Shown: in pieces, positions 1-64,000 of the stretch | Position numbering within the stretch: the stretch's first letter is position 1 | Layout: the number at the start of each line of letters is the position of its first letter | DNA from: Candidatus Eremiobacteria bacterium | GTDB taxonomy: Bacteria > Vulcanimicrobiota > Vulcanimicrobiia > Vulcanimicrobiales > Vulcanimicrobiaceae | DNA: 64,000 nucleotides | Reading direction: 5' to 3' | NCBI GenBank assembly: GCA_963737065.1 | Contig: CAVTRC010000001.1 | Coordinates: 1,472,001 to 1,536,000 of the forward strand | Notes under the pieces: model-generated | Databases searched by the model: none | The model's input: the letters and a program-made list of their open reading frames with translations, nothing else | Told to the model about the DNA's origin: nothing | Program-made: the position numbers and the translations under genes

Positions 1-1
1 C

Positions 2-265
2 CCCGCGGTGACACGTCGCGGACGCTATTGGGGCATCGCGCGCGGCAATCTTTCGACCGTACGGGTCGAGTACATTCCGCAAGACGCAAAAATCAAAGCT
101 GGTGACATCGTCGTCACGGGCGAAGGCCGTTCATTCCGCTCCGGCATTCCAATCGGCACGATTGCACGCGTCGAACGCGGCGATGCAACGCTCTATCAAA
201 CCGCAATTCTGCAACCGTCCGCTGATATCGGCTCCCTCGATCGCGTTGTCGTTGTCCCGAAATAG
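2..265 (+). CDS. mreC: Rod shape-determining protein MreC, C-terminal part (truncated by window edge)
   Basis: Motif IKAGDIVVTG...GIPIGTI...AILQPSADIGSLDRVVVV; lies directly upstream of mreD-mrdA. Confidence 0.9.
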   Translation, partial: PAVTRRGRYWGIARGNLSTVRVEYIPQDAKIKAGDIVVTGEGRSFRSGIPIGTIARVERGDATLYQTAILQPSADIGSLDRVVVVPK

Positions 266-773
266 GCTTCAACTTTCGCGTCCAATTGCTCCGACGTGGT
301 GGATTTCCGCGCTCTGGCTCATCGCGGCTGCACTGCTGCAGGTTACGCTCGTGCATCTTGCCGCATTTCGAAACGTTGTTCCGAGCATCGTCTTCGTTGC
401 CGTCGTGTGGTACGCAATCCGCGTCGATCTTTGGCAAGCTGCCGCATACGGGCTTGCGGGCGGATTGCTGGAAGATCTACTCGCTACGGGCACCGGAGCC
501 GCGTTTACTATCTCCACCGTAATCGGCGCAATTACCGCGCAAGTGATTTCGCGCGGATTTTTCGCCGATTCATTTCCACTCGTCGCGACGATCACGATAG
601 CCGCGACGTTCGCCCGTCAGTTAGTGTTTTGGGTCGTGTGGGGCTTCGAAGGCTATCCGCCGGGTCTGGCAACGATGCATTTTCACGAAGCGATCGTTCA
701 AGCCGCAATGAACGCCGCGGTCATGATGCTCGTTATGTTGGTCCTACGACGTTTTAGCGACGATTACGGATGA
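252..773 (+). CDS. mreD: Rod shape-determining protein MreD (start approximate)
   Basis: Hydrophobic multi-TM protein with GLAGGLLEDLL motif, between mreC and mrdA; TTG start at 252 chosen within ORF 102..773. Confidence 0.85.
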   Translation: MSRNRLQLSRPIAPTWWISALWLIAAALLQVTLVHLAAFRNVVPSIVFVAVVWYAIRVDLWQAAAYGLAGGLLEDLLATGTGAAFTISTVIGAITAQVISRGFFADSFPLVATITIAATFARQLVFWVVWGFEGYPPGLATMHFHEAIVQAAMNAAVMMLVMLVLRRFSDDYG

Positions 774-2641
774 TCGTCGACCGCCGGCGCGTACCGCGCA
801 TTTCATGGCAAAAATCGCCGTGGCGCATCGCGGGTTTTGCCACAATCGTCATCGCTGCGATCGTAGCGCTAATCGTTCGATTGGTTCAAGTCCAAGTGGT
901 GCAGGGCGAAGCGTTTCGCGCCGCGGCGCAAGCGAACCAGATTCGGTTGATCGAAGTCGCGGCGCCGCGCGGAATGATCCGCGACCGTAATGGCGACGTA
1001 ATGGTTCGCAGCCGTCCGTCGTTCGTCGTCGCGTTGATTCCTTCGGAAGTTACCGACGTCAAAGGCGATCTCCGTACGCTCGCTTCGATCCTCCGCGTTC
1101 CGGAATCGTCGCTGTGGCAACAGCTGCTTCATCATCACGGCGTCAATTACAAGAACTTCGACGAAGTTCAAGTCTACGAACCGTACGGTCCGGTCATCCT
1201 CGCCTCGGACTTGCCCGTCGCGAAAGTCGCGCGTCTATCGGAGCAAATGACCGACATGCCGGGCGTCGATCTCGAAGTGCAACCGATTCGCGATTATCCC
1301 AGAGGACCGGTCGGTGCAGCCGTCTTCGGCTACGTCGGCCAAATCACGGAAGCGGAATACACTAAGCGCAAAAACGAGGGCTACACGCCGAACGACGTTA
1401 TTGGTAAGGACGGGCTGGAGTGGGAGTACGACAAGTATCTGCGCGGCATTGCGGGCGGACAACAAGTCGTCGTCGATGCGCAAGGTCAAGTCGTGCCGAG
1501 CATCAAGCTGCCCTCGCGTCAAGCGACCCCAGGCGATACGCTCGTCACCACGATCGATTGGCGATTAGAACAGATCGTGCAACAAGCGCTCGTCGACGGC
1601 ATCCGTAAATGGGCCGGCAAGAAAAAACTCGCCGGGGGCGTCGTGGTCGAAGATCCGTGGACCGGCGGCATTCTTGCGATGGCGAGCGTGCCGCAATTCG
1701 ACCCGAACGACTTCGCTGCGGACAATTGGAAAAAAGTTTCGAAGTATCTGCTCGATCCCACCGATCCGTTGTTCAATAACGCAATCGGTGCAGCGACACC
1801 GACCGGTTCGACGTTCAAAATGGTAACGGGCAGCGGCGTCCTTACCGAAGGGCTCGTGAAGCCGCACGAAGTCGTCTACGACAGCGGCGCGTGGGACTGC
1901 GGCGGCTATATCGCGCGCGATATCGCGTCGGGCGGGCTCGGCAACACGACGTTCGTGCCGGCGCTCGCGGCGTCGTCCGACGGATTCTTCTACCAAATGG
2001 CGTGGCGCCTAGGACGCGTACGGCTAGAGAAGTGGGCGCGCCTTTTCGGACTAAGCTCGAAGACGGGAATCGATCTGCCGGGTGAAAACGCCGGCAACTG
2101 GCCGACGCCTGAATGGGAAATGAAGAATTTCGGCGTGCCCATGGAACCGAGCGAAGTGTGCATGCTCGGTATCGGCCAAGGCGCGATGCAAGCCACGCCG
2201 CTGCAGATGGTCAACATCGCATCCGCCGTCATCAACGGCGGCACGTTATGGCATCCGCATATCGCAAGCCGCATCATCGATCCGCACGGCAACGTCGTGA
2301 AGACGTTCTCGCCGCAAATCATTCGTCACATTCCCGCGAAGCAAGACGCGCTCAAATACGTGCGCGAAGGCATGGCGAAAGTAACCGATCCAGGCGGCAC
2401 CGCGTACGGCTGGAAAATCAAAGACTTGCCGTTCTCCGGCAAGACCGGTACAGCGGAAACGGGGAACGGCGCGGGCGCCAACACGACGTGGTTCATCGCC
2501 TGGGCGCCATCCGATCATCCGAAACTCGCGATGGCGGTCTTCGTCGACCGTTCCGGCGGTTACGGCGCGTCCGTCGCAGCGCCGATCGCACGCGACATTT
2601 TAGTGAAGTTCTTCAAGAAGTCGCCTGACATCATTCAGTAA
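770..2641 (+). CDS. mrdA: Penicillin-binding protein 2 (elongasome transpeptidase)
   Basis: N-terminal TM, APRGMIRDRNG, GKDGLE, catalytic STFK (SxxK), SSD and KTG motifs. Confidence 0.95.
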   Translation: MIVDRRRVPRISWQKSPWRIAGFATIVIAAIVALIVRLVQVQVVQGEAFRAAAQANQIRLIEVAAPRGMIRDRNGDVMVRSRPSFVVALIPSEVTDVKGDLRTLASILRVPESSLWQQLLHHHGVNYKNFDEVQVYEPYGPVILASDLPVAKVARLSEQMTDMPGVDLEVQPIRDYPRGPVGAAVFGYVGQITEAEYTKRKNEGYTPNDVIGKDGLEWEYDKYLRGIAGGQQVVVDAQGQVVPSIKLPSRQATPGDTLVTTIDWRLEQIVQQALVDGIRKWAGKKKLAGGVVVEDPWTGGILAMASVPQFDPNDFAADNWKKVSKYLLDPTDPLFNNAIGAATPTGSTFKMVTGSGVLTEGLVKPHEVVYDSGAWDCGGYIARDIASGGLGNTTFVPALAASSDGFFYQMAWRLGRVRLEKWARLFGLSSKTGIDLPGENAGNWPTPEWEMKNFGVPMEPSEVCMLGIGQGAMQATPLQMVNIASAVINGGTLWHPHIASRIIDPHGNVVKTFSPQIIRHIPAKQDALKYVREGMAKVTDPGGTAYGWKIKDLPFSGKTGTAETGNGAGANTTWFIAWAPSDHPKLAMAVFVDRSGGYGASVAAPIARDILVKFFKKSPDIIQ

Positions 2642-2657
2642 CGGCGACGCTCACTCG

Positions 2658-2978
2658 CTACGTCACGTGTGCTCTCGCCGCGATGACCATGAGGGCGGCG
2701 TCGGCCGCTTCGCGGACGGACTCGTCGGGATCGTCGCGGCGAAGTGTCCCGAGTTGATCGATACACCACGGTTCGCCGACCATCACCAGGCGTTCGACGA
2801 GGTCGAACCGGCCCGCGACGTCGAGTGACGGTTCCGTTTGCTCTTGCGGCTCCCGCGATGGTGCTTCGATCGCGTGCGTTGCTCGCCCGCGTCGCAGCAG
2901 CGCGCCGATGACGAAGAGCAGCGCGCCGATGACGAAGAGCGCTAAAAGAACGTTTGCGAGCGGGTTACTCGACAGCAA
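2658..2978 (-). CDS. Small membrane-anchored HEAT-repeat protein (paralog B'; start approximate)
   Basis: N-terminal TM (VLLALFVIGALLFVIGALL) then RRGR; C-terminal DDPDESVREAADAAL HEAT-like motif; overlaps the stop of the upstream large gene. Confidence 0.7.
   Translation of the reverse strand: MLSSNPLANVLLALFVIGALLFVIGALLRRGRATHAIEAPSREPQEQTEPSLDVAGRFDLVERLVMVGEPWCIDQLGTLRRDDPDESVREAADAALMVIAARAHVT
2897..2940. repeat. Perfect in-frame 21-bp tandem duplication (GCAGCGCGCCGATGACGAAGA x2)
   Basis: Copies at 2897-2917 and 2918-2938; encodes LFVIGAL twice in the TM helix. Confidence 0.9.
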
Positions 2979-5900
2979 TGTGCGCTGCACCGCGCAGCGC
3001 TTCCATAACGTCCGCAAGCCCGTCGTCGAGCGTACGGTTGACGCTGGAGGTCAATACGCGATGGAACTCTTCGATCGGCAGCTCGTTGAGGACGGTCAAG
3101 ACGTTGAGCAGCTCGGCTCGGTAGTGCTCGAGGCCGTCGACTCGGTTTTCGTCGTTAAAAATCGTCGTGCCGAGCAGCTGCGCGTTGATCAACCACGGTG
3201 CAACTCCACCGACGGGTACAACTTCGAGTTCGGGCAGTAACGCGCGAACGACATCAAGTTCGACGCTGCCCTCGACGCGAATCACGCCGTCCGGCGGGCT
3301 CTTCGGACGCCCGGTCGGCGCAAACGCGAGATCGTTCACTAGATTCACGAGAGCGTCGCGGCTTTCACGATCTTCGAGATCCTTGCCGGTGATCTGCAGT
3401 CGCGGCATGCGTAAACGCACGAAGAGTTTCTCGAGCGGCGCACGCAGCGCGCGACTCGCGGATGCGAAGGTTGCCGTGAGTTGCGGCGAACCGTCGGCGA
3501 CCGATTCCGGAAACAGCATCCGCATCGCGAAGAGATGCTGGATCAAGCCGCCTGCAGAATCACTGCGCTCCAGCATGCGTAGCGTATGGCCCAGACGCTC
3601 CGGCGTGAAATCGACGTATAGCACCGGCGTCGAAAAATCTTCGTGGAGCGCCGCAGCGGGCGCGACCAGTGCTTCGGTTTGCGCAGCGACGATCTCGGCG
3701 ATCGCGCGCGGCGGCTCCGATTCGACGATTTCCGGGTGCGGTTGTCGCTGCGGTTCTGCTTCGGGCGGTGGCGGCGGTTCGTACGCCGGTGCTTCAGCGG
3801 GAAAGATGCGCGCAATCGAAAGCGCACTGCCGGCAACGGATTCGCTGAGCGAGGGCTGCGCTTGGACGCGAACCGTCGGCGCGGCGATGGCAAACGTCGT
3901 CCCTTCGCCCCATTCGAAAACGGCCCGCGTGTCGAGCGGTGTTCCCGCGGCGAGCGGCGACATCACCATCATTTCCCAGCGAACGCGCAATTCGACCTGC
4001 GGATTCAGATCGGCGAGCACCAGACCCCGTGCGGACCACAATTGCGACGCACCGGCATCGTCGTTGACCGGCATGCCGTTGATCGTCGTGGACGACGGAA
4101 CGTACACCGCGAGATTCGTCGGAACAACGCGAATCGCCAACCGTTCCGCCGGACCGTCTCCCTCGTTGCGCAGGCGCACTTCGTAATACAGCCGTTCGCC
4201 GGCGTCGACCACTTCCGCCGGAATCGCGAACAACTGCGCGCTTTGCGCGAAGTGTGCTTCCGAATGCGTTGCAATATCGAGCGATGGAAACGGCACGGGG
4301 CTGATGCCTTTGGCGTGCAGCCATCCCTCGAGCGCCAGCGAGCGATTTCCACTAATCGCGCGCAACAATCGCAGTGTCACGCGGGCGGTGTGCGTGTTTT
4401 CGGCAGCGATATCGGCAAATGCAAGACCGTCCCGGTCGCGGCGCGCATCGACCGCGCGCTCGACAACGAGTTCGGGCGGCAGCGAGAGCGACAAACGTGC
4501 ATCGCGTAGAATATCCGAACCGCTGTTATGTACGCGAACGACGAGATCGACGGTGCGATTCGGACGCAGCGGTTCATGCGATTCCAGTTCCCACTCGACG
4601 CGATCGACGCTCGCGCGCGAACGCACGACGATCGATGCCGTGCCGAGATCGACCGCGCCGTCCGCGTGCTCTAACACAACCCCGAGCGATGCGGTCGAGC
4701 GATCGGGTACGCGCGACGCGATCGATGCATGCACCGTGAAGATTCGCTCCTGATGAGGCACCACAACCCCGAGTTCGACGGGGCCGGCATACAGGGACGG
4801 TTCAGCACCGCCTTCACTGACCCGAACGTCGGTGAGATACAGGCCCGGAACGAGACGCAAGCGAACGTCAGATTCCGCCGCCGTTCCGTCGTTGTAGACG
4901 TGAACGTCGAACGTGACCTCGTTGCGCGCGTGCGCGACGCTGTGATTTGCCTCAACGAAATTGCGCGCGCGGCTGAAACGCGGGGACACGCGCACTGCCA
5001 AACGCCGGCTGAACGAACGCTCACCGTTTTTCCAGCGCAACGATGCATCGATCGGCAGCACCGTTTTTCCGGCAGCGGGCACGGCAACAGTTGCGGCGAT
5101 GCCGACTTCCACCATTCGTCCAGCGGGAAGCGAGCCGAGCGAAAACGTGAGATCCGGAATCGAATCGTCGCTCACCGGCTGCGCGTCCATGTGCGCGGAA
5201 CCGGGCGCATACATCAGTCCGGCAGGCAGGACAAACGACACCTGCACGCGTTGCGCAATGCCGGTCCCATTATTCACCGCGCGTAGAATCATTGGAACTT
5301 GCATGCCGGGCGTCACTGCATCATCGCACAGGACGCTGAATGCAGTGTCTTCGCCGTCGAAATCAACCGGCGATACGACGACGATCTCGGCCGATGCGAT
5401 AGCAAATTCGGCCGATTCACGTGAACCGGCGGTCCCGGAAATTTTGATTCGTGTGCCGTCCGCGAGCGGTGAGTCAATCTGCGCCTGATATTCGACGAGC
5501 ACCGATTGTCCCGGCGAGAGACGCTCGCTGACGACGGTCGCGCTGTCGTAGTCAAACGCTTCGCCTTCGATGCCCGCGATGAGACGGCCGTCCACGCGCG
5601 CGCTACGCGCAATGTACGTCGTATGTTCGGGGGCGGGAAGAATCACCACGACATCGTGCGCGCTCGACGCGCCGCTGTTGCGAACGGTGGCGCGAATCGA
5701 AATGACATCGCCGGGATGGGGCTGCGCCGGCGCCGATAACGTCACGAGCGTCGACGCGTTGTGCAGTTCCGGACGGCTGCGTACCGCGACGCGGGCGATG
5801 TTCGACCCGACGAGCTCCGTTTGATCGGTGACGAGCGCTGCTTGGAACATCAGTTCGCTCGCGTCTTCGATGATGTCGTTGACGCGGAACGTGCACGTGA

Positions 5901-6210
5901 CGCGGCGCTGCGCGTTTGATTCGAGATCTGCAACTGGCGCGCCGTTGGGATCGATGAAACTCGCGTCGCTTTCCAGCGGCGCGTCGTCGACGAGATCGCC
6001 GCCGGCAACGTGCTCGCAGCCTTGCGGATGCGCAAAGCGCACGCGAAGGCCGGTCGCCGCCGCACCGCCAAGATTCGAAAAACTGAACGTCGCGCGAATC
6101 GTTTCCCCGGGAAGAACCGTGCGCGTGGGATCCAGCGCCAACGTCCGAAGGCTCTCGATCAAAGCCGGAGAGCCCGGGGCAAAAATGCCGGTCAACGACG
6201 TTGACGCCAC
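2965..6210 (-). CDS. Large protein with six DUF11-like Ig repeats, Pro/Glu linker and helical C-terminal domain (paralog B)
   Basis: Six repeats of P-G-x-x-(V/I)...N-x-G-x-x-x-A...P...Y..(G/S)S..(V/I)(D/N)G; no signal peptide or TM visible. Confidence 0.8.
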   Translation of the reverse strand: MASTSLTGIFAPGSPALIESLRTLALDPTRTVLPGETIRATFSFSNLGGAAATGLRVRFAHPQGCEHVAGGDLVDDAPLESDASFIDPNGAPVADLESNAQRRVTCTFRVNDIIEDASELMFQAALVTDQTELVGSNIARVAVRSRPELHNASTLVTLSAPAQPHPGDVISIRATVRNSGASSAHDVVVILPAPEHTTYIARSARVDGRLIAGIEGEAFDYDSATVVSERLSPGQSVLVEYQAQIDSPLADGTRIKISGTAGSRESAEFAIASAEIVVVSPVDFDGEDTAFSVLCDDAVTPGMQVPMILRAVNNGTGIAQRVQVSFVLPAGLMYAPGSAHMDAQPVSDDSIPDLTFSLGSLPAGRMVEVGIAATVAVPAAGKTVLPIDASLRWKNGERSFSRRLAVRVSPRFSRARNFVEANHSVAHARNEVTFDVHVYNDGTAAESDVRLRLVPGLYLTDVRVSEGGAEPSLYAGPVELGVVVPHQERIFTVHASIASRVPDRSTASLGVVLEHADGAVDLGTASIVVRSRASVDRVEWELESHEPLRPNRTVDLVVRVHNSGSDILRDARLSLSLPPELVVERAVDARRDRDGLAFADIAAENTHTARVTLRLLRAISGNRSLALEGWLHAKGISPVPFPSLDIATHSEAHFAQSAQLFAIPAEVVDAGERLYYEVRLRNEGDGPAERLAIRVVPTNLAVYVPSSTTINGMPVNDDAGASQLWSARGLVLADLNPQVELRVRWEMMVMSPLAAGTPLDTRAVFEWGEGTTFAIAAPTVRVQAQPSLSESVAGSALSIARIFPAEAPAYEPPPPPEAEPQRQPHPEIVESEPPRAIAEIVAAQTEALVAPAAALHEDFSTPVLYVDFTPERLGHTLRMLERSDSAGGLIQHLFAMRMLFPESVADGSPQLTATFASASRALRAPLEKLFVRLRMPRLQITGKDLEDRESRDALVNLVNDLAFAPTGRPKSPPDGVIRVEGSVELDVVRALLPELEVVPVGGVAPWLINAQLLGTTIFNDENRVDGLEHYRAELLNVLTVLNELPIEEFHRVLTSSVNRTLDDGLADVMEALRGAAHIAVE

Positions 6211-6259
6211 AAGCGTGTCTTTCCCTTCAACGAGAGTTGCGACCTATGGTAGCGCGCGC

Positions 6260-6667
6260 CTAGTCCGTACGTTGCGAGTCGAGCAGCAAGAGTGTCTGCG
6301 CGATCCGGTCGGCACGCAGGCCCGGGTGTTCGGCGAGAAACGATTCAACGCTGCGACGCCGGCCGCTCGAGATCAGCACGTGTGCAGCGGCCAGTGACAC
6401 CGCTTCCGCAGGATCGTTCAACGCGTGTTCGAGCAGCTGCTGAGACCGTTCGTCTTCGAGCGCCGCGACGGCAAAGACCAAGTCGCAACGGGCCGATTCG
6501 GAAAGCCCGGCGAACTCGTCGCCCGCTTCGTTCGTCCAATCGGTCGTCGCATACACCGGCTCTTCCGATCGCTGCACCGGTACACGCTCGGGCCGCCGGG
6601 GCGCCATCCATGCGTACACGCCGATTGCGGCGCCCGCGATGATGATAAGGATAACGGCGACGGTCAC
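6260..6667 (-). CDS. Small membrane-anchored HEAT-repeat protein (paralog A')
   Basis: GTG start 10 nt after the upstream stop; TM VAVILIIIAGAAIGVYAWM then PRRPER; HEAT-like ALNDPAEAVSLAAAHVL. Confidence 0.75.
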   Translation of the reverse strand: MTVAVILIIIAGAAIGVYAWMAPRRPERVPVQRSEEPVYATTDWTNEAGDEFAGLSESARCDLVFAVAALEDERSQQLLEHALNDPAEAVSLAAAHVLISSGRRRSVESFLAEHPGLRADRIAQTLLLLDSQRTD

Positions 6668-6677
6668 GAGCGTGAAC

Positions 6678-9600
6678 CTACACCGCGTGTGCGTGGAGCG
6701 ACGTGCGCACGACGTCGAGTGCGGCATCGAGCGCGATATCTCGCCGGCGCTGCAGCGCGTCGAGGAATTCGGCCGCATCCGTTTCCGCAAACGCGTCCAA
6801 CCGTTCGACCAGCATCGCGCGATAGTGCGCGAGCTGCGGCGTTCCATCGGGCAACAGCCGCGCAGCGATCGCCCATGGCAATGCCGATGCAAGTTCCGCG
6901 TCGGCGAGACGCTCGCTCATCTCCGCGATCTCCGAGGGATCGAACGCACCGCGCAGCACGACGTTGACGTTCGGCGTCTCCGCCGGCACACCGCGCGCGC
7001 CCGCAATCTCGTGCAGAAGTCGCTCGATCGTCGCTCGCATCGATGGCGTTTCGATGTCGCGGGCAGCGATGACGTAATTCGGCAAGCGCAGCTTGATGAA
7101 CAGACGATCGAGTTCCTCGCGCAGTACGTCGCGCATTGATGTTACGGACGTGATGTGCGTATCGCCGATTGCTTCGGGGAAGAAGGCGCGCAACGCGAAG
7201 AGATGGGTGATCAACCCGTCGAAGCGCGCTTCATCTAAGAAGCGAAGAATACGCGCGTGCCGGTCGGCGGTAAACGTCACCGCGACCCCGACGCCACCCT
7301 CTGCCGCGAGCGACCCTTCGACGACTCCCAATTCAAACGCGTCGGTGCCGGCGATCTCGTCTTGCACGCCGTTGCTCGCGGCGAGCGCCGGATACTCATT
7401 GTGCGCGAGCCAGCCGCGCGTCCCGTGCCCGTTGTGCGCGTCGCCGTTGACGGGCGTCGCGGGCGGAAGTTCCATGAAGCGCTCTTCGGTCAGTGCCCGC
7501 TGCGTCGCTCCGCCGAACGCCGGTCCGAGCATACCGTCCAAGCCGAACGGCAACCCCGGAATAGCATTTGCGAAGACGGGCGTCGCGCGCACCTTCAGTT
7601 CGTTCGATAGGATTTCGTCGTCGCGGTCGCCGTCGTAGCGGATGTTCGCGATACGAACGATCGCCTCGCCCGCCGGCAACTGGTTGTGCACGACATCACG
7701 GAAACGAATCGTTGCATCGACGCCGGGATCGACGTCGTTGAGCACGATGCCGCGCCCGCTCGCAAGCGCGGAGAGCGCTCCGACGTCGCGGATCGGCACG
7801 TCGTTGACCGTCGTGGAGTTCGGAACGTAAATGAGTTTGTCCGGCTGGCTGCAGAGGATTTGCACGCGGCGCGCCGGACCGTCGCCGCCGTTGCGGACGT
7901 GTAGCGCCCATTCGATCGTTTCACCCGCGTCGACCATATCCAACGGTTCGCTGCGCAGCGTGCCGACCGAGAAATCCGGCTCGGCCGTCGTAACGATCGT
8001 CAGCCGTTCGAGCGGCAGCGGCAACATCGCATCGGACGTCAAGACTGCATCCACGGTGACCGGAAACTCTCTCGCGAGACTGCGTAGCAAACGCAATCCG
8101 AGCCGAGCTTCCGCAGTGGCGCCCGGCGGAATCTCACCGAAGACGAGTTTCGACTTTTCGCGCGTCGCGCCGTCGACCGTCTCCAGCCGCGCTTCCGGCG
8201 AAACGTACAGACGCACGCGGACATTGTGCGCAACGTCAGTGCCGACGTTTGTCACACGAACGGCAACGTCGGCAAGCTGATTCGGACGCAACAGCTCTTC
8301 GCTTTCGAGTTGCAGATGTGACGTCAGCCGCGAGAACGCGGGATGGGAATCCACGCGCCAGAGCACATCGCCGAGCGGCGTTTCGCCGAGTTCACGTGAA
8401 TGGAGGCTTGCCCCGAGGCGCAATTCGCTGCGATCCGCATACGGCGTGCGCACGCGCGCGCGCACGTGAAACTTCCGCGTCGTGTACGGTTCGAGTGTTC
8501 CGATCTCGCCGGCATCGCCGTCGAGTGCGACCCGAGAAGCTTTTTCAGTTACCCGAATTTCATCGAGCGCCGAATCAACCCGCAGGTGCAGCACGCAATC
8601 GGTCGCCGGAGCACTGCCGTCGTTCGCAACGGCGATCGTTGCCTCCACTTCTTCGGCGGGACGCACGACGGCGGCGCCGACGCGTGCAATCGTGTTGCGG
8701 CGCGGTGCGAGCGACGGTTGCGAGTGCACGACGACGGTGCGTTCGAAACGGCGCTGCGATACCTCGGCCGATGGCTCCCACTCGACGTTCGCAGCGATCG
8801 CGAGCGCTGCGCCGTCGGCAAGCGGCGATGTGACGATCGCTTCACAGTGCAGGTCGACACGTTCATCCGCATCGATCCGCCCGAGTTCAAAAACGAGTCC
8901 GTCTTTTTTCTTCGCTTCGCGCAGCGGGCGCCCGTCGATTTGTGTTGCGCCGCGAACGGGAATCAGCGTATCCGGTAGTTCGATCGTCGCAACGACGCCT
9001 TCGGCCGCGGCCGACCCGGCGTTGTGTGCGCAAAGCGCGAGCGTTACGCGTTGTCCCGGGCGAACATCGTGCGTCGGCTCGACGGTAAATGACGTGCCGT
9101 CGCCGTCGAAGTGCGGCGCGGCACGGACGACGAGCGATGCGGGCTGCAGCTCGAATGCGGCGGTCTCTTGTGACGCGACCGATGCACGCGCGGAGATCAC
9201 GGTTCCGTCGTCGAGCGGTGAATCGATGCGCACGCGATAGACGAGCGTGGTGCTGCCGCTTGCAGGCAGCGCGGTCGTGACGATCGGCGCATACACGCGA
9301 TCGAACGGTAAGCCGAGATCGCGTTCGACCTCGCGTCCATTGACGCGGACCGAGCCGGGCACGTAGCTCGTATGTTCCGGAACCGGCGCAACGACCACGA
9401 CGTCGCGCGCGCTCGATTCACCCGCATTGTGCAACCGAACGGTGATGTGCGCTTCCGTTCCGGGCAGCGGTTCGGAACGCGCTTCGATTGCAACACTGGT
9501 CAGCGCATTTTCCAGCTGCGGCCGGCTGCGCGCAATCAGGCGCACGATGTTCGAGCCGACCGGCGCGACTTCGAAGGAAGCCACCGCGGCCTGCAGTTCG

Positions 9601-9962
9601 ATCGTCGTTCCGTTTTCGATTGCACCCGCTACGCTGTATGCAATTTCAAGGCGGCGTTCTTCGCCGGGACCGACGTCCCCGATGTGCGCACCCGCTCGCG
9701 CGAGCAGCGGCGAATTGCCCTGTTCGTCGTCGAGATCCGCGCCGTCGAGTTGCCCGGTACTGACGAGATACACGAGTCCGTCGGGTAAATTAAAACGCAC
9801 GCGGACACCGGTTGCGAGCGCTCCGCCTTGATTGCGAAACGTAAATGCAGCACGCACCGTCATTCCAGGTTCCAACTCGCGGTCGGGCGAAACGACGAGC
9901 GTTCGGAGACCTTCCGGTAACGTCGGAGCTCCTGGCGCAAAAACTTCGGAGAGCGTGCGCAT
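6678..9962 (-). CDS. Large protein with six DUF11-like Ig repeats and helical C-terminal domain (paralog A)
   Basis: ATG at 9962 (MRTLSEVFAPGAP) aligns with the N-terminus of the paralog (LTGIFAPGSP); six N-x-G Ig repeats; no signal peptide. Confidence 0.8.
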   Translation of the reverse strand: MRTLSEVFAPGAPTLPEGLRTLVVSPDRELEPGMTVRAAFTFRNQGGALATGVRVRFNLPDGLVYLVSTGQLDGADLDDEQGNSPLLARAGAHIGDVGPGEERRLEIAYSVAGAIENGTTIELQAAVASFEVAPVGSNIVRLIARSRPQLENALTSVAIEARSEPLPGTEAHITVRLHNAGESSARDVVVVAPVPEHTSYVPGSVRVNGREVERDLGLPFDRVYAPIVTTALPASGSTTLVYRVRIDSPLDDGTVISARASVASQETAAFELQPASLVVRAAPHFDGDGTSFTVEPTHDVRPGQRVTLALCAHNAGSAAAEGVVATIELPDTLIPVRGATQIDGRPLREAKKKDGLVFELGRIDADERVDLHCEAIVTSPLADGAALAIAANVEWEPSAEVSQRRFERTVVVHSQPSLAPRRNTIARVGAAVVRPAEEVEATIAVANDGSAPATDCVLHLRVDSALDEIRVTEKASRVALDGDAGEIGTLEPYTTRKFHVRARVRTPYADRSELRLGASLHSRELGETPLGDVLWRVDSHPAFSRLTSHLQLESEELLRPNQLADVAVRVTNVGTDVAHNVRVRLYVSPEARLETVDGATREKSKLVFGEIPPGATAEARLGLRLLRSLAREFPVTVDAVLTSDAMLPLPLERLTIVTTAEPDFSVGTLRSEPLDMVDAGETIEWALHVRNGGDGPARRVQILCSQPDKLIYVPNSTTVNDVPIRDVGALSALASGRGIVLNDVDPGVDATIRFRDVVHNQLPAGEAIVRIANIRYDGDRDDEILSNELKVRATPVFANAIPGLPFGLDGMLGPAFGGATQRALTEERFMELPPATPVNGDAHNGHGTRGWLAHNEYPALAASNGVQDEIAGTDAFELGVVEGSLAAEGGVGVAVTFTADRHARILRFLDEARFDGLITHLFALRAFFPEAIGDTHITSVTSMRDVLREELDRLFIKLRLPNYVIAARDIETPSMRATIERLLHEIAGARGVPAETPNVNVVLRGAFDPSEIAEMSERLADAELASALPWAIAARLLPDGTPQLAHYRAMLVERLDAFAETDAAEFLDALQRRRDIALDAALDVVRTSLHAHAV

Positions 9963-10046
9963 GACGCGAGACGCTTCGACAGGCGCAGGGCGCCCCCTTG
10001 ATTCGCTTACATTGAGTTTGTCTAAATTTTGAAAGGCTTTGAGTCG

Positions 10047-11243
10047 ATGTTGGCAGTGCACGATAAACGGATTGCGGACGCGGTTGCTCGCTTAGGTGCG
10101 GAGAACGCATTCCAAGTGTTAGCACGCGCCCGAGAGATTGAGGCGACGGGTCGTCGTGTCGTCCACATGGAGATCGGTGAACCCGATTTCGATACGCCGA
10201 AGCACATCAAAGACGCCGCGGTCGCCTCGCTGATGGCGCACGACACCCACTACACGCCGTCGGCAGGTATCATGCAACTGCGCGAAACGATCGCTGATTA
10301 CGCGACGCGATTTCGCAAAATGCCGAAGCCGTACACGCATGCCAACGTCACCGTCGCACCGGGTGCGAAACCGATCATCTGGAATATTTTGAGTGCGATC
10401 CTCAATCCAGGTGACGACTTCATCTACTTCGATCCCGCGTATCCGGCATACGGGTCAGCGTCGTCGTATCTGCAGGCAAACGTCACCCGCATCCCGCTGC
10501 GCGAATCGCGTGACTGGCGGATGGATCTCGACGAACTGGCCAGTCGCGTGAGCCATCACACGAAAGCCATAGTGATCAACTCGCCGCATAATCCGACCGG
10601 CGGCGTTCTGCTGCGCGAAGATCTCGAACGCATCGCCGAGCTTGCACAGAAATACGATTTCCTCGTCATCGCCGACGAAATCTATAGCCGCAACTTTTAC
10701 CTCGATACCGAATTCATCTCGATCGCGTCGCTACCCGGCATGCAAGACCGTACGATCGTCGTTGACGGCTTCTCAAAAGCGTATGCGATGACCGGATGGC
10801 GTCTCGGCTATGCAATCATGCCGGAAGACATCTGCAAGATCGTCACGCTCTTCAATAACAACACATTCAGCTGCGTTGCGACGTTCGTGCAAAAGGCCGG
10901 CGTCGCGGCGCTCACAGGCGATGACGCGCCGGTGCGTGAGATGAACGAAATTTTCCGTACGCGGCGCGACAAATTGGTCAAAGGCCTCAACGAGATTCCG
11001 AGCATGAGCTGTACGCTGCCCGAAGGCGCGTTCTACGCGTTCCCCAACGTCAAACAAATCACGAAGAACGATCGGGCACTAGCGAGCTTCCTCTTAGAAG
11101 AAGGCGGCATCGCGTGCGGCGGCGGCTCCTCTTTCGGCCCCGCCGGTGAAGGCTATCTTCGCTTCTCCTACGCCGCCTCGCTCGATGACATCGACTACGC
11201 GCTCTCGCAAATCCGCGCCGTGTTGCCGAAGTTCAACGGCTAA
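10047..11243 (+). CDS. PLP-dependent class I/II aminotransferase (aspartate aminotransferase-like)
   Basis: GEPDFDTP, NSPHNPTG, ADEIY, GFSKAYAMTGWRLG motifs. Confidence 0.93.
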   Translation: MLAVHDKRIADAVARLGAENAFQVLARAREIEATGRRVVHMEIGEPDFDTPKHIKDAAVASLMAHDTHYTPSAGIMQLRETIADYATRFRKMPKPYTHANVTVAPGAKPIIWNILSAILNPGDDFIYFDPAYPAYGSASSYLQANVTRIPLRESRDWRMDLDELASRVSHHTKAIVINSPHNPTGGVLLREDLERIAELAQKYDFLVIADEIYSRNFYLDTEFISIASLPGMQDRTIVVDGFSKAYAMTGWRLGYAIMPEDICKIVTLFNNNTFSCVATFVQKAGVAALTGDDAPVREMNEIFRTRRDKLVKGLNEIPSMSCTLPEGAFYAFPNVKQITKNDRALASFLLEEGGIACGGGSSFGPAGEGYLRFSYAASLDDIDYALSQIRAVLPKFNG

Positions 11244-11290
11244 CGCCGATCATCCGAAGCGAGGCGGCGGAAGCGCAGAATTGAAGGGCG

Positions 11291-11325
11291 AAGGGCCGCA
11301 TCGCAAGAGATGCGGTCCTTTGCAT
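11291..11325 (+). terminator. Probable intrinsic terminator hairpin
   Basis: AAGGGCCGCATC-gcaaga-GATGCGGTCCTT stem followed by a T-rich tail; overlaps the ATG of the next ORF. Confidence 0.55.
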
Positions 11326-11642
11326 TCTTCCTTATCTGCGCGGCGCTCGTTCTCGCTCTCGCACCACTGCGAGTCTGGGCAGTCGTGCGATTGATGACGC
11401 ACTATCGCACGGACGAGTATCTTTCAAATGCGCGCGCGCGCCGGCTGTATGTCTTTCACATGGCGGCCGGCATCGCGACCGTAGCGCTCATTGCCATCGC
11501 CGCGTACACGTCGCACGTTTGGTGGGTCGACGTCGCCGCGTGGCTGTTTTGCGCATTCGCCCTGTACCGCACCGGGACGAAACTTCGGATGCGGCTCGAC
11601 GGCAGCTATCGCGAGTTTTACAAAAGCATCCAGTGGCGGTAA
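11310..11642 (+). CDS. Hypothetical small membrane protein (about 3 TM)
   Basis: Hydrophobic segments; fills the gap and converges on the next gene. Confidence 0.6.
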   Translation: MRSFAFFLICAALVLALAPLRVWAVVRLMTHYRTDEYLSNARARRLYVFHMAAGIATVALIAIAAYTSHVWWVDVAAWLFCAFALYRTGTKLRMRLDGSYREFYKSIQWR

Positions 11643-11647
11643 CGCGC

Positions 11648-12286
11648 TTACGGTTTCGAGGCGGGATTCTCCCAAGCGAACGCGCCGTTCGGATTCGGTT
11701 TCACCCACACGATGAGATCCCAGATCGTCGGAAACTCGAAGATCGTCACAACATCGCTCGCGCTCTTGACTTTGCCAAGTTTTACGAGCGTTGCCGGCGA
11801 GGGACTCGTGAGCGAGCCTCCGGCCGCAACCCAGTCTTTATTCCACACCCATTGATCGTATTTCATCGCGCCGCTCGCATCTTTGCTGACGTAGTGCACG
11901 TGGCCGTTCAGTTCGACCCAGCGGCCCGGATCGACGCCCCATAATGTCGGGCGCGGCTCATTGTTCGGGCGCAGTACCGAGAAATCGGCGCCGAGTAAGT
12001 CGCCGTTCTTGTCGTACCAGAGCTGGCTCGGATGTGATTGGTCGGACGACCACTGTTTGTTGGCATAACTGATCGCACCGGTGTCATCGGGCGCGGTGTA
12101 TCGCACGTACCCCGCCTTCACCGCGTCGCTGACGTTCGGATAGCGGCGGGTGAGGTCTTGCTGCACTTGCTGAACGAACTGCGTCTCGCTCAACGTCAGC
12201 GGACCGGTGTTGGTCGGGCCCTCATCGGCTCGTGCGACGGTCACAAATGCAAACATCGCAATAAACGCCAGCGCGGCAAAACGCAT
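11648..12286 (-). CDS. Secreted hypothetical protein
   Basis: Signal peptide MRFAALAFIAMFAFVTVARA; motifs DAVKAGY, P.QLWYDKNG.LLGADF, W...PNPNGAF. Confidence 0.75.
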   Translation of the reverse strand: MRFAALAFIAMFAFVTVARADEGPTNTGPLTLSETQFVQQVQQDLTRRYPNVSDAVKAGYVRYTAPDDTGAISYANKQWSSDQSHPSQLWYDKNGDLLGADFSVLRPNNEPRPTLWGVDPGRWVELNGHVHYVSKDASGAMKYDQWVWNKDWVAAGGSLTSPSPATLVKLGKVKSASDVVTIFEFPTIWDLIVWVKPNPNGAFAWENPASKP

Positions 12287-12354
12287 CTTCACGATCGAAT
12301 CCCTCCTAAGCCGTAGCATTTCTGATATCGAAGCAGCGCGCGAGGATGTGACCG

Positions 12355-13995
12355 TTACTGCGTGCGCGTAAAAATCAGCGATCGTAATCCCCGGCCCGCG
12401 CTTAACGTAAAGCCGGTAATCGCGCCGGCCGAGTCACGGGTGAAGCGAATCAAAAACCCAGCATCGGACGTGAACGTGTCCACCATTTGCGGCTGCAACT
12501 TTCCGGCAGCTCCTTGCGGCAAATAGCGGCCGGGTTCCAGCGATAGTGTTCGATCGCTTGCGCGCAGCTGCCACGTTACGTCAAGCTCCGGGCTGTAGTA
12601 CGTTCCGGTTGCGCCGCTCAACCGTGTGCCGGTTGCAGTCACCGGCGCGAATTTGCGCGCAAATGAAGCATCGTCACCGCTGCCGATGCGCATTCCCCTC
12701 ACGTTGCCGTCATTCGTCGTCAGAAATGTGACGGGCGTCGAGCCGACGCGGAACGACGATCCGCCGGTAGCGACAAGCGGATATTCCGTTCCGCCGAGCG
12801 CGAGCATAACGCTCGACCCGCGAACCGCAACGCGAAACACCTCGGCGCCTGCTTCATCAAAGTATGAGCCTGCCAATGCGCTTGCCGTAACGGTCCTCTT
12901 GCCGCGACGCGCCGCCGCTGAGCTCGGCGCTTTCACGCGCTGCAGGTACGGTGCGAGGACGATATCCTCGACCTGTTGCGCCAGCGATTCCGGCGAAGCG
13001 GCGTCGGAATTGCACAGCACGACGACCGACGTGTGAACGCTGGGAAAGCGGTCGAACGCCGCGCGGTACCCGATCCATGCGCCGCCGTGCGAAACGGAAT
13101 GAAGCCCACGGTAGTCGCCGATGAAGAGTCCGCGCGCGTAGTGCAGCGCCGTCCCGTTGTTCAGATGACCCGGCGTCTGCAGTTGCTTGATGAGTTCGGC
13201 GCCGCCGACTTTCGGATGATAAAAGTTCTCATCCCACTTTGCCGCGTCATCAATTGAGATCTGAACGCCGCCGTCACCGGTTTGCTGCCAGTTCGACATG
13301 CTGTTCTTAAAGCGGCCGCCCGGTGTGGGTGCGTATCCCATCGCGCGGTTAGGAATGAGCATCGCGTAGTCGGTGCGGTACAGGGTGTGCGTCATGCCGA
13401 GCGGCTGAAAGATATTGCGGCTCACGTATTGCGAGAGCGTTTGTCCGGTGACGCGTTTGACGATCGCGGAAAGCAGGAAGTAGTTCGTGTTCGAGTATTC
13501 GTATCGCGTGCCGCTCGCAAACTCAAGATGCCGCTGACGGACGATCAGCGAGAGCGCATCTTCATCGGTCGTCGCTTCTTCCAGCCGGTGGCCGGCGAGA
13601 TCGAGCAGATCGGTATAGTCGCGCAAGCCGCTCGTGTGCCACATCAATTCGTTTAGCGTTATGGGGGCGCCGTAGTCCGGAAGCTCGGGGATAAATTTGT
13701 GGATGTCGTCGGTGAACCGCAGTTTGCCTCTATCGACCAGCATCGTGATCGCAGCCGCGGCAAATTGCTTGGAAACCGATCCGACGTCAAAAACCGATTC
13801 GGGCGTTATGCGGACATTGCGTTCGAGATCGGCCATTCCGTAGCCGCGCGCGTACGCAACGGCACCGTTACGCAAAACGCCGAGCGCGCAGCCCGGCGTC
13901 ACTGAAGTGTAGCTCTTGAACACGCCGTCGATGCGAACGCGCTGCGGAGCTTGCAGTGCGGTTGAGAGCGCAAAAACGAGGCCGAACGGCAACAT
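12355..13995 (-). CDS. Serine hydrolase, beta-lactamase class C / PBP-like family, with C-terminal extension
   Basis: F.VGSVSKQF (SxxK), LMWHTSG, YSN and HGG motifs. Confidence 0.9.
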   Translation of the reverse strand: MLPFGLVFALSTALQAPQRVRIDGVFKSYTSVTPGCALGVLRNGAVAYARGYGMADLERNVRITPESVFDVGSVSKQFAAAAITMLVDRGKLRFTDDIHKFIPELPDYGAPITLNELMWHTSGLRDYTDLLDLAGHRLEEATTDEDALSLIVRQRHLEFASGTRYEYSNTNYFLLSAIVKRVTGQTLSQYVSRNIFQPLGMTHTLYRTDYAMLIPNRAMGYAPTPGGRFKNSMSNWQQTGDGGVQISIDDAAKWDENFYHPKVGGAELIKQLQTPGHLNNGTALHYARGLFIGDYRGLHSVSHGGAWIGYRAAFDRFPSVHTSVVVLCNSDAASPESLAQQVEDIVLAPYLQRVKAPSSAAARRGKRTVTASALAGSYFDEAGAEVFRVAVRGSSVMLALGGTEYPLVATGGSSFRVGSTPVTFLTTNDGNVRGMRIGSGDDASFARKFAPVTATGTRLSGATGTYYSPELDVTWQLRASDRTLSLEPGRYLPQGAAGKLQPQMVDTFTSDAGFLIRFTRDSAGAITGFTLSAGRGLRSLIFTRTQ

Positions 13996-14130
13996 GGCGA
14001 GATTTCGCGTTCCACGCTGTAATTTTGCCGCCCTTTCTCAGGCGACGCTAATGATCGTGTGCGCGTCGGCGTCTATGCTTGGAAAGCGGATCCGACTTAC
14101 ACGCTTTTATCAACATGAGGACCACGAGCA

Positions 14131-15300
14131 ATGCGCACTCCCGTATTCCTTGCACTATCAGCAACGCTCGCGCTTACCGCCTGCGGCGGGGGTAGCGGCG
14201 GCACGTCGAGCGGCGGAAACGCGCCGATACCAAATCCGACATCGGGCGGCGGACTCTCGTCGCAGGCGCAAGCCGAAACCGCAATCACGGTTGCGAATTC
14301 TCTCGGCGACCCGGTAAAAAACGTCACGAATTTCAACAATGCCGTATCCGGCGCATCGGCCGTCATGCGAGGCGGACAAGTCATCGCCATGACGGGCGGC
14401 GCGGGCGAATGCACGAACGGAATTGAATTTTTCGCGCCCGATAAGAATAACGATCCGAACTCGACCGAAGCGCAGTACTTCTACGACAGCGGATGCACGG
14501 AGCTCGCTCGTGACATCGTGCGAATTTTCGCCGTCAACGGCACCTCGGAGACCGTAAACCGAACGGAAAAACAGTACGCGATCGACAACTCCTCGCCGAC
14601 CGCGCAGCGCACGAGCACGGTGGCTTTTATCAACGGCAGCTACAACGTCGACGGGTTCCCCAACGTTGCGCACGGCTTCGATCGCTCAGCAACGAGCGAA
14701 CTCGACATCAGCGGCGCGAAAACGCTGCTGAACGACGACGAACTCGTGATGCTTGCGGGCAGCAACGGCGTCAACGCATACTGCTCGGATACCGCCGGCT
14801 ATAACGCGACCGGAATCCCGTCGCTAAACGAAACGTTCGGCAGTGAAGGCGGCACCTCGAGCGGCACGCGCACCGTGAACACGGATGGCTCGGTCACGTG
14901 GCAATCGACGAACAGCGGTACCGCCTATAAAGGCGCGATCGGGTCGTTCGCGATCAACATCGGTTCAGCGAATACCGCGTGCCCGATCGCGGCGCCCGAG
15001 TACACGCTCTCGGGCGGCACGCCCGTGGGAACGTATTCCGTTCCGGTGAGCGCCACATTCAGCCGCGGTTTGCTGACGAACCTTACCGTGACAAACGCGC
15101 AATTGGCGAACGGCAATACGCTCAACGTATCGACGAACGGCGGCGTCCAACCGCAGAACAGCCAGTTCATCACCGGGACGATCGGCAACAACGGCACACA
15201 AATCGCAACGTTTGCGGTAGACGCGTTCGGCGACGGAACGCTCACGGTGACGCGCAGCGGAGCACAATACGTCATGAGTGACTGGCACGTCGTGAAGTAA
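14131..15300 (+). CDS. Beta-rich Gly/Thr/Asn-rich lipoprotein of unknown function
   Basis: Lipobox LTAC followed by a GGGSGG linker; GAGG RBS upstream. Confidence 0.8.
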   Translation: MRTPVFLALSATLALTACGGGSGGTSSGGNAPIPNPTSGGGLSSQAQAETAITVANSLGDPVKNVTNFNNAVSGASAVMRGGQVIAMTGGAGECTNGIEFFAPDKNNDPNSTEAQYFYDSGCTELARDIVRIFAVNGTSETVNRTEKQYAIDNSSPTAQRTSTVAFINGSYNVDGFPNVAHGFDRSATSELDISGAKTLLNDDELVMLAGSNGVNAYCSDTAGYNATGIPSLNETFGSEGGTSSGTRTVNTDGSVTWQSTNSGTAYKGAIGSFAINIGSANTACPIAAPEYTLSGGTPVGTYSVPVSATFSRGLLTNLTVTNAQLANGNTLNVSTNGGVQPQNSQFITGTIGNNGTQIATFAVDAFGDGTLTVTRSGAQYVMSDWHVVK

Positions 15301-15321
15301 GCGAGCCGCTTCGATCGCAAC

Positions 15322-15354
15322 GAAAAGCCCGCCGGGTTAACGCGCGGGCTTTTC
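15322..15354. terminator. Bidirectional intrinsic terminator
   Basis: GAAAAGCCCGC...GCGGGCTTTTC inverted repeat between convergent genes. Confidence 0.85.
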
Positions 15355-15372
15355 ATACGACAGCGCGCGGCA

Positions 15373-16389
15373 TTACAGCAGCTTCATCGCGCGTTTCACA
15401 TCGAGCATCACGGACGAAGCAATCTCGCGCGTGCGCGCCGTGCCGTCTTCGATGATCGCGTCGACCTGCGAGGGATCTTGGCGAAACGTGGTAAGGCGTT
15501 CGCGGATCGGACGCAGATACGCGTTGAGTTGTTCCGCGAAGTCGGTTTTATCCGCGACGCACCCGAGCGCACCGCTCCGGCATCCCGCCGCCACCGCGTC
15601 GAGCTTGAGCGGATTCACGAACTTCCACATCGCGAAGACCGGGCAAATCTCCGGCCGGCCGGGATCGCCTCTGCGCACTTTTTGCGGATCGGTGATCATG
15701 GAACGAACTTTCTTCGTCGTCGTTTCTTCGTCGTCCGCGATGAGAATGGCGTTGTTGTAGGATTTCGACATCTTGCGGCCGTCGATGCCCGGCACTTCGG
15801 CGAAATCGGTCAGCGTCGCTTGCGGCTCGATGAGCACGTCTTGGCCCTCGCCGTACACATGATTGAACCGGCGCACGACCTCGCGCGCAAATTCCAAGTG
15901 CGCGACTTGATCGCGACCGACCGGCACGCGTTCACCGCGCACGATCGCCACGTCGCACACCTGCAGCAGCGGATATCCGAGAAAACCGTATGTCGCGACA
16001 TGCGAACCGAGTTCTTCGATTTGGCCTTTCCACGTCGGAACACGTTCGAGCCACGAGACCGGCGTGATCATCGAGAGCAATGTGTGCAATTCCGCAATCT
16101 CCGGGACGGCGGATTGCAAGAAGATCGTCGCCTTCTTCGGGTCCACGCCGGCCGCAAGCCAGACTGCCACCATGTCGTTGCGCGCATCGCGAATCGTCTG
16201 CGGATCTTGATAACCGGTCGTGAACGCGTGCAGATCGGCGATTTCAAAGTACGCGTCCGCCGTGTCGCAAAATGCGCTCCACTGTGTCAGCACGCCCATG
16301 AGATGGCCGAGGTGCAGGCCACCCGTCGGCCGCATGCCCGACATCACGCGTGGCTTGGCGGACGTCGTCATCGAGCTAATGGTCGTCAT
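15373..16389 (-). CDS. trpS: Tryptophan--tRNA ligase
   Basis: SGMRPTG.LHLGH, GYPLLQ..D, VPVGRDQ and KMSKS motifs; start placed at ATG 16389. Confidence 0.95.
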   Translation of the reverse strand: MTTISSMTTSAKPRVMSGMRPTGGLHLGHLMGVLTQWSAFCDTADAYFEIADLHAFTTGYQDPQTIRDARNDMVAVWLAAGVDPKKATIFLQSAVPEIAELHTLLSMITPVSWLERVPTWKGQIEELGSHVATYGFLGYPLLQVCDVAIVRGERVPVGRDQVAHLEFAREVVRRFNHVYGEGQDVLIEPQATLTDFAEVPGIDGRKMSKSYNNAILIADDEETTTKKVRSMITDPQKVRRGDPGRPEICPVFAMWKFVNPLKLDAVAAGCRSGALGCVADKTDFAEQLNAYLRPIRERLTTFRQDPSQVDAIIEDGTARTREIASSVMLDVKRAMKLL

Positions 16390-16399
16390 TATCCCGCCG

Positions 16400-17158
16400 C
16401 TAATACGCCACCGATAGGCCGCCGAACTCCCGCGCACTCGCAATCTTGCGACGCACGAATGCCCGCGCGAAGCGCACCGCATCGGTGAGCGCGTCCCCTT
16501 GGGCGAGCGCGCAGGCAAGCGCCATCGCAAGCAAACATCCGGTACCGCGTAATTCGCCCTCGACGCGCGATCCGTCGAAGAGCTCCACGTCGTCTCGTGT
16601 CGCGAGCGCATCGACGGGATTTCCCGGCAAATGTCCGCCTTTGAGCAACACCGCACGGCAGCCGAACTGCTGCACATCGCGCGCGGCTTGCGCGATCGAA
16701 TCGCGATCGATCTCGCGTCCGCCCAGAAGGCGTTGCGCTTCCGGAATATTCGGCGTCGCGATCACGCTCGGAAGCGTGAGCAATGCGTCACGAAGCGCGA
16801 CGATCGTGTCGCCGTCCACAAACGTTCCGCCACGCGAGGCGCGAAAGACGGTGTCGACGACGATCGGCAGATCGTAATAGCGCCGCAGCCCTTCGCTCAC
16901 GATCGCGACGATTTCCACGGACGGAAGCGCACCGACACGCACGGCCGCGATCTCCGACGGATGCGCCGTCTCGAATTGCGCCCGAATAATATCGGCGGAA
17001 AGTGTTTCGACGGCATGCAGCCCGTGTTCGTCTTGCGCCGTCACGGCCGTCCGTACCGTGATGCTGCGGACGCCGAGTTCGTGGGCGACGAACATGTCGA
17101 GGCCGACACCCGCGATGTTCCACGGATGCGTTGTGCCGATCGACAGAACCGTCGTCAT
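16400..17158 (-). CDS. thiD: Hydroxymethylpyrimidine/phosphomethylpyrimidine kinase (divergent)
   Basis: TAVTAQ, ATPNIPEA, LLKGGH and RGTGC motifs; adjacent to thiE. Confidence 0.85.
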   Translation of the reverse strand: MTTVLSIGTTHPWNIAGVGLDMFVAHELGVRSITVRTAVTAQDEHGLHAVETLSADIIRAQFETAHPSEIAAVRVGALPSVEIVAIVSEGLRRYYDLPIVVDTVFRASRGGTFVDGDTIVALRDALLTLPSVIATPNIPEAQRLLGGREIDRDSIAQAARDVQQFGCRAVLLKGGHLPGNPVDALATRDDVELFDGSRVEGELRGTGCLLAMALACALAQGDALTDAVRFARAFVRRKIASAREFGGLSVAY

Positions 17159-17228
17159 TCCACGTTACTCAAGCAGGACACTTGGGGATTCGAGTATACC
17201 GGCACACGACGAAAACGAACATACGGCG

Positions 17229-17870
17229 TCAACGTTCGCCGGCGGCGCGCCATAGGTCGACGAGCTCACGTGTCGCGCACTCGGGGTCTGCCGCGGCGGA
17301 AATGGCCGAAATGACGGCCGCCATCCCGACGCCCGTCTCGCGTACGGCGGCGACGTTGCGCGCCGTGATCCCGCCGATCGCCGCGACGGGCATCGTCGCG
17401 ACCTCCGCGACACGGCGCAATCCATCGACGCCGATCGGTTCGCCGGCGTCGGTCTTCGATGCGGTCAAATATACCGAGCCGACGCCGATGTAGTCGGCGC
17501 CGAGACGATTCGCAATGCGCGCCTCTTCAACAGTACCGCATGAAAGTCCGATGATTCGCGCACCGATCGTCGCGCGCACCGGCGCGAGATCGACGAAGCC
17601 GTCGTCGTCAGGGCCCAAATGCACGCCGTCGCAGTCAAATTCCGCGACCGCACGCCAATCGTCGTTCACGATCAGCAGGGCTCCGACGTGCGAGGTCATG
17701 TCGCGAAGCGCGCGTAGATGGCCTGACACGATGCCATGTTTCGCGCGGTATTGCACGATGTGCACGCCGGCATCGAGCGTCGCGCGAGCGAGCCGCAGCA
17801 CGTCATCGTCTTCGTTGAGGATCGCGTAGATGCCGCGCAAGCGGCTTACGCGCGCGGCATCCGTCGCCAC
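17229..17870 (-). CDS. thiE: Thiamine-phosphate synthase
   Basis: VQYRAK, IVNDD, GVHLG.DD, ADYIGVG and AIGGI motifs. Confidence 0.93.
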   Translation of the reverse strand: MATDAARVSRLRGIYAILNEDDDVLRLARATLDAGVHIVQYRAKHGIVSGHLRALRDMTSHVGALLIVNDDWRAVAEFDCDGVHLGPDDDGFVDLAPVRATIGARIIGLSCGTVEEARIANRLGADYIGVGSVYLTASKTDAGEPIGVDGLRRVAEVATMPVAAIGGITARNVAAVRETGVGMAAVISAISAAADPECATRELVDLWRAAGER

Positions 17871-18022
17871 AACACGATATTTGCGATCAAATACAGAACG
17901 AACGCGATGCTGATACCGACGGCAATGACCATGTTATGGCGCTGCACGGCAAGCGGCACGATCAGTGCGAAACAGATCACGCCGAACATCACCACAGTCA
18001 TAATACGGGTGAATGGAATCAT
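17846..18022 (-). CDS. 58-aa two-TM small protein (not in the ORF track)
   Basis: Manual translation MIPFTRIMTVVMFGVICFALIVPLAVQRHNMVIAVGISIAFVLYLIANIVLWRRMPRA; ATGA overlap with the parB stop. Confidence 0.7.
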   Translation of the reverse strand: MIPFTRIMTVVMFGVICFALIVPLAVQRHNMVIAVGISIAFVLYLIANIVLWRRMPRA

Positions 18023-18888
18023 TCTTGAATATCGAGCAACAGATCGCCCAGGCGCATGAATTCGTTGTCGTTCGTGAAACGAAACTCGATGCGGCCGCCG
18101 CGTCCGCTGCGCACGACCGCGACGTGGGTGCCAAACCGCGCGCGCAGCCGCGATTCAAAGTCATGCTCTTCGGGCGAAAGCTCGCGCGCCCGCGGAACTT
18201 TTTGCGCGTTCGGCGTCTCGACCGCACCGGTGAGACGCTCGAGCGCGCGAACCGACAAACCTTCGTTCACGGCGCGTTGTGCAAGTTGGATCCGTTGATC
18301 CGCAGGCGCTGCAAGCAATGCGCGGGCATGCCCCGCCGAGAGGCGACCGTCGGCGAGCATCGCTTTAATCGCGTCCGGTAACTGCAGCAAGCGTAGGCCG
18401 TTGGCGATAACCGGGCGGCTCTTACCGAGGCGCTGCGCAACTTCGTCTTGCGTGAGGCCGTACTCTTCGACCAAGTACGAGAATCCCGCCGCCTCTTCCA
18501 ACGGGTTCAAGTTCTCGCGTTGCAAGTTTTCGATGATCGCAACTTCAAGCGAATCGCGATCGTCGGCCTCGCGTACGATAGCGGGAATCGTGTTTTTGCG
18601 CAATGCCGCGCACGCACGCCAGCGACGCTCACCCGCAACCAGCTCGTACTTCTCACCGCGCTTGCGCACGATGATCGGCACGAGCACGCCGTACACGGCG
18701 ATCGAGGCTTGCAATTCGTCAAGCGACGCTCGATCGAACGTTGTGCGCGGCTGATGTGGGTTCGGCGTAATCGCCGCGACCGGAAGATCGCGCAGCGTTT
18801 CACGCGGCGCAGGCGCAGTCGGTACCGGGACATCACCGAGCAGCGCGCCGAGTCCTTTGCCGAGTCCGCGTTTCGGCGCTTGACTCAC
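18019..18888 (-). CDS. parB: Chromosome partitioning protein ParB/Spo0J
   Basis: GLGKGLGALL, PNPHQPR, GERRWRA, ENLQRENL and HTH motifs. Confidence 0.96.
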   Translation of the reverse strand: MSQAPKRGLGKGLGALLGDVPVPTAPAPRETLRDLPVAAITPNPHQPRTTFDRASLDELQASIAVYGVLVPIIVRKRGEKYELVAGERRWRACAALRKNTIPAIVREADDRDSLEVAIIENLQRENLNPLEEAAGFSYLVEEYGLTQDEVAQRLGKSRPVIANGLRLLQLPDAIKAMLADGRLSAGHARALLAAPADQRIQLAQRAVNEGLSVRALERLTGAVETPNAQKVPRARELSPEEHDFESRLRARFGTHVAVVRSGRGGRIEFRFTNDNEFMRLGDLLLDIQE

Positions 18889-19673
18889 GCGCCGTGTCCG
18901 ACGGCATGAGCGTTCTCCGGCGCGAGCACTTCGCGTGCGAGCGAAAGGTACGCTTGCGCGCCGCGGCTCTTGACGTCAAAAAGAATGACGGGCTTGCCGA
19001 ATGACGGCGCTTCCGAAAGCCGGATATTCCGTGGAATCTGCGTTTTGAACATTTGCTCCGGAAAGAATTTTTCGAGTTCGTCGAGCACTTCCATCGCCAG
19101 TCGCGTGCGCCCGTCGAACATCGTAACGAGCACACCGCTCACGTGAAGCGTAGGATTGAGCGCTTCGCGCACGCGGCGCACGACCGCGGTGAGCTGAGAC
19201 AGTCCTTCGAGTGCGTAGTATTCCGCCTGCACCGGAATGATGAGTTCTTCTGCGGCGGTGAGCGCATTGATCGTCAGCAGCCCGAGCGACGGTGGACAGT
19301 CTATCAACACGAAATCGAATCGCGACGCGACCGGCGCGAGCGCTTGACGCAATCGCGTTTCGCGTGAAAGCGCGGAAACGAGTTCGATCTCTGCGCCGGC
19401 AAGATTGATCGTTGCGGGGACGAGCAGCAGACTGTCGAGTTCCGTGCGCTGTGCGACGTCATCGATCGTCGCATCCTGCATCAATACGTTGTACACGTCG
19501 TGAGCGAGCGCGTGTTTCTCGATGCCGAAGCCGGTCGTCGTATTGCCTTGCGGATCGCAGTCGACGACGAGTACTTTGCGCCCTTGCACCGCGAGCGCGG
19601 CACCGAGATTTACGGCCGTCGTGCTTTTCCCGACGCCGCCTTTCTGATTGACGAGGGCGATGATTCGACTCAA
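18885..19673 (-). CDS. parA: Chromosome partitioning ATPase ParA/Soj
   Basis: NQKGGVGKST, DCDPQGN, IDCPPSLG and EAPSFG motifs. Confidence 0.96.
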   Translation of the reverse strand: MSRIIALVNQKGGVGKSTTAVNLGAALAVQGRKVLVVDCDPQGNTTTGFGIEKHALAHDVYNVLMQDATIDDVAQRTELDSLLLVPATINLAGAEIELVSALSRETRLRQALAPVASRFDFVLIDCPPSLGLLTINALTAAEELIIPVQAEYYALEGLSQLTAVVRRVREALNPTLHVSGVLVTMFDGRTRLAMEVLDELEKFFPEQMFKTQIPRNIRLSEAPSFGKPVILFDVKSRGAQAYLSLAREVLAPENAHAVGHGA

Positions 19674-19691
19674 ACGGAGATCCTGAAAATG

Positions 19692-21071
19692 TTACGGCAC
19701 CCCCGCGAGATACTCGACGAGAAGTGCGTACAGTGTCTCGCGCTCGTTACGTTCGGGCTGCTCCGTGACCTGCTCGAAGAGCCACTGCAACGCACGGCCG
19801 ACGCGGTAATCGCCGCGAAATCCCGGCGCTGCTAAACCGCGCTCGACCATTGCGGACATGACGTCGCCGCCATCGATCGCAAGGTCAGTTACCGAGAAGG
19901 CGGGTTTCCGTTCGACTTCGGCCCATACGCGCGCTTCGAACCGTTCGTTCGAATCGTCGCGCTTCGGCATGCCCGATCCGGCGATGTCCGCCGCGCGCAC
20001 TGCAAACTGCCGGCGCAGATCGTGTAAGCCGATCCGACGGATGAAACGGCGGACCGCGGCATCGCTGAGCTCGGGATCCTGGTTGTACATATGATGGCGT
20101 ACGAGATGGTCGACGGTCGCGACGTCATCGTTCGAGAATCTTAGCCGACTAAGCATCTCTTGCGCCATTTCGGCGCCGACGATCTCGTGCCGGTAGAAAT
20201 GGCCGTCTTCCTTCGTGCGCGGTTTCCCGATATCGTGCAGCAGGGCCGCAACACGAAGGATCGCGTCGCCGGGTGGCGTCGCATCGATCGTCTCCAGGTT
20301 GTGGCGCCAGACGTCGTATGCGTGCCACTCGTTCTGCTCGACGCCGACGCCTTCGAGCAGCTCGGGCCAAAAGTGCGCGAGGACGCCGGTTTCGGCCAAC
20401 AGGCGAAGTGCCGTCGAAGGGGCGGCCGCGTCGTGGAACACCTTCATGAGCTCATCGCGGATACGCTCGGGCGAAACCGTCTTCACCAACGGCGCCGCGG
20501 AACGCATCGCATCGAGCGTTCGGGGCGTGAGATCGTAGCCGAAGCGCGCGGCGAACTGCGCCGCGCGCAGCATGCGGAGCGGATCCTCTTCAAATGATCT
20601 CCGCGTCAGGATGTCGATGCGGCGCGCACGGATGTCCGCTTCGCCATGGTACGGATCGACCAGCACGCCGCTAGGAAGGCGGCGCGCTATCATGTTCATC
20701 CGAAAGTCCCGCCGTGCGAGGTCGTCCTCGATCGGAATCTCCGGGCCGCTTTGGACCTCGAAGTCTTTGTGGCCGCGCCCGGTCGATTTCTCGCTCCGCG
20801 GCAGCGCGACGTCGATCGTCCGCCCGTCGACGGTCAGCTTCAGCACGGCGAACGCCACTCCGACAAGGTCGACCTTCCCAAGCGGCTGAAGCCGCGCGCG
20901 CAGTTCTTCGAGCGGCACGCCGGTCACAACGTAGTCTGAATCCTTCGCCGGCGCGAGGCCGCCTTCAATCTCCGCGCGCAGTTCATCGCGGACGCGCCCA
21001 CCGACCGCGTAGAGCGAGCCGGCAGGCAAGGTGGCGATTAGCCGCTCGTCAAGGTGATGCAGTCGGTACAT
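19692..21071 (-). CDS. cca: Class II tRNA nucleotidyltransferase (CCA-adding) with HD domain
   Basis: VGGRVRD, DxD (DSD), RRDF, EDPLRMLR and LLHDIGKP motifs. Confidence 0.88.
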   Translation of the reverse strand: MYRLHHLDERLIATLPAGSLYAVGGRVRDELRAEIEGGLAPAKDSDYVVTGVPLEELRARLQPLGKVDLVGVAFAVLKLTVDGRTIDVALPRSEKSTGRGHKDFEVQSGPEIPIEDDLARRDFRMNMIARRLPSGVLVDPYHGEADIRARRIDILTRRSFEEDPLRMLRAAQFAARFGYDLTPRTLDAMRSAAPLVKTVSPERIRDELMKVFHDAAAPSTALRLLAETGVLAHFWPELLEGVGVEQNEWHAYDVWRHNLETIDATPPGDAILRVAALLHDIGKPRTKEDGHFYRHEIVGAEMAQEMLSRLRFSNDDVATVDHLVRHHMYNQDPELSDAAVRRFIRRIGLHDLRRQFAVRAADIAGSGMPKRDDSNERFEARVWAEVERKPAFSVTDLAIDGGDVMSAMVERGLAAPGFRGDYRVGRALQWLFEQVTEQPERNERETLYALLVEYLAGVP

Positions 21072-21082
21072 CCTACGGGTCG

Positions 21083-21098
21083 TGTTTCACGTTAAACG
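21083..21098. promoter_or_regulatory. parS-like site 1
   Basis: TGTTTCACGTTAAACG, 14/16 match to TGTTTCACGTGAAACA; intergenic, near parAB and oriC. Confidence 0.75.
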
Positions 21099-21118
21099 AC
21101 AATTTGTAATGGGGCGAG

Positions 21119-21134
21119 TGTTTCACGGTAAACT
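21119..21134. promoter_or_regulatory. parS-like site 2
   Basis: TGTTTCACGGTAAACT, 13/16 match; starts 36 bp from site 1. Confidence 0.65.
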
Positions 21135-21344
21135 TCTTCACTCCGCGGCCCGCTTCCGATGCGTGCGTCGGTACTGGAGCAGGCGAGGCGCGCCTCGAAC
21201 TCGCTTAGCTTTCCGACGTCTGCAACCATTTGTCGCGGTAATCGCGTGAAGTTCGGTTCGCGTAAGAAGCGCAAATCGTTCAGCGGTGAAGATTGGGCTT
21301 GCTGCGATTGAGACTCGACGTACCGGTTATATCTCGCGCTCTTC

Positions 21345-21510
21345 TAACGTGTGCCGACCAGCGGGTGTCGTGTAACGTATGCCGACCAGCGGATGTCGCG
21401 TAACATGTGCCGACCAGCGGGTGTCGCGTAACGTGTGACGACCAGCGGGTATCGCCTAACGCGGCGACCAGCGGGTGTCGCGTAATGTGTGCCGACCAGC
21501 GGGTGTCGCG
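21345..21510. repeat. Tandem array of six 28-bp units (consensus TAACGTGTGCCGACCAGCGGGTGTCGCG)
   Basis: Units start at 21345, 21373, 21401, 21429, 21457 (26 bp) and 21483; no spacers. Confidence 0.95.
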
Positions 21511-22128
21511 ACGACGTCGCCGGTTTGGCCCGGAGCTGCGGCGCGGCCAATGGACGCCAGGCGTTCGACGGGACGGATTCGTGCTCGTCGGCGGCGACAT
21601 CGAACCGGACCGCGACGGCGGCCACGATCCCGAGTCAGTGTGCGAAGCGCGCCCGGGGGCCAGACGACGCAGCGTCGTCAATGTCGGACGCAGCGTTTCA
21701 TCCACGGCTGTAGATCGTTGGGATGCCGCGGCATGCAAACTCGCCAACGTGTACCAGGGGGGTACGCTGCTCCGAACCTCGGCCACGAACTCGACCTTTC
21801 GACATGAACCGCCATCGCGTTCACACTGAATCCGGATCGGCCTCCATTGGGCCGCTCAAAGGGATCGCGCCGGCAGCACGTCACTGCATCAACGGGAGGC
21901 CGGTAGCTTGCGAAGGCGTGCTGTCATAAGACAGGCGTCGTCGAACGCGGAAAACGTCGATGCGCAAGCCATGGCTCGTGGCGTTCTGTCGCATCCCGAG
22001 CGCACGCGCATCGAAGAGCCGCTCGCGACTGCAATTCTCGCTGGCTTTCTCGCTGCGATCCGCATGCGAACCGGCTAAAACCCGAATCAGCCGCGCATGG
22101 TTCCGTGGACGCGCCGCGCGTTGAGCCG

Positions 22129-22839
22129 CTACGCCCGGGGAGCCATACAGAGCGGACGCTTCTCGGGAATTCCAACGCGGCGCGGGAAACGCTGCGGCGT
22201 GTAGCCGGTCTTCTCCACGATCACGAGCTGACGGACCAATCCCGCTTCGCCCGCGGGCGGCAGCTGCGGAACGACGCGTTCGACTCGTGCGCCGAGCATA
22301 AGCGCGGCATCTTCGAGCGCCTGGTACTCGCGTTCGTCCATCGTGCCCCGCTGAAGCACGGCGCGCCCGCCGTTGTGAATCAACGGCAGCAACAGTTCCG
22401 CGACGGTCGGCGCGGTTGAAACGGCACGCGCCGTGCCGGTGTGAAAATGCTCCCGCAAATCGACATCGTGCCCCGCAACCTCGGCTCGCCGCGCGAAGAC
22501 TGAACCCTCCAGCTGGAACTCCGACAACAGCTCTTCGAGGAAGCGCGCTTTCTTCGTCGTCGACTCGATCATCATGACGGGTACGCCGGTCACGATCGCG
22601 AGCGGGATCGCGGGCAGACCGCCGCCCGAGCCGACATCGACGAGCGATTGCGTGACGTAGCCGGCGATCGAAACGCTGTCGACGATGTGCGGAGCGAACT
22701 CAGATGCCTCTTTGGCGCCGGTCACGTTGAACTTCGCGTTTGCTGCAAGCACGCGCGCGCCGTAGCGCGCCAACCGCTCCCGATATGCTTCGGGAACCTG
22801 CCCGTCTAGGAGGGAGAGCAACGCATCGAACGCGCTCAC
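22129..22839 (-). CDS. rsmG: 16S rRNA m7G527 methyltransferase
   Basis: HIVDS, DVGSGGGLPAIPLAI, RAE, TARAV and FPRRVGIPEKRPL motifs; follows mnmG. Confidence 0.93.
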   Translation of the reverse strand: MSAFDALLSLLDGQVPEAYRERLARYGARVLAANAKFNVTGAKEASEFAPHIVDSVSIAGYVTQSLVDVGSGGGLPAIPLAIVTGVPVMMIESTTKKARFLEELLSEFQLEGSVFARRAEVAGHDVDLREHFHTGTARAVSTAPTVAELLLPLIHNGGRAVLQRGTMDEREYQALEDAALMLGARVERVVPQLPPAGEAGLVRQLVIVEKTGYTPQRFPRRVGIPEKRPLCMAPRA

Positions 22840-24677
22840 GCGCTCGCTGCGCTTCGTTCCCGATGGGCGAAAAGACGGATGATCGCGATATCGGCCGGCG
22901 TTACGCCGGGGATACGACTTGCTGCGCCGAGCGTGCGCGGCCGCCGCGCAGCGAGTTTTTCGCGTGCCTCACGAGACAGTGCCAGAATTGCGGCATAGTC
23001 CAGGGTTTCCGGGATGACGACTCGCTCGGTGCGCGCGGCTTTTTCGATGGCGAGCTCCTGACGGTGCACGTAGCCCGCAACTTTCAGTTCGATCGCGGCG
23101 CGCTCGCCGAGTTGGCCGCCCACCGGCGGGTCGAAATACCGCGCAATGTCGGCAAACGTTAGCGTGGGCCGGCGCAGTGCGTCCGCGAGCGTCGCACCCG
23201 CGTCGAAACGCTGGTCGCCGATCTGCTCGACGGTCACGCGTGTGCGCTCGGCCCGCCGCAGTACGTTGCGCAGTGCGGTTTGGCGGTCGTTGAACGCCTC
23301 CCATGCTTCATCGGAAACGAGACCGATTTCGCGGCCGATCGGCGTCAATCGCGCATCGGCGTTGTCGTGTCGCAACACGACGCGGTGTTCCGCGCGCGAC
23401 GTCAGCATGCGATACGGTTCGTCGACGCCTTTGCTCACGAGATCGTCGATTAACACGCCGATGTAGGCATCGCTTCGCCCGAGACGCAACGGTTCACGCC
23501 CTTGCAGCGTGCGCGCTGCATTCACACCCGCGATCAGGCCTTGCGCAGCAGCTTCTTCATATCCCGACGTGCCATTGAGTTGCCCGCAATGGAAGAGATT
23601 TTGCACGCGATGCGTTTCGAGCGTATCGCGCAATTCCGTCGGCGGCACCATGTCGTATTCAACCGCGTAACCCGCGCGCAACATCACGCACGATTCCAAT
23701 CCCGGTAACGTGCGTAACATTTCTATTTGCACTTCAGCCGGCAATGACGTTGAAAACCCGCCGACGTAGAGCGTTGGTTCGTTCCAGCCCTCAGGTTCGA
23801 TGAAGATCGAATGCGTCGGATTATGCGCGAACTTTACGACTTTATCTTCGATCGAAGGGCAGTAGCGCGGGCCGATGCCTTCGATCAAGTCCAACCCGTA
23901 AAGCGGCGAACGATGCAGATTATCGCGCACGAGTTTGTGCGTGCGCTCGTTCGTCTGCGTGATGTAACAATTCAATTGCGGACCGGCAAAACGCAGTTCA
24001 CTCATGTACGAAAACACGAGCGGTATGTCACTCGGCGGCTGCAATTGCATCGCGTCGTAATCAACGCTCGTCTTGTCGATGCGCGGCGGCGTTCCAGTTT
24101 TCAGACGTCGCGTCGGAAACCCCATGCGGCGAAGCGCGCGCGAGAGCCCAACCGAGGGTGCTTCACCGAAACGGCCCTCGCCTTGCACGACGTCGCCGCG
24201 GAATGTTTTGCCGCCGAGAAACGTCCCCGTCGCGAGCACCACCGCAGTCGCGGAATGACGCGTGCCGTCCGCACAGACGACGCCCCGCACGGCGCCCGCT
24301 TCGACGATTACATCCTCGACGAGGCCCTGCACGATCTCGAGGTTCGGCTGCGCGCGCAGCACGTCGAGAGCCGCATGCCCGTACGCTGGTTTATCCATCT
24401 GTTGCCGCAAGGCGCGCACTGCGGGGCCTTTGCTCTCGTTGAGAAAACGCGAATGGACGCTGCAACGATCGGCGAGGACTGCCATCGCGCCGCCGAGCGC
24501 GTCGATCTCGCGCACGAGCTGGCCCTTCGCGCTGCCGCCGATCGACGGATTGCACGGGAGCGTGCAAATTTTCTGCGGATCGCCCGTGAGCAGGACGGTC
24601 GGCACGCCAAGTCGCGCCGAAGCAAGCGCCGCTTCGACACCCGCATGACCGCCTCCAACAATGATCGCCCCGTTCAC
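22836..24677 (-). CDS. mnmG: tRNA modification enzyme MnmG/GidA
   Basis: GGGHAGVEAA, CNPSIGG, LKTGTPPR, GPRYCPSIEDK and GQLNGTSGYEEAAAQG motifs. Confidence 0.97.
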   Translation of the reverse strand: MNGAIIVGGGHAGVEAALASARLGVPTVLLTGDPQKICTLPCNPSIGGSAKGQLVREIDALGGAMAVLADRCSVHSRFLNESKGPAVRALRQQMDKPAYGHAALDVLRAQPNLEIVQGLVEDVIVEAGAVRGVVCADGTRHSATAVVLATGTFLGGKTFRGDVVQGEGRFGEAPSVGLSRALRRMGFPTRRLKTGTPPRIDKTSVDYDAMQLQPPSDIPLVFSYMSELRFAGPQLNCYITQTNERTHKLVRDNLHRSPLYGLDLIEGIGPRYCPSIEDKVVKFAHNPTHSIFIEPEGWNEPTLYVGGFSTSLPAEVQIEMLRTLPGLESCVMLRAGYAVEYDMVPPTELRDTLETHRVQNLFHCGQLNGTSGYEEAAAQGLIAGVNAARTLQGREPLRLGRSDAYIGVLIDDLVSKGVDEPYRMLTSRAEHRVVLRHDNADARLTPIGREIGLVSDEAWEAFNDRQTALRNVLRRAERTRVTVEQIGDQRFDAGATLADALRRPTLTFADIARYFDPPVGGQLGERAAIELKVAGYVHRQELAIEKAARTERVVIPETLDYAAILALSREAREKLAARRPRTLGAASRIPGVTPADIAIIRLFAHRERSAASA

Positions 24678-24697
24678 GATGTGCTAGTGTATCAGAT

Positions 24698-25036
24698 ATG
24701 GTGAGGGCGCACACCCAAACGGTCGCTACCGTCGCATTGATCGTGACCGTGCTGTCCGGCCGGGTACTCGACGAAGGCAACGGCCGCGTTCTCGAGGGCG
24801 TTCACGTTCTCGCACAGGGGCCGACGACCACCGAAGCGACGACCGATCGTGACGGCCGCTTCGCGCTCGGCAAACTCAAGCCGGGACCTTATACGGTCAC
24901 CGCGCAGTCGGACGAAGTCCCGATGCAACTGTTCCACACGACGCTCGCGCCCGCGCACACGACCTATCTCGAGATGAAAGTTTGCAGCACGCGCTATGAC
25001 GCGCACTGCGGACCGCCGCCGCGCGGCCTACCGTAA
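24698..25036 (+). CDS. Carboxypeptidase-regulatory-like (transthyretin-fold) small protein
   Basis: LSGRVLD...LEGVHV...TTDRDGRF....LKPGPYTV pattern; start uncertain. Confidence 0.7.
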   Translation: MVRAHTQTVATVALIVTVLSGRVLDEGNGRVLEGVHVLAQGPTTTEATTDRDGRFALGKLKPGPYTVTAQSDEVPMQLFHTTLAPAHTTYLEMKVCSTRYDAHCGPPPRGLP

Positions 25037-25050
25037 AGAAGACGAGAAGC

Positions 25051-25611
25051 TCAGGCCTTCCCTAACGCAGGTTCGTGTTTGGCGAAGGGCCGCAAGCGCA
25101 GCGCTAGGCCGATCATCATGACGCCGAAAACAATCGCGTACGCGCCGATGAGCCAAATGACGGTCAAAATTCCGGCGAGCGGATAGACGATCATCAAGAT
25201 GCCGAAGACGAGCGACGCAATCCCGCCCAGTATCAACAGCCACTCGTTGTGAATCTCTTTGCGCAGCCGGAACGCCGCGACGAGCTCGAAGATACCGGTC
25301 AGAATCGCCCACGCCGCAATCGTGATGTAGAGCGCAAACGCCGTTAGGCGCGGATCGAAGAAGGTTATGGCGGCGATGATAAGGCCGACGACGCCCTCGA
25401 TGATGAATGCGCCCCAGCGTTCATGCGCTTGTGCCGCGCGAATTGCCGCGACGATGGCGAAGACGCCGTCGACGAATGCATACGCGCCGAAGAGAATCAC
25501 CAGTACAGCGCCGGTCGCTCCCGGCCATGCGAATGCGAGAATACCGAAGACGATCGCGGCGATGCCGCGGATCAGGACCGCCCACCAATTACGGGCGAGG
25601 GCGTGTAGCAT
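25051..25611 (-). CDS. HdeD/DUF308 family membrane protein
   Basis: RNWW...RGIAAIVFGILAFAWP, FGAYAFVDG and AWAILTGIFEL motifs; GGAGG RBS. Confidence 0.88.
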   Translation of the reverse strand: MLHALARNWWAVLIRGIAAIVFGILAFAWPGATGAVLVILFGAYAFVDGVFAIVAAIRAAQAHERWGAFIIEGVVGLIIAAITFFDPRLTAFALYITIAAWAILTGIFELVAAFRLRKEIHNEWLLILGGIASLVFGILMIVYPLAGILTVIWLIGAYAIVFGVMMIGLALRLRPFAKHEPALGKA

Positions 25612-25620
25612 GAAGCCTCC

Positions 25621-26964
25621 TTATTTGCCGATGCAGAATCTCGCAAAGACGCCCGTGAGCACTTCCTCGGCCGCAACATCGCCGCTCACGTGTCCCAATA
25701 CAGCATACGCCTGTTGCAAATCGCTGACTATCCAGTCGGTTGCGTCGCCGCGTCGCAACGTCGCCCGCGCTTCGGTGAGCGCCGAGAGCGCGGCATTTAC
25801 GGCATCGAACTCAAAGAGCGACGCGAGATGCGGCCGCTCGAGATCCGGCACTTCACCGCCCCATCCCACGCGGGCAATCGCCGCGCGAATCGCGCGAAGC
25901 GTGCCCGGCTCGCGCACGGAACCAACGATCGCACCGCTGACGTTTGCTTCGTGCGCACCGTCTTCGCCGAGATCGGCTTTGTTGAAAAATACGACGCGTT
26001 CGCGTTCGGCTGTGGCGATCAAAAGCGCACGCGTCTCGGCATCGAGCGGTTGAGAGCCGTCGAGTACGACGAACGCAATGCGCGCCGACGTTAAGACACG
26101 GCGCGTGCGTTCGATGCCGGCGGCTTCGAGACGGTCGGCATGTTGACGAATCCCCGCGGTATCGACGAGGCGCACGCGGACGCCGTCGATTGCGATCGAC
26201 TCCTCGATCGTGTCCCGCGTCGTCCCCGGAATTTCGGAGACGATTGCGCGCTCTTCGCCGAGCAAGGCATTCAGCAAGGACGACTTCCCCGCGTTCGGTG
26301 GCCCAACGATTGCGACGGTGACGCCTTCGCGCACGAGCCGTCCGATTTCGCCGTCGTGTCGCAGTTGCTCTAGCCGCTCGAGCATCGCGCGCAGTTCGGC
26401 ATCCACGCGTGCGCGATCCGGCTCGGGCACTTCGTCCGGGAAATCGATCGCGCCGCTGCATTCTTCGACGATCGCCGTCAAGCGCGCGCGCAACGCACGA
26501 ATCTCGTTCGCCAATCCTCCGCCGAGGTTCGCGAACGCGGCACGCGCCGCGGAACGCGTCTCAGCATCGATGAGATCGGCAACGGATGAAGCGGCGTGAA
26601 GATCCATCTTTCCGTTCATGAAGGCTCGCCGCGTGAACTCGCCCGGCTCGGCCAGGCGCGCGCCGCGCGCTAGCAGCGCCCGCACGACGTCGTTTGCGAC
26701 GACGGGCGAGCCGTGCACGTGCAATTCGAGCGTGTCTTCGCCCGTGTACGAATGCGGCGCAGGCGAAAACAACACGAGCCCGCGGTCAACGGCACGATGG
26801 CGTTCGTCGACAATTTCCGCGTAGTGCGCGTAACGCGGACGCAAGGCCACGTCGGGCACGATCTGCGCGGCCAGCGCGCGTACCTCCGGCCCGCTCACGC
26901 GAACGATCGCGATTGCGCCGCGTCCGGGCGGCGTCGCGATCGCGGCAATCGTATCGACGCTCAT
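25621..26964 (-). CDS. mnmE: tRNA modification GTPase MnmE/TrmE
   Basis: DTIAAIATPPG, SYTGED, GPPNAGKSS, GTTRD, DTAG and C-terminal FCIGK. Confidence 0.97.
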   Translation of the reverse strand: MSVDTIAAIATPPGRGAIAIVRVSGPEVRALAAQIVPDVALRPRYAHYAEIVDERHRAVDRGLVLFSPAPHSYTGEDTLELHVHGSPVVANDVVRALLARGARLAEPGEFTRRAFMNGKMDLHAASSVADLIDAETRSAARAAFANLGGGLANEIRALRARLTAIVEECSGAIDFPDEVPEPDRARVDAELRAMLERLEQLRHDGEIGRLVREGVTVAIVGPPNAGKSSLLNALLGEERAIVSEIPGTTRDTIEESIAIDGVRVRLVDTAGIRQHADRLEAAGIERTRRVLTSARIAFVVLDGSQPLDAETRALLIATAERERVVFFNKADLGEDGAHEANVSGAIVGSVREPGTLRAIRAAIARVGWGGEVPDLERPHLASLFEFDAVNAALSALTEARATLRRGDATDWIVSDLQQAYAVLGHVSGDVAAEEVLTGVFARFCIGK

Positions 26965-28550
26965 TGCAGCGACCAGTCCTGCGTTTGTCCGAAGTTGTAG
27001 AGCATGTTCGGCGCGACGCCGTGCAGCGACGGATTGATCGCTTCGTATTCGGTGCGGTACACGGTAAAGACGGCCGTCACATTATCGAATATCCGCTGCT
27101 GCATGATATGGAAATCCTGCGTTCGGCGTGCCTGGTCAACGGTTCGCGCTTGATCGTAGAACGCTGCATCGTAACGCGCGTCGCACATGCGCGCCAAATT
27201 CGGTCCCGCCGGCGCGCGATTCGCGCAGATCCACGGCTCCGACGTCTCCGGGTCGAGGCCGCCGTACCAGCCGCTGGCCGCAACGTCGAACCGGCCGCCG
27301 TAATAGATGCCGCCTTGTCCCGCCGGCGCCGCCAACACGCTCGGTGCCGCCCCGCGCAGTATCGCGTTCATCCCCGCGTCGCGAAGATTCTCTTGCACGA
27401 CGGTCGCTACCGAGCGCGACATGACGTCCGCGTTGTTGAACGCGATGCGCACGTCGCCGGTGTAGCCTGCAGCGCGCACGAGCGCCCGCGCTCGCGCCGG
27501 ATCGTACGGGCGCGCAACGATCGACGCATCGTGTTCCGTAAAGACCGGCGGCACTTCCGTCGTCGCTAGCGGTGAAAGAGCGTGATAGACGGTTCGTTGC
27601 AGGGTCGCGCGATCGATCGCGTAAGCGACGGCTTCACGCATCCGACGGTCGCGCATAGCAGAGCCTTGCGTTTGCAACTCGAGCAAATCGCTTTCATTGC
27701 GCGGGACGGCGATCGCCGATACGTCAGGCAATCGCCGCACTTCTTCGACTTGAGACGCGGTAATGTCGGTGAAGTCGACCTCGTGCGCGCGCAATGCTAC
27801 GAGCGCCGCGTTTTCATCGGGAACGATCTTGACGACGAGGCGCTGGAGCTTCGGATGCTGCCACGAATACGGATTCCGCTCCATCATCACGCGATCGCCG
27901 CGACGCCACTGCGTGACGTAGAACGGCCCGGTGCCGAAGGGATGATTGTTCCACTCGGCATGACGCATGTCGGGATTGTCGTGAAACGCGTGCGCGGGAA
28001 GAATGCCGAAGATGTAGTCGCTTGCCGCGAACAGTTCGCGCGGCGCGCCCACCCACGGCGCCTTTAAATGAAACACAATCGTGTATTTATCCGGCGCATC
28101 GACCGAGGCGACGCGCAGATACGGCGCCATTTCGCTGATCGCATTGCGCGTATCCGTCGCCGCCCGAAACGTGAACACGACATCATGCGAGGTGAACTCC
28201 ACGCCGTCGGCAAACCGAACGCCGCGGCGCAAATGATACGTGATGGTCCGCGCGTCGTGCGAGATACCGCCGTTCGTCACCGTCGGAACCTCTTCGCACA
28301 GGATCGGGATCGCATGATTGCGGGGACTGATTCCGACAAGCGGTTGTGCGTAGACCTGCGTCAAGTCGATCAGGCGCTGCCCGAATGCGAGCAGCGGATT
28401 AAGCGTCCAGATGTCGCCGCGCTGCGCGATACGGACTTCACCCGGCGTACCCCAATGCGAGCTCGATCGCGTACACGCGGTCAGCAGCGCAAGCGCGCTT
28501 AGTTTAACAGCGCAAGAACAGGCAACGCGCCAAGCTGTCGACGATCGCAT
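26961..28550 (-). CDS. Peptide ABC transporter substrate-binding lipoprotein (family 5); no permease genes nearby
   Basis: Lipobox LTAC; YHLRRGVRFADG, GTGPF and REAVAYAIDR motifs. Confidence 0.88.
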   Translation of the reverse strand: MRSSTAWRVACSCAVKLSALALLTACTRSSSHWGTPGEVRIAQRGDIWTLNPLLAFGQRLIDLTQVYAQPLVGISPRNHAIPILCEEVPTVTNGGISHDARTITYHLRRGVRFADGVEFTSHDVVFTFRAATDTRNAISEMAPYLRVASVDAPDKYTIVFHLKAPWVGAPRELFAASDYIFGILPAHAFHDNPDMRHAEWNNHPFGTGPFYVTQWRRGDRVMMERNPYSWQHPKLQRLVVKIVPDENAALVALRAHEVDFTDITASQVEEVRRLPDVSAIAVPRNESDLLELQTQGSAMRDRRMREAVAYAIDRATLQRTVYHALSPLATTEVPPVFTEHDASIVARPYDPARARALVRAAGYTGDVRIAFNNADVMSRSVATVVQENLRDAGMNAILRGAAPSVLAAPAGQGGIYYGGRFDVAASGWYGGLDPETSEPWICANRAPAGPNLARMCDARYDAAFYDQARTVDQARRTQDFHIMQQRIFDNVTAVFTVYRTEYEAINPSLHGVAPNMLYNFGQTQDWSLQ

Positions 28551-28644
28551 TCACGACCAGTTGCAGCGACGCCGCGAAGAATGCCTTCATGCATATGGCG
28601 ACCCGGACGGATCGTTGACGGCGCTCGTAAGCGTGAACGAAACG

Positions 28645-29088
28645 CTAGAGCGCATTGCGCTGCGCGACGATTGCATCGTAAAGTCCTTGCGGATCGTCCG
28701 TGCCGAGTGTGACGCGGGCGCCGTCACGTTTTGTGATCTCGACGGCTTGAAATCCGCCTACATTCCAGAGCCAGCCGTGCCAGATCGTCCAGTGAATGCC
28801 CCAGCCCTCGAGCAAATTCGTCTCGGTTCCTTCGACGCTTTGGATATCCGCCAACGCAACGGACGCCGCCGGCCATCCCCACCCGAACGACCACGACACC
28901 GCGTCTGAATCAACGCGCGTCGTGAGGCGCGAAAAGATCGCGATTGCCACTGCCACGATGACGCTGCCGATCGCGAGGCCCGGCCCGGTCGAGGGTTCCG
29001 TACGCGAAAAGAAAACAAACATCGCGAGCACGACGATCGCAATCCAATACATCCACGTCGAGTGCTGCCGATGCTCGTACCGTTCCAT
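28645..29088 (-). CDS. Two-TM membrane protein with bacterial PH-like C-terminus
   Basis: Two TM segments then GWGI...W.WNVGG..AVEI...LGTDDP. Confidence 0.75.
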   Translation of the reverse strand: MERYEHRQHSTWMYWIAIVVLAMFVFFSRTEPSTGPGLAIGSVIVAVAIAIFSRLTTRVDSDAVSWSFGWGWPAASVALADIQSVEGTETNLLEGWGIHWTIWHGWLWNVGGFQAVEITKRDGARVTLGTDDPQGLYDAIVAQRNAL

Positions 29089-29154
29089 GCCGGTTCTTAC
29101 CGGGCGGCGGCGAAAAGGTTGCGTAAGAGCCGTTGCGCACGGGCGGCGTTGACG

Positions 29155-29823
29155 TTACTTCGGAAATACGACCACGCAGCGTTCCGGCTCTTCACCCTCC
29201 GACTCGGTTCGTACCGCCGAATTCTCGGCAAGCGCGATGTGGACGATCTTGCGTTCCGACGGCAGCATCGGTTCGAGCTTGACCGCTTTATTGTCGCGCG
29301 TCACGCGTTCGAGCGTGGCAAGCGCGACATTCTTCAACTGGTCCGCACGCCGCGCGCGATAGCCTTCGGCATCGATCGTATAATAACGGCGATTGTTTCG
29401 TACGCCGGCATTGATGATGTTGTTGAACACCAAATTGAGCGCTTCCAGCGTATTGCCGTGCCGTCCGATCAACATCGCGAGATCAGGACCCGTCACTTCG
29501 AGATATTCGCCCTCTTGGCGGGGGATGTAGCTGATCTCGGTATTTGTCACGCCCATGCGAGCGAGAATCTCATTGAGGAGATCGCGCGCAGGTAGCGCAT
29601 CCGGCGGGAACTCATGCTTCTCACCGCTGTGATAGGCGCCAAGCGGCGCGGCATAACGGCGCCCACCGACGTTTCCGCCACGTCGACCGCCGCCGCCACC
29701 GCCACTACCGCCGCGCCGCTGTCCGCCGCCGCCGCCCGTGCGCGTTTCGTTCTTGCCGGGAATCTGGCGGTCGCGAATGTTCGCGGGCTGTTCTTCGAAC
29801 TCGAAATCGTCTTCGTACAACAT
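29155..29823 (-). CDS. jag: Jag/EloR/KhpB RNA-binding protein (KH + R3H)
   Basis: LIGRHGNTLEAL (KH GxxG), ERKIVH (R3H), SEGEEP.R; downstream of yidC. Confidence 0.92.
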   Translation of the reverse strand: MLYEDDFEFEEQPANIRDRQIPGKNETRTGGGGGQRRGGSGGGGGGRRGGNVGGRRYAAPLGAYHSGEKHEFPPDALPARDLLNEILARMGVTNTEISYIPRQEGEYLEVTGPDLAMLIGRHGNTLEALNLVFNNIINAGVRNNRRYYTIDAEGYRARRADQLKNVALATLERVTRDNKAVKLEPMLPSERKIVHIALAENSAVRTESEGEEPERCVVVFPK

Positions 29824-30696
29824 CTAGGAATTCGCGCCTTTCGTCTTCTTCTTCACCTTATACGTCTTCGCCGCGCCCGATTGCTTCGGCGCTTTCTTCT
29901 TTGGCTTTGCGCCGTCGGTCGGAACGTTGACATCTTGCGCCGCCGGAACGTCGGTAATTGCGTGCGCGCTATCCAGGAACGACAGCGGCTCGTGATAGCG
30001 GCGCAGCAAATAGAATTGCTGGGCCATTTGGAAAATGTTCGAGGAGAACCAGTAGAGCACCATCGCGGACGGCCATTGGTACTTGAAGCCGATGAATCCA
30101 AGCATGACCGGCGAGAGGATCGACATCATCTTTTGCGTCTGCGCTTGCTGCGGATCCGTCGCCGGCATGCTGCCGAAGCGCACGCTCACGTACATCGACA
30201 GCGCGTAGAGCACGAGCAGCAGCAAATCTGCATGCGCGAGGCTTGCCGCAAAGACCGGCACGCCGAAAAGCACCGGCGAGTGCTGCGCAATAACGCTTCC
30301 AATCCACAAGAAGTCTTGATTTTCGTACTGCGACTTGTGCTGGAGCACCATATAGAAGACGCTGATGATGAACGGGTATTGTACGATCAGCGGCAAGCAC
30401 CCGGAGAGCGGATTGGCACCGGCTTCTTTATACAGTGCCATCGTTTCGCTTTGAAGTTTCTGCGGATCGTTCTTATAGCGCGTCTGCAGCTGCTTGATCC
30501 TCGGCGCAACCTTTTGCATCGCCATCATCGACTTGAACTGCTTGCTGTTCAGCGGCCAGAAGATGAGGCGAATGAGCGCGGCAAGGATGATCAAACTGAT
30601 GCCGAGACTGTGAATCGGCGTGTTGATCGCGTTGACCAGCCATGCCATGCCGTTGACGATCGGATCGAGCCAGCTGGTGGCGAGAATCAGGTGCAA
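29824..30696 (-). CDS. yidC: Membrane protein insertase YidC (short form)
   Basis: RLIFWPL, ETMALYK..GANPLSGCLP and LYW..SN motifs. Confidence 0.93.
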   Translation of the reverse strand: MHLILATSWLDPIVNGMAWLVNAINTPIHSLGISLIILAALIRLIFWPLNSKQFKSMMAMQKVAPRIKQLQTRYKNDPQKLQSETMALYKEAGANPLSGCLPLIVQYPFIISVFYMVLQHKSQYENQDFLWIGSVIAQHSPVLFGVPVFAASLAHADLLLLVLYALSMYVSVRFGSMPATDPQQAQTQKMMSILSPVMLGFIGFKYQWPSAMVLYWFSSNIFQMAQQFYLLRRYHEPLSFLDSAHAITDVPAAQDVNVPTDGAKPKKKAPKQSGAAKTYKVKKKTKGANS

Positions 30697-30699
30697 CGC

Positions 30700-30936
30700 T
30701 TACCTTTCCAAGTGAGAGCACACAGTTGCCGGGACGAAATCCACGCCGCCGGGGTGCCCTGGGTGACAGCGAGCGATGCGCCGGAGTGTCAGCCACGTTC
30801 CGCGCAGCGTTCCAAATCGTTGAATGGATTCGACCGCGTACTGAGAGCAGCTCGGATAGAACCGGCAATGCGGTCCCAGCAGAGGCGAGATCGCGATCTG
30901 ATAGACACGAATCGGAAGCATGAAGAAATAGCGCAC
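30700..30936 (-). CDS. yidD: Membrane protein insertion efficiency factor YidD
   Basis: YQ.AISP...[10 protein letters not shown]...RIARCHP.HPGG.D; GTG start at 30936. Confidence 0.93.
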
Positions 30937-30946
30937 GGTTCTTGCC

Positions 30947-31264
30947 CTATACCAATGCCCGCTCGAGATCGTTTCGCAACTGAGCAAAGGGCGTCGTGGC
31001 GGCGGCGGGCCGCGCGACGACGAGCAGACGCAGGCGGCGCTCTTTGAGCGCTCCGCGCAAAATCGCCGCCACGCGGCGGCGAACGGTGTTCCGGACGACG
31101 GCCCCTCCGACGGGCTTGCCGACCGTGATGCCGACCACCGAAGTGGTGTCCTTCGGGAGCGGATCGGCACGGTAAACGGTCAAGGCTGCGGTGGCGATAC
31201 GCCGGCCGCGCTGACGCAGTCGATTGAATTCCCAACTGCGACGCAGGCTGGCATAAGCGCGCAT
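30947..31264 (-). CDS. rnpA: Ribonuclease P protein component
   Basis: [20 protein letters not shown] (RNR-like motif); start overlaps the rpmH stop. Confidence 0.9.
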
Positions 31265-31398
31265 CAGACGGTCAGGCGGTGACGCCCCTTCTTGCGACGG
31301 CGCGACAAGACAGCCCGGCCGTTCTTCGTGGACATCCGCTCGAGGAAGCCGTGCACGCGTTTGCGCCGGCGGTTGTGCGGCTGAAATGTCCGCTTCAT
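31264..31398 (-). CDS. rpmH: 50S ribosomal protein L34 (not in the ORF track)
   Basis: Manual translation [44 protein letters not shown]. Confidence 0.97.
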
Positions 31399-31852
31399 AG
31401 CTTGCTCTACTCTCCAAGGCAAAAATGGCCGCCACTCGGCGGCACACAGCCCCTAAGTATAGGGTCCGGCGCTCGGGGGCGTCAAGGCGACATCGTAACA
31501 CCACGTTACAATTTGCATTTGCCGGCGGGGTGATAGGGATTTCCACACCTGTGGACAGGCCTGTGGACAACCTCAGCGCGCGACCATCCGCGAGCATCGA
31601 AAAATCGGCATGAAACCGGGCTTTTTCGCGCGTGTCAAGTATCCCGCGAAGGCTGCGCAAATTGCGTAAAAACACCGTAAAACTCGATAAAAATGCACTG
31701 TGGATAAGTGGATAAATTCTGCTCCAAAAACCGCAGGAGAGAGGCCCCATTAAGCCAACCGAAAGCGTCCTCACGGGACCCCAGGAGGGGGCGGCGGGAT
31801 GCGGCGCTTCATGGTGGTCCGAGCTACTTTTTGGTCGATGGGGACACAGAGG
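31399..31852. promoter_or_regulatory. oriC part 1 / rpmH-dnaA divergent promoter region with DnaA boxes
   Basis: TGTGGATAA 31699-31707 (perfect), AGTGGATAA 31707-31715, TGTGGACAA 31562-31570, TGTGGACAG 31550-31558, ATTTCCACA 31539-31547. Confidence 0.85.
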
Positions 31853-33220
31853 ATGGCGCTTGCGGTTGGCAACTCCGACATCTCAAACGAGCTGTGGAAT
31901 TCCGCCCTGGAGGCACTCGAACGGAAGTTTTCCAAGCCAATTTTCGAGATGTGGATCAAACCGATCCGACTGGTCTCGATGCACGGCGGGGAACTGCTGC
32001 TTTCGGTTCAGAGTAACTTCGCGCGCGACTGGGTCGAGAATCGCCTGAAGGGTCAGATCGCCGACGTGCTGACCGAAGTCTTCGGCGCGCGCTGCGAACT
32101 CCGGTTTACGGTTGCCGAAGCGGAAGCGCCGCCGCAAGCAACCCAAGCAGGCCCGACCGCGGCGGCGCCGACCCGCGCGCATGAAGAACTGCGCAGTTCC
32201 AACCTGAACTCCCGCTATACATTCCAAGAGTTCGTCGTCGGCAATTCCAATCGATTTGCGCACGCCGCCGCGCAAGCCGTTGCCTGCGCGCCCGCGCGAG
32301 CATACAATCCGCTGTTTCTCTACGGCGGCGTCGGACTGGGCAAGACGCACTTGATGCACGCGATCGGTCATCGCGTATTGCTGGACACTACGAGCGCAAA
32401 CGTGGTGTATGTCACCTGCGAAAAGTTCACGAACGAATTCATCATCGCACTCCAAAACAACCGTACGCCGGAATTTCGCAACCGCTACCGGCAAGTGGAC
32501 GTTTTGCTGATCGATGACATTCAGTTTTTAGCCGGCAAAGAGACGACGCAAGAAGAGTTCTTCCACACGTTCAACGCGCTGCACGAATCCGGCCGGCAGC
32601 TGATCATCAGCTCGGACCGCCCGCCGAAAGAAATTCAAACGCTCGAATCGCGCTTACGCTCGCGTTTCGAGTGGGGGTTGTTGACGGACATTCAAGCACC
32701 CGACATCGAAACGCGTGAAGCTATTCTTCGCAAGAAAGCGGAGAGCGAGAAGATCCCGGTACCCGACGAAGTGACGTCGTTCATCGCGAAAGTCATTCCG
32801 TCGAACATCCGTGAACTCGAGGGCGCGCTGATCCGTGTCGTCGCGTACGCGTCGCTCACGAAGTCGCCGATCACACTGGATCTCGCTGCCGAAGTGTTGA
32901 AAAGCGCGGTGGCGCAAGCGCCGCTGCAGCGCATTACGATTTTAAAGATCAAGGAGACGGTTGCGAGCGCGCACGGCCTCACGGTAAAGGAAATGGACAA
33001 CGGCCGTCGCGACCAACGTCTGGCGGCACCGCGACAAATCGCAATGTACATTGCGACGGAGCTTACGAATTATTCGCTCCCGCAAATTGCGCGTGATTTC
33101 GGCAAGAAAGATCACACGACGGTCATGTACGCGCGCGACAAGATCAAAGACCAGATACAACGCGACGAAGTGTATCGCAACAAGATCCGCCAACTCGTCG
33201 CGATGTGCCAAAACCCTTAG
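31853..33220 (+). CDS. dnaA: Chromosomal replication initiator DnaA
   Basis: YNPLFLYGGVGLGKTHL, LLIDDIQF, QEEFFHTFN, SNIRELEGAL and DHTTV motifs. Confidence 0.98.
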   Translation: MALAVGNSDISNELWNSALEALERKFSKPIFEMWIKPIRLVSMHGGELLLSVQSNFARDWVENRLKGQIADVLTEVFGARCELRFTVAEAEAPPQATQAGPTAAAPTRAHEELRSSNLNSRYTFQEFVVGNSNRFAHAAAQAVACAPARAYNPLFLYGGVGLGKTHLMHAIGHRVLLDTTSANVVYVTCEKFTNEFIIALQNNRTPEFRNRYRQVDVLLIDDIQFLAGKETTQEEFFHTFNALHESGRQLIISSDRPPKEIQTLESRLRSRFEWGLLTDIQAPDIETREAILRKKAESEKIPVPDEVTSFIAKVIPSNIRELEGALIRVVAYASLTKSPITLDLAAEVLKSAVAQAPLQRITILKIKETVASAHGLTVKEMDNGRRDQRLAAPRQIAMYIATELTNYSLPQIARDFGKKDHTTVMYARDKIKDQIQRDEVYRNKIRQLVAMCQNP

Positions 33221-33561
33221 TGCCCCACACCGTCGCTCGTGTGTCACGGTCCGCGTGAAATCGCCGGGCCGTTTTTCTTTTATCGTCAGCGCATCCGCGG
33301 ATGTGCGCGAACCGCCGCGGGTTCGGTTCCACGGAACCGTGCACAAGGTTGAGCCTTTGTGCGTGGATAACTGCACCGGGGCCGAAGACGGTGGTTATGT
33401 GTATCCGCGGGCGGCCGGCGTGCACAGCTTATTCCAAGCGGAAACCCGCATGGAAACAAGCAAAAATCGACTTATCCGCGAATTACACCGCACTACTACT
33501 GTTACGGCGATATTAGCTAATTCTTACCCGGAAGTTACGCGAGCGGAGCATCGGTGGAGTC
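33221..33561. promoter_or_regulatory. oriC part 2 (dnaA-dnaN) with degenerate DnaA boxes, DnaA-trios and AT-rich tract
   Basis: CGTGGATAA 33362-33370; TTATCCGCG 33472-33480 then AATTACACCGCA and CTACTACTGTTA 33493-33504, then TATTAGCTAATTCTTA. Confidence 0.75.
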
Positions 33562-34677
33562 ATGAAGTTCACCTGTAACACGAAGGCGATCGCAAGTGCG
33601 GTCGGCGCAGCCAGCAAGGTGGTCAATGCACACACGACGGTACCCATACTCTCGAACGTGCTGTTGCAGGCCGACGGCGACAAAATTTCCGTCCGCGCCA
33701 CCGATCTGGAGCTAACGCTGGAACACGCGTTCCAGGCGGAGATCAGCGAAGGCGGCTCGGTGACGGTTCCGGCCAAATTGTTTTCGAGCTACCTTGGAAA
33801 CTTGCCGGCAGGCCTGCTCGAACTCAACGGGACGCCGACGCGTGCCTCCGTCAAATGCGAACGCAGCAACTACGACTTCCACGCGCTGCCGGCCGACGAA
33901 TATCCGCCTCTTCCGGCGGCCACCAAAGGTTCGCACTTCACGATCGGCGCAAAGCGCTTTCGCGACGGCATCGATGCGACGATCTTTGCAGCATCGAGCG
34001 AAGAAGCGCGTGGCGCGGTGCTGATGGGCACGCTGCTCGAGATCGAGGGCAACAACCTCACGATGGTCGCAACCGACGGCTATCGCCTCGCAAAGTATCA
34101 AACCATGCTCGACGACGGCATCACCGGCGCCGAGAAGTACATCGTTCCGTCGCGTGCGCTCGCCGAAGCCGCCCGTAACCTCGGCGGCGGCGACCAAATC
34201 GCGGTGAGCGCGCTCGGCGCGCAATCCAACCAATTGCAGATGACGGCCGCCGATACGTCGATCACCGTTCGCCTCGTCGACGGGCAGTATCCGAACTATC
34301 AGCAAGTCATTCCGTCGAAGTTCGACCGTAGCGTCACGGTGAACACGCAGTCGCTCATTGGAAGCCTTCGCCGCGCCGAGCTGGTCGCCGGCGACCGCGC
34401 GAGCATGGTGAAGCTTTCGGTCGGGAATCAAACGCTGGTCGTGACGGCAAGTTCGGACGTCTCCGGCAACGCCTACGAAGAAATCGAAGTCGAACAGACC
34501 GGCGACGATCTCTCGATCGCGTTTAACGCGCGCTACCTCGTCGAGATCTTGAATCACGTCAAAAGCGCGCAGACCGTCATTGAGTTTCTCGGCCCATTAT
34601 CGCCGGCCGCAATCCGCCCCGTCGAACCGCCAGAAGGCGCGCAGCAACTCTACGTGTTGATGCCGCTGCGGCAATGA
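33562..34677 (+). CDS. dnaN: DNA polymerase III beta clamp
   Basis: PILSNVLL, ATDLE, ATDGYRL, G.YPNY, FNARYL and LMP motifs. Confidence 0.97.
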   Translation: MKFTCNTKAIASAVGAASKVVNAHTTVPILSNVLLQADGDKISVRATDLELTLEHAFQAEISEGGSVTVPAKLFSSYLGNLPAGLLELNGTPTRASVKCERSNYDFHALPADEYPPLPAATKGSHFTIGAKRFRDGIDATIFAASSEEARGAVLMGTLLEIEGNNLTMVATDGYRLAKYQTMLDDGITGAEKYIVPSRALAEAARNLGGGDQIAVSALGAQSNQLQMTAADTSITVRLVDGQYPNYQQVIPSKFDRSVTVNTQSLIGSLRRAELVAGDRASMVKLSVGNQTLVVTASSDVSGNAYEEIEVEQTGDDLSIAFNARYLVEILNHVKSAQTVIEFLGPLSPAAIRPVEPPEGAQQLYVLMPLRQ

Positions 34678-34697
34678 TCCGCGCTCGCCATAAGATG

Positions 34698-34728
34698 AGC
34701 GCCGCCGTCCGCACGGTGGCGCTTTTTA
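34698..34728 (+). terminator. Intrinsic terminator after dnaN
   Basis: AGCGCCGCCGT-ccgc-ACGGTGGCGCT followed by TTTT. Confidence 0.75.
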
Positions 34729-34793
34729 CTGCGAGCGTCGCGCAAGCGCAGACACCTTTCCAGTCAGCGGTTCGCTCTGAATGATACCGTAGC

Positions 34794-35918
34794 GTGCAAC
34801 TAACTCGCGTTCGACTGAGCAACTTTCGTAACTACGTTGAGCTGGATCTCGATCCGGCGCCGGGATTGAACGTATTCGTTGGTCAGAATGCGCAGGGCAA
34901 GAGTAATCTGCTCGAAGCGATTGCCATGCTCGGCACGGGAAAGTCGTTTAGGACTTCGCGTGACGTCGATCTTGTTCGCGAGGGATTGGAGGTTGCGGTT
35001 GTCGCGGGCGATGCGAAGATTCGGGCGGGTATCGTTCACCTCGCGTGCAACATCGCAATGGCGGGACGGGCAATGCGCAAGCAATATACGATCAACGGCC
35101 AAGGCGTACGGTACGCGCGATTCCTCGGCAGTATCCGCGTCGTCACATTCGTTCCGGCCCATTTGCAACTCGTCGGAGGCCCGCCATCACTACGCCGCGC
35201 GCTGATCAACATCGCCTTGGCGCAAGAAGATCGTCAGTATTACCACGAGCTTTCGCGATACCAGAAAGCGGTGCAGCAAAAATCAGCGATGCTGCGCGGC
35301 AATGTCGGTTTCGACCCCGAGTTGCTCGCGATCTACGACAATACGCTCGTCGAAGCGGGCACGTATTTGATGCTCACGCGCAATCACTTCATCACGCAAC
35401 TAGCACGCGAATCGGAGCGCACCCATGCCGAGTGGACGCACGGCGCCGAAACGCTACGCGTCAGTTACGCGCCGAACGTGCCGTTCGAAGCGCCGACCGC
35501 GGATACGGTCGCCGGTGCGCTCGATGCGCGGCTCAAGGCCGTCGCGGAACAAGAGCGAATGCGGAAGATGGCGCTTGCGGGACCGCATCGCGATGATCTC
35601 GCGCTGGAACTCGATGGCCGCTCGTTAGCGGCGTATGGATCGCAGGGCCAGCAAAGGACAGCGGTGCTTGCGCTAAAGGTTGCCGAATATAGTGTGATGC
35701 GCGATCGCGCCAATGAAGCGCCGTTATTATTGCTCGACGACGTGCTCTCGGAACTCGACCAAGAGCGCGCGGGCGCATTTCTCGCCGGCGTCGGCGCGCT
35801 TCGGCAAGCGCACGACGACACGGTGCAGGCGTTTGTCACAGCGACGCATCTGCCGGAGAATTTGCCCGAAAGCGCCCGTGTGTATACGATCGAACGCGCA
35901 ACGGTCGCGTTGTGCTAA
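34794..35918 (+). CDS. recF: DNA replication/repair protein RecF
   Basis: NFRNY, GQNAQGKSNLLEAI, GPHRDD, GSQGQQR and LLLDDVLSELD motifs. Confidence 0.97.
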   Translation: MQLTRVRLSNFRNYVELDLDPAPGLNVFVGQNAQGKSNLLEAIAMLGTGKSFRTSRDVDLVREGLEVAVVAGDAKIRAGIVHLACNIAMAGRAMRKQYTINGQGVRYARFLGSIRVVTFVPAHLQLVGGPPSLRRALINIALAQEDRQYYHELSRYQKAVQQKSAMLRGNVGFDPELLAIYDNTLVEAGTYLMLTRNHFITQLARESERTHAEWTHGAETLRVSYAPNVPFEAPTADTVAGALDARLKAVAEQERMRKMALAGPHRDDLALELDGRSLAAYGSQGQQRTAVLALKVAEYSVMRDRANEAPLLLLDDVLSELDQERAGAFLAGVGALRQAHDDTVQAFVTATHLPENLPESARVYTIERATVALC

Positions 35919-36760
35919 AACTTCGCGAAGCACTCGGCGGCTGGACTCCCGGAGAACGCAGCGGCGCGCAAGCGACCGACCCGCTCGTGTTGCTTGGCGC
36001 AGCATGGTCCGAGATCGTCGGCGAGGCGAACGCACGCAAGTCGCATCCGAGTAAAATCGAAGGCGACACGCTCGTGATTAAAACCGCGGGCAGCGGCTGG
36101 AGCCACGCGCTCAGCTGCGAATCGTCGCAAATCGTCGCCGCGATTCGTTCACGAGTGCCGAAGGCGAAGGTCGAAAAGTTGCGTTTCCGCATCGGTGCGA
36201 TCACTCCGCCCGGCAGCCTTTCCGCTTCGAAACGTGTTAAGGGAAAGGCGGTGACACGCGAATCGCGTGCGCCGGCCGCCGATGCTCGTGAGGCATTGGC
36301 GCGGCTGCGCAGCGACGTTGAGGCCTCAGAGCGGGCGAAACGCGCGCGCGCGTGGAAAGAATGCGCAGGCTGCACCGCCTTGATCGTGCCTGAATCCGGC
36401 CCGTTTTGCGTTACCTGCGACATTGTGCGCAATGACGAACGGGAACGTCTCGTATCACGGCTTCTCTTTGAAGCACCGTGGCTCGGGTTTGCCGGAACCT
36501 CGAGCTTGATCGAGGACCTGACCCATGATGAGTACGAGGGCATCCGCCGGCGCCTCTTGACGCGATGGTGGGAAAGGCTCTCGCGCGCGCGTCTGGCCGG
36601 GAAACTTTCACGCGATCGATCGGAACGACTGATCGCGAGTTCCTACGTCTTGTTGAAGAGCGAACTCGCACCAGAACGAATTGATCCCGCGACGGTGCGC
36701 AATATGCTCGGCGACGAGCTGCACGCTCTCATTTACGGAACGGAACAGTTAGAAAAGTAA
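35912..36760 (+). CDS. dciA: DciA/DUF721 family protein with C-terminal CxxC..CxxC extension
   Basis: W.EIVG....KSHP..IEGDTL.I.....WSH.L pattern; recF-X-gyrB position. Confidence 0.75.
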   Translation: MLKLREALGGWTPGERSGAQATDPLVLLGAAWSEIVGEANARKSHPSKIEGDTLVIKTAGSGWSHALSCESSQIVAAIRSRVPKAKVEKLRFRIGAITPPGSLSASKRVKGKAVTRESRAPAADAREALARLRSDVEASERAKRARAWKECAGCTALIVPESGPFCVTCDIVRNDERERLVSRLLFEAPWLGFAGTSSLIEDLTHDEYEGIRRRLLTRWWERLSRARLAGKLSRDRSERLIASSYVLLKSELAPERIDPATVRNMLGDELHALIYGTEQLEK

Positions 36761-38658
36761 TGTCAAGCGGTTATAGCGGCGAACACATCGAGGTCCTCAA
36801 GGGGCTCGAGGCCGTTCGCAAACGCCCCGGCATGTACATCGGGAATACGTCGGAGCGCGGTTTGCATCAGCTCGTGTACGAAGCAGTCGACAACGGCGTC
36901 GACGAAGCGCTCGCAGGTTATGCGAAAAACCTGATGGTCACGATCTACAAAGACGGCTCGTGTTCCGTCGAAGACGACGGTCGCGGCATTCCTGTCGACA
37001 TGCATGCGGAAGAGAAGCTGCCGGCTGTTGAGGTCGTCATGACGATTCTGCATGCGGGCGGCAAATTCGGCAAAGGCGGATACAAAGTGTCGGGCGGCTT
37101 GCACGGCGTCGGTATTTCGGTCGTGAACGCGCTCTCGGAGTGGATGATCACGCGCGTCAAGCGCGACGGCAACGTCTACGAGATGAAATTCGAGCGCGGC
37201 ATGACCGTACAGAAGCTGAAGAAAAGCGGCAGGACCGACGAAACGGGCACGTTCCAATGGTGGAAGCCGGATACCGACGTGTTCGAAACGCTCGAGCTGC
37301 ACTGGGACATTCTTCAAAAGCGTTTACGCGAACTGGCATTTTTGAATCGCGGGCTCTCGATCACGTTACGCGACGAACGTCCCGAACAAGTGCGCGAGCG
37401 CACGTACAAGTTCGACGGCGGCATCGTGTCCTTCGTGGAGTATCTCAACGAGAAAAAAGACCCGCTGCATCCGATCATTACGACGCATGCGGAGCGGGAC
37501 GGCGTCGACGTTGAAGTCGCGATGCAGTACACGGATACGTACTCCGAGCAAATTTTCAGCTACGCGAACAACATCAACACGATCGAAGGCGGCATGCATC
37601 TCCAAGGCTTTCGCCAAGCGGTGACGCAAGCGGTCAACAGCTATGCCAAGAAAAAAGGCATGCTCAAAGAATCTGATGGATCGCTTTCCACCGACGACAT
37701 CATGGAAGGCCTCACCGCGGTGGTTTCCGTGAAGTTGCAAGAACCGCAATTCGAGGGGCAAACGAAGACGAAGCTCGGCAATGCCCGCGTGCGCAGTATC
37801 GTGTACGGCCTCGTGAACGAGCGGCTCGATTTTTTCTTCGAAGAGAACCCCAAACAGGCGCGCGTCATCATCGACAAATGCATGCAGGCGCAACGGGCGC
37901 GCGAAGCCGCAAAGAAAGCGCGCGATCTTTCGCGCCGCAAGAACGCGCTCGAAGGGTCGGGTCTCCCGGGCAAACTCGTCGACTGCAAGAACACGAATCC
38001 GTCGGAAAGCGAAATCTTTTTGGTCGAAGGCGATTCAGCCGGCGGTACGGCAAAGGGCGGACGCGATCCGAACACGCAAGCGATTCTGCCGCTGCGCGGC
38101 AAGATTCTCAACGTCGAAAAGGCGCGCCTCGACAAAGTGCTTTCCAACGAAGAGATTCGCACGATGATCACGGCGTTCGGCACCGGCTTCGGCGATGAAT
38201 TCGACCTTGCCAAGCTGCGCTACCACAAGATCATCATCATGACCGACGCGGACGTCGACGGATCGCACATCCGCACGCTGCTGCTGACGTTCTTCTACCG
38301 GCAAATGAAGCCGCTCGTCGAAGGAGGCCACGTCTTCATCGCACAGCCGCCGCTCTACGGCGTGAAGCGCGGCAAGAAGCAGTGGTGGGCGTTCAGCGAC
38401 GGCGATCTCAAATCGATCGTCGGCGACGGCGATCTCAAAGACTTCCAAGTTCAACAGTACAAGGGTTTGGGCGAAATGGACGCCGAGCAGCTTGCCGAGA
38501 CGACGATGGAAATGGGACACCGGCGGCTGAAACAGATCACCGTTGAAGACGCGGTCGAAGCCGAACGAATCTTCACCGACCTGATGGGCGACAAAGTGGA
38601 ACCCCGCAAACAATACATCTTCGACTACGCGAAGTCGGTGAAAAACCTCGACCTCTAG
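36760..38658 (+). CDS. gyrB: DNA gyrase subunit B
   Basis: [39 protein letters not shown] and YKGLGEM motifs. Confidence 0.97.
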
Positions 38659-38852
38659 TCGTCTCTATCGCGCGAGCGCACCGGTCGAAAACCGGTCACA
38701 TAGCCGCTTGGCTCAGCGACGTGCAATCGGGCGAGCCGACGTGTCGGTGGAGGCCTCGGCACACACGATGAGCAGGGGTGGCCGGCTTCGCCACGCATAG
38801 CGTATTACGTTTGGCGTGTAAGGCGCGTCCCTATACGCTGAGCCGGCGCGGT

Positions 38853-39049
38853 TTGATCGTTCGCCGATTGGCGCGCGCGAAGGTGTTCGCATGCGTTCTG
38901 CGCGCGTTTGCTGCGTTGTAATGCCGCGACATCGCTAATGATCTTTCGGCCGTTCGTGCACGGCGGTTCCACAAACCTTCACCGTTCGCGAGCGACGCAT
39001 ACTCGTCGGGATACGCCGACTTACAATCACGAACCACTATAACGGCTGA
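38853..39049 (+). pseudogene. higB: Decayed HigB-like toxin gene (5' boundary uncertain)
   Basis: Fragments in different frames: NAATSL / NDLSAVRARRFHK / TITNHYNG*; final TGA overlaps the higA ATG (TGATG). Confidence 0.5.
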
Positions 39050-39366
39050 TGCGAGAAACAAGCATGAAAGTATCACGCGTTCACCCTGGTGAAGTTCTTC
39101 GAACGAATTTTCTCGAGCCACTCAACCTGAGCCAAAACCAGCTCGCGCTTGCGCTGCACGTCCCGGCAACGAGGATAAACGAAATTATCAACGGTAAGCG
39201 CAGCATCAGCGCGGAGACGGCGCTTCGGCTCGGACGCTATTTCGGGACGACGCCGGAGTTCTGGCTGAACCTTCAGGCCCGCTACAATCTCGAGGTGGCC
39301 GAAGATGCAATGGCCGAAGCTATTACCCGCGACGTTCGGCCACGTGAAAAAGCTGGAAACGCCTAA
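39049..39366 (+). CDS. higA: HigA family antitoxin (XRE HTH)
   Basis: HPGEVL..FLEPL.LSQ..LA.AL.V...RINEIINGKR.IS.ETALRL...FWLNLQ..Y. Confidence 0.93.
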   Translation: MRETSMKVSRVHPGEVLRTNFLEPLNLSQNQLALALHVPATRINEIINGKRSISAETALRLGRYFGTTPEFWLNLQARYNLEVAEDAMAEAITRDVRPREKAGNA

Positions 39367-39390
39367 GTTTCGTATCGCGTTATTGCAATA

Positions 39391-42300
39391 ATGCGCAAGC
39401 GAGCGGTTCTGGTCGTGGTAGCCGTATTGCTCGTCCTCGCGGCGGTCCTTTTCGCGCGCCGGCAAGAGGTGATGGCGGCGCTGCTTCCGCGTGCGATGTC
39501 GCTAGCGACGGGTTACGATGTTTCGATCGGCGATCAGCACATCGGGAAATCGCACGCAACGTTCATGCACGTGCACGTGAGCCGGAACGGTGAACCGGTG
39601 CTCGACGCGGCGCAAGTCGAAGTATCGTATGCGTTGCGCGATCTGCTTCCCGGCAGCTCGCATCGTTTCGGCGTCAACGCAATTTACATCGACCATCCGA
39701 CGTTGACGCTCGTTCGGCACAAAGACGGCAGCTACAATATCGCGTTTCCGGAGGCGCAGGCACCGGAGATTACGGCGCCGCACCGGCCGAACCGCGTTCC
39801 GATCGCGATGCGAATCACGATTCGCGACGGCTCGGGCGTCGTGCGCGCGCCGTACACGGTCGACCCGAACTCGCGCACGCTGGAAGTCACGGGAATCAAC
39901 CTCGACGCGAACGTCAACAGCGCGGCGCGCACGCACTACGTGCTGCGCGGCGCGTTCGTCGAACAGGCGCTCGAGCCGTTTCAACTGATCGGAACGGTCG
40001 ACATGAATCGCGGATACGCGCTGCACCACGCGTATGCGAAAGAAATTCCGATGCGCGCAATCGGCAACTATTTCATCAACTCCGATGCGGCGCGTCTGCT
40101 CGGCGGCACCGCCACCGATATGGACTTCAAAGCGTACGCGCTCGACGTCCAACCCGATCAACCGATCAACTACCACTTGGCGGGAGCGATCGACGTCAAC
40201 GACGTGCAGATGCAGGTTGTGGGGCTCGCGACGCCGCTGCAGCACATCGCCGGCCGTTTGCAAATGGTCGACGACACGTTTTTCTTCAATCGCCTCGGCG
40301 CGGACGTTTCCGGGACGGGCGTTGCGGTAAGCGGGGGAATCTACAACTTTGCGGCGCCCCAATACCGTCTGGGCATCGACGCGCACGGAAACCTGCAAAC
40401 GTTGCGCCGGATGTTCGCGTTCACGAAGGATCAGCCCATCGACGGTGCGGCGCACTTGCAAATCGAGGTGCAGGGCGATCTCGGCAATCCGGTCGTGCTT
40501 GCGCGCATGGATTCGCCGCGTGCCGTTTACAGTACGCTTCCGATGCGGGACCTGCACGTCAAGATTGCCTATCAAAACAACAGCGTGATGCTTGCGCCGC
40601 TCCAAGCGACGGTTAACGGCGCGCACGTCGCACTCCGTGGCATGATCGGGATCGGCAAGACGACCCACACGCAAGCCGCGCTGCACTTTGAAGGCGCTGC
40701 GCACACGCTCCCGTACTTCGGCGCACTGCTCGGTAACGAGCCGATCGTCGGCGACGTGATGCTCGACGGGCTCGACACGAAATTTCTCGGATACGGCGCG
40801 ATTCAATCGGCGCGCGATATCAATCGCATGGCCGCGGTCCTGCACGTCGATCGCGCCGGCATCATCGACGTCGGCCCCTTCTGGATCGATACCGAACGCG
40901 GACAGTTTGCCGCGGAATATCACTTGAACCGCCGGACGAACATGAGCGCGTTCTGGATCGATGCGCATCATCTCTCGCTCGACTCACCTTCGCTCGCCGG
41001 CGCATTCGGAAACCTGTTGCCGCCGATCCCGGAATTTGGCGGAACGGTCGATTCATTTTCGCTCGAAGGCGGCGGACCGAGCGGCTTACACGCGCTCGTT
41101 GCCGGTTCGATGAACGGACGCGCGTTGCACATCGCAGGCGTCGGAATCGACGAGGTGCACGCGCAATTCAGCGGCACGCTGCGCGATGCGGCGATCCAAC
41201 CGTTGCACGCGCGCGGCCCGTGGGGGACGATCGACGGGAGCGGCGCACTCTCACTTGCATCGATTGCCGTGCAAGGGATGTACCACGGCACATTGCAGGC
41301 ATTACGCCCGTATCTGCAAGATCCGACCGCGACCGGCACCGTCGACGGTCCCGCGGCAATCGCGATCGCGGGCCGGCGCATTATCGTGCAAGCCGATGGG
41401 CTGACGCTGCGCAATGCAACGATTCATGGGCTTCCGCTCGAAGCGGTGCGCGGAACGCTCTCGATCGACAACGGCGCGCTCAACGTGCTCTCGGCGCATG
41501 CGCGCATTGCGGGCGGCGACGTCGTCGCGGCGGGACGGTTCGATCGCGGTATCACGCTCGTCGCGAGTCGCGCGCACGGCAGCGCCTTGCGCGGGCTCGG
41601 GCTACCGCTCGACGCCGGCTTCGTGAGCGCGACCGGCACGCTCATGCAAGGTGCAAGAATCCCATCGTTTAGCGGCGGCGTCGCAATCGCGCACGGGAAG
41701 ATGCAGCAGTTCGGCATCGACGGGACGGCACTGATCGCGCTGCACAACGATGCCGTCCATCTCGATCACGTCATCGGCGCGCTCGACGGAATGTATACGA
41801 TCGCATCGGGCGATCTCACGCAACTGACGTCGGGCTCGCCGGCATATGCCGTGCACGCCGCCGTGCCGGCCGCGGATATCGGAAACGTCATTCACATGCT
41901 CGCGTTGCCGTCGCTCGTTCCGGTCGACGGAACGTACAGCGCATCGGTCGACGTCGGCGGCCGCGGATTGTTTCCGACGGTGAACGGCCCGGTCAGCGTG
42001 GGTGCCGGCTCGGTGAACGGACTGCCGTTTACCGACGCGCATGCGCTCGTGACGGCGAGCCGCAACGGCGCACGCGCGCGGCGCGGGTCGGTGCAAGTCG
42101 CGTCGACGCACGTGACGTTCGCGGCCGCGAAAAATGCAACGATTCCCGGCGTCGCGGGCAATGCCCCGATCACCGGCGTGCACGTCGTCGCACCCCACGC
42201 GGACTTGGAAGATTTCAACAACTTCTTCGATACCGGCGATACGCTCGACGGAAGCGGCTCCGTTCGATTCGATCTCGTCTCGCAGACGCAGCGTATCAAG

Positions 42301-44623
42301 AGCAACGGGAATATCAACGTTGCCGGGTTTGCGTTACCGCAACTTCGCGATCGGCGATACGCGCGCGGTTTGGGCTAGTTCGCACAATCTGATGAAAGGT
42401 TCGCTCGTGGTGGGCGGCGCGCAAGGCGTGATGCGCGTCAACGGCTCCATCGGCTTCACGCCGTCGTCATCGTGGTTGCACGTGTTGCGCGATTCGCGGT
42501 ACAACGTGTCGATCGACGTGGACGATCTCAACCCCTCGACGTGGCTCGGCGCTTTCGGATTCGGACAAATTCCGATGAGCGGACGGCTCGACGCGGATGC
42601 GAGAATCGAAGGGCGTTATCCGCGCTTGCACGTGAACGGCACGTCGTCGCTGAACGGCGGCAGCATCGGTCCGTTGCCGATCGAGGGCGCGGACTTGGCG
42701 TTTTCGTCGCTCGGCGATCGGCTGCGCATCGATTCGGCGAGCATGGTCACGTCGGGACTGACCGCAACGGCAAGCGGATCGTTCGGACTTGCGGCGACCG
42801 ATCCGATCGACGTCGACGTGTATTTAAATTCGAACGACATGCCGCGGCTGATCGACCAAATCTGGCGCAGAACGGTGCAGCTGCAAGGCGTCTATGAATC
42901 GACGATCAGCGTGCGCGGCACGCCGCGAAACCCGCAATTCGCAGCCGGGTTCGATGCAACAAACGCGGTCGTGTACGGCGTGAAAATTCCGTCGATCTTC
43001 GGATCGCTTCGATGGAATCTCAAGACGAAGACAATTCAGCTCAGTAACGCGGGCGCGCAGTTCGAACACGGCGAGATTTCACTCGCGGGATCGCTTCCGC
43101 TCACCCTGCGTCCGTTCGGCGCCGGACCGCCGCGCGCACCGATCGATCTCGATCTCGCCGTAACGGCGCTCGATCCGTCGACGTTTCAAACCTTGTTGGG
43201 AAATAACACGCAACTCGGTGGGACGATTGACGGCCAGCTTTCGGTGGCGGGGTCGGTCGGTACGCCGCGCGTCTACGGCCGTTTCTCGCTCGCAAAGGGA
43301 AGCTACGTCAGCGACCTCGAGCGCAAGCCGATCAAGAACGCAAACGCGACGCTGACGTTCGATCGCACGCAAGCGACGGTGCAGCACGTCTCGGCCGACT
43401 TCGGCGCGGGCAGTATCGCGGCATCGGGACACGTCGCGTTCGCGACGGGTTCGGGCAACACGTCGTATCGCGTCGAAGCGACCGCGAGGAACGCGCAGCT
43501 CGATATCCCGGCGCTTGGAAGCGGCGCCGTGGACGGACGCATCGCCCTGAACCGCACGGCGAATGAGTTGGCCCGCGTGAGCGGCGATCTCACGCTCCAT
43601 GACGCGGCGATTCCGTTCGCCGCGTTCCTTGCGGCGACGCAAGGCGGCAACGACGGCGGCGGTGGACCGGCGTTCCCGTTCGACCTCGGCTTTAATATGA
43701 AGCTCGCGGTCGGCAAAAACGTCCGCGTCCGCGGTTCGGGCTATGGCGCGGGGCTCGATATCGGCGCGGCGGGATCGGTGAATCTCGCCGGCACGCTGAC
43801 GTCCCCGACGCTCGACGGCCAATTTCGCGGGACGGGCGGAACGCTGACCTATTTCGACCGCGCGTTCCGGCTAACGGATGCCGTCGTGACCTTCACGCCC
43901 TCGCAAGGCATCATTCCGACGCTGCACGCGCAAGGCGTCACGCACGTAACGAATCCCGATCCCCGCGTGCTGGCGCATTCGACCGATGTCACGATCAACG
44001 TCAACGGACCGATCAACGGACTGAAGATTGCCTTCTCTACGAACCCGCCGGGGTACACGAACGAACAAATTCTCGCGATGATCGCACCCTTCAGCGGGCT
44101 CGTCGGCGGCACGAACTACATTCCGACCGGCTCGAACAATCCGACGATCAACGGCGTCACGCCGCAAGGCGCGCTCAACGTCGTGCCCGGCGCGCAGCCG
44201 ATCGGACAACCGTCGTCGGCGATCAGCGTCGGACAGGAAGCGTTCAATATTCTCAACGCGCAGTTTAGCGCGGGTGTGCTTTCGCCGGTCGAGAGCGCGC
44301 TCTCGCAAGGGCTCGGTTTCCAGAACTTCGACGTAAACGTGGACTACTACGGAAACGTCGGCTTTTCGGCGACCCGTCTTCTCGGCAAGACGGTGAACTT
44401 CATATACTCTCAAACGTTCGGCACGCCGTCGCTCTATTCGGCCGGCTTGCAGTTCGTCGGGCCATCGGATACGAGCGCGCAGCTGTCGTTTTTCTGGTCC
44501 ACCGGCCCGCAAGTATTGTTTAAAACGCCCGCCGGTATCTCGACGTCGACGCATCTCTCGGTCGGCCAGCCGCTCCAAGGGCAGAGTGGTTTTGCCTTTA
44601 ACTTGCAACGGCTCTATTGGTGA
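39391..44623 (+). CDS. tamB: TamB/AsmA-like protein, about 1,743 aa once one extra T at 42328-42330 is removed
   Basis: N-terminal TM, continuous beta-strand repeats and a DUF490-like C-terminus; ORFs 39391..42378 and 42134..44623 join as NINVAG|LRYRNF; upstream of bamA. Confidence 0.82.
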
Positions 44624-44771
44624 TTTCCACAGCTTCTATGGAAGGCAAGGACCGTCGCCCGCTACCGCGAACCTCGGGCCGGAACTCTGAAAGCCGATGC
44701 GCGTGCTTCCCGCGCGTCGCCTCGCTGACGCCCATCAGGGCTTTCGCCCGTATAGAGGACAACGTTTTCGC

Positions 44772-47030
44772 ATGACCTTAGACCTCCGGCGTGCCGTGCT
44801 CGCCCTCGTTGTCGTGTTGACGCTCGTCTCGCCGCTCGCGGCGTTTTCGGCGTCGGCTCCGGCTGCGCCGAAGATCGTCTCCGTCGATATCACGGGCAAC
44901 GCGCACGTTCCGACCGCGGCCATTATGCAAGTCGTGCAGGCGCGTCCCGGTGAGGTCTACGATCCGCGTATCGTGCAGCAAGATCTTGCGAACATCAATG
45001 CGCTCGGCTATTTCGCCGACGTCGCGCCGCCGCTCGTGCGCGCGCGTCCCGGCGGCGTCGCCATCACGTATCGCGTCATCGAAAATCCCGTCATCAGCAA
45101 GATCAGTTTCGTCGGCAATCAGAAGGTGCCGAACGATACGCTTCTCGCGCTGATGGATCTTTCCGTCGGTCAGGTGTTCAACACGAACACGTTTCGTCAG
45201 GACGTGCTGAAGATCAACAATTACTACGAGCGCATCGGCTACGGCGGCCAAGTCCCCTCGCACGTCAAGGACATCAATCTCGACCCGAAGACCGGTGCAT
45301 TGGCGCTGACGATTCAAGAAGGTTTGATCGTCAAGAACATCATCATCGGCGGCGACCCGGTGCTTCCCCCGAGCGTCATCATCCCGCAACTGACGCTCAA
45401 ACCGGGAATGGTGTATTCCGACGAGATCCGGCAAAAAGACGCCCAGGCGTTGCGCAAGTTCTACGAAGACAAGTTCAAAGTGGAGCTGGGGAACTTTGAA
45501 GGCGGCATCGATCCCGCCACGATCGATGAGAAAGCCGGCACCGCGGACGTGAAATACAACGTCTACGTCGCGCGCGTCGCGGCGGTCCAGATTACCGGGA
45601 ACACGCGAACGAAGGACCAAGTGATCCGCCGCGAATTGCGCGTGCGCCCCGGCATGGTCGTGAACACCGACTGGATCAAGAGCGATTACGAACGCTTGCA
45701 GGCGACCGGATATTTTTCAAAGGTCAATCCGGATATTAAAGAAGGCCCGGATCCGAAGAAGCCGCAGGACGTCACGCTCGTGTGGGAAGTCAGCGAACAG
45801 CGGACGGCATCGGCGAACATCGGCTTCGGATACTCGGGCGGTATCACCGGCCAAGGCTTGTACGGAACGCTCGGATACCAAGACACGAACCTGCACGGCA
45901 CCGGCAACTCGGCGTCGGTGCAATTCCAGCGCGGCTCGCGCACGTATCTCGGACAGATCGGCGTAACGGTTCCCTACGTCGGCAACACGCCGCAATCGCA
46001 GCGCTATTCGCTCAGCGTCAACGTCTTCGACAACGGATCAACGTATTATTATCCGGTCTACTCGGCGACGAGCTCGACGATTGTTGCGCCGGCGCCCGTC
46101 GTCGGTGCGACGCAGCCGCCGATTCCCGTTACGCTCTATCCGAGCACGTCGTCCTCGCTCATCGGCGGCGTCGTCTCGACCAGCTACTCGGCATCGCTCG
46201 GTGGTTCGGTTTCAGTCGGACGTCGCTTGAGCGACTACGTGACCGCGTCGATTACGCCGACGCTCGAAAAAGTGAAGTACGATACGTCGGTTCCGTCGCC
46301 GTACTACTTCCAAGGGTCGCAGCCGAACGTGCTCGCCGGCCCGACGCCGAATCCGCTCAACTCGAATATCGCGAACATCAACGGCTCGTTCGGTATCGCG
46401 GCAACGTCGATCGCAAACGTGAACACCGGGTTGCCGTACCAGTTGAACTACTTAACGTTTGGCCTCGGCACGTCGCCGATCACGATGGACGACCCGTACA
46501 ATCCGCGGCGCGGCTGGCGCGCGAATCTTTCCGAAACCGTCTCGGTTCCGGGATTAGGCTCGAGCTTCAACTACACGGCGACGCAGCTCGATCTCGCGCG
46601 GTTCTTACCGGTGCTCAAATCGGCCACGCTCGGTCTGCACTTGCAGCCGCAGACGACGACCGGCGTGATCCCGCCCAGCCAGCTCTACACGTTCTCCGAT
46701 CAGCAGATGCGCGGCTACAACACGGTCTTTTACGCGACCGATGCGGCGCTCGGACAGATCGAATTGCGCCAACCGCTCACGTCGGACCGGAAGTTGGTAC
46801 TGGCGCTCTTTGCCGATGGGTTGGAGTATCGCATTCGCGGTGCGTATCCGCTGCTCGATCCGTACACGAACCGCATCACGGGATATCCGGGGAACTGGGC
46901 AACCGTCGGTGACATCGGCGCCGGTTTACGATTCGACATTCCGCAACTCAATCTGCGCACCGTGCGCATCGACTTTGCCAAGGGCGCCAACGGCACGCAT
47001 ATGAGCTTCGGCATCGGCCAAAGCTTTTAG
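44772..47030 (+). CDS. bamA: BamA/Omp85 family outer membrane assembly factor
   Basis: Signal peptide, POTRA repeats (ITGN, FVGN, ITGNTRTKDQVIRRE), DTNLHGTG, MRGY and C-terminal FGIGQSF. Confidence 0.9.
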   Translation: MTLDLRRAVLALVVVLTLVSPLAAFSASAPAAPKIVSVDITGNAHVPTAAIMQVVQARPGEVYDPRIVQQDLANINALGYFADVAPPLVRARPGGVAITYRVIENPVISKISFVGNQKVPNDTLLALMDLSVGQVFNTNTFRQDVLKINNYYERIGYGGQVPSHVKDINLDPKTGALALTIQEGLIVKNIIIGGDPVLPPSVIIPQLTLKPGMVYSDEIRQKDAQALRKFYEDKFKVELGNFEGGIDPATIDEKAGTADVKYNVYVARVAAVQITGNTRTKDQVIRRELRVRPGMVVNTDWIKSDYERLQATGYFSKVNPDIKEGPDPKKPQDVTLVWEVSEQRTASANIGFGYSGGITGQGLYGTLGYQDTNLHGTGNSASVQFQRGSRTYLGQIGVTVPYVGNTPQSQRYSLSVNVFDNGSTYYYPVYSATSSTIVAPAPVVGATQPPIPVTLYPSTSSSLIGGVVSTSYSASLGGSVSVGRRLSDYVTASITPTLEKVKYDTSVPSPYYFQGSQPNVLAGPTPNPLNSNIANINGSFGIAATSIANVNTGLPYQLNYLTFGLGTSPITMDDPYNPRRGWRANLSETVSVPGLGSSFNYTATQLDLARFLPVLKSATLGLHLQPQTTTGVIPPSQLYTFSDQQMRGYNTVFYATDAALGQIELRQPLTSDRKLVLALFADGLEYRIRGAYPLLDPYTNRITGYPGNWATVGDIGAGLRFDIPQLNLRTVRIDFAKGANGTHMSFGIGQSF

Positions 47031-47050
47031 CGTTCTTGAAGTAAGGAACA

Positions 47051-47854
47051 ATGAAGAAACGGCTCATCTCATCTCTCGTTGCTACGGCGATGCTTGCGGC
47101 GGCTATTGCGCCGGCCGCGATCGCCGCCGACTTGACCGATGTCGGCTATATCGATCAGACCGCGCTCGGCAGTCTGCCGCAGTTCGCGGCGGCGAACGCG
47201 CAACTCGCGCAGTATAAAGCCGGGCTCGACCGTCAGTTTGCATCGGCCATGAAATCGGCGCGAACGGATGCCGACAAGCAGAGCATCACGATGCGATTCC
47301 AACAACAATTGCAGGACAAGCAACGCGAGCTCGTCGGGCCGCTGTACCAGCGCGCGCAGCTTGCGCTCGCGTCGGTTGCATCGAAACGCAACCTCTCGAT
47401 CGTCGTCGACAAACGGATCATCGTGTACGGCGGGCAAGACGTCACGAGCGACGTCATCAGCGCGATCCGTAGTCCGCAGGCGCTCAATGCGCCGAGCGCG
47501 TCGCCGCCACCGTCGGAAATCGGCTTCGTCGATCAGTCGGCGCTCGACAATTCGACGAAGGTTCAAGACGCGAACAAACAGCTTCAGCAGTACATGGACC
47601 AACAGCGTCCATCGTTCCAGACGAAGCTCAGAGATGCGAAGACCGACGCGGAAAAGAACGACGTTGCCTCACAGTTCGATAAGCTGGTCGCCGACAAACG
47701 GGACCAGCTCCTCAAGCCGCTCGTGAATCAAACCAAAGACGCCACGGCATCCGTTGCGAAGCAAAAGAACCTGCTGCTCGTCATCGATCGCGGCGACGTG
47801 ATCTACGGAGGCACGGACATCACCCAAGATGTCCAGAATTCGCTCAACAAATAG
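47051..47854 (+). CDS. OmpH/Skp family chaperone with two tandem domains
   Basis: Two repeats: VGYIDQ...VYGGQDVTSDV and IGFVDQ...IYGGTDITQDV. Confidence 0.85.
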   Translation: MKKRLISSLVATAMLAAAIAPAAIAADLTDVGYIDQTALGSLPQFAAANAQLAQYKAGLDRQFASAMKSARTDADKQSITMRFQQQLQDKQRELVGPLYQRAQLALASVASKRNLSIVVDKRIIVYGGQDVTSDVISAIRSPQALNAPSASPPPSEIGFVDQSALDNSTKVQDANKQLQQYMDQQRPSFQTKLRDAKTDAEKNDVASQFDKLVADKRDQLLKPLVNQTKDATASVAKQKNLLLVIDRGDVIYGGTDITQDVQNSLNK

Positions 47855-49178
47855 CAGACTTTATCTGTCAAAGATAAACCTTTGCCAGCTAAAGTCGGCG
47901 ACCTCGCGGTCGCTGGTGATCCTCGCGCTAGCCATGTCGGTCGTCGGCTGTTCGCGCGTTGACGTGCACTCGAGCACCGTGCGCGGCGTGGCGTACGTTC
48001 GCATCGACGACGTGATCAAGCACCACCCGCTCTACCCGCAAGTGCAACAGCTTGAGGACGCGGTAACCGCGATCAACCTCGAATCGACGATGCCGCGCGC
48101 GCCGCTTTCGCCACAGGAGATCGCGCAGCAGACCGAGTTGCTCAACAAGCAGCTCAAGGACGCGCAAAACCGCGCGAACGCGGCGATTCAACAGAAGCAG
48201 CGCCAATACAGCGAGCAGGAACGCCAAGCCGATATCGCGGCGCTCAAAGCGGCGAACATCGATCCGCGCGCGGCAGGGCTCGGCGAGCAAATGAACGCGA
48301 CCTCGCAGCAGCAGGCCCAAGCAGCGGCGAATGCTGCGCAGCAAGATTATCAACAGTATCAGCAGAGCGTCGTCGCGCAGGACAACACGGCGGTGACATC
48401 GGTCGCGCAGCAACTCAACAAAGAGGCAGATCAAAAATTCCGCGCGCGCGCCGAGCAGTATCAGCAGCAAGAGACGGATCTGTCACTGCGCCTCGCACAG
48501 CAAGACGCGACGCAACGCCTGGCACTGAAGACCAAAGCGAACAACATCGCGATGGACGCGACGCAACGCAAAGCGGTCGGCGATCAACTTGCGGCACTCG
48601 ACAAGAAAGAGGCGGACCAAGTCGCGGCATTGCGCGCGCAGCACCAGCAGGCTCTCGCTGCGTATCAAAAACAACTGCGCGCTGAAACGACCGCCGCGAT
48701 TCAAAAGCAAGCCGGAGCGATCCGCAGCCAGACGCAAGCGAAGCTTTCGGCGCGCCAGCAGCAAGTCGGTGCCCAATTGCGCGGACTCAACGCCGCGCCC
48801 GTTCCGCAGCAGAGCATTCCGCCCGACGTGCAGCAGCAGCTCGCGAAAATCCATCAGCAGTTCGGGGCGAAGTTCCAGGCCGACGCGCAAGCGACCGTTG
48901 CGCAATACAACGCCACGAAGAGCGATCTCGACAAGCAGTTTGCGGCGCTCCACGGCGAAGACGTCGGAGCGACCGGCGCGGCCGCAAAACAACTGAGCGA
49001 CCTGCAGAAGCGCCACGACGACCTTCTCGCCCAAATTCAGTCCCAGATCCAACGCGAAGCCGATCGAATCGCGAAGGATGACGGGTTCACGGTCGTCTTT
49101 GACAATGTCCAAGCCGCGAACGGCGGCTACGATCTCACCAACGATCTCATCCGCGACGTCGAAAGTCTACACGAGTGA
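47829..49178 (+). CDS. Extended Gln-rich coiled-coil OmpH/Skp-like probable lipoprotein (start uncertain)
   Basis: Lipobox-like VVGC; VAYVRID.V...HP at the N-terminus and GFTVVFD...GGYDLTND at the C-terminus. Confidence 0.72.
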   Translation: MSRIRSTNSRLYLSKINLCQLKSATSRSLVILALAMSVVGCSRVDVHSSTVRGVAYVRIDDVIKHHPLYPQVQQLEDAVTAINLESTMPRAPLSPQEIAQQTELLNKQLKDAQNRANAAIQQKQRQYSEQERQADIAALKAANIDPRAAGLGEQMNATSQQQAQAAANAAQQDYQQYQQSVVAQDNTAVTSVAQQLNKEADQKFRARAEQYQQQETDLSLRLAQQDATQRLALKTKANNIAMDATQRKAVGDQLAALDKKEADQVAALRAQHQQALAAYQKQLRAETTAAIQKQAGAIRSQTQAKLSARQQQVGAQLRGLNAAPVPQQSIPPDVQQQLAKIHQQFGAKFQADAQATVAQYNATKSDLDKQFAALHGEDVGATGAAAKQLSDLQKRHDDLLAQIQSQIQREADRIAKDDGFTVVFDNVQAANGGYDLTNDLIRDVESLHE

Positions 49179-49576
49179 AAAATAAACTGATTCTTACCGC
49201 CCTTGCCGCGGCGTTGCTCGCCGGCTGCGGCAACAGTAGCCCCGTCGGCCTCATCGATATCGGCCGCATCGTGGCCAATTGGAAAACGTATCAGCTGAAC
49301 CAGCAGCAGCTCATGATCGACGAGCAGAAGATCGTGCAAAGCCGCGCATCGAACGCGCAGAAGCAACGCGAAGCGATGGTGCTGCAGAAGAAGTACGCCG
49401 GGATCACCGACGATCTCACCAAGCAGATTCGCGAAGCGGCGCAGAAAGTTGCGTCGCAGAAAAATCTGAAGATCGTCGTGACCAAACAGGGCGTCGGTTA
49501 CGGCGGGGTCGACATCACGGCTGATGTCGAGAAGGTCATGAACATCACGGAAGCGAGCGCGTCACCGAACCCGTAG
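49175..49576 (+). CDS. Short OmpH/Skp-like lipoprotein
   Basis: Lipobox LAGC; VGLID...VGYGGVDITADV. Confidence 0.8.
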   Translation: MKNKLILTALAAALLAGCGNSSPVGLIDIGRIVANWKTYQLNQQQLMIDEQKIVQSRASNAQKQREAMVLQKKYAGITDDLTKQIREAAQKVASQKNLKIVVTKQGVGYGGVDITADVEKVMNITEASASPNP

Positions 49577-49587
49577 GACGACGGAGC

Positions 49588-50616
49588 ATGCTGGGGACGC
49601 TCGCGGATCTGCAAGCGAAAGTCGGGGGGCGCGTTGTCGGCGACGGCTCCGTTACGATTGCACGCGTGTCGTCGGTCGATGAAGCGACGAACGACGCGCT
49701 GACGTTTGCGACCGAGGAGAAGTATCTTGCCGCTGCATTCGCGAGCCCGGCGGCGGCGGTATTGGTCGACGATAGCGTTCCGATGGGCGGCGAACCACCG
49801 CCGAAACCGGTGCTGATCGTCGAGAACGCGCGCGCGGCGCTTGCAACGTTTCTTGCGGCGCTCAAACGCCCGCGCCCGCGCGGACCGTTCCGTCATCCGA
49901 GTGCGATCGTCGAAGAGGGCGCGACGCTCGGCGACGACGTCTATCTCGGTGCAAATGCGTACGTGGGAAGCGGCGCGCACGTCGGCGATCGTTCGACGAT
50001 CGGCGTCGGCGCGTATGTCGGCGCCGACGTGCGAATCGGTGAAGATACGTGGCTGCATCCGCACGCGGTCGTGCATGAAGGCTGCGCGATCGGCAGTCGG
50101 GTAGTGTTGCATACCGGCAGCGTGATCGGCAGCGAAGGCTTTGGCTGGGCGTTCATCGAGGGGCGCTTGGAGCGCATCCCGCAAGTCGGCAACGTAGTGC
50201 TCGACGATGAAGTCGAAATCGGCGCCAATACGTGCGTCGATCGCGCGCAAACCGGAAGCACGCAGATTGGACGCGGCACGAAGATCGATAACTTGGTGCA
50301 GATCGGGCACAACTCGCGCATCGGCATGCACTGCGCGATCGCCGCGCAAACCGGCTTTGCAGGTTCGACGAGCGTCGGAGACTTCGTGAAGATCGCGGGG
50401 CAAGTCGGCACGCGCGGACATATGCACATCGGCTCACGTTCGACGGTTGCCGGACAATCGGGCGTGTGGGGCGACGTCGATGAAGGCGCAATGATTTCGG
50501 GCAATCCCGCGCGCGATCATCGCGAGTGGATGAAAGCGGAGGTCATGATTCGCAGGCTGCCAAAGCTCGTCGCTCGTGTCGACAAGTTGGAGCGCGAGCG
50601 CGAGCACGAAGAATAG
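49588..50616 (+). CDS. lpxD: UDP-3-O-acylglucosamine N-acyltransferase
   Basis: Hexapeptide repeats; IGSEGFG, EIGANTCVDR and KIDNLVQIGHN motifs. Confidence 0.96.
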   Translation: MLGTLADLQAKVGGRVVGDGSVTIARVSSVDEATNDALTFATEEKYLAAAFASPAAAVLVDDSVPMGGEPPPKPVLIVENARAALATFLAALKRPRPRGPFRHPSAIVEEGATLGDDVYLGANAYVGSGAHVGDRSTIGVGAYVGADVRIGEDTWLHPHAVVHEGCAIGSRVVLHTGSVIGSEGFGWAFIEGRLERIPQVGNVVLDDEVEIGANTCVDRAQTGSTQIGRGTKIDNLVQIGHNSRIGMHCAIAAQTGFAGSTSVGDFVKIAGQVGTRGHMHIGSRSTVAGQSGVWGDVDEGAMISGNPARDHREWMKAEVMIRRLPKLVARVDKLEREREHEE

Positions 50617-50621
50617 CCGGA

Positions 50622-51427
50622 ATGAACGCCGCAACGCTGCGCGAGCCCTTACGTTTCGAGGGTGTCGGATTACATACCGGAACGCGTGCGACGATGCAAG
50701 TTCAGCCGGCGCAACCCGGCACCGGCTACGTGTTCGTTCGCGGCGAGACGCGTATCCCGCAACCGCGGAACATGCGAACGAATCGCCTCTAGCGACCGTC
50801 ATCGCGCATGAAGGGACCAGCATCTCGACGATCGAGCACATTCTCTCCGCGCTCGTCGCGATGGGCGTTAGCGACGCGGAAATCACGATCGAGGGAGACG
50901 AGATTCCGATTCTCGACGGCAGCGCGAAGATCTACGCGGATGCGATCGCGGAGACCGGACTCCGCACGTCCTCGCAAGCGCGTCCGGTGTTTGCTCCGGC
51001 ACAGCCGTTCGAAATTCGTAACGGCGAGAAAGCCGTCGTCGTTCTTCCCGCCGATGCGTTCCGCGTGCGCTTCGTCGGCGAGTACGGCGCGCCGATCGGC
51101 ACGCACTATTACGATGCGATCATCACGCCTGAACGATACCGGACCGACATCGCGCCCGCACGTACGTTCGCGTTTCTGCGCGACGTGGAAGCGATGCGCG
51201 CGCAAGGTTTGGCGCGCGGCGGCAGCTTGGATAACGCGCTGGTCTATGACGAGGAAGGGCCGATGCAGCCGTTGCAATGGCCGAATGAGGCCGTGCGACA
51301 CAAGGTGCTCGACCTGATCGGAGATTTCGCGCTGCTCGGCGCCTATCCCCAATGCGAAGTAATCGCAATCAAAAGCGGACACGCGCTGCATACGCGCTTG
51401 ACGCGTGAATTGAGGAAACGTGCCTGA
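50622..51427 (+). CDS. lpxC: UDP-3-O-acyl-GlcNAc deacetylase, about 268 aa; one base missing near 50756-50759
   Basis: GVGLHTG in one frame; TIEHILSAL, IAPARTF, HKVLDLIGD and KSGH in the other. Confidence 0.92.
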
Positions 51428-51893
51428 TATCGACATACGGCAGATCATGGAGATTTTGCCGCATCGCTATCCGCTTTTGTTGGTGGATCGCATCATCGAA
51501 CTCGAGCCGGGCGTGCGCGCCCGCGGGTTCAAGAACATCACCTACAACGAACCGGTCTTCACCGGGCACTTTCCAGGCAATCCGCTCTTCCCGGGCGTCT
51601 ACATGATCGAAGCGATGGCGCAGCTCGGCGGCTGCGTCGTGTTGGAACCAGGCGAATTCTCACGCAAGGTTCCCTATCTCGCGGGGATCGACAAGGCAAA
51701 ATTTCGCCGTCCCGTCGTGCCCGGTGACCGGCTGATGATGGAAGTGCGTTTGGTCAAACACAAGCGGAACATCGGCTGGGTCGAAGCGGAAGCGAAAGTC
51801 GAAGAACAGCTTGCGTGCTCCGCCGAACTGATGTTCTCGATCGCATCGGATCCGCGCAGCTTCAGCCTTGACGCGGCCGTCCTCCACGTTTAA
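51420..51893 (+). CDS. fabZ: 3-hydroxyacyl-ACP dehydratase
   Basis: LPHRYPLLLVD, GHFPG.P..PGV..IEAMAQ and FRRPVVPGD motifs. Confidence 0.96.
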   Translation: MPDIDIRQIMEILPHRYPLLLVDRIIELEPGVRARGFKNITYNEPVFTGHFPGNPLFPGVYMIEAMAQLGGCVVLEPGEFSRKVPYLAGIDKAKFRRPVVPGDRLMMEVRLVKHKRNIGWVEAEAKVEEQLACSAELMFSIASDPRSFSLDAAVLHV

Positions 51894-51961
51894 ATGACAA
51901 GGCACTCCGTGCTTCGCTCTGCGCGCCCCCCACGCAGTGGGGCCCCCGAAAAGCGGGCAAC

Positions 51962-52729
51962 GTGATCCATCCGACTGCGATCGTGCATCCTAATGCCAAT
52001 ATTGCGCGCGGGGTGGAGATCGGGCCGTATTGCGTCGTCGGTGAAAACGTGTCGATTTCCGTCGGCACCGTGTTACAGGCACACGTCATCGTCAACGGTT
52101 GGACGGAAGTCGGCGAGAATTGCGAGATCTATCCGTTCGCGACGATCGGTGCAGCATCGCAGGACCGAAAATATCACGGCGAGCGCGCGTACACGAAGAT
52201 CGGCAACAACACGATCGTGCGCGAATACGTCTCGATTCAGCGCGCGACGGGCGAAGATCACGTAACCGCGGTGGGCGACGACTGTTTGTTGCTCGCATAC
52301 ACGCACATCGCGCACAACTGCGTCCTCGGCAACTACGTCACGATGTCGAATCTAGCGCAACTCGCGGGACACGTGGAGGTCGGCGATTACGCGACGATCG
52401 GCGGACAAGCGGGCGTCCATCAATTCACGCGCATCGGTCGCTACGCGATGATCGGCGGCGCAAGTAAGATCAGCAAAGACGTACCGCCGTTCTTTCTCGT
52501 CGAAGGCAATCCCGCGGAACCGTACGGGTTGAACTCGGTCGGGCTGCGACGCGCGGGCTTCAGCATCGCAGAACGCAACGAGATCAAGAAGTTTTACAAG
52601 ATTCTCTACAATCCGAAGATGAACGTCTCGCAGGCGGTCGAAGCGATGAAAGCCGAAGCGTCGAGCGATCCCGGCCGCGAAATCATCGCGTTCCTCGAGT
52701 CTCCCTCGCAACGCGGCATCCTCAAATAG
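51962..52729 (+). CDS. lpxA: UDP-GlcNAc O-acyltransferase
   Basis: IHPTAIV, IGPYC, QDRKY, IAHNC, LAGHV, VHQF and GLNSVGLRR motifs. Confidence 0.96.
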   Translation: MIHPTAIVHPNANIARGVEIGPYCVVGENVSISVGTVLQAHVIVNGWTEVGENCEIYPFATIGAASQDRKYHGERAYTKIGNNTIVREYVSIQRATGEDHVTAVGDDCLLLAYTHIAHNCVLGNYVTMSNLAQLAGHVEVGDYATIGGQAGVHQFTRIGRYAMIGGASKISKDVPPFFLVEGNPAEPYGLNSVGLRRAGFSIAERNEIKKFYKILYNPKMNVSQAVEAMKAEASSDPGREIIAFLESPSQRGILK

Positions 52730-52741
52730 CGACATCGCACG

Positions 52742-52765
52742 TGTCATCCTGAGCCCGCCGAAGGA
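52742..52765. repeat. Half copy of the TGTCATCCTGAGC palindromic repeat
   Basis: TGTCATCCTGAGCCCGCCGAAGGA in the lpxA-lpxB spacer; matches the left arm of the element at 54208. Confidence 0.75.
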
Positions 52766-52769
52766 CCAC

Positions 52770-53894
52770 ATGAGATACTTCTTTTCGAGCGGCGAAGCCT
52801 CAGGCGAGCTAAGTGCAGTGTTGCTCGCCGACGCGATCGCAACCGTCGATCCCGAGGCGCAATTCGAGGGGATCGGTGCAGAACGGATGCGGGAACGCGA
52901 TTTCAATCTGTGGCGCGACCATACCGGGTGGGCGAGTATGGGACCGATCGCGGCGCTTCCGCGAATTCCGAAGTTGCTCAACGCCATGTGGCAAACAGCG
53001 CACCACATCGCCGAAGAGAAACCGGATCTCGTCGTGCTCGTGGACTTCGGCGTGTTCAACATGCGATTGGCGAAAGAGCTGCGCACGAAACACGACTATC
53101 AGGGCCCGATCATGGATCTCTTTCCGCCCGCGACCTGGCTCGACAAAGAGAAAGTCGCCCGCGCCGTTGCGTCGTGGACGGTGCCGGTGACCGCGTTCGC
53201 GCATCAGTACGAGTTTTATAAGCGCCATCGGCTGCCGATCATGTTTTTCGGGCATCCGCTGGCCGGCCGGTACGTGACGCGCGAGGCACGCGCCGCGCCC
53301 GCGAGCGATAACGGCACCGTAGCGCTCTTGCCGGGAAGCCGCGGCACCGAGATGCGGTATCACGTTCCCGCGTTGATTGGTGCGCTCAATGCGTTGCGCG
53401 AACGCCGTCCGCATATGCAGGCAATCTTCGGAGCGGCAAACGACGCATCCGAGCGCGCGATCGCGCGCGCCGTCAAAGACGCGGAACTCGATAACGCCCG
53501 CATCGTGCGCGGGTTGCCGGAAGCGCTGCGCGAGGCCGATGCGGCGTTCGTTGCGTCGGGAACAGCGGTGTTGGAAACGATTCTGCTCGGTGTGCCGGCC
53601 GTTGCGTTGTACATCATCGCACCGTATCTCGTGCATCATGCGCGACGCGTGTATTCCGGCAAATATATTACGCTGCCGAACCTCGTGCTCGGGCGTGAAC
53701 TCGTTCCCGAATTGCTGCAAGACGAGGCAACGCCGGAGCGATTGGCGGAGGCCATGGATCGATTGCTCGACGATCCCTCCGCGCAGTACCGGCATATCGG
53801 TGAAGTGCGCGCTGCGCTCGGCTCGCCGACGGCGCTCGACGACTGCGCGCGATTTGCGGTTGCGCTTGCGAAAGCCGGGCAGCAGCACGCGTGA
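52770..53894 (+). CDS. lpxB: Lipid-A-disaccharide synthase
   Basis: GEASGE, VDF..FN, FGHPL, LLPGSR, SGT..LE, LPN and PELLQ motifs. Confidence 0.93.
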   Translation: MRYFFSSGEASGELSAVLLADAIATVDPEAQFEGIGAERMRERDFNLWRDHTGWASMGPIAALPRIPKLLNAMWQTAHHIAEEKPDLVVLVDFGVFNMRLAKELRTKHDYQGPIMDLFPPATWLDKEKVARAVASWTVPVTAFAHQYEFYKRHRLPIMFFGHPLAGRYVTREARAAPASDNGTVALLPGSRGTEMRYHVPALIGALNALRERRPHMQAIFGAANDASERAIARAVKDAELDNARIVRGLPEALREADAAFVASGTAVLETILLGVPAVALYIIAPYLVHHARRVYSGKYITLPNLVLGRELVPELLQDEATPERLAEAMDRLLDDPSAQYRHIGEVRAALGSPTALDDCARFAVALAKAGQQHA

Positions 53895-54682
53895 TCCGGT
53901 TCTATCACACCTCGGATCTGCACGATCATCGCGGCTTTGTGCCGCGCTTGCGCGCATTGCGTGACGAGCGCCCGGGCTTCTACTTCGATTGCGGCGATTC
54001 GCTGCGCGGCAGTCAAACCGTCTATCACCGAAACGAACCGGTCATCGGTGAACTCGATGCCGCGGGCGTCGATGCGCAAGCGATCGGCAATCGCGAGTTT
54101 CACTATCTCTATTCGTTGCTCAGCGCGCGCGCCTCGAAGATGCAGCACCCACTGGTGTGCACGAACCTGCTCGACACGAAGAACCGCGCGCTGCCGTTTA
54201 CCCCTTCTGTCATCCTGAGCTTGTCGAAGGATCGGCTCAATTCAATCGCGCGTAACAATCCTTCGACTGCACTTCGTTCCGCTCAGGATGACACGCGGAT
54301 CCACATCCTTGGGCTACTGATCATGCAGTATCCGGTTGGAAGTCCATACGAGCGAGTCTTCGGGTGGCGATTTCTCGATCCGTGGGATGCGGTCGCGCCG
54401 TACGCGGCGCAGGTTCCGGACGGCGATATGCTGCTCGTCCTCTCGCATGTGGGATTATCACTCGACCGCAAACTCGCAGAGCGTGTGCCGCGCATCGACC
54501 TGATTCTCGGCGGCCACAGCCACGACACATTGTTCGCGCCCGAAGAAGTCAACGGCGTTCCGATCGTGCACGCGGGCCCGTACGGTCAGTACGTTTCTCG
54601 CACGGAACTCGAATATTCGAACCCAAAACGCCGCTTCGCACTTCGCTCGTGCGAGTTGCTGCCGCTGCTCGGGCCTCCATAG
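53891..54682 (+). CDS. Calcineurin-like metallophosphoesterase (5'-nucleotidase N-terminal type); candidate UDP-2,3-diacylglucosamine hydrolase
   Basis: HTSDLHD, DCGD, GNREF, LSH.G and IDLILGGHSH motifs; GTGA overlap with lpxB. Confidence 0.8.
   Translation: MIRFYHTSDLHDHRGFVPRLRALRDERPGFYFDCGDSLRGSQTVYHRNEPVIGELDAAGVDAQAIGNREFHYLYSLLSARASKMQHPLVCTNLLDTKNRALPFTPSVILSLSKDRLNSIARNNPSTALRSAQDDTRIHILGLLIMQYPVGSPYERVFGWRFLDPWDAVAPYAAQVPDGDMLLVLSHVGLSLDRKLAERVPRIDLILGGHSHDTLFAPEEVNGVPIVHAGPYGQYVSRTELEYSNPKRRFALRSCELLPLLGPP
54208..54293. repeat. Palindromic REP/MITE-like element inside the coding sequence
   Basis: Perfect 13-bp terminal inverted repeats TGTCATCCTGAGC...GCTCAGGATGACA; inner pairing GTCGAAGGAT/ATCCTTCGAC. 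Confidence 0.85.
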
Positions 54683-54692
54683 GGCGAGCTAC

Positions 54693-55847
54693 GTGCGTCT
54701 GCTGTTCGTGTCGAACGGGTACGGCGAAATTGCGATCGCGGATCGCATCGCGGAAGAAATAACACGCCTCGAGCCCGGCACGCAGATCGATCACGTCGCG
54801 CTCGTTGGGGAAAGCCGCGCGCGTTTCATGAACGACGTTGGCCCTCGCCGTACGATGCCGAGCGGCGGCCTCATCGCAATGGCCAACGTACGCAACATCG
54901 CACGCGACGTGCGCGGCGGACTGATCGCCTTGACGCTCGCCCAGCGAAGGTTTTTGAAACACGCGCGCGGCCGTTACGATGGTGCGGCCGCGATCGGCGA
55001 TGTCTTTGCGCTTCTGATGACGCTCGCTGCGCACGCGCCGACGACGTACGTAGGAACCGCGAAGAGCGTGCTGGTCGCACCGTATGGGCCGATGGAACGG
55101 CGCACGATCAAGCGCGCGCGCAATATCTTCGTGCGCGATGATGCAACCGCAGCGGACCTGCGACGCCACCACGTCGACGCTATCGCACCCGGCAACGTCA
55201 TCGTCGACCTGTTCGCGGTCGACGACGACCCGCGCGCCGATGAAGCAGTGGCGCGGTTCAAACCGGCGCTGGCGATCTTTCCCGGGAGCCGCGAGAGCGC
55301 ATATGACGACGGCGAATTTCTACTGCGCGTCATCGCGCGCTGCGCGCAGCAACGTCGCGAACTCGGCGCGGTGTTCTCGGTTGCACCAATGCTCGACGCG
55401 AAACGGTTCGCCGCAGTCGCGCGCGATGCGGGTTTCGACGTGCGCGAGCGCAACGACGAACGCATGCCGTTTGAAGCGTTGCTCGGCGAGCGCGTTGTCG
55501 TGCGCGCGTGGCGCGGAGAAATCGGCGTCTTGTTGCGCCGCGTCGAACTCGTTATCGGGCAAGCGGGTACGGCGAATGAAGCCGCGGCCGCCGCGGGCAT
55601 TCCCGTGATGGCATTCGAACTCGCGGCCGATCGCAAGACGCAGTGGTATCGCATGCGCCAGCAGGGGTTGCTCGGCGAAGCATTGACGGTTCTACCGGCG
55701 GATGTCGAGGTTGCATCGAACGGCGTGCTGCATCTGCTCGAGAACGAGTCGCAACGTGCAGCGATGCGCGCGGTGGGACGCGCGCGAATGGGTCCGCCGG
55801 GCGGCGCCGCCGCAATTGCGCGCGCGATCGTGGGGACGCGCTCGTGA
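54693..55847 (+). CDS. Lipid-A-disaccharide synthase-related GT-B protein (cyanobacterial TIGR03492-like)
   Basis: LLFVSNGYGE..IA, LVG, MPSGG, VRD..TA, GN...D, PGSR, AGTANE and RMGPPG motifs. Confidence 0.78.
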   Translation: MRLLFVSNGYGEIAIADRIAEEITRLEPGTQIDHVALVGESRARFMNDVGPRRTMPSGGLIAMANVRNIARDVRGGLIALTLAQRRFLKHARGRYDGAAAIGDVFALLMTLAAHAPTTYVGTAKSVLVAPYGPMERRTIKRARNIFVRDDATAADLRRHHVDAIAPGNVIVDLFAVDDDPRADEAVARFKPALAIFPGSRESAYDDGEFLLRVIARCAQQRRELGAVFSVAPMLDAKRFAAVARDAGFDVRERNDERMPFEALLGERVVVRAWRGEIGVLLRRVELVIGQAGTANEAAAAAGIPVMAFELAADRKTQWYRMRQQGLLGEALTVLPADVEVASNGVLHLLENESQRAAMRAVGRARMGPPGGAAAIARAIVGTRS

Positions 55848-57058
55848 TACACCGCTGGAACGCATTCGCACCGGTTGGGCTCGCGATCGCGTTCGCATGC
55901 GTGCCGCTCTTTCCGTCGTTCATCACGCTGACGAACGTGCAATTTCCCGGCGTGTCCGTGGTGCCGCTGCCGGCGGCGCTCGTGGTGCTTGCGCTCATGG
56001 GCGTCCTTGCCGTTTGGGGAGTGCCCGCGTTGTTCGTTGCGCCGCACACCGATGTGCCGCTTGCGCGACCGCTCATCGCGTGGTTCTTTGCCGGAATCAT
56101 CAGCGGAATTCTCGGGCTCAATCCGCACGACGGCGCGGTTTTCATCGGCATCTTCGGGCTCTCGCTCATTTGGCACGCCGTTCTCATGCGGTATTACGAC
56201 GCGCCGTACGCCGCGCGCGCGATCTATTGGTCGTACGTCCTTTCTGCGATTCTCGCATGCGGTGCGGCGATCGTGATGCTCACGACGCGCGTTCCCGCGA
56301 GCCTGTATTCGGTTGCAAACGGCCGCGCGGTCGGAACATTCGTCTTGCCGGGCGAACTCGCCGGGTACGCGATCGTATTGTTGCCGATCAGTTATGCGCT
56401 CGCGCGGATCGCGAAAGAACGCGCGCTGCGTATTGCCGCAACCATCGCGCTCCTCGCCGGCGCGCTCGCAATCGTCCTGACGTTCTCGCGTACGGGATGG
56501 ATCGGCCTTGCGTGCGCGATCGCATTTTTCGTGGCGCTGCAGTCACAACGGCAGCGGCGCGGCGTTGCGGTTGCGGCCGCCGTAGTGCTTGCAGGGCTCG
56601 CGATCGTCTTGCTGCTCTTCAACGAGCGTCACAACCCGAGCGAAAACTATACGCGCATTTCGATTTGGCAGGCTGCGCTCGGCGCGATCGATCGCTTCCC
56701 GTTGACGGGGGTCGGGCCGTTCGGCTTTTCACATCTCTATCCGCTCGTGCGCCTGCCGGACGGCGACGAAACCGCGTTCCACGCGCACAGCCTCTATCTC
56801 ACGTTCTTCGCGGAACTGGGCATCGTCGGATTCTCGGCATTTCTGTGGACGCTCTGGGAATTTGCTGCAGAGATGAACCGCCGGCTGCGCGCGGCGTCGG
56901 CGGATGCGCGCATGCTCGGACTTGCAATAGCGGCGGGACTTGTGGGAACGCTCGTGCAAGGGCTGATCGATACCGTGAGCGTGATTATCTTCGGCTTGCT
57001 GCTTCCCATGCTCGCGCTGGCGCTCGCCGCCGCGCGCTCCGGCACCGTTGACGCATGA
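55844..57058 (+). CDS. O-antigen ligase (WaaL/Wzy_C) family membrane protein
   Basis: RAVGTF, LTFSR.GW, R..IW, P.TGVG and HAHSLYL...AELGIVG motifs. Confidence 0.88.
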   Translation: MIHRWNAFAPVGLAIAFACVPLFPSFITLTNVQFPGVSVVPLPAALVVLALMGVLAVWGVPALFVAPHTDVPLARPLIAWFFAGIISGILGLNPHDGAVFIGIFGLSLIWHAVLMRYYDAPYAARAIYWSYVLSAILACGAAIVMLTTRVPASLYSVANGRAVGTFVLPGELAGYAIVLLPISYALARIAKERALRIAATIALLAGALAIVLTFSRTGWIGLACAIAFFVALQSQRQRRGVAVAAAVVLAGLAIVLLLFNERHNPSENYTRISIWQAALGAIDRFPLTGVGPFGFSHLYPLVRLPDGDETAFHAHSLYLTFFAELGIVGFSAFLWTLWEFAAEMNRRLRAASADARMLGLAIAAGLVGTLVQGLIDTVSVIIFGLLLPMLALALAAARSGTVDA

Positions 57059-57600
57059 CGCGCCGCGCGTTCGCGGCCGGTGCGCTGATCGCGCTTGCAG
57101 CCTGCAATCCGAAATCGCCGAACGGCGGGGTCTCTCCGACGCCGAGCTTGAGCCCGGGCGCGACACCGAGTCCGGTTTCCTTGCGCATCAGCGGCCATGG
57201 GACCGAGAAGCGCCCGGTGCGTTTCATCGAAACAAAGGCGAATCGCAAACAATTCGAGATCCTCACGCGTTCGTTTCAGAGCAAAGGCGCGGCGGGTACG
57301 GCAACGCTCTTGTATAACGACGTGAAGATCAACTTTTTCGGAAAAGATGGGTCGCAGCTGACCTCGACGGCACCGCATGCTACGGTCGATCAGCGGACGA
57401 ATCTGCTTGTCATGACGGGCGGCGTCCACGCGCACAACAACGACGGAATGACGCTGCAATGCGACACGCTCACCTACGACCGTTCAACGGAAATGGTGCA
57501 CGGTGACGGGAACGTCGTGATCACCAATCCCAACGGCTTCCGTGGAACCGGAAACCACGTGGACTCGAATATCGCTCTCACCGACGCAACTATGCAATGA
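57055..57600 (+). CDS. lptC: LptC-like LPS export periplasmic protein (possible lipoprotein)
   Basis: LAAC lipobox-like sequence; beta-jellyroll pattern (MTGGV, TL.CDTL.YD, GNVVI); upstream of lptB. Confidence 0.75.
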   Translation: MTRRAFAAGALIALAACNPKSPNGGVSPTPSLSPGATPSPVSLRISGHGTEKRPVRFIETKANRKQFEILTRSFQSKGAAGTATLLYNDVKINFFGKDGSQLTSTAPHATVDQRTNLLVMTGGVHAHNNDGMTLQCDTLTYDRSTEMVHGDGNVVITNPNGFRGTGNHVDSNIALTDATMQ

Positions 57601-58343
57601 ACGACAACGAACGCACGATAAAAATCCGCGGACTGGTCAAAAACTACGGCGAACGCACCGTGGTTGCCGGCGTGACGGCCGAAGTCCATCAAGGCGAAGT
57701 GGTGGGACTGCTCGGGCCGAACGGCGCGGGCAAAACCACGACGTTCTACATGGTCGTGGGACTCGTCAAACCCGACGGCGGAACGGTGTTGCTCGATGTC
57801 GGTGAACAGGAGATCGAACTTTCCGGACGCCCGATGTACGAACGCGCGCGCAACGGCATCGGCTACCTCGCCCAAGAGAACTCGATCTTCCGCAAACTTT
57901 CCGTCGAAGACAATATTCGCTTGATCTGGGAACAGAACGGCGTGTCGCGCCGCGAGCAAAATGAACGCTTGCCGTCGCTGCTCGAAGAGTTCGGATTGCG
58001 CGCGCGCATCCACTCGCGCGGCGACAGCTTGTCCGGAGGCGAACGGCGCCGCGTTGAGATCGCGCGCGCGATCGCAATGGAGCCGTCGTTCTTGCTACTC
58101 GACGAACCGTTCACCGGCATCGACCCTATCGCCGTCTCGGACATTCAAGCGATGATCCGCCAATTGCGCGATCGCGGCATCGGCATCCTCATCACCGATC
58201 ACCAAGTTCGAGAAACGCTCGCGATCGTCGACCGTGCGTACATTATGAACAACGGCCGCATCGAAGTTTCCGGAACCGCGCAAGAGGTGCTCGACTCCGC
58301 GATCGCGCGGAAGTTTTATCTCGGCGAAGGATTCCGCCTATAG
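57597..58343 (+). CDS. lptB: LPS export ABC ATPase
   Basis: GPNGAGKTTTFY, LSGGERRRVEIAR, LDEPF.G.DP, ITDH.VRETL and YLGEGFRL motifs. Confidence 0.95.
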   Translation: MNDNERTIKIRGLVKNYGERTVVAGVTAEVHQGEVVGLLGPNGAGKTTTFYMVVGLVKPDGGTVLLDVGEQEIELSGRPMYERARNGIGYLAQENSIFRKLSVEDNIRLIWEQNGVSRREQNERLPSLLEEFGLRARIHSRGDSLSGGERRRVEIARAIAMEPSFLLLDEPFTGIDPIAVSDIQAMIRQLRDRGIGILITDHQVRETLAIVDRAYIMNNGRIEVSGTAQEVLDSAIARKFYLGEGFRL

Positions 58344-58476
58344 TGACGCCCTCGGTACGTCGCGCGACATGCCCGCCGGTTCTTTTTCGCCTGATGCTTC
58401 GTTGCTCATCGGTCACAACGCTACGGCGTTGCTTCCTCTTCGCGCCTCGCCCCGACGAAAAAGCCCTCGTCGGATC

Positions 58477-59637
58477 ATGTCACGAGACGTATCGAGGGCG
58501 CCACTAGTGGGATTGGTGCGCGCGTTACGGCCCTTGCGCTTCACGATCCTCGACCGGTACATGATCTCGGAGCTTTCGGGTCCGTTTACGTTTGGGTTCG
58601 CGGCGTTCACGTTGATTTTCGCGGCAACGCAGTTGCTCGCCATCGGACGGTTGGTGTCGACGGAGCATGCGCCGTTGTGGGCGGCGACGCAAGTGTTTTT
58701 GTGGTCGCTGCCGTCGTACATGTCGATCGTCATTCCGATGGCCTTGTTGCTCGGGACACTGCTTGCGATTCAGCGTCTCTCGGGCGAGAGCGAGATCGTG
58801 GCGATGAAAGCGGGCGGGATCAGCTTTTGGCGCATGACGCTCCCGCTGCTGATTTCGGGGCTCGTCATGTCGGCGGTCACGTTCGTCGTACAAGAACGTC
58901 TCGCGCCCTATGCCGCCGACCGCGTCGCTTCGATTGAAAACAACACGATTCTGCACACGAACGTCTTCAATCGCGACGTGACGGTCTCGGCGCCGCTGCC
59001 GGGCGGCGGACGGCAAGAAACGATTGCAACGTCGCTCGATCCGCGCACGCAAGCGTTGCTGCACGTCACGCTGATACAGTACGACCGCAACAGCGCACCG
59101 ACGCAAATCGTGTTTGCCGAGCGCGCGAACTTCTCGCAATCGAAATGGGTGCTCGAGAACGCGAGCTTCTACCGGTTCAATCCCGACGGGACGCTCTTAG
59201 CCGAACCGAAGGTTGCGGAGCAGCAGGTTGAACTCGGCGAGAACCCGGCGCAGATCGTCAACCGGATTCAGATGAGCGATCCCGAGCAGATGAGCCGCAA
59301 GCAAATCCGCACGATCGTGCAGTCGGGGCAACTCACGCAGCTCGAATTGCGCAAATACGTCACGACGTATCAGGAGAAGCTCGCGCAGCCGTTTGCTTGT
59401 TTCGTCTTCGTGCTGATCGCGATCCCGTACGGCATGCGCGCCGCGCGCAGCGGCGGCGGTACGAGCGTCGGCTTCGGCGTTGCCGTCGCCATCGTGTTCA
59501 TCTATTACATCGTGACCGTGGTGTTTTCGTATGTCTCCGAAGCGTTTCTGTCGCTCGCCGGGCTTTGGGCCTGGATGCCTAACGTGATCTTTACAATCGT
59601 CGGCCTGCTGCGACTTCGGCGAGCCTCGCAGGTATAG
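58477..59637 (+). CDS. LptF/LptG family permease (start approximate)
   Basis: ILDRYM..E, RLS.ESEIVAMKAGGIS, K.A.PFAC and AW.PN motifs. Confidence 0.9.
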   Translation: MSRDVSRAPLVGLVRALRPLRFTILDRYMISELSGPFTFGFAAFTLIFAATQLLAIGRLVSTEHAPLWAATQVFLWSLPSYMSIVIPMALLLGTLLAIQRLSGESEIVAMKAGGISFWRMTLPLLISGLVMSAVTFVVQERLAPYAADRVASIENNTILHTNVFNRDVTVSAPLPGGGRQETIATSLDPRTQALLHVTLIQYDRNSAPTQIVFAERANFSQSKWVLENASFYRFNPDGTLLAEPKVAEQQVELGENPAQIVNRIQMSDPEQMSRKQIRTIVQSGQLTQLELRKYVTTYQEKLAQPFACFVFVLIAIPYGMRAARSGGGTSVGFGVAVAIVFIYYIVTVVFSYVSEAFLSLAGLWAWMPNVIFTIVGLLRLRRASQV

Positions 59638-59643
59638 CGTAGT

Positions 59644-60588
59644 ATGGTTGCCGACATCGTCCGCGGTACGCTCACGATTCTGATCATTATGATCGTGTCG
59701 GGCGTTATCGCGTACGTCGGCGATCGCGTCGGCCATCAAGTCGGCCGCAAGCGCTTGACGCTCTTCGGCATTCGTCCCCGCTACACGTCGACGATCGTGG
59801 CCGTCGGCACCGGCATGTTCATCGCATTGCTCGCGATGCTGATTGCGATCATCTGGTCGCAACAAGTGAAGACCGCGCTCTTCCGCATGAATCAGATCAG
59901 TCTCGAGATTTCGCAGTTGCAAGCACAGAAGAAGAATCTCGAGAGCAAAGTCAACACGGGCCAGCTGGTGGTGCGCGTCGATAGTCTCATGTTTCCGTTT
60001 TTCAAGGAAATCAAGATGGGCACGCCGGCCGACGAGCGATTGAAAGAAGTGCAAGACTTCTACCATCAAGCCGTCGTTTGGATGAATACGAACTACACGC
60101 AACTCGGATTGAAGAAATTCACGCCGCCGGCGGATTTACAGCAGAAACTCGAGCAAATCGCGGCGCAACCGAGCGTGACGGCGGTCGGCATGGATAACGA
60201 TTTACTCGTGTACATGACCGCCGATCAGAACCTCTATCGCAACGACGATATCCACTTCCAGATCAACTTGATTCCCGATTCCAAGCGCCTCAGCAAAGGT
60301 CAGAATATCGGGTACTTGCTCATTCCGGGCGGGCACAACGCGAACATCAATCTTGCGGTCGGTCAACTCATCGGAGTTGTGTCGACGGCCGCGGCTCGGT
60401 ACGGTGGATTGCCGCCGTTCGTCGTCTCGAACACACGCCTCGTGGAAGCATATCCCGCGCTTGGCGTGATGCAGCAGACGCTGGACAAGGGAAGCGGAAA
60501 CTACGCGCTCACGGCATTTGCGGCCGTTGACGTGTACCCTCATGTGGGCGGTGTGCCGATCGTCGTAACGTTGACCAAGACGAAGTGA
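59644..60588 (+). CDS. DUF3084-like membrane protein
   Basis: GVIAYVGDRVG..VGRKRLTLFGIRPRYTS signature. Confidence 0.82.
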   Translation: MVADIVRGTLTILIIMIVSGVIAYVGDRVGHQVGRKRLTLFGIRPRYTSTIVAVGTGMFIALLAMLIAIIWSQQVKTALFRMNQISLEISQLQAQKKNLESKVNTGQLVVRVDSLMFPFFKEIKMGTPADERLKEVQDFYHQAVVWMNTNYTQLGLKKFTPPADLQQKLEQIAAQPSVTAVGMDNDLLVYMTADQNLYRNDDIHFQINLIPDSKRLSKGQNIGYLLIPGGHNANINLAVGQLIGVVSTAAARYGGLPPFVVSNTRLVEAYPALGVMQQTLDKGSGNYALTAFAAVDVYPHVGGVPIVVTLTKTK

Positions 60589-61004
60589 ACGGGTTCGTTC
60601 TTGGTATCGATCCCGGCACGCGCAAGGCGGGGTTTGCGATCGTCGACGGCGCGGACGGCGCGGTGATCGAGCGAGGAATCGAACCGATCGACGCGCTGCT
60701 CGCTCGCGCCAAAATACTGGTCGAGCGTCACGAAGTGGTAACGATAGCGCTTGGAGCGGGTACGAATGCTACCGCTCTGAGCGCGGCCCTGGCCCCGCTC
60801 GGAGTGCCGGTTCGACCGGTGGACGAACGGGAAACGACCCTGCGTGCTCGCTCGCTTTACTTTGCAGACAACCCGCCGCGCGGGTGGCGGCGACTCATAC
60901 CGCTTGGAATGCAAGTGCCGCCCAGACCAATCGACGATTACGCAGCGGTCCTGATCGCCCGTCGCTACCTGGCCGACGCGGGTAAGCGCAGCGATATGCT
61001 ATAA
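60585..61004 (+). CDS. YqgF/RuvX-like RNase H-fold protein
   Basis: LGIDPG..K.G, LG.GT, VDE..TTL.AR..Y and P.DDYAA motifs. Confidence 0.82.
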   Translation: MNGFVLGIDPGTRKAGFAIVDGADGAVIERGIEPIDALLARAKILVERHEVVTIALGAGTNATALSAALAPLGVPVRPVDERETTLRARSLYFADNPPRGWRRLIPLGMQVPPRPIDDYAAVLIARRYLADAGKRSDML

Positions 61005-61080
61005 CTGAAACTACCCCTCGGCGCGGTCGATAACAGGAAATACCCGCGGCGAGTGGTGTCGCGGAGTTCGGGAGGAAATC

Positions 61081-62226
61081 ATGCGTCGCGCGGTCAGCGT
61101 GCTATCGATCGGGGCCCTCGTAGGGGCGCTCTGGTCCGCTGTTGTTCCCGCTTCCGCATACCCGGCACTCGACGCTTCATCGATGTCGCTCGCGACCGAC
61201 CTCTTCAACCGATGCTTTAGCGATCCGAACACGAGCAGTGAATCACCGCTCGGCGTCTTCGCATTCAACGTTTCGCCGACGATCGTGATCGCCGCGCAGC
61301 CCGCGGTGCTCGCGATGCCGCAGCTTTCGCTCTCGCGGCTGGCGTCGATGATCGTGACCGTGCCGGCGCCGCGCGCGCCGGGGCTCACGACGACGCCCGA
61401 CGTTGCCGCCGCGGTTCGTTCCAACACGCAGCCGACGCTGACCCTCACCTCGCCGCAACTGTCATCGCCGCAACCGGTGATCGGCTACTATCAGGATCCC
61501 GCGCCCGCGCCGACGGTCGCGCCGGAATCGTTGCGTTTCGATCTGCCGAGCGGCGATCAAAACACTTCGCTGAGTTTTAGCCCCGTATTGACGTCGGCGG
61601 CCGGCTTCGCGGCGCCTGAGATCGGCGCGGATGCGAAAGGCACCGTTCCGCAGACCAATGCCAACGTTTCGCTTCCCTTGCGCGTCGGTCACGTTCATTT
61701 AGAGACGCATGCTGATGCCGGCGAAGCGCGTTCCGACGCAATTGCGTTCAAGGACACGGCGTACGGCGGCGGCGCGACGTTCGATGCGCGCATCGGCAAA
61801 CAGAAGCTCGGTCTGGATTTATCGAGCCACACCGAGCACGTGACGGTGAATCAACCGGTGTTCGATGCGGCGAGCCTCGACGGTCAGTCGAACTTCGAAC
61901 TCTCGAACAATCTTCCGGTGTTCGTGCCGGCCTATGCCGACATCAATAAGCAAACACTGTCGGCCGGTGTCGCGGTGCCGGTGAACCGGCGCTTGACGGC
62001 GAGCGTGCAAGTCAATGCGCAGCATTTGACCGGCGGCTACGGCGTGCAAGGTCTCTCGAACGTTGACGTCAACAACACGATCTACGGCGCGCGTCTGACG
62101 TATCAGTTAAAGGGCACGAGCGCGATCTCGCTCTCGGCGAATCAGTTCCACTTTCAGGACAATCTCATTCCGCTCAACACCTTCAATCAGACGAGCGCGA
62201 ACCTCAACTTCACCGTCAAGTTTTAA
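61081..62226 (+). CDS. Secreted protein with Pro-rich N-terminus and probable C-terminal outer-membrane beta-barrel
   Basis: GGAGG RBS, signal peptide, amphipathic strands and terminal Phe (NLNFTVKF). Confidence 0.7.
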   Translation: MRRAVSVLSIGALVGALWSAVVPASAYPALDASSMSLATDLFNRCFSDPNTSSESPLGVFAFNVSPTIVIAAQPAVLAMPQLSLSRLASMIVTVPAPRAPGLTTTPDVAAAVRSNTQPTLTLTSPQLSSPQPVIGYYQDPAPAPTVAPESLRFDLPSGDQNTSLSFSPVLTSAAGFAAPEIGADAKGTVPQTNANVSLPLRVGHVHLETHADAGEARSDAIAFKDTAYGGGATFDARIGKQKLGLDLSSHTEHVTVNQPVFDAASLDGQSNFELSNNLPVFVPAYADINKQTLSAGVAVPVNRRLTASVQVNAQHLTGGYGVQGLSNVDVNNTIYGARLTYQLKGTSAISLSANQFHFQDNLIPLNTFNQTSANLNFTVKF

Positions 62227-62235
62227 AGGACGCGT

Positions 62236-62971
62236 TTGAGCGTTTCGCGGCGTCTGCCGCGCGCCATCGTCGTTGCAGTGGTCGTCGTCGTGCTCGCACT
62301 GCTCGGCGTGGTGCAATGCGCGTCGGCGTCGTTCGTCGCCGAGCCGCATACGCTTCTCCGCGTTGATTCCGCGATCGTTCGGACTCGCGGTGTATGGCGC
62401 GCTCGATCGCATCGCGCCGGCTGCGTACGTTGAAGAGACGCTTGCGCAAAACGATCTTTCGCGCGGCGACCTCGACGGCGCGGAGCACTATGCGGTACGT
62501 TTGCCGGCCGGTCCGCGTCGCGACGATCTGCTGGGACGCATAGCCGCCGCGCGCGGCCAGGCGAAGCTTGCGCGCGAATATTATTTTGCCGCACCGGATT
62601 TCGACCGGATGCAAAGCGCGATTGCAGAGCTCGCGAAAAGCGATCCGGCCGGTGCGTACGAGCTCGAAATGCGGTTCGGTGCGCGCCTTGCGTCGCTGCG
62701 AACGCATCCTGATGCGCTCGCCGAATCGTACTTTATTGCGGGACAGTTAGCCGATGCGATGTCGCGCCGTGGCCTATCGTTGCACGATTACGAAGCGGCG
62801 CTCGCGCTCGCGCCGTTCGATATGAAGTATCTCTTGAACGCAGCGAACGAAGCGATCGCGCTCGGTGCGTACGACAAGGCCGGCCGGTATTTCGTTCGTT
62901 GTCTCAATATCGATCCGGTGAGCCGCGACTGTCTGCGTGGACGGGAGAAATTGCGCACGAGGCCGCGATGA
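62236..62971 (+). CDS. Membrane-anchored TPR-like protein; one extra base near 62350-62360
   Basis: Hydrophobic N-terminus in ORF 62236; helical TPR-like body (YEAALALAP, CLNIDP) in ORF 62273. Confidence 0.68.
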
Positions 62972-63994
62972 AGGTCGGGATCGATGCGCAGCTGATGGTC
63001 GGCACGGCGACGGGCATCGGTGAATACGTCCGCGGATTGATCGCCGCGTTGCGCGATGCGGGCGCGGCCGTCGTCGAACTCTCGGAGCCGAAACTCGATC
63101 CGTGGCGCTTCGACCGGCGCGTGATATGGGATCAGGTTTTGCTGCCGCAGCGCGCGCGCGCGGAGGCGGTCGACGTGCTGCATTGCGCGTCGGGAACGAT
63201 TCCGCTTACCGCCGCGATGCCGGTCGTTGCGACGGTGCACGATGTTGCATGGCTACGCGTGCAATCGCACGCGCGTCCGTACGCGCGATATTACTTCGGA
63301 AAGTTTTCCGTCGACCGCTATCGCCGCGCGCAAGCCATTGCCGTCGATTCGGAGTTCTCGCGCCGCGAACTGCTCGACGTCGTCCCCGGCATTGATCCCG
63401 AGCGAGTGCGCGTCGTGTACCCCGGCGTCGCGCAAGATTATTGCACGCTCGAACGCCGGCGCGGCGACGGACGGACGATTCTCGTCGTCGGCACCGTTGA
63501 ACGGCGTAAGAACTTGCAGTTCCTCATCGAGGCGTTGCCCGAACTTCCCAGTGCGCGGATCGTTTCGGTCGGTCCACCGACGACGTATCGAGATGAATGC
63601 GCGGCGCGCGCGGCCGAATTACGCGTGGGCGATCGGGTGGAATTTCGCGGGTACGTTGCGCGTGAAGAGTTGTTGAAATTATACGCCACGTGCGCGGTCG
63701 TCGCGATGCCGTCGCGATACGAAGGGTTCGGCTACGGCGCGGCGCAAGCGCTTTGCGCGGGAACGCCCGTCATCGCCGCCGATCGAGCGTCGCTTCCGGA
63801 AATCGTCGACGGCGATGCGCTCGTGCTGCCGCTCGATGACCTCGCCGCGTGGATCGACGCCTTGCGTTCGGCACTCGCCGGTGATGCAGACGAACGGGCG
63901 CGTGAAGTGCGTCCGCGGGCGCGTCGCGCGCTTCGCGTGGCCGAAGAGCGCGGGTAATATGATCGCCGTATACGAAATGGCGGCTGCATCATGA
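62968..63994 (+). CDS. Glycosyltransferase family 4; one extra base near 63918-63923
   Basis: TGIGEY, TVHD, VGT.E.RKN and PSRYEGFG motifs; the typical tail RFAWPKSA...VYE lies in the +1 frame and ends at 63994. Confidence 0.88.
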
Positions 63995-64000
63995 TCGATC

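Follow-up and report, generated by a model that had tools for sequence, protein, structure and literature searches.

A DUF11-repeat protein paired with a predicted membrane-anchored HEAT protein: an undescribed two-gene unit confined to one order of soil bacteria

Characterised DUF11 proteins are surface proteins, and their repeats are described as extracellular stalks. Litorilinea GhlA resembles the proteins considered here in carrying DUF11 repeats without a signal peptide, but is described as a surface-filament protein of 49 repeats with its own N-terminal transmembrane (TM) segment. DUF11 repeats are likewise shared with Clostridium taeniosporum and Bacillus spore proteins, which differ in belonging to endospore formers. 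As far as these partial accounts describe them, neither GhlA nor the spore proteins have the C-terminal tail or the HEAT partner reported below. A functional comparison is offered by HubP/FimV, described as a hub that is anchored in the membrane, has a large part in the cytoplasm and is linked to flagellar motility and the placement of chemotaxis components (PMC12918733). Our literature search returned nothing on the present system: Eremiobacterota and DUF11 were found together nowhere, and no paper joined Eremiobacter, HEAT repeat and immunoglobulin-like.

The locus lies in a window of 64,000 nucleotides (the whole stretch of DNA analysed) from a Candidatus Eremiobacteria bacterium and comprises four minus-strand genes, all present as described in a first-pass annotation of the same DNA. 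Gene A (6678..9962) encodes 1094 amino acids, in which six DUF11-type Ig repeats follow a conserved N-terminal segment and are joined by a disordered linker to a helical tail. Gene A' (6260..6667; 135 amino acids) encodes a single N-terminal TM segment followed by basic residues, a linker, a Trp motif and HEAT-like helices. Gene B (2965..6210; 1081 amino acids) is a paralogue of A built in the same way, its tail at 2968..3633, and gene B' (2658..2978; 106 amino acids), with a TTG start codon that overlaps the stop of B, encodes a single TM segment and a minimal three-helix HEAT-like core. The annotation had called this a duplicated module. The tandem duplication of A-A' and B-B' stands, but the conserved unit in relatives is the large-small pair and not the four-gene block. 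Outside the system are two syntenic flanks on the plus strand, a divergent gene that we take from its sequence to encode an aminotransferase (10029..11243) and, 16 nt away, convergent genes that we presume to be mreD-mrdA (252..2641). A promoter scan found no sigma-70-like site, and terminator-like sites occurred at chance level.

A and B align by BLASTP with 35% identity over 802 residues (E 9e-131), and their tails, unaligned by BLASTP, both fit one common alignment, in keeping with the colinear paralogy proposed earlier. Both proteins match Pfam DUF11 (PF01345; E 3.5e-29 in A and 9.8e-23 in B, 101.9 and 81.1 bits versus a cut-off of 24.6) and TIGR01451 (81.4 and 65.6 versus a cut-off of 24). 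The AF2 model of A is β-rich from residue 18 to 794 (7581..9911, minus strand), where it divides into six repeats, disordered from 797 to 888, and helical in a 206-residue tail from 889 to 1094 (6681..7298, minus strand); these matches and the model agree with the repeats, linker and tail first read from the sequence.

Several observations bear on where the large protein resides. By our hydropathy scripts, neither A nor B contains a segment of TM strength (best 19-residue Kyte-Doolittle values 1.43 and 1.54), nor do any of 58 long tail-bearing representatives. Upstream of the annotated starts of A and B no signal peptide is possible, and a missed one is ruled out by the conserved start Met and by an in-frame stop at most 15 codons upstream in 28 of 110 full-length genes. 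The first-pass annotation, which saw no signal peptide or TM segment, is thus borne out. Tails and HEAT domains have a cytoplasm-like composition (0.02-0.13), and the Ig arrays score an ambiguous 0.35 and 0.49 on the exported-like scale. Pfam yields no adhesion or sorting domain in A or B, and no conserved Lys column appears in the first strands of the Ig repeats across 97 sequences, so the CLIPPER isopeptide signature is absent; this lysine is missing from some known DUF11 domains too. What A and B share with DUF11/CLIPPER adhesin stalks is tandem DUF11-type Ig repeats above the Pfam and NCBIfam cut-offs. They differ in lacking a signal peptide, an adhesion or sorting domain and the isopeptide lysine, and in having a novel C-terminal domain, a cognate membrane anchor and a probably cytoplasmic location. 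The large repeat protein probably stays intracellular. For the complete A model, Foldseek ranks tandem-Ig scaffolds from the central apparatus of cilia, presumably of the ASH type, highest (E to 4e-24). With TM-scores of only 0.1-0.2 and about 10% identity they indicate generic fold likeness, not homology, and VIA ranked integrin legs and pilins above them; they nevertheless provide a precedent for intracellular Ig arrays.

We think it very improbable that A and B are instead fibres or adhesins of the cell surface that leave the cell without a signal peptide, for example through the flagellar or the second type III gate, with the small proteins as membrane-bound chaperones. Such export would fit the stalk role of DUF11/CLIPPER domains, the signal-less surface filament reported in Litorilinea (though with an N-terminal TM segment), the DUF11 domains of spore appendage proteins, the two FlhA-family gates of the host genome and the conservation of the first 20 residues of the large protein. 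However, the module is kept in 11 of 14 genomes without an FlhA-family (PF00771) match, with A intact in the four checked, which rules out type III export as a requirement and weakens the non-Sec export that had been offered as an alternative. The isopeptide lysines are absent, a gene fusion in genus g38 (below) locks the tail onto an inner-membrane anchor, and A evolves slowly, at a rate like that of PBP2 and unlike that of fast-evolving adhesins.

The small proteins A' and B' cannot be aligned as single sequences by BLASTP (E 3.4), but their family profiles align (hhalign 91%, E 9.4e-7), including the motifs on which the annotation had based their paralogy. The HEAT_2 match of A' (E 0.0047) is below the Pfam curated cut-off; 77 of 81 A' orthologues match at E ≤ 0.01, the best at 4e-7. 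Lys or Arg follows the TM segment in 131 of 134 anchors and precedes it in none, a positive-inside pattern from which the small protein is predicted to be a single-pass anchor with its HEAT domain facing the cytoplasm. Each of A' and B' matches a separate part of a longer ancestral anchor, of which they may be two halves, judging from sequence; since the two can also be aligned to one another from the TM segment onward, an internal deletion explains the pattern equally well.

Large and small genes are strictly paired. An HMM finds a TM-HEAT gene downstream of 157 of the 165 distinct tails with downstream room, and by eye the remaining 8 have one present or fused, so the co-occurrence expected of a two-component system extends to other genomes. 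Large and small genes were lost together at loci L167-L170, and in 3 of 5 cases in another inspection. Genus g38, in all three of its genomes, carries a fusion of A' with a B-type tail and has no B', and in genus g44 B is reduced to its tail and B' is retained. Complex modelling of A with A', proposed earlier as a check, places the invariant DRLFIKLR helix of the tail (predicted docking helix D952-P961; 7080..7109, minus strand) on A' with a score of 0.80 versus 0.01 for the best control; the mark applied was attained by 116 of 157 solved pairs versus 2 of 215 mismatched pairs. The runs share at least 81% of contacts, with partner pLDDT at least 84, and the residues D952, R953, F955, I956, K957 and R959, which form the modelled interface, do not vary in any of 81 A-type tails. 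A search for co-evolving residues in tail and A' was uninformative, its top z of 7.4 comparing with 6.7-7.2 under shuffled pairing (Meff 54). Tethering of the large protein by the small anchor is well supported: the pairing, the anchor topology, the anchor-tail fusion and the controlled complex model all favour the cytoplasmic Ig-repeat protein on a HEAT inner-membrane tether that the first-pass annotation had imagined. The A:B heteromer it also considered is not needed, because many genomes have A-A' only.

The tail itself, modelled at pLDDT 93.5, apparently has a new fold. The A tail has no Foldseek match in the PDB at E ≤ 0.001, and its best VIA match reaches Z 6.0 (rmsd 5.5, 129 aligned); it belongs to no Pfam family, PDB sequence searches gave nothing significant, the ESM Atlas gave no usable match, and no already characterised family was recovered. 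It is probably an internal duplication of a β-α unit of about 100 residues. Among ten divergent tail proteins, one cluster carries a taxon name, Ca. Velthaea.

The conserved polar tail residues H920, D969, E971 and R976 are not among the named residues of the modelled interface. They would suit a signalling or sequestration device, in which the anchor keeps the tail at the membrane until a signal frees it, and the tail or the Ig array acts as regulator of a partner in the cytoplasm, for example in motility gene control or c-di-GMP signalling. The retention of the tail without Ig repeats in two lineages fits as well, as does a paralogous locus divergent from genes for a CRP-family regulator and a GGDEF protein. 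We nonetheless regard this as distinctly unlikely, given that Pfam and profile searches detected no sensor, enzyme or DNA-binding domain and that the permanent fusion in g38 argues against a need for release.

The two-gene unit occurs in two families of Vulcanimicrobiota (126 of 170 and 3 of 3 genomes) and in none of 77 genomes from 17 other families. Its presence follows motility genes: the module is found in 77 of 77 CheA-positive genomes of the main family versus 49 of 93 without CheA, and in 70 of 70 FliG-positive genomes versus 56 of 100 without FliG. All 44 module-less genomes of that family lack both CheA and FliG, so that complete loss is seen in none of the 78 genomes with either marker. 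Gene B is retained along with CheA and the flagellum, its presence tracking CheA in 98 of 101 genomes, and A is equally conserved and intact in the 49 genomes without CheA. An important caveat is that these genome counts, taken on marker genes, overstate the association because independent losses are few: a quick GyrB tree shows complete loss in only two clades and some five or six events of B loss or erosion. There are exceptions. One genome (G195) has CheA and has lost B; one fragmented assembly (G243) has an entire B gene and none of FliG, flagellin and CheA; and G237 (CheA-positive) and G154 (FliG-positive) have no copy at this locus. The module sits outside any motility operon, and flagellated families outside the order have no tail. 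The first-pass annotation had not noticed the co-loss. As a flagellar marker FlhA proved misleading, because a second paralogue is nearly universal. Links to photosynthetic membranes (reaction-centre genes in 15 of 170 family genomes, only 6 of which have the module) and to type IV pili (84 of 170 genomes have PilT, the module being absent from at least 9 of them, and the 26 module-bearing g31 genomes are without PilT) were rejected.

The same membrane-tethered cytoplasmic complex could instead have a general role in the envelope, cell shape or division, the co-loss reflecting a shared change of lifestyle and the mreCD-mrdA site being meaningful. The position convergent on mrdA is conserved in both families, A is strongly conserved in non-motile lineages, and the loss events are few. 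This reading is unlikely in our view. The module lies on the strand opposite mreCD-mrdA and thus shares no operon with it, paralogous modules sit at two other loci, mreCD-mrdA is intact where inspected among the 44 of 170 genomes without the module, and no genome with FliG or CheA has lost it completely. The adjacency that the annotation had noted is real, but its meaning looks like synteny only, since modules occur elsewhere and genomes that have lost the module show no change in mreCD-mrdA.

We consider it an even call that the pair forms a two-component cytoplasmic scaffold, tethered to the inner membrane, with flagellar and chemotaxis machinery among its clients. The small protein would span the inner membrane and expose its HEAT domain to the cytoplasm, and the large protein, never exported, would clip its DRLFIKLR helix into that domain. 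A flexible linker of about 90 residues would present the six conserved Ig domains beneath the membrane as a protein-binding or self-assembling array. The unit would have been duplicated in this clade, each large protein retaining its own anchor, with B-B' as the motility-linked copy and A-A' having an additional role that outlasts motility. The likeliest clients would be flagellar and chemotaxis machinery, with motors or chemosensory arrays positioned or anchored in the manner of polar hubs. This working would be HubP/FimV-like, but the resemblance to HubP/FimV and to ParC/ParP array positioning would be a functional analogy only: here there are two polypeptides, no periplasmic part, and Ig repeats on the cytoplasmic side, and none of the four proteins has a Pfam or NCBIfam match to LysM or FimV_C/TPR or a sequence match to HubP/FimV. 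A bolder version, which we find rather doubtful, is that the order evolved its own polar hub from inward-turned adhesin parts, an Ig lattice, kept beneath the inner membrane by a new HEAT-helix clip, that positions chemosensory arrays and flagellar motors, with a third member and its ExeA-like ATPase joining the hub to the flagellum by the same docking motif. A remote third paralogue does lie behind an ExeA-like ATPase gene adjoining fliS; the relationship is weak, hhalign giving 12% when whole tails are compared and 84% with half-domains, and the ESM Atlas gave it DUF11 leads only, all under 0.9.

These findings reach no further than one order, and the function is inferred. If true, a cytoplasmic, membrane-clipped DUF11 array widens the view of DUF11 as an extracellular stalk. 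The module would add a compact docking pair, a 206-residue tail and a 94-residue HEAT domain, and its natural variants (single, duplicated, tail-only, fused and deleted) predict phenotypes. It would be a specific candidate for the organisation of motility machinery in an abundant, barely cultured soil phylum.

Four minus-strand genes, A (9962-6678, 1094 aa), A' (6667-6260, 135 aa), B (6210-2965, 1081 aa) and B' (2978-2658, 106 aa), form a block whose neighbours in the window are an aminotransferase gene (divergent) and mreD-mrdA (convergent). Homologues with taxon names put the host in Vulcanimicrobiota (Eremiobacterota). The first-pass annotation had described A and B, and likewise A' and B', as paralogs. 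A and B both carry DUF11/TIGR01451 repeats and are indeed 35% identical across 802 residues; A' and B' give no alignment by BLASTP, and their paralogy is borne out by family profiles, which do align (91%, E 9.4e-7). The window also encodes putative lipid A and BamA-like genes, and the cultured relative is a diderm according to PMC9758169. A Gly/Ser/Thr/Asn-rich, lipoprotein-like protein of 389 aa (14131-15300) is probably exposed at the surface. In deep genera (loci L151, L154, L157, L162, L170) maf and mreC are separated by an mreB-like gene, which is absent from this operon in the window's clade (window, L165, L167-L169).

Our AF2 model of A, built from 97 sequences (mean pLDDT 82.6), has six beta-sandwich repeats (residues 18-794), joined by a disordered linker (797-888) to a helical tail. 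Foldseek places ciliary central-apparatus chains on top at a TM of only 0.1-0.2, and the leading VIA hits are integrin legs and pilins, matches that for this model indicate only a tandem Ig fold. Modelled alone, the tail reaches a pLDDT of 93.5; it has no significant sequence match in Pfam or PDB and no Foldseek match (best VIA Z 6.0), and its two halves resemble one another (75%). A tail profile search of 1.84 billion representatives returned 261 proteins, and among the 149 matches listed, all 58 of at least 760 aa have the tail at the C-terminal end.

No TM-strength segment is present in any of these 58 listed long proteins, where 19-residue hydropathy peaks at 2.01, in line with the earlier claim that A and B lack a TM. 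Both had also been said to lack a signal peptide, and this stands: the start Met of the large gene is conserved and an in-frame stop lies at most 15 codons upstream in 28/110 full-length genes, which rules out an upstream start supplying one. A composition classifier trained on genomes (AUC 0.89) gives cytoplasmic scores for tails and HEAT domains (0.02-0.13) and ambiguous ones for the Ig arrays (0.35, 0.49). A CLIPPER isopeptide is described for surface DUF11 stalks (bioRxiv 2025.04.25.650565), whereas every first strand of the Ig repeats lacks a conserved lysine, so this bond is not expected in A or B. A fibre exported by a non-Sec route, with precedent in bioRxiv 2025.08.19.671072 and PMC5749712, seems improbable; the module is kept in 11 of 14 genomes without any FlhA-family gate. 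A separate cluster of DUF11/SdrD_B-type repeat proteins (G000:C1:659231-664297, L182) is unrelated to the tail family.

The pairing of large and small genes recurs in other genomes. The 220 tail hits reduce to 169 distinct ones, 165 of them with 800 nt or more of downstream sequence; HMMs, built from some of the same loci, find a TM-HEAT gene next to the tail on that side in 157/165. The remaining eight, by eye, are three divergent small TM-HEAT-like genes, three fusions, one frameshift-ridden locus with the anchor still in frame, and one inverted B'. An N-terminal TM is called in 134/150 distinct anchors, and K/R residues are in excess after it in 131 of these 134 (equal in 3, reversed in 0), so the anchor C-terminus is predicted to be cytoplasmic. 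At the aminotransferase-mrdA locus, a single large gene accompanied by a longer anchor is found in the sister family and in several deep genera, and some have additional pairs elsewhere, at two other loci; the aminotransferase-mrdA junction is clean in 4/4 module-less genomes inspected.

A tails and B tails form separate clades. In 3/3 genomes of genus g38, A' and a B-type tail form one fusion protein, and neither B' nor the Ig repeats of B survive; the 393-aa fusion (L165:10561-11742 in G126, also in G199 and G255) comprises a TM, an A'-type HEAT domain and the tail. Genomes of genus g44 keep B' and have B reduced to the tail alone. These rearranged genes point to the tail as the part that would be anchored. 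At L102:7027-7356, B' runs opposite to the tail-only B gene that it accompanies, owing to either a real inversion or an assembly error.

The A:A' complex prediction proposed in the first-pass annotation scores 0.80 when the A tail is paired with the cytoplasmic domain of A', against 0.01 for the best control; contact agreement between runs is 81% or better, and partner pLDDT is 84 or more. The mark is reached by 116/157 solved pairs versus 2/215 mismatched pairs, counts that apply only roughly here, our alignments being self-made. The modelled interface is centred on D952, R953, F955, I956, K957 and R959, invariant in 81/81 tails, against conserved A' residues. Because no solved relative of the tail was found, the model is unlikely to be recalling a known complex. 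The co-evolution analysis of tail and A' was underpowered. The model supports, and does not show, binding of the A tail to A'.

We hypothesize that the small protein would be an anchor seated in the inner membrane, that the tail of the large protein would clip onto it, and that the Ig array would offer a conserved binding surface on the cytoplasmic side; we consider this anatomy likely. With B or without it, the conservation of A is close to that of PBP2 (median differences of -3 and -2 points, 18 and 47 loci). A scaffold for shape or envelope, encoded beside mreD-mrdA, is unlikely, and a signalling module somewhat more so.

The tail occurs in 126/170 family genomes and 3/3 sister-family genomes, and in 0/77 genomes from 17 other families. 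Within the family it is found in 70/70 FliG+ genomes versus 56/100 without FliG, and in 77/77 CheA+ genomes versus 49/93 without CheA. Across 101 module-bearing genomes of the A/B-duplicated clade, B and CheA are both present in 52, both absent in 46 and discordant in 3, after split or contig-broken matches were corrected by hand in nine. Unpublished genomes G212, G244 and G236 are counted in these figures. A quick GyrB tree covering 61 genomes, several of its forks unresolved, confines complete module loss to two clades, neither of which has flagella or CheA, and places B loss or erosion in about five or six non-flagellated lineages. Since the chemotaxis genes of g44, G195 and G050 are leftovers of the flagellar operon, the associations with flagellum and chemotaxis are inseparable. 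Exceptions are G195 (CheA kept, B absent), G243 (full B without motility genes, assembly of 270 contigs), G154 and G237 (copy at the aminotransferase-mrdA locus missing, another kept) and G050 (copy at this locus lost together with the flagellum). Decaying flagellar operons in L295 (G136), L297 (G195) and L299 (G050) leave cheY-cheC-cheA-cheW, with cheA interrupted in G050. Neither phototrophy nor PilT follows the distribution of the module.

A third paralogue in the same genome (491 aa, G000:C1:220824-222299) has a single Ig repeat of the A/B family and, beyond a Pro-rich linker, a helical domain with a similar motif. Comparison of this helical domain with the tail (12% whole, 84% half versus half) is a weak indication of homology, and no anchor gene adjoins it. 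It is preceded by an ExeA-like AAA ATPase adjoining fliS, an order that is the same in 30 loci wherever the contig allows, and is present in 72/170 family genomes, 65 of them FliG+. Together with a glycosyltransferase-like gene, these form a conserved cluster beside fliS/fliD (G000:C1:219877-223063, L181:5878-9064) confined to the same two families as the module. Elsewhere, G000:C1:2081532-2101992 (L294) holds a second set of type III export genes, derived from the flagellum and presumably FlgC-, FliE-, FliF-, FliH-, FliI-, FliN-, FliP/Q/R-, FlhB- and FlhA-like, near which no motor or filament genes were seen. The FlhA paralogue of this set is in most family genomes, non-flagellated included, and in 18/19 genomes of family f3.

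Neither the tail nor the pair falls within a known family, and no description of either was found in the open-access main texts searched. The proposed hub would work like HubP/FimV (PMC12918733), but tests for membership of that group place the module outside it. The module would be a new kind of system, strong in anatomy and unproven in function, and our best functional guess, with an even chance of being right, is that it may serve as a hub for the flagellar/chemotaxis machinery among other clients.

What the first reader, a model, noticed from the sequence alone, without database searches (positions are those of the whole stretch)
53891..54682. Candidate new type of UDP-2,3-diacylglucosamine hydrolase
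Seen: the operon has lpxA, lpxC, lpxD and lpxB but no recognisable lpxH/lpxI/lpxG, and a signal-less metallophosphoesterase is translationally coupled to lpxB. Its motifs are UshA/5'-nucleotidase-type (LSH.G, IDLILGGHSH) without the C-terminal substrate domain, and the usual GNHEF reads GNREF. Known: LpxH is marked by GNRD, and UshA hydrolyses UDP-sugars. Inference: a convergently recruited enzyme for the lipid X-forming step.
Basis: partly seen in the sequence, partly recalled or inferred. Interest (0 to 1): 0.78.

Follow-up and report, generated by a model that had tools for sequence, protein, structure and literature searches.

The report
Candidate fourth lipid X-forming hydrolase
A small cytoplasmic metal-dependent phosphoesterase sits right after lpxB in a bacterium that lacks the known enzymes for one lipid A step, and it is a plausible but untested replacement for them.

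Summary
ORF 53891-54682 (263 aa) starts with a GTG that overlaps the lpxB stop codon. It is the complete catalytic N-domain of a 5'-nucleotidase/UshA-type metallophosphoesterase, with no signal peptide, membrane helix or C-terminal substrate domain. It reads GNREF where two-domain relatives read GNHEF.

Support for a role as UDP-2,3-diacylglucosamine hydrolase:
- All 68 short relatives examined carry the Arg. Papers report this His-to-Arg change only for LpxH, where the Arg holds the lipid X phosphate.
- In 151 genomes of the phylum (Eremiobacterota), the gene was found in 150 and LpxB in 150. LpxH and LpxI were found in none.
- Where both genes were placed, the gene lies within 5 kb of lpxB in 123 of 135 genomes.
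- Armatimonadota carry it in a kdsD-kdsC-like operon and also lack LpxH and LpxI.

Against: 16 of 101 Armatimonadota genomes have lpxB and lpxK but none of the three enzymes. So another unknown hydrolase exists, and arguing by elimination is weakened. LpxG could not be compared directly. No activity data exist.

Verdict: a new variant of a known kind, about 60% likely. This scan noted the same idea earlier on two other Eremiobacterota genomes. I found no paper describing it.

The parts
53891..54682 (+). Gene for the short (263 aa) cytoplasmic 5'-nucleotidase/UshA-type metallophosphoesterase with GNRE. This is the candidate UDP-2,3-diacylglucosamine hydrolase.
   Evidence: All seven metal ligands are conserved. 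The AlphaFold model has pLDDT 93.6. The fold matches 5'-nucleotidase N-domains at Z 26-27.5. A profile of the gene matched 150 of 151 genomes of the phylum.
53891..53894 (+). GTGA overlap: the start codon of the phosphoesterase gene overlaps the lpxB stop codon, so translational coupling is likely.
   Evidence: Read directly from the sequence. The N-terminus MIRFYHTSD agrees with the relatives.
54086..54100 (+). Codons for GNREF (block III of the metallophosphoesterase fold). Arg68 (54092-54094) replaces the usual catalytic His.
   Evidence: Read from the sequence. Arg is present in 68 of 68 short relatives. In one search, 48 of the 53 long-form rows in the tree read His there (3 read Arg, 1 Gln, 1 Asn). 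The equivalent Arg80 of LpxH binds the lipid X 1-phosphate (PMC5016852, passages read).
54208..54293 (.). An 86-nt imperfect palindrome inserted in frame. It adds about 22 residues to a surface loop of the enzyme.
   Evidence: The inverted repeat has 22-nt arms that are 82% complementary. The insertion is missing from 21 of 23 aligned relatives. The loop has low pLDDT at about residues 111-135.
52770..53894 (+). lpxB (lipid A disaccharide synthase), immediately upstream.
   Evidence: Pfam LpxB E 2.2e-57. TIGR00215 scored 173.8 bits.
54693..55847 (+). LpxB-related glycosyltransferase (TIGR03492-like), 10 nt downstream. It is a conserved partner gene.
   Evidence: TIGR03492 E 7.8e-61. It was found in 150 of 151 genomes of the phylum, next to the phosphoesterase gene in the rows compared.
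51962..52729 (+). lpxA
   Evidence: Hexapep plus Acetyltransf_11 domains.
51420..51893 (+). fabZ
   Evidence: FabA-like domain, E 5.4e-32.
50622..51427 (+). lpxC, read in two frames. One base appears to be missing at about 50756-50759.
   Evidence: Pfam LpxC matches from profile position 41 onwards in the 50576-51427 frame. The N-terminal part lies in the frame of ORF 50526-50792. A 1-nt gap shows against four relatives.
49588..50616 (+). lpxD
   Evidence: LpxD N-domain plus hexapeptide repeats.

Best explanation
[quoted passage not shown] Lipid X is the acceptor that LpxB, encoded just upstream, needs.

The enzyme would be a fourth, independent solution to this step, after LpxH, LpxI and LpxG. 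It is built from the catalytic N-domain of the 5'-nucleotidase/UshA branch of the metallophosphoesterases. UshA already carries out the same chemistry on UDP-sugars.

**Shown:**
- the fold, an intact metal site, and the invariant His-to-Arg change in block III;
- conserved placement after lpxB across one phylum, and in a Kdo-gene operon in a second phylum;
- no LpxH or LpxI found in either phylum.

**Inferred:**
- the substrate;
- Arg68 holds the sugar-1-phosphate (beta-phosphate) while a metal-bound hydroxide attacks the alpha-phosphate, as proposed for LpxH;
- the product feeds LpxB.
For: 1. **Active enzyme.** D9, H11, D36, N67, H186, H209 and H211 are invariant or nearly so in 23 close and 68 diverse relatives. 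The model has pLDDT 93.6.

2. **The right branch for the chemistry.** Structural matches are NadN, YunD, CD73 and UshA N-domains at Z 26-27.5 over the whole chain (Foldseek). NCBIfam names UshA a bifunctional UDP-sugar hydrolase/5'-nucleotidase.

3. **The Arg.** All 68 of 68 short forms have R in GN-R-E. Of the 53 long-form rows in the tree, 48 have H, 3 R, 1 Q and 1 N. In the quick tree, all 48 long His forms (plus 2 other long rows) sit on one side of a branch with 99% SH-aLRT support. All Arg forms sit on the other side. PMC5016852 (passages) and PMC3087551 (passages) state that this His-to-Arg change is otherwise seen only in LpxH. In LpxH the Arg makes a bidentate salt bridge to the lipid X phosphate.

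4. **Gene context in the phylum.** In the sample of 151 genomes (121 of high quality), the gene was found in 150 and LpxB in 150.
   - Of the 135 genomes with both genes placed in the printed rows, 123 have them on one contig, all within 5 kb.
   - In 121 of those, the two share a strand with this gene downstream of lpxB. In 81 the gap is at most 300 bp.
   - The one genome without the gene (G130) has its lpxB match stop at profile position 173 of 374. It also lacks the downstream TIGR03492 gene. I suspect a contig break but did not check.

5. **The gap in the pathway.** LpxH was found in 0 of 151 genomes and LpxI_C in 0 of 151. The eight other Metallophos ORFs of the own genome are YfcE-, CpdA-, YmdB-, PdeM- or SMPD-like. 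None resembles LpxH, and there is no YaeI-like match.

6. **A second phylum.** In 101 Armatimonadota genomes, LpxB was found in 97 and LpxK in 97. LpxI was found in none, and no LpxH match was over the cut-off. A match to the short-family profile was found in 85.
   - In the 8 loci checked by Pfam, the gene lies between KdsD-like/KdsC-like (SIS+CBS, HAD) genes and an ArnT-like PMT_2 gene.
   - The gene is therefore linked to LPS genes both with LpxK (Armatimonadota) and without it (own phylum: 1 weak hit in 151). That fits a step upstream of LpxB.

7. **The phylum makes LPS.** The cultured representative has an LPS-covered outer membrane and abundant 3-OH fatty acids (PMC9758169, passages).
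Against: - No biochemical or genetic data exist.
- 16 of 101 Armatimonadota genomes have lpxB and lpxK in canonical clusters (lpxC-fabZ-lpxA-lpxB-msbA-waaA-lpxK-lpxL, seen in the three loci annotated). They have no short GNRE enzyme even at E 1e-3, no LpxH and no LpxI_C.
- I checked two subsets of five of those 16 genomes. One subset had no LpxI_N match over the cut-off. The other had no GNR-type Metallophos ORF among the loci returned. Some other hydrolase therefore exists, and it could also serve in this genome.
- Because neither phylum has LpxH or LpxI at all, mutual exclusivity could not really be tested.
- The protein has no counterpart of the lipid-binding helical insertion of LpxH and no membrane anchor like that of LpxG. 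How it would bind two acyl chains is unexplained.
- The gene is tied as tightly to the TIGR03492 glycosyltransferase as to lpxB. That fits a later lipid A step equally well.
- Pfam Metallophos scores 21.1 bits against a cut-off of 21.5.
- In this copy, a 22-residue insertion interrupts a loop, and lpxC next door is frameshifted.
Confidence: 0.6

Rival explanations
1. It is a different lipid A-tailoring phosphoesterase that works after LpxB. For example, it could remove the 1-phosphate from the disaccharide (or from lipid X) on the cytoplasmic side. The TIGR03492 LpxB-like glycosyltransferase, or the ArnT-like enzyme in Armatimonadota, could then decorate a phosphate-free lipid A of the kind described for cyanobacteria.
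For: - The gene is followed by the TIGR03492 gene in the rows compared, and TIGR03492 is present in 150 of 151 genomes.
- One 650-aa protein (P0153) carries both domains.
- The phylum lacks LpxK (1 weak hit in 151) and the own genome lacks WaaA. This matches the four-enzyme pathway of cyanobacteria, whose LPS lacks phosphate (PMC3087551, passages).
- In Armatimonadota the next gene downstream is a PMT_2/ArnT-like transferase.
- 5'-nucleotidase-family enzymes are also phosphomonoesterases.
Against: - It leaves the lipid X-forming step unfilled in 150 lpxB-bearing genomes.
- Among the enzymes I read about, replacing the general-acid His with Arg is reported only for LpxH, a pyrophosphate-cleaving enzyme.
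- By recall, not from any call here, the known lipid A phosphatases (LpxE, LpxF) are membrane PAP2 enzymes that act on the periplasmic side, whereas this protein is soluble and cytoplasmic.
- Armatimonadota keep LpxK (97 of 101), so the gene is not tied to phosphate-free lipid A.
- P0153 is a single-member cluster on one contig and may be an indel artefact.
Confidence: 0.2
2. It is a cytoplasmic nucleotide or nucleotide-sugar hydrolase with a supporting role. It might clear UDP or UMP, or trim UDP-sugar pools, for the glycosyltransferases beside it. In that case it would not be the lipid X synthase.
For: - Its closest solved relatives are nucleotidases and UDP-sugar hydrolases.
- The model shows no obvious lipid-binding element.
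- It sits beside glycosyltransferases that, by analogy with LpxB, are assumed to use UDP-sugars.
Against: - The C-terminal domain that binds the nucleoside in 5'-nucleotidases is absent. The chain is 263 aa and the fold match covers only the N-domain.
- The catalytic His is replaced in every member.
- A helper role would not explain conservation in 150 of 151 genomes at a fixed place after lpxB.
- The essential gap in the pathway stays open.
Confidence: 0.12
3. In this particular genome the copy is inactive or decaying, because a repeat element has inserted into it and the neighbouring lpxC is frameshifted.
For: An 86-nt palindrome lies inside the gene. lpxC is missing one base.
Against: - The insertion keeps the frame and has no stop codon.
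- It lies in a loop that varies in length among relatives.
- It is shared with a relative from another genome that is 86% identical.
- All catalytic residues are intact, and the rest of the model is confident.
- The lpxC gap lies in a short run of C and G, in a 2-contig assembly, and may be a sequencing error. I could not check this.
Confidence: 0.04

Closest known systems
LpxH (UDP-2,3-diacylglucosamine pyrophosphatase; TIGR01854; beta- and gammaproteobacteria)
   Same: Both belong to the metallophosphoesterase superfamily with a two-metal site. Both replace the block III His with Arg (GNRD in LpxH, GNRE here). Both are cytoplasmic and of similar size (240 aa against about 241 aa without the insertion). 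The proposed reaction and the proposed role of the Arg are the same.
   Different: - There is no detectable specific sequence relation: no TIGR01854 match at E<=10 in the genome, and hhalign probability 0.7% against E. coli LpxH.
- This protein belongs to the 5'-nucleotidase branch.
- It has no helical lipid-binding insertion.
- It is encoded inside the lpx operon next to lpxB, whereas E. coli lpxH lies between ppiB and purE.
LpxG (Chlamydia UDP-2,3-diacylglucosamine pyrophosphatase, Ct461)
   Same: LpxG is also a calcineurin-like phosphoesterase recruited independently to this step, in a lineage without LpxH or LpxI (PMC4807358; abstract and passages).
   Different: LpxG is 37 kDa, has an N-terminal transmembrane helix, and carries GDXXDR and GNHD motifs that keep the His. 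This protein has no hydrophobic helix, reads GDSLRG and reads GNRE. I held no LpxG sequence, so no direct alignment was made.
UshA and the 5'-nucleotidase family (E. coli UshA, human CD73, H. influenzae NadN, B. subtilis YunD, SoxB)
   Same: The fold is that of their complete N-terminal catalytic domain: Z 25-27.5, 228-235 residues aligned, rmsd 2.4-3.1. The metal ligands and the LSH.G and GGHSH motifs are shared. UshA cleaves UDP-sugars to UMP and sugar-1-phosphate (NCBIfam name; the reaction itself is from general knowledge).
   Different: - There is no C-terminal substrate-binding domain and no signal peptide, so the protein is cytoplasmic rather than periplasmic or extracellular.
- The catalytic His of GNHEF is replaced by Arg in all short forms.
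- In the quick tree, the Arg forms lie on one side, and all 48 long His forms on the other, of a branch with 99% support.
LpxI (DUF1009; alphaproteobacteria, diderm Firmicutes and others)
   Same: Only the proposed pathway step and, often, a position beside lpxA and lpxB in the operon (PMC5007114, passage).
   Different: The fold and mechanism are unrelated. No LpxI_C match was found in the 252 genomes searched across the two phyla.

Membership tests
LpxH (TIGR01854) | Sequence match to the LpxH model at or above its cut-off (190 bits) | tested here: not met
   The own genome has no match at E<=10. NCBIfam lists no LpxH model among this protein's hits. hhalign of the family profile against E. 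coli LpxH gave probability 0.7%, with only the GHxH block aligned.
LpxH (TIGR01854) | Arg in place of His in block III (GNRD) | tested here: met
   GNREF is at residues 66-70. Arg is present in 68 of 68 short relatives. The feature is defined in PMC3087551 and PMC5016852 (passages).
LpxH (TIGR01854) | Helical insertion (HI/lid) domain that holds the acyl chains of lipid X | tested here: not met
   The whole chain is accounted for by the 5'-nucleotidase N-domain: 229-235 residues aligned over model residues 1-263. The only extra stretch is the low-confidence 22-residue insertion. The HI domain is named in PMC5016852.
LpxH / LpxG / LpxI (functional class) | Hydrolysis of UDP-2,3-diacylglucosamine to lipid X, or complementation of an lpxH mutant | not testable with these tools
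   This needs an enzyme assay or a genetic complementation test.
LpxG (Chlamydia Ct461 type) | N-terminal transmembrane helix | tested here: not met
   The highest 19-residue Kyte-Doolittle mean is 0.93, and the N-terminus is MIRFYHTSDLHD. The feature is taken from PMC4807358.
LpxG (Chlamydia Ct461 type) | DXH...GDXXDR...GNHD motif, with the His kept | tested here: not met
   This protein reads DLH...GDSLRG...GNRE. The motif is taken from PMC4807358.
LpxG (Chlamydia Ct461 type) | Direct sequence similarity to LpxG | not tested
   I held no LpxG sequence or model. As a rough stand-in, the YaeI model NF008460 gave only chance hits in the own genome, E 0.1 and 0.3. That LpxG resembles YaeI is my recollection and comes from no call.
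LpxI (PF06230 / PF17930) | Match to the LpxI domains | tested here: not met
   Pfam finds only Metallophos in this protein. The own genome has only an E 0.86 hit elsewhere.
5'-nucleotidase / UshA family (two-domain) | N-terminal metallophosphoesterase domain with the family's fold and metal ligands | tested here: met
   The PDB profile search gave E 3e-10 to 1e-9 against CD73 and UshA. Foldseek gave E 1e-17 to 1e-19. VIA-align gave Z 25-27.5. The metal ligands are conserved.
5'-nucleotidase / UshA family (two-domain) | C-terminal substrate-binding domain | tested here: not met
   The chain ends at residue 263. The structural matches cover only residues of about 28-320 in targets of 500-565 residues. 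No C-domain family appears in Pfam or NCBIfam. The relatives are about 241 aa.
5'-nucleotidase / UshA family (two-domain) | Catalytic His in GNHE(F) | tested here: not met
   This protein reads GNREF. In the PDB alignment the R lines up with the H of CD73's GNHEF.
Calcineurin-like metallophosphoesterase superfamily (PF00149) | Match to PF00149 and the five-block metal-binding signature | tested here: inconclusive
   The Pfam score is 21.1 bits, just under the 21.5 cut-off. All blocks apart from the block III His are present, and the fold is unambiguous.

The most novel reading that the evidence does not exclude
The short GNRE enzyme and the TIGR03492 LpxB-like transferase that follows it could together form the missing core of the 'four-enzyme' lipid A pathway, the one without LpxH, LpxK or WaaA. 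That pathway was described for cyanobacteria and Dictyoglomi. The phosphoesterase would make the acceptor for LpxB, possibly going on to a phosphate-free 2,3-diacylglucosamine. The paralogous transferase would take the place of the kinase and Kdo-transferase steps. If so, this gene would open up a long-unexplained, possibly ancestral, route to Kdo-free and phosphate-poor lipid A.
Probability: 0.12. Interest if true: 0.82.

Novelty: new variant of a known kind. Interest (0 to 1): 0.62.

Why it matters
Making lipid X is an essential step of lipid A synthesis, and LpxH is an antibiotic target. Three unrelated or barely related enzymes are known to carry out this step, and several phyla with lpxA, lpxC, lpxD and lpxB still have none of them.

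A fourth enzyme, drawn from the 5'-nucleotidase branch and carrying the same His-to-Arg change as LpxH, would matter in several ways:
- It would fill the gap for Eremiobacterota and most Armatimonadota.
- It would be a clean case of convergent evolution at the level of a single active-site residue.
- It would give a simple sequence marker (short form plus GNRE) for annotating outer-membrane biosynthesis in uncultured bacteria.
- It would offer a way into the poorly understood Kdo-free, LpxK-free lipid A pathway shared with cyanobacteria.

The test is simple and has a precedent: the E. coli lpxH complementation used to discover LpxG.

Tried and rejected
- **Binding to LpxB.** The complex prediction for the phosphoesterase with LpxB returned no verdict (score 0.01). 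It is not used as evidence either way.
- **Expression.** No RNA-holding sequencing run was listed for 52770-55847.
- **LpxI.** I looked for LpxI as an alternative in both phyla. No LpxI_C match was found in 151 and 101 genomes at E<=0.001. In 5 of the genomes that lack the phosphoesterase, LpxI_N gave only chance-level hits.
- **Weak LpxH-model hits.** Five Armatimonadota genomes gave hits at E 1e-8 to 2e-14. The four I read carry GNHD, so they are LpxH2-like and not LpxH. I set them aside.
- **An MPE near lpxB in one such genome.** A 409-aa Metallophos ORF lies 4 kb from lpxB in G227 and has relatives in three other genomes. All are SbcD nucleases.
- **Other Metallophos ORFs in the own genome.** The eight others are YfcE-like (three), CpdA-like with a Tat-type leader, YmdB-type, PdeM-like, and a 456-aa GNND protein with only chance-level family matches. 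None resembles LpxH.
- **Spread to other phyla.** I took NCBI-labelled 'Melainabacteria', 'UBP9', 'Synergistia' and 'Armatimonadetes' MAGs with lpx-linked copies as a sign of spread. The four whose genomes I traced (L099, L095, L092, L074) have the same contig coordinates as genomes of the window's own GTDB phylum (against 35). The idea was dropped.
- **Fusion proteins.** P0153 joins the phosphoesterase to TIGR03492. P0128, P0155 and P0142 join the C-terminal part of LpxB to the phosphoesterase. Each is a single-member cluster on one contig. They may be indel artefacts and count only weakly.
- **Cyanobacteria.** I could not reach cyanobacterial genomes with the tools. Whether cyanobacteria have this enzyme is therefore untested.
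- **Literature.** I searched for 'LpxG LpxI LpxH', 'Eremiobacterota lipopolysaccharide lipid A' and 'LpxH cyanobacteria LpxK lipid A'. I also searched for 'UDP-DAGn pyrophosphatase' from 2017 on, and for LpxH or LpxI with the phylum names. No paper listed describes this enzyme. Subscription journals are not covered.
Full report
**What is there**

ORF 53891-54682 on the + strand encodes 263 residues. Its GTG start overlaps the TGA stop of lpxB in the sequence GTGA.

The gene order around it was confirmed with Pfam and NCBIfam:
- tamB, bamA and three OmpH/Skp-like genes;
- lpxD, lpxC, fabZ, lpxA, lpxB;
- this gene, then a TIGR03492 'lipid-A-disaccharide synthase-related' gene (54693-55847);
- an O-antigen-ligase-family gene, lptC, lptB and lptF/G.

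The protein carries the metallophosphoesterase blocks SDLHD, GDSLRG, GNREF, LSHVG and GGHSH. It has no signal peptide and no hydrophobic helix: the highest 19-residue Kyte-Doolittle mean is 0.93.

**What kind of protein it is**

- Pfam gives only a borderline Metallophos match, 21.1 bits against a cut-off of 21.5.
- NCBIfam's best matches are the N-domains of SoxB, UshA-like proteins and UshA, all far below their cut-offs.
- A profile of 23 relatives searched against all PDB sequences found 39 chains. All are 5'-nucleotidases, UshA, SoxB, YfkN, CpdB or NadN. No LpxH chain was among the 39.
- In the printed alignment, the R of GNREF lines up with the H of CD73's GNHEF.
- The AlphaFold model built from 69 sequences is confident, with mean pLDDT 93.6 and pTM 0.90. 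The exception is residues of about 111-135.
- Foldseek ranks B. subtilis YunD, E. coli UshA and human CD73 first, at E 1e-19 to 1e-15.
- VIA-align gives Z 25-27.5, with 228-235 residues aligned over the whole model. The aligned part of each 500-565-residue target is its N-domain only.
- hhalign of the family profile against E. coli LpxH gave 0.7% probability.

The protein is therefore a complete, stand-alone catalytic domain of the 5'-nucleotidase branch. It is not a member of LpxH.

**The Arg**

A full HMMER scan of 1.84 billion representative proteins gave 9719 hits at E<=0.001. I examined the best 150. Of these, 66 are 225-290 residues long.

- Aligned together with two close relatives, 68 of 68 have Arg in the GN-R-E position. 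D9, H11, D36, N67, H186, H209 and H211 are kept in 67 or 68 of the 68.
- Of the 53 long-form rows that entered the tree, 48 read His at that position, 3 read Arg, 1 Gln and 1 Asn.
- The tree has 122 rows. It is the quick IQ-TREE version, because the careful search did not finish. Rows whose match covered under 80% of the domain were dropped.
- In it, all 48 long His forms and two other long rows lie on one side of a branch with 99% SH-aLRT support. All 67 short Arg forms, three longer Arg forms and two short rows with an unread motif lie on the other side.
- The root is unknown, so a single origin is compatible with the tree but not shown by it.

Two papers make the Arg meaningful:
- PMC3087551 states that His is replaced by Arg in block III only in LpxH (passages read).
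- PMC5016852 states the same. It also shows that Arg80 of LpxH makes a bidentate salt bridge to the phosphate of lipid X, which is the beta-phosphate of the substrate (passages read).

**Distribution and context in the phylum**

Source names on close relatives are Candidatus Baltobacteraceae and Aquilonibacter, so the phylum is Eremiobacterota. I searched a sample of 151 genomes of the GTDB phylum. Of these, 121 are at least 90% complete, and the sample includes one unpublished genome, G127.

| Family | Genomes with a match, of 151 |
|---|---|
| This gene's profile | 150 |
| LpxB | 150 |
| TIGR03492 | 150 |
| LpxH | 0 |
| LpxI_C | 0 |
| LpxK | 1 (borderline) |

- The one genome without the gene (G130) has its lpxB match stop at profile position 173 of 374, and it also lacks TIGR03492. 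A contig break is a possible cause, but I did not check.
- From the printed rows, 135 genomes have both genes placed. In 123 of them the two genes are on one contig, always within 5 kb.
- In 121 of those they share a strand, with this gene downstream of lpxB. In 81 the gap is at most 300 bp. In 12 genomes the two genes are on different contigs.
- Sixteen genomes had no printed place for one of the two genes and are not in this count.
- The own genome also lacks WaaA and any YaeI-like match. Its eight other Metallophos ORFs belong to other subfamilies.

The phylum thus has the same 'four-enzyme' set and the same lpxD-lpxC-fabZ-lpxA-lpxB order that PMC3087551 describes for cyanobacteria and Dictyoglomi. 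The cultured representative of the phylum has an LPS-covered outer membrane and abundant 3-hydroxy fatty acids (PMC9758169, passages). LpxB needs lipid X as its acceptor (general knowledge of the Raetz pathway), so a lipid X-forming enzyme is expected.

**A second phylum**

One scan of named genomes with the pattern [MQ]xxGNREFH[YF] matched 395 stretches, and 381 were confirmed as relatives. The 80 kept are mostly Armatimonadota and Eremiobacterota/Vulcanimicrobiota MAGs.

- 20 of the 80 loci have lpx genes within 6 kb.
- Four lpx-linked loci labelled Melainabacteria, UBP9, Synergistia and Armatimonadetes were traced to genomes of the window's own GTDB phylum, by identical contig coordinates.

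In 101 Armatimonadota genomes:

| Family | Genomes with a match, of 101 |
|---|---|
| LpxB | 97 |
| LpxK | 97 |
| LpxI_C | 0 |
| LpxH over the cut-off | 0 |
| Short-family profile at E<=1e-15 | 85 |

- The four weak LpxH-model hits that I read carry GNHD, so they are LpxH2-like.
- By my count of the rows, the best profile match lies in an open frame of 229-448 codons in 79 genomes. The Arg was not checked in those rows.
- I sent 8 Armatimonadota loci to Pfam. The next gene downstream is a PMT_2 (ArnT-like) gene in all 8.
- The upstream genes are a HAD (KdsC-like) gene in 6 of the 7 loci whose upstream ORFs were sent, and a SIS+CBS (KdsD-like) gene in 6 of 7. The names KdsD and KdsC are inferred from domain content.

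The gene is therefore tied to LPS genes in lineages with LpxK and without it. That fits a step they share, upstream of LpxB.

**What speaks against the reading**

Sixteen of the 101 Armatimonadota genomes have no match to the family, even at E 1e-3. One of them has an E 7e-8 partial hit in a long frame. All 16 have lpxB and lpxK.

- Three of their lpxB regions, annotated by Pfam, show canonical clusters: lpxC-fabZ-lpxA-lpxB-msbA-waaA(-lpxK-lpxL).
- All 16 lack LpxH and LpxI_C. Five of them lack LpxI_N over the cut-off.
- In another five, no Metallophos ORF with a GNR motif was found among the returned loci.
- In four of them, kdsC is followed directly by the PMT_2-type gene, so the slot is empty. 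In one of the four, the 684-aa ORF at that position had no Pfam match.

At least one more unidentified hydrolase must therefore exist, and it could in principle also serve in the window's genome. Three further weaknesses follow:
- Neither phylum has LpxH or LpxI at all, so true mutual exclusivity was not testable here.
- The protein has neither the helical lipid-binding insertion of LpxH nor the membrane anchor of LpxG. How it would bind its lipid substrate is unexplained.
- Its pairing with the TIGR03492 transferase is as tight as its pairing with lpxB, which fits a later lipid A step equally well.

**Mechanism proposed**

By analogy with LpxH and with UshA's UDP-sugar hydrolase activity (general knowledge):
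1. The two metals, held by D9, H11, D36, N67, H186, H209 and H211, activate a water molecule.
2. That water attacks the alpha-phosphate of UDP-2,3-diacylglucosamine.
3. Arg68 neutralises and positions the sugar-1-phosphate leaving group.
4. UMP and lipid X are released, and lipid X is used by LpxB.

The fold, the ligands, the Arg and the gene linkage are shown. The substrate, the role of the Arg and the hand-over to LpxB are inferred. I put this reading at about 0.6. The rivals are:
- a later-acting lipid A phosphoesterase working with the TIGR03492 transferase (0.2);
- a helper nucleotide or nucleotide-sugar hydrolase (0.12);
- an inactive copy (0.04).

**Comparison with what is known, and novelty**

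It would work like LpxH, but it fails the LpxH membership tests on sequence and on the lid domain. It fails the published LpxG features (membrane helix, GDXXDR, GNHD). It fails two defining features of two-domain 5'-nucleotidases (the C-terminal domain and the catalytic His).

It is best described as a distinct short GNRE subfamily of the 5'-nucleotidase branch. If the function holds, it is a fourth class of UDP-2,3-diacylglucosamine hydrolase, which makes it a new variant of a known kind.

- The five literature searches listed no paper describing it. The library does not cover most subscription journals.
- This scan had already noted the same idea on two other Eremiobacterota genomes, e1-4301900 and e1-1534385. 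I re-derived the claims independently on this genome.
- New here are the Armatimonadota context, the LpxK contrast between the two phyla, and the 16 exceptions.
- The statement in e1-1534385 that related clusters carry either this gene or LpxI could not be confirmed, because I met no LpxI in either phylum.

**Things that led nowhere**

The complex prediction with LpxB gave no verdict, and no RNA run was listed. The details are under Tried and rejected.

Noticed in passing
window 54208-54293: An 86-nt imperfect palindrome (22-nt arms, 82% complementary) is inserted in frame in the phosphoesterase gene. It adds about 22 residues to a variable loop. A relative from another genome that is 86% identical (P0003) has the same insertion, and other relatives have different insertions at the same loop. 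The 12-nt arm occurs 22 times exactly in the genome, against fewer than 0.5 expected. This may be a small mobile hairpin repeat that tolerates coding regions.
   Followed up: partly
window 50622-51427 (about 50756-50759): lpxC is split over two frames. The N-terminal 45 or so residues lie in the frame of ORF 50526-50792 and the rest in ORF 50576-51427. An alignment with four relatives shows one base missing in a short run of C and G. I could not tell a sequencing error from a real frameshift, because no reads were available.
   Followed up: partly
window 54693-55847: A TIGR03492 LpxB-like glycosyltransferase follows the phosphoesterase gene here, and the family is found in 150 of 151 genomes of the phylum. 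The control run shows the family over its cut-off also in Synechococcus elongatus and in Deinococcus radiodurans, which gave no LpxB match. One 650-aa metagenome protein (P0153, a single-member cluster) carries both domains. The function of this family is unknown.
   Followed up: partly
whole genome G000 and the phylum sample: No LpxK was found in the phylum apart from 1 borderline hit in 151 genomes, and no WaaA N-domain in the own genome. This is the Kdo-free, LpxK-free 'four-enzyme' lipid A gene set described for cyanobacteria and Dictyoglomi.
   Followed up: yes
Armatimonadota genomes G158, G163, G174, G179, G188, G193, G201, G206, G214, G219, G227, G232, G239, G244, G251, G252 (loci L109-L116, L149-L152): These 16 genomes have lpxB and lpxK, and the three clusters annotated are canonical Raetz clusters. 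They have no LpxH, no LpxI and no short GNRE enzyme. Their UDP-2,3-diacylglucosamine hydrolase is unidentified, so yet another analogue probably exists.
   Followed up: partly
loci L028, L036, L041, L050, L063, L068, L081, L097 (Armatimonadota): A conserved operon runs SIS+CBS (KdsD-like), HAD (KdsC-like), short GNRE phosphoesterase, a 600-700-aa PMT_2/ArnT-like membrane glycosyltransferase, then a GT2 or a second PMT_2 gene.
   Followed up: partly
window 47829-49178: A 449-aa protein has a long Gln/Ala-rich N-terminal part and an OmpH/Skp domain only at its C-terminus. It is one of three OmpH-like genes between bamA and lpxD.
   Followed up: no
genomes of genus g42 in the phylum sample (e.g. 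G012:C1:59652-60704): The lpxB matches lie in open frames of 816-857 codons. In these genomes the match to the phosphoesterase profile is much weaker (E 1e-25 to 1e-28; 7e-38 in G003).
   Followed up: no
window 55643-57058 against 54693-55847: The longest ORF for the O-antigen-ligase-family gene overlaps the TIGR03492 gene by about 200 nt. Its true start is probably further downstream.
   Followed up: no
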